A stretch of 24,000 nt of DNA from Vibrio aestuarianus. GTDB taxonomy: Bacteria; Pseudomonadota; Gammaproteobacteria; Enterobacterales; Vibrionaceae. The notes under the pieces were generated by a model. It did no database searches, was not told where the DNA came from, and saw only the letters and a program-made list of their open reading frames with translations. The position numbers and the translations under genes are program-made. The stretch covers positions 45,831-69,830 of the forward strand of contig NZ_JAAZTU010000004.1 of NCBI RefSeq assembly GCF_012395185.1, given 5' to 3'. This document shows, piece after piece, positions 1 to 24,000 of the stretch. How positions within the stretch are numbered: the first letter of the stretch is position 1; every line of letters begins with the position of its first letter.

Positions 1-930
<930 letters not shown>

Positions 931-1029
931 TCAAGGCGTATTGGTCAGGTCACTTACGATCGCAAGACAAATATTAATGATAATTTTGCTGTTTAAAATT
1001 AATTCAGTTTAAAAGTGTGATCTATTTTT

Positions 1030-1043
1030 AGTAAATATTTACT
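1030..1043. promoter_or_regulatory. Perfect 14-bp palindrome AGTAAATATTTACT upstream of the porin-like gene (candidate operator)
   Basis: Read directly. It lies about 175 bp upstream of ATG 858 in AT-rich DNA. It shares the TTAGTAAA / TTTACT arms with the palindrome at 8545-8563 upstream of ebgA. Confidence 0.35.
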
Positions 1044-1203
1044 TTATTTTTGTTTTTAATTTGAGTTGAATTTGTAGAGATATGACTAGGGAGGTAAGTA
1101 TTTGTTAAGTGAATCTTTTTGTGGGCTGATAGATTGTTGATTTGCATGTTTTCTTTCTGTATGACTTTGGTGAAATTGACCTGTTGGGGAGAAATGTATC
1201 AAC

Positions 1204-1236
1204 AAATAAAAAGGCACTCACTGTATGGTGAGTGCC
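1204..1236 (-). terminator. Intrinsic terminator after YgjI-like permease B
   Basis: Minus-strand RNA GGCACUCAC-CAUACA-GUGAGUGCC (9-bp stem) followed by UUUUUAUUUGUU. It lies about 50 nt past the stop at 1285. Confidence 0.8.
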
Positions 1237-1284
1237 TGTAATCGTTCAAATCAATACCAAGATGATGATCAAGGTTAAGATCGA

Positions 1285-2790
<1,506 letters not shown>

Positions 2791-3235
2791 TTATTGTTAT
2801 GTTGGTTTGGCAAACACCCGCTTTGTTTTGTCAGGGTTGGCTCATTGTTGTTTTTATAGATTTACGATCGGACTTATTAATACTTTGTCTCTTGGTTTTC
2901 AGTAAACTTATTACCAAAACAAAGAGTTAGAGATTAAGAAGCTCATTGAAGAGGTTGTTTGTTTCATAATCGACGATTTATAAGGCTTGTAGGGGCTTTT
3001 TGTCGCTTTTTTATATGAGTTAGTTTGTCTCTTCAGCAAGAAGATTAAAGATTAAGCGGCGGGAAGTTAATCGAAATTGATCAAATATGTGACCTTGAGT
3101 AAGTAAATTTAGTTAATGTTTTACCTTGGTTTTTATTCGAGTTTTATTACCTGTTAATTGGTGTGTTTCGTGAACTGAAGCCTTGACGAAATACCGTTTT
3201 TATTTTTCGATTTGTTATTTAATTGCCTGATTTAA

Positions 3236-3262
3236 AACAAAAAAAGCGCCTTGCTAGGCGCT
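3236..3262 (-). terminator. Intrinsic terminator after YgjI-like permease A (A-run/T-run flanks allow bidirectional action)
   Basis: Minus-strand RNA AGCGCC-UAGCAA-GGCGCU followed by UUUUUUUGUUUU. It lies about 27 nt past the stop at 3289. Confidence 0.8.
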
Positions 3263-3288
3263 TTTAAAGTTGGGGGTAATGAGGAGTG

Positions 3289-4737
<1,449 letters not shown>

Positions 4738-4792
4738 TTATAGTCGTCATTTCTCTATGCTTCCTTGTAGGGAAGAAGCATAAAGGCGTTTG

Positions 4793-4833
4793 CAGTGTGA
4801 CTGAGCCTTGAACGGCAAGCCTCAGTCACACTG
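4793..4833 (-). other. Long intercistronic stem-loop between ebgC and permease A (18-bp stem, 1 mismatch, 5-nt loop)
   Basis: CAGTGTGACTGAGCCTTG-AACGG-CAAGCCTCAGTCACACTG read directly. No U-run follows on either strand, so it is not a canonical terminator. A second 8-bp hairpin (TATGCTTC...GAAGCATA) lies at about 4757-4781. Confidence 0.6.
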
Positions 4834-4890
4834 TGAATAGATCTTGTTGTTGCTACTTTCGGCTGTTTGGCTTCAGTAACTTAATGTCGG

Positions 4891-8541
<3,651 letters not shown>

Positions 8542-8544
8542 TTA

Positions 8545-8563
8545 TTAGTAAAAGTTTTACTAA
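8545..8563. promoter_or_regulatory. Perfect 19-bp palindrome TTAGTAAAA-G-TTTTACTAA upstream of ebgA (candidate operator)
   Basis: Read directly: 9-bp arms around G8554, about 100 bp upstream of the ebgA start. On the minus strand it sits next to a TAATAAT -10-like element. Confidence 0.45.
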
Positions 8564-8572
8564 ATAAAATTG

Positions 8573-8588
8573 GTGAAAACGTTTTACT
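8573..8588. promoter_or_regulatory. CG-centred LacI-family-type operator GTGAAAACGTTTTACT upstream of ebgA
   Basis: Perfect 10-bp core palindrome AAAACGTTTT. It matches the perfect GalR-type box at 10015-10030 at 12 of 16 positions. Whether EbgR or GalR binds it cannot be told from sequence. Confidence 0.5.
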
Positions 8589-8717
8589 TTAACTCAATCA
8601 CGTTTTTTATGGTTTTTTTGCGGTGCTGTGTGATCCACTTAAAAGAATGCTATTGGCTGTTTTATGAAGCAGGTTAAAGAGGGGGAGAGTGTGTACATTG
8701 ATGTATGTGATGGGCAC

Positions 8718-8746
8718 AAAAAAGGCCACCTTTAACAAAGGTAGCC
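8718..8746 (-). terminator. Intrinsic terminator after ebgR
   Basis: Minus-strand RNA GGCUACCUUU-GUU-AAAGGUGGCC (10-bp stem with one G.U pair) followed by UUUUUUG. It lies 28 nt after the ebgR stop. Confidence 0.8.
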
Positions 8747-8773
8747 TTGGTTTATCTATTTGATATATTTTAA

Positions 8774-9769
<996 letters not shown>

Positions 9770-10014
9770 TTATTGGAACATTGCGTTGCTTTGAAATTGG
9801 TATTTAGTAAAAAAGCAATGCACCTCTTTATTCTGCAGACCTATTGTAATCAAACTGAAAGTCATTGCATTAACTTTTAGTAAAATAAATGCTTAACTCC
9901 TCTATGATGTCCAAAATCTAACCATCTATAATTATCTTATTAAAATTCAATAGATTAGCTTTAATTGAACCCGAGTTATCTCTATGCCATGTTCAATTAC
10001 AATGATGAAAGTTA

Positions 10015-10030
10015 GTGTAAACGTTTACAC
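10015..10030. promoter_or_regulatory. GalR/GalS-type operator, perfect 16-bp palindrome GTGTAAACGTTTACAC (external operator OE equivalent)
   Basis: Read directly. It resembles the E. coli gal OE GTGTAAACGATTCCAC. Its centre lies about 60 bp upstream of the predicted galE transcription start site (TSS). Confidence 0.8.
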
Positions 10031-10032
10031 TT

Positions 10033-10048
10033 CGTGGTTTTGATCACA
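10033..10048. promoter_or_regulatory. Candidate CRP site CGTGG-TTTTGA-TCACA
   Basis: The right half TCACA is perfect and the left half matches TGTGA at 3 of 5 positions. Its centre at 10040.5 lies about 41-42 bp upstream of the predicted TSS, as for the class II CRP site of E. coli galP1. Confidence 0.5.
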
Positions 10049-10067
10049 GAATTATAGTCAAAATGGC

Positions 10068-10076
10068 TGCTACTAT
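10068..10076 (+). promoter_or_regulatory. Extended -10 promoter element TGC-TACTAT for galE
   Basis: TGn plus TACTAT, read directly. There is no good -35, as in the E. coli gal promoters. The predicted TSS is near 10082-10084. Confidence 0.5.
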
Positions 10077-10147
10077 TTCTGACATACGGTGCTACTGAGC
10101 TGAATATTAGTTCGAGTTAGCCGACGAATGACGACAAAGAGAGGTTG

Positions 10148-11170
10148 ATGGTGAAAGTACTGGTTACAGGCGGCATGGGTTACATCGGAAGTCATACATG
10201 CATTCAAATGATACAGGCAGGTATGGAGCCAATCATTGTTGATAACCTTTGCAATAGCAAAGAGCTAGTGCTGGAACGAATTGAATCCTTAACTGGCAAG
10301 CGCCCAATTTTTTATCTTGGCGACATTCGTGACCAATCTTTTCTAGATAGCGTGTTCTCAGAAAACGACATCCAATCTGTTATTCATTTTGCGGGCCTGA
10401 AAGCGGTTGGGGAGTCGGTGGCTAAGCCTTTGGAATACTATGATAATAACGTCAATGGTTCACTGGTGCTGGCTCGAAGCATGAAGAAAGCGGGTGTGAA
10501 AAGCATCGTATTTAGCTCTTCTGCTACCGTTTACGGTGACCCTGAAGTCGTACCAATTACTGAAACTTCACCAACTGGCGCAACAACCAACCCTTATGGG
10601 CGTAGTAAGTACATGGTCGAAGAATGTTTGAGCGATTTGTTCAATGCTGAAAACGATTGGAGTATTACACTACTGCGTTATTTCAACCCAGTTGGAGCAC
10701 ACCCATCAGGCACAATGGGTGAAGATCCTCAAGGTATCCCCAATAACCTGATGCCGTTTATTGCTCAGGTTGCAGTTGGCCGCAGAGAGAAGCTTTCTAT
10801 ATTTGGAAACGATTACCCAACGATTGATGGTACTGGTGTTCGTGACTATATCCACGTGATGGATTTAGCCGATGGTCACATTGCAGCACTAAAAGCGGTT
10901 GGTGAGAAAGCGGGGTTGCATATTTACAACCTAGGTACAGGTAAGGGGTCGAGTGTGCTTGAGATGGTTGACGCCTTCGCACAAGCATCAGGTAAGCCCG
11001 TACCTTATGAACTTTGCCCACGCCGCGCTGGTGACATTGCAGAATGTTGGGCAAGCACAGAAAAAGCAGAGCGTGAGTTAGGTTGGAAAGCGACTCGCAG
11101 CGTGATGGAGATGACGGCGGATACGTGGAATTGGCAGTCGAATAACCCGAACGGCTATTCCCCTTCGTAA
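10148..11170 (+). CDS. galE: UDP-glucose 4-epimerase GalE, 340 aa
   Basis: Motifs VLVTGG.GYIGSHTC, NLCNS, HFAGLKAVGESV.KPLEYYDNNVNG, SSSATVYG, YG.SK.MVE, LRYFNPVGAHPSG.MGEDPQGIPNNLMP.IAQVAVGRR, GTGVRDYIHVMDLADGH. The track start at 10145 is a TTG. ATG 10148 follows GAGAGG. Confidence 0.95.
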   Translation: MVKVLVTGGMGYIGSHTCIQMIQAGMEPIIVDNLCNSKELVLERIESLTGKRPIFYLGDIRDQSFLDSVFSENDIQSVIHFAGLKAVGESVAKPLEYYDNNVNGSLVLARSMKKAGVKSIVFSSSATVYGDPEVVPITETSPTGATTNPYGRSKYMVEECLSDLFNAENDWSITLLRYFNPVGAHPSGTMGEDPQGIPNNLMPFIAQVAVGRREKLSIFGNDYPTIDGTGVRDYIHVMDLADGHIAALKAVGEKAGLHIYNLGTGKGSSVLEMVDAFAQASGKPVPYELCPRRAGDIAECWASTEKAERELGWKATRSVMEMTADTWNWQSNNPNGYSPS

Positions 11171-11173
11171 TTG

Positions 11174-11199
11174 AAGCCGCAGCGTTGTTAGCTGCGCTT
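11174..11199 (+). other. Stem-loop immediately after the galE stop (9 bp with one bulge), no U-run
   Basis: AAG(C)CGCAGC-GTTGTTA-GCTGCGCTT read directly and followed by ACCAATTCC. At best it is a weak or partial terminator. Confidence 0.4.
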
Positions 11200-11298
11200 A
11201 CCAATTCCAATCACATAGAAGATTTATGCTCATGGATATTGGAAATCTTGCTGCCTGGCTGCAACTACAATTTCTTTGGGGAATACAGATGAAGAGAG

Positions 11299-11397
11299 AT
11301 TCCAGATATCTCGAACCTCGATTCTGGAATGACGAATTTTAAAACTACGATTTCTGAACATCATTCCCTACAGCGAGGAACGAGCGTGATAGGGAAT
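11299..11397. repeat. Two related 8-bp-stem palindromic units in the galE-galT spacer (REP/MITE-like intergenic repeats)
   Basis: ATTCCAGA-N16-TCTGGAAT (11299-11330) followed by GACG, and ATTCCCTA-N19-TAGGGAAT (11363-11397). Both have ATTCC...GGAAT arms. From memory, ...GGAATGACG... resembles short intergenic repeats common in some Vibrio genomes. Confidence 0.5.
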
Positions 11398-11464
11398 CTC
11401 CTTGTAGAAGAATTATTCATCTTGGTGAATTGACCAAGACACAAAATTTGAGAGCAATCTAAAC

Positions 11465-12517
11465 ATGTCAAAAGTTGAATTTAACCCAGTAGACCATCCG
11501 CACCGTCGTTATAATCCATTAACGGGTCAGTGGATCTTAGTATCGCCGCACCGTGCGAAACGTCCGTGGAGTGGCCAAGATGAAAAGCCATCGACCGCGC
11601 AGCTTCCTGTATACGAGAAAGAGTGTTTCTTGTGCCCAACCAATACGCGTATCTCGGGTGATGAAAACCCAGATTACGACGGTACTTATGTATTCAATAA
11701 TGATTTCGCGGCGCTGATGCCTGATTCACCTGACGCTCCAGAGTCTGATAACCCTCTATTCAATACTCAAGGTGTACGTGGGTTGAGCCGCGTGATCTGT
11801 TTCTCTCCGGACCACAGCAAAACGCTGCCAGAGTTACCAGTAAACAAGATTCGCGGTGTGATTGATACGTGGAATGAACAGATTGAAGAGCTGGGTAAGG
11901 ATTATCTGTGGGTTCAAGCTTTTGAAAACAAAGGCGAGACAATGGGCTGCTCTCAGCCACATCCACATGGTCAAATCTGGGCAAATAGCTTTTTACCCAA
12001 TGAAATTGAACGCAAAGAAAAATTGCTAAAAGAGTACTTTGAACAACAAGGTTCTAATCTATTAGTGGATTACGTTGCAGCTGAAATGAAAGACGGCTCT
12101 CGTACGGTGGTTGAAACTGAACATTGGATTGCTGTGGTTCCTTACTGGGCTGCGTGGCCATTTGAAACCATGTTGCTACCAAAAACACATATTCGCCGTA
12201 TGAGTGAACTCACCGATGAGCAGCGTGATGATTTAGCGGTTGCGATTAAGAAGCTAACCAGCCGTTACGACAACTTGTTTCAATGTTCATTCCCATATTC
12301 CATGGGCTGGCACTATGCGCCATTTTTCGAAGAAGGCACTGATATCGATCACTGGCAACTGCATGCGTTGTTCTACCCGCCATTGCTGCGCAGTGCTTCG
12401 GTTCGTAAGTTCATGGTCGGTTATGAAATGCTAGCAGAAAGTCAACGTGATCTTACCGCGGAACAAGCGGCGCAGCGTCTGCGTGAACTGAGTGATATTC
12501 ACTATAAAGAACAATAA
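11465..12517 (+). CDS. galT: Galactose-1-phosphate uridylyltransferase GalT, 350 aa
   Basis: [109 protein letters not shown]. This is essentially the E. coli GalT pattern, including the HPH active site. Confidence 0.96.
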
Positions 12518-12595
12518 GTAACAATATTTAGAGTCACTTCAATAAGGCTCAATGAAGTGGCTCGCCATAATTAAGTACGAAGAGAGAGCACTACT

Positions 12596-13756
12596 ATGTC
12601 TGACCTAATCCAAAACGTGAAAGCATCTTTTGAGCAAGTCCTTGGTTACCAAGCGACCCATATTATCCAAGCTCCAGGTCGTGTGAACCTGATCGGTGAG
12701 CACACTGACTACAACGATGGTTTTGTTCTACCGTGTGCCATTAACTACCAAACGGTAGTCGCAGCGGCTAAACGTGACGACAACATTGTACGTGTAGTAT
12801 CGGTGGACTACGGTAATGCAGTCGATGAGTTCGACCTAACTCAAGAGATCACCTTCCAACAAGACAAGATGTGGGCTAATTACATTCGTGGTGTGGTGAA
12901 GTGCTTAAAAGGTCGCGGCTTCGAATTTGCAGGTGCAGACATCTCTGTAACAGGCAACGTTCCTCAAGGTGCGGGTTTAAGTTCTTCAGCGGCACTGGAA
13001 GTGGTTATTGGTCAGACATTCAAGGTGCTTTATAACCTAGAGATCAGCCAAGCCGAAGTGGCGCTTAATGGTCAGCAAGCCGAAAACGAATTCGTCGGCT
13101 GTAACTGCGGGATCATGGACCAAATGATCTCTGCAGAAGGGCGCGCAAACCACGCGATGCTTTTGGATTGTCGTAGCCTAGAAACAACGGCAGTCTCTAT
13201 GCCCGAAGATATGGCGGTGGTTATCATAAACTCAAACAAAAAACGCGGCTTAGTCGACAGCGAATACAATACGCGTCGTGAGCAGTGTGAAGAGGCCGCG
13301 CGCATTTTTGGTGTTCCAGCACTTCGTGATGTGACTATTGAACAGTTTAAAGCGAAAGAGTCTGAGTTAGATGAAATGGTCGCGAAACGCGCTCGTCACG
13401 TGATTAGTGAAAATGACCGTACGGTTGAAGCGGCTCAAGCTCTGCGCACTCATGACATGAAACGGATGGGCGAGTTGATGGCTGAATCGCATGCTTCAAT
13501 GCGTGATGATTTTGAAATCACAGTTAAAGAGATTGATACGCTGGTTGATATGGTCAAAGACGTGATCGGCGAGCAAGGTGGTGTGCGTATGACTGGTGGC
13601 GGTTTTGGTGGTTGTATTGTCGCCTTGGTGCCACCAGCCTTGGTTGATGAAATCAAAACAACCGTTGAGCAGAAATATCAAGCAGCGACTGGCTTAAAAG
13701 AATCGATTTATGTCTGCCAAGCAAAAGAAGGTGCAGGCTTGGTTGAGGTTTTATAA
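12596..13756 (+). CDS. galK: Galactokinase GalK, 386 aa
   Basis: [97 protein letters not shown]. These are GHMP kinase and galactokinase signatures. Confidence 0.96.
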
Positions 13757-13759
13757 GTG

Positions 13760-14824
13760 ATGTCTGACTATTTTTTACAGCTAGAAGAAGCGATGGCGGG
13801 TGCGCCATCGTTTGATGATATGCCAGCTCGCTTGGTTCATTTGACCAATGCTAATGGTATGAGTGTTTCATTGATGGATATTGGCGCGACTTGACTTAGC
13901 TGTGTGTTGCCTGTGAAAGGTAAACCGCGTGAGGTACTGCTGCGTTCACCGGATATGCGCGAACACATGAAGCAGGGCGCGTATTTTGGTTCTATTGTCG
14001 GTCGCTATGCTAACCGTATCGCAAAAGGGCAGTTCACCATCGGCGATCATACCTATCAAGTGGGGGTCAATAACGGCTCTAACTCACTGCATGGTGGGCT
14101 GATTGGTTTTGATAAGCGCCGTTGGGTTATTGAGTATCAACAACACAATAGAGCGATTTTTGTATTGCATTCCGCTGATGGTGACCAAGGCTACCCGGGG
14201 AATCTAGATATTAAAGTGTGTTATACGCTTACTGACGATAATGCACTCCATATTGATTATTACGCAGAAGCTGATCAAATCACTCCTGTGAATCTAACAA
14301 ACCACGCTTATTTTAATTTGGCTGGGGAAAACTCGGATGCGAAGAGTATCGATCATTGTTTGCATATGGATGCTGATCGCTATTTGCCAACCAGTGACGA
14401 TTTAATACCAACCGGTGAGTTACGTGCTGTTGCTGGTACGAGTTTTGATTTCACCCAGAGTAAAGTTATTGGTCGTGATTTTTTATCGGATGATGATCAG
14501 AACATGGCCGGAGGCTATGACCATGCTTTTATTTTTGCTGACGGTAAAAATGACGGCAAAGAAACCGTGGTGACTCTGATCTCTCCGAGTAAAGACGTGG
14601 TAATGAAAGTTAAAACCACCAAGCCTGCGATACAGTTTTATTCGGGTAACTTTCTTGCAGAGACGCCAGGGGCATCTAAGTTATACCAACGTTATGACGG
14701 CTTAGCGTTAGAGACCCAATATTTCCCTGATGGGCCGAATCACCCTGAGTGGGGAAAAAGTAACGGGCTACTCAATTGTGGGGAGCACTATCAACATCAA
14801 ACGACTTATCTGTTTGAGTTTTAA
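13760..14824 (+). pseudogene. galM: Aldose 1-epimerase (galactose mutarotase) GalM interrupted by an in-frame TGA at 13892-13894
   Basis: The frame opening at ATG 13760 (4 nt after the galK stop) reads MSDYFLQLEEAMAGAPSFDDMPARLVHLTNANGMSVSLMDIGAT-TGA-LSCVLPVKGKPREVLL... It stays collinear with E. coli GalM across the stop (..GMVVTLMDWGATLLSARIPL..REALL; GRYANRIA; LHGG..GFDKRRW; GDQG.PGNL; NMTNH.YFNL; AGTSFDF; GYDHAF; ALQFYSGNFL; LALE; PDSPNHPEW). The track ORF 13904-14824 is the part downstream of the stop. Confidence 0.85.
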
Positions 14825-14895
14825 TGAAGTTAAGAGGCAATGATTGTACTGAGAGGGAGCGCAATCATTGCTCAAATGGTGTTGATGGCCTATTT

Positions 14896-14922
14896 GGCGA
14901 GCTAAATTAGCTCGCCTTTTTT
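14896..14922 (+). terminator. Intrinsic terminator after galM
   Basis: GGCGAGC-TAAATTA-GCTCGCC followed by TTTTTTG. It is preceded by a separate perfect 10-bp stem, GCAATGATTG-N15-CAATCATTGC, at 14837-14871. Confidence 0.8.
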
Positions 14923-15007
14923 GTTGAAGAGTGGCGAATAATAAGTTCGCCCTCGACTGCTGTTGATAGGTAAAGGTAACGCTCTATTTGCTATAGATTG
15001 CTGTCTC

Positions 15008-16018
15008 TTATTTATCTTGATCACATTTCTCTACAGAGTTACGTCTGACTAGAGTAGGGGAAAAGATCATCGGCTCTTTTTCTATCACATCGCCACGAGC
15101 TAAATGTAATGCCAATTTGGCAGCTTTTTCTGCCATCATCTCAATTGGGTAACGAATGGTGGTTAGTCTTGGGCGTACATAGCGCGCAATTAAAGCATCA
15201 TCAAAGCCGATCACTGAAATCTCTTCAGGGCTTTTGACTCCATTTTCTTCTAGGATATTTAATGCACCAGCAGCCATATTGTCGTTGTAGGCAACGATGG
15301 CGGTGATATCGAGTGATTTGATCAGTAAGTTGGTCATCGCTTGTTCACCGCCTTCACTATTTGGGTCTGACGACTCGATATAACTCGCGGTCAGCTCAAT
15401 AGCGTGATCTTTCAATGCTGCTTTGTAGCCTGCGCAGCGGTCAGTCGCATCTTCAATGTTATGTGAAGATCCTATGTAGGCGATCTTGCGGTGTCCGTGG
15501 CGTATCAGATATTCGGTTGCCAAGTAAGCACCTTTGGCATTATCAAGTGAGATACAGCGCTCTGCTAATTCAGGGATATATCGATTGATCAGCACCATTG
15601 ATTTCACTTCCGTTGCATAAGCAACCAATTCTTGATCGGATAAGCCTTTGGAATGAATAACGAACGCATCACAGCGGCTGTTGATTAATAGTTCAATAGC
15701 TTGGCGTTCTTCTTCTGCGCGGTGGTAGCCGTTACCAATCAGCAGATGTTTGCCATTATCGTGAGCTACGTTATCGACCGCTTTGACTAAAGTGCCAAAA
15801 AATGGGTCTGAAACATCACTGACCAATACGCCGATGGTATCAGTACTTTGACTTACCAAAGCTCGAGCGGCTGCATTAGGGCGATAACCTAATTTACTCA
15901 TTGCCGCCGTCACTGAATCAATCGATGTTTGACTCGCTTTTGGAGATTTATTGATCACACGTGAAACTGTTGCCACCGAAACGCCTGCTTCACGAGCCAC
16001 ATCTTTAATCGTCGCCAT
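15008..16018 (-). CDS. galR: LacI-family galactose repressor GalR/GalS, 336 aa
   Basis: MATIKDVAR.AGVSVATVSRVIN.SPKAS, SDVSDPFFG..VKAV, LLIGNGYH....ERQAIE.LI..RC, GGEQAMT.LL, YND.MAAGA, GFDD....RYVRPRLTT.RYPI, FSPTLVRR.SV. This is collinear with E. coli GalR from memory. Confidence 0.9.
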   Translation of the reverse strand: MATIKDVAREAGVSVATVSRVINKSPKASQTSIDSVTAAMSKLGYRPNAAARALVSQSTDTIGVLVSDVSDPFFGTLVKAVDNVAHDNGKHLLIGNGYHRAEEERQAIELLINSRCDAFVIHSKGLSDQELVAYATEVKSMVLINRYIPELAERCISLDNAKGAYLATEYLIRHGHRKIAYIGSSHNIEDATDRCAGYKAALKDHAIELTASYIESSDPNSEGGEQAMTNLLIKSLDITAIVAYNDNMAAGALNILEENGVKSPEEISVIGFDDALIARYVRPRLTTIRYPIEMMAEKAAKLALHLARGDVIEKEPMIFSPTLVRRNSVEKCDQDK

Positions 16019-16138
16019 GTTATGCCTCTTTTATTTTATGTAGGCATTTAACAATGGCTGTGAAAATAACGCAAATGAACAATGCACTCATATTGATATT
16101 TGCGATCTCAAACACTGATGGAATCTGGCTTAGTTGTA

Positions 16139-16154
16139 GTGTAAACGTTTCTAA
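16139..16154. promoter_or_regulatory. GalR-type operator-like site GTGTAAACGTTTCTAA upstream of galR
   Basis: The left half and CG centre are identical to the perfect box at 10015-10030 (12 of 16 overall). It lies about 128 bp upstream of the galR ATG, which suggests autoregulation. Confidence 0.45.
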
Positions 16155-16215
16155 AAATGCCGTTATCTTTTAGTGGGAAGCGTGTTTTAGTCCTCGTGTG
16201 TAGGTTGGTGCACTG

Positions 16216-16767
16216 TTAACGAACTTTGGCAATTAAATCATCGATAATAGAGTGGTGACTAGGTTGTACACCTGCAAGGTTGCCGTATTTAGGATCATGA
16301 CGGTCATTCTCTAAAGGATGTTGCCAACCAAGGGTATGCTCGACAAAGTGATGGGCAAATGATTCTGAGAACTCTAAGCATCCGGCTAAAACCGTATCGA
16401 CATAAGTTTGTACTATCGGGCTGTGTACACATGGTGGTTGTGGCGAATCTTTGACATAAACCCAAATCGGAAGTTGTGGATTAAATGCATGCTCGGTCTC
16501 TATTTGATTGGCAGAAATGGATATTCGCTCGTAACCACGCTCACGGTGATCAAATTCTGCTAAGGCGAATTCATCTATTTCTAGTAGCACCCCATTTACT
16601 TTTCCTTGGCCTATATTGACCACTAGCGGTGATAATACATAGCTGTCATCAATTTTCCCCCAGCAACGCACGAGACCATGAGCAACGACTGGAATCGCTT
16701 GCCCAGTTTGCCCTGTTAGTTGGCGAGAAGCGGAATTGATTAAACTACCGTAGCCAAAAATATACAT
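16216..16767 (-). CDS. Gamma-glutamylcyclotransferase-fold (GGCT/AIG2/ChaC-like) protein, 183 aa
   Basis: It has the N-terminal YIFGYGSLI motif typical of the GGCT/ChaC fold and a central L.EFD.RERGYERI segment (the LD..E..Y.R pattern). ATG 16767 follows GAGGG and lies 18 nt after the upstream gene's stop. Confidence 0.7.
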   Translation of the reverse strand: MYIFGYGSLINSASRQLTGQTGQAIPVVAHGLVRCWGKIDDSYVLSPLVVNIGQGKVNGVLLEIDEFALAEFDHRERGYERISISANQIETEHAFNPQLPIWVYVKDSPQPPCVHSPIVQTYVDTVLAGCLEFSESFAHHFVEHTLGWQHPLENDRHDPKYGNLAGVQPSHHSIIDDLIAKVR

Positions 16768-16785
16768 ACCGACCCTCGAAAGTGG

Positions 16786-17724
16786 TTAATCTTTATTAAA
16801 AAAACGCAAACGGTGAAGAATCCAAAACTCCACCGCAAATATGCCCACTAACGCTGCACAAAACAGACCAAAGGCAACGGGGGATTCAGTTCCAGGAATA
16901 CCACCTACATTGACTCCGAGTAAGCCAGTTAAGAAACTAGTGGGTAGGAAAATAGCCGCAATAACCGAGAACAAATAGGTATTTTGGTTCATCTTTTCGG
17001 CGTGATATTGGCGCAATTCACCTTTGATGATTTCCAGTTCACCAAGAAAGAAGTCGAGTGTTTCATTGATACGAGTAATGGTGTTAACGCTGTGCCGCAG
17101 GCGCAAATTTTTGCTATTGGCTAGCGCAACGTCTGAGTTACAGTAGTCATCAATTGCGTACAGCTGCGGCTTAATAAAGCGTTTAATTTTGAGCAGCGCT
17201 TTATGGGTTTGCATTAGATCTTCGCTCAACTCGATTTCGGTATCGTATTGAGTGATTTTTTCTTCAATGCTGCTTAAGTAGTGATCAATATTTTTATTCA
17301 GGCCATCGATCACTTGTACAATAACCTCTGATAAGGTTTGAGGTCCTTGCCCTGCCAGTAGAGCTTCTCGAATAGCATTGATGGCTTTGGATGGAATTTT
17401 ACGTGTGGAAAAGAGCGCACCATTGAAATAAAGAATCCGCACACTGAGCATGTCTTCAGGGTTTGCGTTGTCGTTCATGTTGACACCACGCAAGATCAAC
17501 AAAAAATTGTCATCCTCATATTGCTCGAACAACGGCCGCGTATCTTCAGCTAATAAGCTATCGACTATCGTGCTGGGAATTTGATACTCCAATAGCCACT
17601 CACGTAGCCCTTGTTTATCTCGTTGACAGTGATACCAGTTATTCGGTTCTATAGTTGAAGCGTTATTTGTGTGTTGTATTGGCGGAGAAGAAGAAAAGCG
17701 CCAATGATCAATCAAGAATTCCAT
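16786..17724 (-). CDS. zntB: CorA-superfamily divalent-cation channel, ZntB-like, 312 aa
   Basis: The C-terminus FLPTSFLTGLLGVNVGGIPG is followed by a second TM segment. This matches the ZntB GVN signature (E. coli ZntB [20 protein letters not shown]) rather than the CorA GMN signature. It also has a long soluble N-terminal domain. Confidence 0.8.
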   Translation of the reverse strand: MEFLIDHWRFSSSPPIQHTNNASTIEPNNWYHCQRDKQGLREWLLEYQIPSTIVDSLLAEDTRPLFEQYEDDNFLLILRGVNMNDNANPEDMLSVRILYFNGALFSTRKIPSKAINAIREALLAGQGPQTLSEVIVQVIDGLNKNIDHYLSSIEEKITQYDTEIELSEDLMQTHKALLKIKRFIKPQLYAIDDYCNSDVALANSKNLRLRHSVNTITRINETLDFFLGELEIIKGELRQYHAEKMNQNTYLFSVIAAIFLPTSFLTGLLGVNVGGIPGTESPVAFGLFCAALVGIFAVEFWILHRLRFFNKD

Positions 17725-17790
17725 ATTTATCCTTAATTAATGCTCCTCAAAACTTGCTGTGTTGAGGAGCATTTCCGTTATGTTTGATGG

Positions 17791-19242
17791 TTAGAAGCCA
17801 CGCATTTGAATGCGGCGTAAGAACTCCGTCATCACTCGGTCATAAAGTAGATCACCTAAGAATGCATCTTCAACTTGGTGGTCAATACTTGGGTTGTCGT
17901 TGACTTCAATCACATATACTTGGCCATCAATTTCTTTTAAGTCAACGCCGTATAACCCTCCACCAATAAGGTTAGCCGCTTTCACTGCTACATCGACCAC
18001 ATTTTTAGGTACTTGTTTGAGATCCAAAGTTTCAAAGCCGCCAGATGAAACTCGACCACTGTTATGGTGTTGGTAGATCTGCCAGTGACCACGGCTCATC
18101 ATATATTTACAAGCGTAGATCGCTTGGCGGTTCATGACTCCGATACGCCAGTCAAAATCGGTTGGCATAAACGCTTGCGCGAGAATCAAGGCACTTTTTT
18201 CAAACAATACGCCAGCTTCGCGTTCAAGCTCTTCTTGGTTGCGCACTTTTACGACACCGCGAGAAAATGCACCATCAGGAATTTTTAACACCATTGGAAA
18301 ACTCAGTTCTTCCATAACGTGCGTTTTCCAGTTCTCATCAAAGCTTTGTAATATTACGCCTTTTGGTGCAGGCACATTATTGCGTTGCAAAAGCTCGGTT
18401 AAGAAAACCTTGTTGGTGCATTTCATTATCGATTCAGAATCATCCATCACCACTAGGCCCATTTTTTCTGCGGTTTTAGCAAAGCGATAGGTGTAGTTAC
18501 TGATGTTGGTCGTGGCGCGAATAAATAAACCATCAAACTCGCCTAAACGGGAAAGATCATCCGGTGAAATCGTTTCAAGGTTGACGCCTAATCGGTTCGC
18601 CGCACGGCGAAAACGCTTCAGTGCCGATGCATCGGATGGCGGCATTTTCTCTTCTTCATCCACTAGCATGGCAATGTCGTAGCGATATTTCTTTTCTTGT
18701 TTAGGTTTGCGCCATACTTTGGTGGAAAACAGCTCAAGTGACTCAACAAAGAAGTCTTGTTCGTGGTCGTTCAGATCTTGGAATGGGAATGGTCCAATTT
18801 TACTGATTTGCCACTGACCTTGGTGCTTATTCATCTCAAGCTCAATCACCGGCACCATAAACTGCTCGAACAGATGCCGTGCCAGTTTATCTAACCCTTT
18901 TTCTTCGGTACGGCCAAAATAAATTTTGCATTGAATATGGTCAGTTTCGGTACACAGCTTATTGAGTTTTAATAAGCCCGATGACAACAAAAATGGTTGG
19001 TTAATATCATTGATAGCCATGACCCGTGGGATCACGCGGTGACCACGAGCTTCTGCCATCAACGAGCAGTAATAGCCACTGCTCATGTAGCTATAATCGC
19101 GACATAGGTTCACCACTTGTAAACTGCGGTGAGTCTGTTTCCAATCGGTGTTGAGGTATTGATCGACACTCACCACTTGCTCCGAAGGGAAATATTGTTG
19201 CCAGTCACTTGACTGGTCAGTCACGATCAAAAGATTTGCCAT
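17791..19242 (-). CDS. RimK-like ATP-grasp ligase with about 190-aa N-terminal extension (RLAN-type domain), 483 aa
   Basis: The C-terminal half is collinear with E. coli RimK: PMVLKIPDGAFSRGVVKV ~ PLVVKLVEGTQGIGVVL; ILAQAF ~ ILVQEYI; DWRIGVM ~ DIRCLVV; YGVDLKE.DGQVYVIEVNDNPSI ~ AGVDIL...GPLVMEVNASPGL. The N-terminal region contains YMSSGYYCSLMAEARGHRVIPRV. I recall this as typical of the RimK-like ATP-grasp N-terminal domain family, but that needs HMM confirmation. Confidence 0.8.
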   Translation of the reverse strand: MANLLIVTDQSSDWQQYFPSEQVVSVDQYLNTDWKQTHRSLQVVNLCRDYSYMSSGYYCSLMAEARGHRVIPRVMAINDINQPFLLSSGLLKLNKLCTETDHIQCKIYFGRTEEKGLDKLARHLFEQFMVPVIELEMNKHQGQWQISKIGPFPFQDLNDHEQDFFVESLELFSTKVWRKPKQEKKYRYDIAMLVDEEEKMPPSDASALKRFRRAANRLGVNLETISPDDLSRLGEFDGLFIRATTNISNYTYRFAKTAEKMGLVVMDDSESIMKCTNKVFLTELLQRNNVPAPKGVILQSFDENWKTHVMEELSFPMVLKIPDGAFSRGVVKVRNQEELEREAGVLFEKSALILAQAFMPTDFDWRIGVMNRQAIYACKYMMSRGHWQIYQHHNSGRVSSGGFETLDLKQVPKNVVDVAVKAANLIGGGLYGVDLKEIDGQVYVIEVNDNPSIDHQVEDAFLGDLLYDRVMTEFLRRIQMRGF

Positions 19243-19312
19243 TGCTATTCTTTTCCTTAATCAATAGGAATAATATTGAGCTGCAATCTTGCCAACCACT
19301 TAGGGACGTCGT

Positions 19313-20407
19313 ATGGACTTTCGTCTTGCGAAAAGTGCTGATCTCACTGCTCTTAATGCGCTAGAACAACAGCTGTTTGAGGGAGATAAAATTTCTCCGC
19401 GCCAAATGAAGCGTTTTTTACATTCCAACCAAGCTGTGTTCTTTGTGGCTGATGCCGGAACAGAACTGGCAGGTTATGCATTGCTACTATTTCATCAAGG
19501 TACACAGCTATCAAGGTTGTATTCGATTGCCGTAAAACCTGATTTCAGAGGCCGAAGGATTGCTCAAAATTTAGTTGAGCAATGCGAGCGTGCTGCTCTT
19601 GATCAAGGTGCGACTACATTACGATTAGAAGTGCGTGAAGACAATACGGCAGCGATAAATTTATATGAAAAAATGGGCTATAAAACCCTTAAATTATTAA
19701 TCCATTATTACGATGACCTATGTAATGGGAGGCGGATGCAAAAACGTCTTTCACCGCAAGGGCCTAAAGTGCAATTGCCGATGCCACTTTACGTGCAAAC
19801 CACCCCGTTTACTTGCGGTGCCGCTTGTTTATTGATGAGCTTTTCCTGCTTATCGACATCGTTTGAACCAAGCCGCACCGAAGAGCTACAACTGTGGCGC
19901 GAAGCAACCACCATATTTATGGCTGCGGGACACGGAGGATGCAGTGGTCATGGGCTGGCACTGGCCGCGACAAGGCGTGGTTACCATGTTGAGTTATGGA
20001 GTCAGTCGAAGAGCACACCATTTATTGATAGCGTGCGTGACCTAAATAAAAAGCAAGTGATTGAATTGGTTCATCAAGATTTTTGTGAACAACTGACTCA
20101 TGAGGATGTGACGATGATTGATGCGCCACCCACTCAAGAGCAGCTTGAGCAATGGGTCAATCAAGGTGCATGTGTTTTACTCTTGATTAGTACTTATCGA
20201 TTTGACGGTAAAAAAGAGCCACATTGGATTGTGCTCAGTGGTATGAGTGAAAAGTTCTTCTTCATTCACGATCCACATGCTGAAACAGAAGCTGACGCTA
20301 TGGCTTCTGCATTCATTCCTGTGGGTAAAAAAGCATTGTCGCAAATTATCGGGTTTGGCAAGCAAAAACAGACTGCTTGTGTGGTGATTAGTAAGAGTAA
20401 GTCATGA
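19313..20407 (+). CDS. Fusion protein: N-terminal GNAT (RimI-like) acetyltransferase plus C-terminal C39-like papain-fold peptidase domain, 364 aa
   Basis: Residues 1-145 show the GNAT pattern: LSRLYSIAVKPDFRGRRIAQNLV (the acetyl-CoA loop R-G-R-R-I-A) and LEVREDNTAAINLYEKMGY. Residues 155-330 have PFTCGAACLLM (Cys168, nt 19814-19816), EPHWIVL (His304) and FIHDP (Asp320), in the Cys...His...Asp order of C39-like peptidases. Confidence 0.8.
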   Translation: MDFRLAKSADLTALNALEQQLFEGDKISPRQMKRFLHSNQAVFFVADAGTELAGYALLLFHQGTQLSRLYSIAVKPDFRGRRIAQNLVEQCERAALDQGATTLRLEVREDNTAAINLYEKMGYKTLKLLIHYYDDLCNGRRMQKRLSPQGPKVQLPMPLYVQTTPFTCGAACLLMSFSCLSTSFEPSRTEELQLWREATTIFMAAGHGGCSGHGLALAATRRGYHVELWSQSKSTPFIDSVRDLNKKQVIELVHQDFCEQLTHEDVTMIDAPPTQEQLEQWVNQGACVLLLISTYRFDGKKEPHWIVLSGMSEKFFFIHDPHAETEADAMASAFIPVGKKALSQIIGFGKQKQTACVVISKSKS

Positions 20408-20454
20408 AAACCTAAAGGAGTCTTTATGACTTCATTTGGTTGTGTCGCTTTAAC
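20401..20454. promoter_or_regulatory. Three GT-N7-AC inverted-repeat sites (NorR-type enhancer candidate)
   Basis: GTCATGAAAAC (20401-20411), GTCTTTATGAC (20420-20430, within the perfect palindrome AGTCTTTATGACT) and GTCGCTTTAAC (20444-20454). Their centres lie about -129, -110 and -86 from the predicted sigma-54 TSS. The GT-N7-AC motif is the reported NorR recognition pattern. Confidence 0.5.
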
Positions 20455-20508
20455 TCTTTTAGTTGGTGGTTTTTTGTTATCTCATTGTTTTTAATGAATT
20501 ATTAATAT

Positions 20509-20524
20509 TGGCGTGATTCATGCT
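20509..20524 (+). promoter_or_regulatory. Sigma-54 (-24/-12) promoter TGGCGTGATTCATGCT for nnrS
   Basis: It fits TGGCACG-N4-TTGCW, with GG at 20510-20511 and GC at 20522-20523 at the canonical spacing. It lies about 55 nt upstream of the nnrS GTG start. Confidence 0.6.
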
Positions 20525-20577
20525 TTCTAAGAGTGAATAAGCCGCACTCTATTTAATTAGAACAATGAGGATTCATC

Positions 20578-21762
20578 GTGCTCAATATCACTGATAAAAA
20601 AGTCGAAGAACGTATTCCTGCATGGTTACGTCTTGGTTTTCGACCTTTCTTTTTACTGGGCAGTCTCTATGCCATTATTGCTATTTCATTATGGGTGTGG
20701 ATGTTTCAAACAGGCCAGCCGTCAATGCTGCAAGTTCCTGCGTTGTGGTGGCATGTGCATGAAATGCTGTTCGGTTTTGCTATGGCGATTGTGGTCGGTT
20801 TTTTACTTACCGCGGTGCAAAATTGGACGGGTATAAACGGCACTAAACATTACCGTTTGTTGCTGCTAGTAGCGTTATGGTTAGCACCTAGAGTGCTACT
20901 GTGGACACCAGTACCATTGTGGTTAACTTCATCTATCGAAGCGTTATTTTTAGCGTTGGCCGCGTATGAAATTGGGAGCCGAGTCGTCAAAGAAAAAGGG
21001 TGGAAGAATCTCTTTTTTGTTCCGCTATTTGTGCTAGCCATTGCCGCGAATTTTGCCAGTTACGCTACCATTAAAGGCATGCCACCGTTTAGCTCCGCAG
21101 CGGTCTGGCAAGCCATGCTGTGGTGGTTCACGTTGTTATTGTCAGTAATGGGCGCGCGCGTGATTCCTTTTTTCACCGCTAGACGTTTTAATTTTGAAAA
21201 AGCACAGCCTTTGCAGTGGCTTGATTGGTTAGCGAATGCACCCATAGCAGCACTATTCATTTTGAGCTTTTTCCCAATGACGATGGAGCAACTGGGTCAA
21301 CCTTTAATGATTGTGGCTGGTGTCGCTCAATTAGCTCGCTTTATTCGTTGGAAACCGTGGTTAACATTAAGTGAACCGTTAGTTTGGTCTTTGCATGCCG
21401 CTTATGTTTGTTTGCCGTTGAGCTTGTTACTTCGTGGTTTGATGGATAATACTTATGTCGCACACAACTTAATTCATCTATTTGCGATTGGTGCTTTGGC
21501 GGGGGTTATTTTAGCGATGATCACGCGCGTTACTATGGGCCATACTGGACGCGCTATATATCAAGGACCAAATATGAGTGTGGCATTTTTTGCTTTAGTC
21601 ATTGCTGCTTTTATTCGCAGTTTTGGTGTGGCATTTTTTCCAGCTCAACTGTTTATGATGGTTAACATTAGCGGCGCATTATGGGTATTGGCTTTCAGCC
21701 TGTTTGTTTGGAAATTCGGCTCGATGTTAATTACCCCAAGAGTAGACGGGCACCCTGGTTAG
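20578..21762 (+). CDS. nnrS: NnrS-family haem/copper membrane protein (nitrosative-stress associated), 394 aa
   Basis: A polytopic membrane protein with LGFRPFFLLG, WHVHEMLFGF and GFLLTAVQNWTG, which I recognise as NnrS family signatures. GTG 20578 is preceded by GAGGA at 6-nt spacing. Confidence 0.85.
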   Translation: MLNITDKKVEERIPAWLRLGFRPFFLLGSLYAIIAISLWVWMFQTGQPSMLQVPALWWHVHEMLFGFAMAIVVGFLLTAVQNWTGINGTKHYRLLLLVALWLAPRVLLWTPVPLWLTSSIEALFLALAAYEIGSRVVKEKGWKNLFFVPLFVLAIAANFASYATIKGMPPFSSAAVWQAMLWWFTLLLSVMGARVIPFFTARRFNFEKAQPLQWLDWLANAPIAALFILSFFPMTMEQLGQPLMIVAGVAQLARFIRWKPWLTLSEPLVWSLHAAYVCLPLSLLLRGLMDNTYVAHNLIHLFAIGALAGVILAMITRVTMGHTGRAIYQGPNMSVAFFALVIAAFIRSFGVAFFPAQLFMMVNISGALWVLAFSLFVWKFGSMLITPRVDGHPG

Positions 21763-21796
21763 GCATTTTTAGAGGCAGTGCAAATAAAGCGCGCAG

Positions 21797-21828
21797 AAAA
21801 AAGGCTTGGTGATGTGCCAAGCCTTTTT
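21797..21828. terminator. Bidirectional intrinsic terminator between convergent nnrS and dapD
   Basis: AAAAAA-GGCTTGG-TGATGTG-CCAAGCC-TTTTT. A U-run is available on both strands. Confidence 0.85.
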
Positions 21829-21851
21829 CATTATTTGTTATGGGGAATTGA

Positions 21852-22883
21852 TCAGTTATTGCTGTGTAGCATGCTGTTGAGTTCAACGGCAGATTTATTC
21901 GCAAGACACTCAATTTGACCCGTAATCGAGTTACGGCGGAACAGCAAATCAGACACACCAGCAAGGTCACGTGCTTTAATGATTTCTACTTCGTTCCCTT
22001 GGTTATCGAGCATGCGTACTTTCGTTCCTGCCGTCACGTATAGGCCTGATTCAACAGTACAACGATCACCTAGCGGGAAGCCCAAACCTGCATTTGCGCC
22101 AAGCAGAGAGTTTTCACCGATAGAGACCACTACTTTACCGCCACCAGAAAGCGTTCCCATAATCGATGCGCCGCCGCCGATGTCAGAGCCGTTACCAACT
22201 ACTACGCCAGCAGAGATACGACCTTCAACCATGCTCACTCCAGTGGTACCTGCGTTGAAGTTAATGAAACCTTCGTGCATCACGGTCGTGCCTTCACCCA
22301 CGTGTGCGCCAAGGCGAACGCGTGATGTATCAGCAATACGAATGCCAGTTGGAACCACGTAGTCCACCATTTTAGGGAACTTGTCTACGCAATCTACGGT
22401 TAATGCACGACCTGCAAGGCGAGCTTCGATTTGACGATCTGCTAGCTCTGGTAGGTCGATAGGGCCTTCATTAGTCCATGCGATGTTGTGCAGTAGACCG
22501 AAGATGCCGTCCAGTACTGTGCCGTGTGGCTGAACTAAACGGTGAGAGATAAGTTGCAGTTTCAAGAAGCCTTCAGCAACCGATTGAGGTTGAGCATCAG
22601 CGGCTAAAATCACAAGTACCAATGGTTGTTCTGAGTTTGCTGCTTTATCGGCAAACGCCGCATTTTGGCTATCGCCGTTGTCGGCAAAAGCAGTTGCGAG
22701 TTGTGCGCTTTGTGTCGCTGAAATTTCAATGGCTTGGTTGCCTTCGCTGTAACCAGCGATTTGCGCAAGTGCGCTAACGAACTCATCACTTGGGTTTAGA
22801 ACTGGGGCTGGGAAAAATGCTTCAATGATTTTTCCATCACGGTTTTTCGTTGCTGTACCAAAGGCAAGTGCAAAGTAAGCCAT
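21852..22883 (-). CDS. dapD: 2,3,4,5-tetrahydropyridine-2,6-dicarboxylate N-succinyltransferase DapD (long form), 343 aa
   Basis: Left-handed beta-helix hexapeptide repeats (GEGTTVMHEGFINFNAGTTGVSMVEGRISAGVVVGNGSDIGGGASIMGTLSGGG...). The N-terminus MAYFALAFGTATKNRDGKIIEAFFP is typical of the roughly 343-aa gammaproteobacterial DapD. The track start at 22943 over-extends. ATG 22883 has GGAG 7 nt upstream. Confidence 0.88.
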   Translation of the reverse strand: MAYFALAFGTATKNRDGKIIEAFFPAPVLNPSDEFVSALAQIAGYSEGNQAIEISATQSAQLATAFADNGDSQNAAFADKAANSEQPLVLVILAADAQPQSVAEGFLKLQLISHRLVQPHGTVLDGIFGLLHNIAWTNEGPIDLPELADRQIEARLAGRALTVDCVDKFPKMVDYVVPTGIRIADTSRVRLGAHVGEGTTVMHEGFINFNAGTTGVSMVEGRISAGVVVGNGSDIGGGASIMGTLSGGGKVVVSIGENSLLGANAGLGFPLGDRCTVESGLYVTAGTKVRMLDNQGNEVEIIKARDLAGVSDLLFRRNSITGQIECLANKSAVELNSMLHSNN

Positions 22884-23067
22884 CTTGTATCTCCATGTTG
22901 CAATTATAGGAGCGCAGTATGTTGATGAGTTGAGCATCATCACTACGCTGTCAATTCACTTGTCAAACATCATAAAGAGTGGGGAAGAGGGTGGAAAGGG
23001 CAAAAGGGGAGAAAGTCCGTAAAACGATACGTTTTGTCTTTTTACCGATATATTTCTTTAGATGGAA

Positions 23068-23093
23068 ATAAAAAACCGCTGGTCGTCCAGCGG
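23068..23093 (-). terminator. Intrinsic terminator after yebG
   Basis: Minus-strand RNA CCGCUGG-ACGA-CCAGCGG followed by UUUUUUAUUU. Confidence 0.8.
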
Positions 23094-23114
23094 TTTGAGC
23101 AAAGATAAAGAGAG

Positions 23115-23414
23115 TTAAGCTGCGTCTTCTTCAGGCGTTTCGTTTTTCGCTGCCTTCACCGCTTTTGGTTTTGCTGGTGCAGGTTTACGTTTTGCACCCA
23201 ATGCATAAAGCACTTCTTCTTTGTTGTGTGCTAGGAACATGGCAAGTTCTTCTTGCTTCGCTTCATCTTCTAGCAGTTCACTTTTACCCAGCAGTTCGAA
23301 AAGCTCATCTGCCATATCGAGCATTTTGTCATAAGCGTCAGCGTCTGCTTTAGAGGTAAAAGTCATCTTTTCTTCTCCGTTGCGTTCCACCACGTACTTG
23401 ACGATTACAGCCAT
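23115..23414 (-). CDS. yebG: DNA-damage-inducible protein YebG, 99 aa
   Basis: MAVIVKYVVERNGEEKMTFTSKADADAYDKMLD against E. coli YebG MAVEVKYVVIREGEEKMSFTSKKEADAYDKMLD (from memory). It has an acidic C-terminal tail and GAGGA upstream of the ATG. Confidence 0.9.
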   Translation of the reverse strand: MAVIVKYVVERNGEEKMTFTSKADADAYDKMLDMADELFELLGKSELLEDEAKQEELAMFLAHNKEEVLYALGAKRKPAPAKPKAVKAAKNETPEEDAA

Positions 23415-23443
23415 GGTTAATCCTCTAACTTAGTCGTAAATTC

Positions 23444-23463
23444 TACTGGCTGTTTATACAGCT
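23444..23463. promoter_or_regulatory. LexA (SOS) box TACTGGCTGTTTATACAGCT upstream of yebG
   Basis: CTG-N10-CAG (23446-23461) with a TA-rich centre, 30-50 bp upstream of the yebG ATG. yebG is a known SOS regulon member in E. coli. Confidence 0.75.
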
Positions 23464-23532
23464 TTTAATCACTGAAGTCTAGACGATGAGAGAAAAGTGA
23501 GAGATGGATGGTCACTATCTACTCCGCCTTAA

Positions 23533-24000
23533 CTAATGGTGGAAGTTTTGAGTATGGCAAAATTCGATGAAGCGTTTTAACAGCGGACTTTGGTATTTTT
23601 CTTTATGCACTAAAAGCCAGAAACGGCGCTTCATATCCAGTGGTACCTTGAGCATTTTTACTCGCCCATGTTGCACTGCTGAATGGGCTGCTAGTGTCGA
23701 TAAACACCCTAAGCCAAGGCCTGCAGATACACTGTTGATCAAGGCTTCTGTTGTATTGAGTTCAAATGCTTCATGCCACTGTTCCAGTCGGGGCGCGACG
23801 GTACGTAAGAAAAATTCTCTGGAACCAGAACCAGCTTCACGCAGAACCCATTCGCTATGTTCAAAATCACTTAACGTTATTTTAGTTTTTTGCACCAGTG
23901 GATGATCAGTGGCGCAGATGATGCACATTTTGTCTTGGCTAAACTGAGTTGACATTAATTCAGGATGCAAGGTTTTTCCTTCGATCAATGCAATGTCCAG
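23533..24000 (-). CDS. LysR-family transcriptional regulator, C-terminal effector domain only (5' end beyond the window)
   Basis: The frame stays open to position 24000 (..LDIALIEGKTLHPEL..), so the TTG start at 23988 in the track is an artefact. The pattern D.ALIEG...W.LRE.GSG.R......L........E....E....V..G.G...LS is typical of a LysR substrate-binding domain. Confidence 0.8.
   Translation of the reverse strand: MDIALIEGKTLHPELMSTQFSQDKMCIICATDHPLVQKTKITLSDFEHSEWVLREAGSGSREFFLRTVAPRLEQWHEAFELNTTEALINSVSAGLGLGCLSTLAAHSAVQHGRVKMLKVPLDMKRRFWLLVHKEKYQSPLLKRFIEFCHTQNFHH

What the first reader, a model, noticed from the sequence alone, without database searches (positions are those of the whole stretch)
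16216..20494. Divergent RimK-like ATP-grasp ligase and GNAT-C39 peptidase fusion, with a ZntB-type channel and a GGCT-fold enzyme: candidate uncharacterised peptide or protein modification module
What the sequence shows:
- Two genes are transcribed back to back from a 70-bp region (19243-19312).
- One is a 483-aa protein. Its C-terminal half is clearly a RimK-type ATP-grasp amidoligase, and about 190 extra N-terminal residues contain YMSSGYYCSLMAEARGHRVIP.
- The other is a 364-aa fusion of a RimI-like GNAT domain with a papain-fold C39-like peptidase domain. The Cys168/His304/Asp320 triad is intact.
- The ATP-grasp gene is followed on the same strand by a ZntB-like channel (66-bp gap containing an 11-bp-stem hairpin) and then, 18 bp later, by a gamma-glutamylcyclotransferase-fold protein.

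Established background: RimK adds glutamates to ribosomal protein S6. RimI-type GNATs acetylate protein N-termini. C39 peptidases cut peptide leaders. GGCT-fold enzymes release 5-oxoproline from gamma-glutamyl compounds.

Inference: a ligase, an acyltransferase, a peptidase and a gamma-glutamyl-cleaving enzyme in one neighbourhood suggest synthesis, trimming and turnover of a glutamyl-containing peptide or a protein tail. I know of no experimental characterisation of this pairing.
Basis: partly seen in the sequence, partly recalled or inferred. Interest (0 to 1): 0.72.

Follow-up and report, generated by a model that had tools for sequence, protein, structure and literature searches.

The report
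Conserved RimK-like ligase and acetyltransferase-peptidase pair
Two divergently transcribed Vibrio genes, an ATP-dependent peptide ligase and an acetyltransferase fused to a cysteine peptidase, form a widespread two-gene unit whose product has never been tested; the neighbouring metal channel and gamma-glutamyl enzyme are bystanders.

Summary
The proposed four-gene module is not supported.

**Conserved core:**
- The core is the RLAN+RimK-type ATP-grasp ligase paired with a RimI/Nat-like GNAT.
- The GNAT lies next to the ligase in 77 of 80 species-level genome loci.
- The ligase lies next to the GNAT-C39 gene in 56 of 65 metagenome loci with adequate flanks.
- The pair occurs in three gene orders and also as GNAT-RLAN-ATP-grasp fusion proteins.
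- The C39-like domain is optional (42 of 77 loci). Its Gln/Cys/His/Asp residues are invariant.
- Other loci add a DUF2817 (AstE/AspA-like) hydrolase or a MATCAP-like metallopeptidase.

**Bystanders:**
- The CorA/ZntB-like and GGCT genes accompany the pair only in some Vibrio species.
- Both also occur in Vibrio genomes that lack the pair.
- In Photobacterium the GGCT gene follows the 5-oxoprolinase genes.

**Most likely function (inferred):** synthesis, N-acetyl capping and hydrolysis of a short, probably glutamate-containing peptide. The closest parallels are NAA/NAAG and NAGGN metabolism. Reversible protein C-terminal tailing is the main rival.

**Status:** I found no experimental characterisation. 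The component families are already catalogued. This is an ordinary member of an uncharacterised family, of moderate interest.

The parts
17791..19242 (-). RLAN + RimK-type ATP-grasp amidoligase, 483 aa (core gene 1)
   Evidence: - ORF.
- Pfam RLAN 1.4e-45 and RimK 4.6e-11.
- A family profile matches RimK structures best (5zct, 4iwx; 1.3e-09) from residue ~238 onward.
- ATP-grasp motif residues K320, D323-G324, Q356, D364-W365-R366, D434, E446 and N448 are invariant in 13 homologues.
18742..19164 (-). RLAN domain (residues 27-167), an extra N-terminal domain absent from RimK
   Evidence: - Pfam PF14401.
- 754 cluster representatives at 50% identity in 1.84 billion proteins.
- AF2 model has pLDDT 77.5.
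- Its best Foldseek PDB hits are ATP-grasp enzymes (LysX, ArgX, RimK, PsnB; E 9e-05; TMq 0.5-0.56).
- hhalign gives no sequence support for an internal duplication (probability 1.7%).
17878..18675 (-). Pre-ATP-grasp plus ATP-grasp catalytic region (residues 190-455)
   Evidence: NCBIfam rimK_fam aligns residues 190-454 to model positions 2-258, at 91.1 bits against a cut-off of 143.4.
19243..19312 (.). 70-bp divergent intergenic (shared promoter) region, with the dyad TTCCT-N8-AGGAA at 19253-19270
   Evidence: - Sequence.
- The dyad and a GCAATCTTGCCAACC block are conserved among Vibrio loci.
- The consensus sigma-70 scan found no site inside this region.
19313..20407 (+). GNAT + DUF3335 (C39-like papain-fold) fusion protein, 364 aa (core gene 2)
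   Evidence: - ORF; Pfam domains.
- 3123 homologues, named by NCBI 'GNAT family N-acetyltransferase/peptidase C39 family protein'.
19313..19747 (+). RimI/Nat-like GNAT domain (residues ~1-145)
   Evidence: - NCBIfam rimI scores 80.8 bits against a cut-off of 86.4.
- A family profile's best PDB matches are N-alpha protein acetyltransferases: 6wqb, SSO0209, Ard1/Naa10 and RimI.
19781..20389 (+). C39-like cysteine peptidase domain (residues 157-359). Catalytic codons: Cys168 at 19814-19816, His304 at 20222-20224, Asp320 at 20270-20272.
   Evidence: - DUF3335 1.7e-77.
- Q162, C168, H304 and D320 are invariant.
- AF2 model has pLDDT 89.7.
- Foldseek hits, all with TMq about 0.5: a C39-like peptidase (3erv), the PCAT1 and ComA C39 domains, the phytochelatin-synthase-like Alr0975, PeiR and staphopain.
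17740..17772 (-). Hairpin in the 66-bp gap between the ATP-grasp and CorA-like genes; possibly a weak terminator or attenuator
   Evidence: - (z-score -3.87).
- The tail UUAAUUAA is not a clean U-run, and the terminator scan did not call it.
16786..17724 (-). CorA-family channel with a GVN motif (ZntB-like); a neighbour, not part of the module
   Evidence: - Pfam CorA 5.3e-62; NCBIfam ZntB 162.8 bits against a cut-off of 292.
- Absent next to the pair outside some Vibrio species.
- A 52%-identical homologue lies on the other side of nnrS in V. antiquarius, where the pair is absent from the locus.
16216..16767 (-). GGCT/ChaC-like gamma-glutamylcyclotransferase-fold protein; a neighbour, not part of the module
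   Evidence: - Pfam GGACT 1.4e-07.
- YGSL and DHRERGY motifs are in the translation.
- The family is largely restricted to Vibrionaceae (287 proteins).
- It is present without the pair at that locus in V. splendidus and V. antiquarius.
- It follows pxpABC in Photobacterium.

Best explanation
**Shown**
- The functional unit is a two-gene amidoligase module, not four genes.
- Gene 1 encodes a RimK-type ATP-grasp ligase with an extra N-terminal RLAN domain.
- Gene 2 encodes a RimI/Nat-like acetyl-CoA-dependent N-acetyltransferase, here fused to a papain-fold Cys-His-Asp peptidase.
- The CorA/ZntB-like channel and the GGCT enzyme are unrelated neighbours.

**Inferred mechanism**
- The GNAT acetylates the alpha-amino group of an amino acid or short peptide.
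- The ATP-grasp enzyme activates a carboxylate as an acyl-phosphate and ligates L-glutamate, or another amino acid, to it. All characterised RimK-family alpha-L-glutamate ligases work this way.
- The product would be a short N-acetyl-capped, probably acidic peptide.
- The fused C39-like domain hydrolyses that peptide for length control or recycling. In other lineages a DUF2817 (AstE/AspA-like) hydrolase or a MATCAP-like metallopeptidase would do this, in addition or instead.
- The logic matches two known systems: NAT8L / RIMKLA / aspartoacylase (N-acetyl-aspartate and NAAG) and the GNAT+ATP-grasp enzyme Ngg (N-acetylglutaminylglutamine amide).
- The substrate and the physiological role (osmolyte, storage or signal) are unknown.
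For: **Linkage of the pair**
- A GNAT homologue (36-98% identical to the window's GNAT domain) lies next to the ligase in 77 of 80 species-level loci. 75 of these are divergent, with 71-369 bp between matches.
- In the reciprocal test, the ligase lies next to GNAT-C39 in 56 of 65 metagenome loci with adequate flanks. The orders are 33 divergent, 12 ligase-then-GNAT and 11 GNAT-then-ligase.
- Single-chain GNAT-RLAN-ATP-grasp proteins exist (P0282, P0368, P0303).

**The enzymes look active**
- ATP-grasp motif residues are invariant.
- The C39 Gln/Cys/His/Asp residues are invariant.

**Chemistry**
- The closest families are RimK, LysX, MptN and CofF, all Glu-linked ligases.

**An N-acyl theme**
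- DUF2817 occurs in 9 of 80 and 29 of 80 loci. It lies between or beside the pair and is translationally coupled to GNAT-C39 in Thiothrix.
- Its only secondary Pfam hit is the succinylglutamate desuccinylase/aspartoacylase catalytic domain (1.9e-05).

**Other points**
- Structural neighbours of the C39-like domain include enzymes that act on small non-ribosomal peptides: Alr0975 on glutathione and PeiR.
- No third gene is conserved that could encode a precursor peptide or carrier protein.
- Obligate coupling of N-acetylation with carboxylate ligation is natural for one small molecule. This last point is inference.
Against: - No product, substrate or phenotype is known.
- The GNAT's closest relatives acetylate protein N-termini, not free amino acids.
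- RimK and LysX themselves act on protein C-termini.
- The eukaryotic relatives of MATCAP act on protein tails.
- The RLAN domain has no role in this model.
- 35 of 77 loci have no fused peptidase, and P. aeruginosa has the ligase with no adjacent GNAT.
- The DUF2817-to-AstE/AspA link is borderline (24.8 bits against a cut-off of 25).
- All scores against curated equivalog models fall below their cut-offs, so specificity cannot be transferred.
Confidence: 0.42

Rival explanations
1. **Reversible protein-tail modification (writer/eraser).** The RLAN-ATP-grasp enzyme adds glutamates or other residues to the C-terminus or a side chain of a protein encoded elsewhere, as RimK does on ribosomal protein S6. 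RLAN recognises the target. The C39-like, DUF2817 or MATCAP-like peptidases remove the tail. The Nat-like GNAT acetylates the same target or the ligase.
For: - The catalytic domain is closest to RimK.
- The GNAT is closest to protein N-alpha-acetyltransferases, including RimI.
- A MATCAP-family metallopeptidase with the HExxH motif, aligning to human KIAA0895L, follows GNAT-C39 in Enterovibrio and in several of the fetched genome and metagenome loci.
- M14-like enzymes and MATCAP trim tubulin tails written by ATP-grasp TTL/TTLL enzymes (established knowledge).
- Pseudomonas RimK works with the RimB peptidase (established knowledge).
- RLAN is an extra domain that needs a role.
Against: - Nothing explains why a C-terminal tailing enzyme should be almost obligately paired, and sometimes fused, with an N-alpha-acetyltransferase.
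- No target gene is linked to the pair.
- 35 of 77 loci lack a fused eraser.
- DUF2817's only cross-hit is to N-acyl-amino-acid amidohydrolases.
Confidence: 0.3
2. **The first reader's four-gene module.** The ligase, GNAT-peptidase, ZntB-type channel and GGCT enzyme cooperate in making, trimming and turning over a gamma-glutamyl peptide. This resembles the butirosin logic, where BtrJ is an ATP-grasp enzyme, BtrH a papain-like transacylase and BtrG a GGCT enzyme.
For: - Three of the genes are on the same strand with gaps of 66 and 18 bp.
- The same four-gene order occurs in V. cholerae and two Vibrio-like metagenome contigs, and V. ordalii keeps the pair followed by CorA up to the end of its contig.
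- An ATP-grasp enzyme works with the papain-like transacylase CtaG in closthioamide synthesis (PMC7183216). The BtrJ/BtrH/BtrG precedent is from my own knowledge.
Against: - CorA and GGCT are absent from 79 of 80 genome loci and from 77 and 78 of 80 metagenome loci.
- They are absent next to the pair in V. gazogenes and Enterovibrio.
- GGCT holds the same backbone position without the pair in V. splendidus and V. antiquarius and follows pxpABC in Photobacterium.
- In V. cholerae a repeat element (Rfam V_AS5) sits in the 231-bp ligase-CorA gap.
- RimK-family ligases make alpha-linked, not gamma-linked, bonds (family knowledge).
- No carrier-protein gene lies in the neighbourhood.
Confidence: 0.05
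3. **Peptide assembly by transacylation.** The papain-fold domain is not a hydrolase. It acts as a transpeptidase or transacylase, like phytochelatin synthase, CtaG or BtrH. It would move an acyl or peptidyl unit made by the ligase onto an acceptor, with the GNAT acting as a second ligase or cap.
For: - Structural neighbours include Alr0975 acyl-enzyme structures and, more weakly, CtaG.
- CtaG was assigned by HHpred to PF11814 and BtrH, and it cooperates with an ATP-grasp enzyme.
- GNAT domains fused to DUF3335 'might function as peptide ligases' (PMC10318531).
Against: - No carrier protein or thioester-forming enzyme is linked to the pair.
- The domain is dispensable in 35 of 77 loci, which fits an accessory hydrolase better than a core biosynthetic step.
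- CtaG matches are weak (TMq 0.23-0.37).
Confidence: 0.1

Closest known systems
RimK (ribosomal protein S6 : L-glutamate ligase) with the RimB peptidase in Pseudomonas
   Same: - Both have a RimK-type ATP-grasp catalytic domain, and RimK is the best PDB profile match (1.3e-09).
- Both show the logic of a ligase linked to a peptidase.
   Different: - The match covers only residues ~238-460.
- The rimK_fam score is 91 bits against a cut-off of 143, and the RimK equivalog scores 32 against 331.
- This protein has an extra 190-residue RLAN region.
- Its partner is a GNAT with a papain-fold peptidase, not a retropepsin-like RimB.
- The target is unknown.
NAT8L + RIMKLA/RIMKLB + aspartoacylase (animal N-acetylaspartate / NAAG metabolism)
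   Same: - Both combine a GNAT N-acetyltransferase with a RimK-like ligase.
- Many related loci also carry an AstE/AspA-like hydrolase, DUF2817.
   Different: - This is an analogy in logic only.
- The bacterial GNAT resembles protein N-alpha-acetyltransferases.
- DUF2817 is absent from this window.
Ngg, N-acetylglutaminylglutamine synthetase (TIGR03103, a GNAT + ATP-grasp fusion)
   Same: [quoted passage not shown]
- GNAT-RLAN-ATP-grasp fusions exist in this family.
   Different: - TIGR03103 scores only 28.8-29 bits against a cut-off of 569.
- Ngg has no RLAN domain.
- The amidotransferase and M42 hydrolase partners of Ngg are not found here.
C39 bacteriocin-processing peptidases (the PCAT / ComA peptidase domain)
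   Same: - Both have the papain fold with Gln/Cys/His/Asp residues.
- They are structural neighbours (TMq about 0.45-0.5).
   Different: - Pfam Peptidase_C39 gives only E = 0.037.
- Here the domain is not fused to an ABC transporter.
- No double-glycine leader peptide gene is nearby.
- The WREATT...GHGGC motif is specific to DUF3335.
Closthioamide CtaD/CtaG and butirosin BtrJ/BtrH/BtrG
   Same: - An ATP-grasp ligase cooperates with a papain-fold enzyme (PMC7183216).
- In butirosin synthesis a GGCT enzyme is also involved (own knowledge).
   Different: - Those systems are thiotemplated on carrier proteins, and none is present here.
- The GGCT gene here is a synteny bystander.

Membership tests
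RLAN-containing RimK-like ATP-grasp family (Pfam PF14401 + PF08443) | An N-terminal RLAN domain followed by a RimK-type ATP-grasp domain, both above the Pfam gathering scores | tested here: met
   - RLAN scores 155.1 bits against 25; RimK scores 43.1 against 21.
- Full-length homologues of ~480-540 aa share the architecture.
RimK proper (S6 : L-glutamate ligase; NCBIfam NF007764 / TIGR00768) | A score above the curated cut-off of the equivalog or subfamily model | tested here: not met
   TIGR00768 scores 91.1 against 143.4. NF007764 scores 32.3 against 331.
RimK proper | [quoted passage not shown] | not testable with these tools
   This needs biochemistry or proteomics.
ATP-grasp superfamily (active enzyme) | Conserved ATP- and Mg-binding residues: the Lys and Gly-rich loop, the hinge, D-x-R, and D/E-x-N | tested here: met
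   K320, D323-G324-S327-G329, Q356, D364-W365-R366, D434, E446 and N448 are invariant in 13 sequences down to 49% identity.
DUF3335 / C39-like papain-fold peptidases (PF11814) | HMM match above the cut-off, and a conserved Gln/Cys/His/Asp catalytic set | tested here: met
   - 260 bits against 25.
- Q162, C168, H304 and D320 are invariant in 47 sequences.
- The model has a papain-like fold.
Canonical peptidase C39 (PF03412; bacteriocin leader peptidase of ABC transporters) | A PF03412 match, fusion to or pairing with an ABC exporter, and a double-glycine leader substrate gene | tested here: not met
   - PF03412 gives E = 0.037 and 14.3 bits against 22.
- No ABC transporter or small precursor ORF lies in the neighbourhood.
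RimI (S18 alanine N-acetyltransferase; TIGR01575 equivalog) | A score above the equivalog cut-off | tested here: not met
   - 80.8 bits against 86.4, just below the cut-off.
- The GNAT domain of the fusion protein P0282 reaches 90.5.
- The family is RimI/Nat-like but not RimI.
GNAT superfamily | An Acetyltransf_1 match and an acetyl-CoA pyrophosphate-binding motif | tested here: met
   - 73.4 bits against 20.7.
- The R79-G80-x-x-I-A segment is conserved.
Ngg / NAGGN synthetase (TIGR03103) | A score above the equivalog cut-off, with linked amidotransferase and M42 hydrolase genes | tested here: not met
   - 28.8 bits against 569 for the window GNAT; 29 bits for the fusion P0282.
- No such neighbours were found.
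ZntB zinc transporter (NF007092 equivalog) | A score above the equivalog cut-off | tested here: not met
   - 162.8 bits against 292.
- It is a CorA-family member (210 bits against 27) with a GVN motif. The evidence supports 'ZntB-like', not ZntB.
GGCT / GGACT-fold gamma-glutamylcyclotransferases | A Pfam GGACT match and the N-terminal YGSL motif | tested here: met
   - 32.6 bits against 22.8.
- YGSL is at residues 6-9.
- The ChaC-type NCBIfam model scores 54 against 480, so subfamily and substrate are unassigned.
Thiotemplated ATP-grasp / papain-transacylase pathways (Cta, Btr) | A carrier protein (PCP/ACP) gene in the cluster | tested here: not met
   - No PP-binding protein is among the annotated ORFs of the window.
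- No carrier-like gene appears among the conserved neighbour clusters whose identity was checked.
Anti-phage defence systems (PADLOC) | A match to any defence-system protein model | tested here: not met
   - There is no hit for the ligase, GNAT-C39 or GGCT. CorA gives only a weak CorA-like hit at 9.7e-05.
- There is no phage copy, and copies are rare on plasmids or chromids.

The most novel reading that the evidence does not exclude
The pair would be the core of a bacterial 'write, cap and erase' system for protein C-terminal tails.
- An RLAN-guided RimK-like ligase adds residues to an unidentified protein.
- The erasers come from three peptidase families: C39-like, M14/AstE-like DUF2817 and MATCAP-like.
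- Two of these families have eukaryotic relatives that trim tubulin tails written by ATP-grasp TTL/TTLL enzymes.
- The module would then be a prokaryotic counterpart, and possibly an evolutionary source, of the tubulin-code enzyme set.
Probability: 0.25. Interest if true: 0.8.

Novelty: new variant of a known kind. Interest (0 to 1): 0.42.

Why it matters
- **Spread.** The module is widespread. It occurs in V. cholerae, V. vulnificus, V. anguillarum, Pseudomonas (the P. aeruginosa copy is PA1345 by gene order), Legionella, Shewanella, Marinobacter, Halomonas and Xanthomonadales.
- **Gap in knowledge.** No paper I could search assigns it a substrate or a phenotype.
- **What a result would add.** Identifying the product would add either a new N-acetyl-peptide metabolite to bacterial physiology or a new reversible protein modification. 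It would also give a first function to RLAN, DUF3335, DUF2817 and the bacterial MATCAP homologues.
- **For this scan.** The useful correction is that the unit to study is two genes, not four.

Tried and rejected
- **Four-gene module.** Rejected by comparative genomics.
- **RLAN as an internal duplicate of the ATP-grasp half.** The Foldseek similarity has no sequence support (hhalign probability 1.7%), so this stays an unproven lead.
- **Known RNA element or riboswitch in the intergenic regions.** Nothing in the window passes (best E = 0.6). The consensus scans place no promoter in the 70-bp region and do not call the hairpin a terminator.
- **Defence-system or mobile-element origin.** There are no PADLOC hits and no phage copies. 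Only 11 plasmid or chromid records match. GC content is flat across the region.
- **Identity with Ngg.** Rejected.
- **Solved structure of a close homologue.** None exists for RLAN or DUF3335 by sequence.
- **Other conserved neighbours.** Shikimate dehydrogenase, an aminotransferase, uvrB and a cation-efflux protein are lineage-specific synteny only.
- **Literature.** Searches for DUF3335, RLAN, the PF numbers, VC2331-2334, PA1345, MATCAP + ATP-grasp and RimK-like + GNAT returned no functional study. The 2009 Iyer/Aravind amidoligase paper (PMC3268129) is not held. My belief that it first described RLAN and this gene neighbourhood is memory, not a verified source.

Full report
**1. Observation**

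The window is Vibrio core chromosome. The ligase is 100% identical to a protein that NCBI lists as 'MULTISPECIES: RimK family protein [Vibrio]' and UniRef assigns to V. aestuarianus.

The gene order in the window is: two amino-acid permeases, lacZ, lacI, galETKM, a LacI-type regulator, GGCT, CorA-like, ATP-grasp, then divergently GNAT-C39, nnrS and dapD. GC content is flat at 0.41-0.46 across the region.

- The four ORFs are at the stated coordinates, with gaps of 70, 66 and 18 bp.
- The YMSSGYYCSLMAEARGHRVIP segment is at residues 52-72.
- The hairpin is at 17740-17772 (z-score -3.87).
- The domains are confirmed: RLAN 1.4e-45, RimK 4.6e-11, GNAT 2.4e-20, DUF3335 'Peptidase_C39 like' 1.7e-77, CorA 5.3e-62 and GGACT 1.4e-07.

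None of the four proteins reaches the curated cut-off of an NCBIfam equivalog or subfamily model.

| Model | Score (bits) | Cut-off (bits) |
|---|---|---|
| rimK_fam | 91 | 143 |
| rimI | 80.8 | 86.4 |
| ZntB | 163 | 292 |
| ChaC-type GGCT | 54 | 480 |

The family-level calls are therefore right, but no specific function can be transferred.

**2. What belongs together**

*Starting from the ligase.* I scanned one genome per GTDB species with a 13-sequence ligase alignment. At least 589 relatives were found, and the 80 best loci were fetched with 10-kb flanks. They are mostly Gammaproteobacteria, from Vibrio, Shewanella, Marinobacter, Halomonas, Pseudomonas, Methylobacter and Rhodanobacteraceae. 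Single loci come from Bacteroides, Bacteroidetes, Thermodesulfobacteriota and Halobacteriovoraceae.
- A close homologue of the window's GNAT domain lies next to the ligase in 77 of 80 loci.
- 75 of these are divergent. The matched coding regions are 71-369 bp apart, or about 1.25-1.6 kb apart when one more gene sits between them.
- The C39-like domain is fused to the GNAT in 42 loci. In 35 loci the GNAT stands alone at 150-210 aa. These are Xanthomonadales, Halomonas, some Pseudomonas and Bacteroides.

*Starting from GNAT-C39.* In 80 metagenome loci, the ligase is adjacent in 56 of the 65 with adequate flanks. Three arrangements occur: 33 divergent, 12 ligase-then-GNAT and 11 GNAT-then-ligase. 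Six of the nine exceptions have neither DUF2817 nor MATCAP nearby. The three of these I examined share one synteny, patatin | GNAT-C39 | ApbE, so they may be a single lineage.

*Fusions.* Single polypeptides with GNAT, RLAN and ATP-grasp domains exist, such as P0282 at 663 aa.

Adjacency that survives rearrangement, together with gene fusion, is strong evidence that the two enzymes work on one substrate or pathway.

**3. What does not belong**

CorA and GGCT homologues appear next to the pair only in Vibrio-type loci. These are V. ordalii (CorA only, at a contig end), V. cholerae and two to three marine contigs. V. gazogenes and Enterovibrio have the pair without them.

The GGCT family is small (287 proteins) and largely restricted to Vibrionaceae.
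- V. splendidus has nnrS | GGCT | tRNA_bind | lacI | galM-K-T, the same backbone, with no ligase, GNAT or CorA.
- V. antiquarius has a 52%-identical CorA on the other side of nnrS, then GGCT, again with no pair at the locus.
- In Photobacterium profundum, GGCT starts 38 bp after the 5-oxoprolinase genes pxpA, pxpB and pxpC. That is a self-contained explanation for a 5-oxoproline-forming enzyme.

In V. cholerae, both intergenic regions flanking the ligase carry copies of a repeat that Rfam lists as V_AS5. The 66-bp and 70-bp spacings in this window are therefore not conserved features. The apparent 'ligase + peptidase + gamma-glutamyl-cleaving enzyme' neighbourhood is an accident of Vibrio synteny.

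**4. Accessory genes that do recur**

Two other hydrolases recur with the pair.
- **DUF2817** (2.8e-76 to 3.3e-98).
  - It lies between or beside the two genes in 9 of 80 genome loci and 29 of 80 metagenome loci.
  - In Thiothrix nivea its stop codon overlaps the GNAT-C39 start by 4 bp.
  - Its only secondary Pfam hit is the succinylglutamate desuccinylase/aspartoacylase catalytic domain (1.9e-05; 24.8 bits against a cut-off of 25).
  - Its only PDB hit is a carboxypeptidase-like protein at E = 0.017.
- **A MATCAP-family metallopeptidase** (6.6e-101).
  - It follows GNAT-C39 in Enterovibrio and in several of the fetched genome and metagenome loci.
  - It aligns to human KIAA0895L (MATCAP) across the HExxH motif.

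The invariant theme is therefore a ligase plus an N-acetyltransferase. A hydrolase from one of three unrelated folds is usually attached.

**5. The parts themselves**

*Ligase.*
- All ATP-grasp signature residues are invariant.
- The family profile matches RimK structures best (1.3e-09), but only from residue ~238 onward.
- The next-best curated families, LysX, MptN and CofF, also ligate to or with glutamate.

*RLAN.*
- The family has 754 representatives at 50% identity. RLAN is almost always at the N-terminus of proteins of ~480-540 aa, and sometimes follows a GNAT.
- An AlphaFold model (pLDDT 77.5) is most similar to the ATP-grasp enzymes LysX, ArgX, RimK and PsnB (E 9e-05; TMq 0.5-0.56).
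- Its secondary structure reads as a Rossmann-like pre-ATP-grasp unit followed by a beta-alpha-beta-beta-alpha unit.
- A profile-profile comparison with the protein's own C-terminal half gives no support (probability 1.7%). 'Degenerate ATP-grasp-like module' is a lead only.

*GNAT.* Its best PDB profile matches are protein N-alpha-acetyltransferases: 6wqb, SSO0209, Ard1/Naa10/20/30 and RimI.

*C39-like domain.*
- Gln162, Cys168, His304 and Asp320 are invariant, as is a family-specific WREATT...GHGGC motif.
- The model (pLDDT 89.7) has a papain fold.
- Its nearest structures are a Bacillus C39-like peptidase, the PCAT1, ComA and LahT C39 domains, the glutathione-cleaving phytochelatin-synthase-like Alr0975, the pseudomurein isopeptidase PeiR and the staphopains. 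CtaG matches more weakly.

**6. Mechanism**

*Shown.* This is a conserved, probably co-regulated pair of apparently active enzymes, with accessory hydrolases.

*Inferred (confidence about 0.42).* The GNAT blocks an alpha-amino group. The ligase forms an acyl-phosphate and adds glutamate or another amino acid, giving a short N-acetyl-capped peptide. The Cys peptidase domain, or DUF2817 or MATCAP-like enzymes elsewhere, degrades or trims it.

Reasons for preferring this reading:
- Near-obligate coupling, and even fusion, of N-acetylation with carboxylate ligation is natural when both act on one small molecule.
- Two characterised precedents have this composition: NAT8L with RIMKLA/B and the aspartoacylase-family hydrolase, and the GNAT+ATP-grasp enzyme Ngg.
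- DUF2817 points to N-acyl-amino-acid amidohydrolases.
- An N-blocked peptide would need dedicated non-aminopeptidase hydrolases.

*Main rival (about 0.30).* The pair is a protein-tail writer/eraser system like RimK/RimB, or like TTL-TTLL with MATCAP and CCP. The Nat-like GNAT, the RimK and LysX precedents, MATCAP, and the unexplained RLAN domain all favour it.

*Minor rivals.* A transacylase role for the papain domain (about 0.10) is suggested by CtaG and BtrH (PMC7183216). The original four-gene model gets about 0.05.

**7. Comparison with what is known, and novelty**

- The window proteins are ordinary members of families already in Pfam and already named by NCBI as 'RimK family protein' and 'GNAT family N-acetyltransferase/peptidase C39 family protein'.
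- A 2015 paper from the Aravind group recalls that ATP-grasp/GNAT operons had been described and predicts peptide ligation 'capped by an acyl group' (PMC4431377).
- I believe the 2009 amidoligase paper from the same group defined RLAN and this neighbourhood, but it is not held. That attribution rests on memory.
- No held paper reports an experiment on these genes. The P. aeruginosa copy is PA1345 by gene order next to aatJQMP-pagP. It was still listed as 'hypothetical ATP-binding protein' in December 2025 (PMC12802237).
- Relative to characterised systems this is a new variant: an extra RLAN domain, a fused C39-like domain and an unknown substrate. As a genomic observation it is not new.

**8. 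Verdict**

The pair is real. The ZntB-like channel and the GGCT enzyme are not part of it.
- Interest is moderate at 0.42. The target is widespread, experimentally open and present in pathogens, but it is an already catalogued family and there is no surprising mechanism yet.

Noticed in passing
L081 (V. cholerae) 5845-5968 and 7458-7582; corresponding window gaps 19243-19312 and 17725-17790: In V. cholerae both intergenic regions flanking the ligase gene contain a copy of the Rfam family V_AS5 (RF02818). The scores are 42.9 bits, and 106.3 bits against a gathering score of 96. Each insertion is about 125-135 nt and looks like a dispersed repeat rather than a dedicated sRNA gene. Both copies are absent from this window.
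   Followed up: partly
window 19253-19270 and 19276-19299: The dyad TTCCT-N8-AGGAA, next to the ligase start codon, is conserved in most of the Vibrio-type intergenic regions compared (not V. gazogenes). A GCAATCTTGCCAACC block is conserved in all of them. In V. cholerae the two are separated by the repeat insertion. This may be an operator or promoter for the divergent pair. The regulator is unknown.
   Followed up: partly
window 18673-19242 (RLAN region of the ligase): The AlphaFold model of RLAN is most similar to ATP-grasp enzymes themselves (LysX, ArgX, RimK, PsnB, ITPK1; E 9e-05; TMq 0.5-0.56). This suggests a degenerate ATP-grasp-like N-terminal module. hhalign against the protein's own C-terminal half gives no support (probability 1.7%).
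   Followed up: partly
L168 (Photobacterium profundum) 3557-6573: The orthologous GGCT-fold gene starts 38 bp after pxpA-pxpB-pxpC (LamB_YcsF, CT_C_D and CT_A_B, the 5-oxoprolinase genes). This suggests a gamma-glutamyl to 5-oxoproline to glutamate salvage unit.
   Followed up: no
window 16019-16215: V. cholerae, V. splendidus and V. antiquarius have a 110-114-aa tRNA_bind (CsaA-like) gene between GGCT and the LacI-type regulator. In this window only a 197-bp gap remains there.
   Followed up: no
L148, L150, L151 (metagenome contigs), around 3700-9000: In one high-GC lineage the GNAT-C39 gene has no ligase within 5 kb. It sits between a divergent patatin-like phospholipase gene and ApbE plus an NqrF-like reductase.
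   Followed up: partly
L169 (P. aeruginosa record NZ_CP133752.1) 4911-6500: The P. aeruginosa RLAN-ATP-grasp gene is PA1345 by gene order. It has no adjacent GNAT. It lies between pagP, an SDR gene and a convergent class I/II aminotransferase gene. PMC12802237 lists a predicted CpxR-type box 69 bp upstream of PA1345.
   Followed up: partly
V. cholerae VC2332 and VC2334 (numbering not verified against L081): PMC2665243 lists an antisense RNA (AS6, 116 nt) within VC2332. PMC2836559 lists VC2334 as having a candidate regulatory 5'UTR, with ykoK (Mg riboswitch) noted for related genes. If these tags correspond to the ligase and to the CorA-like or GGCT gene, CorA may have its own regulated transcript.
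   Followed up: no
window 1285-2718 and 3289-4725: Two tandem paralogous amino-acid permease genes (AA_permease_2, 477 and 478 aa) lie on the minus strand upstream of the lacZ / YhcH-like genes.
   Followed up: no
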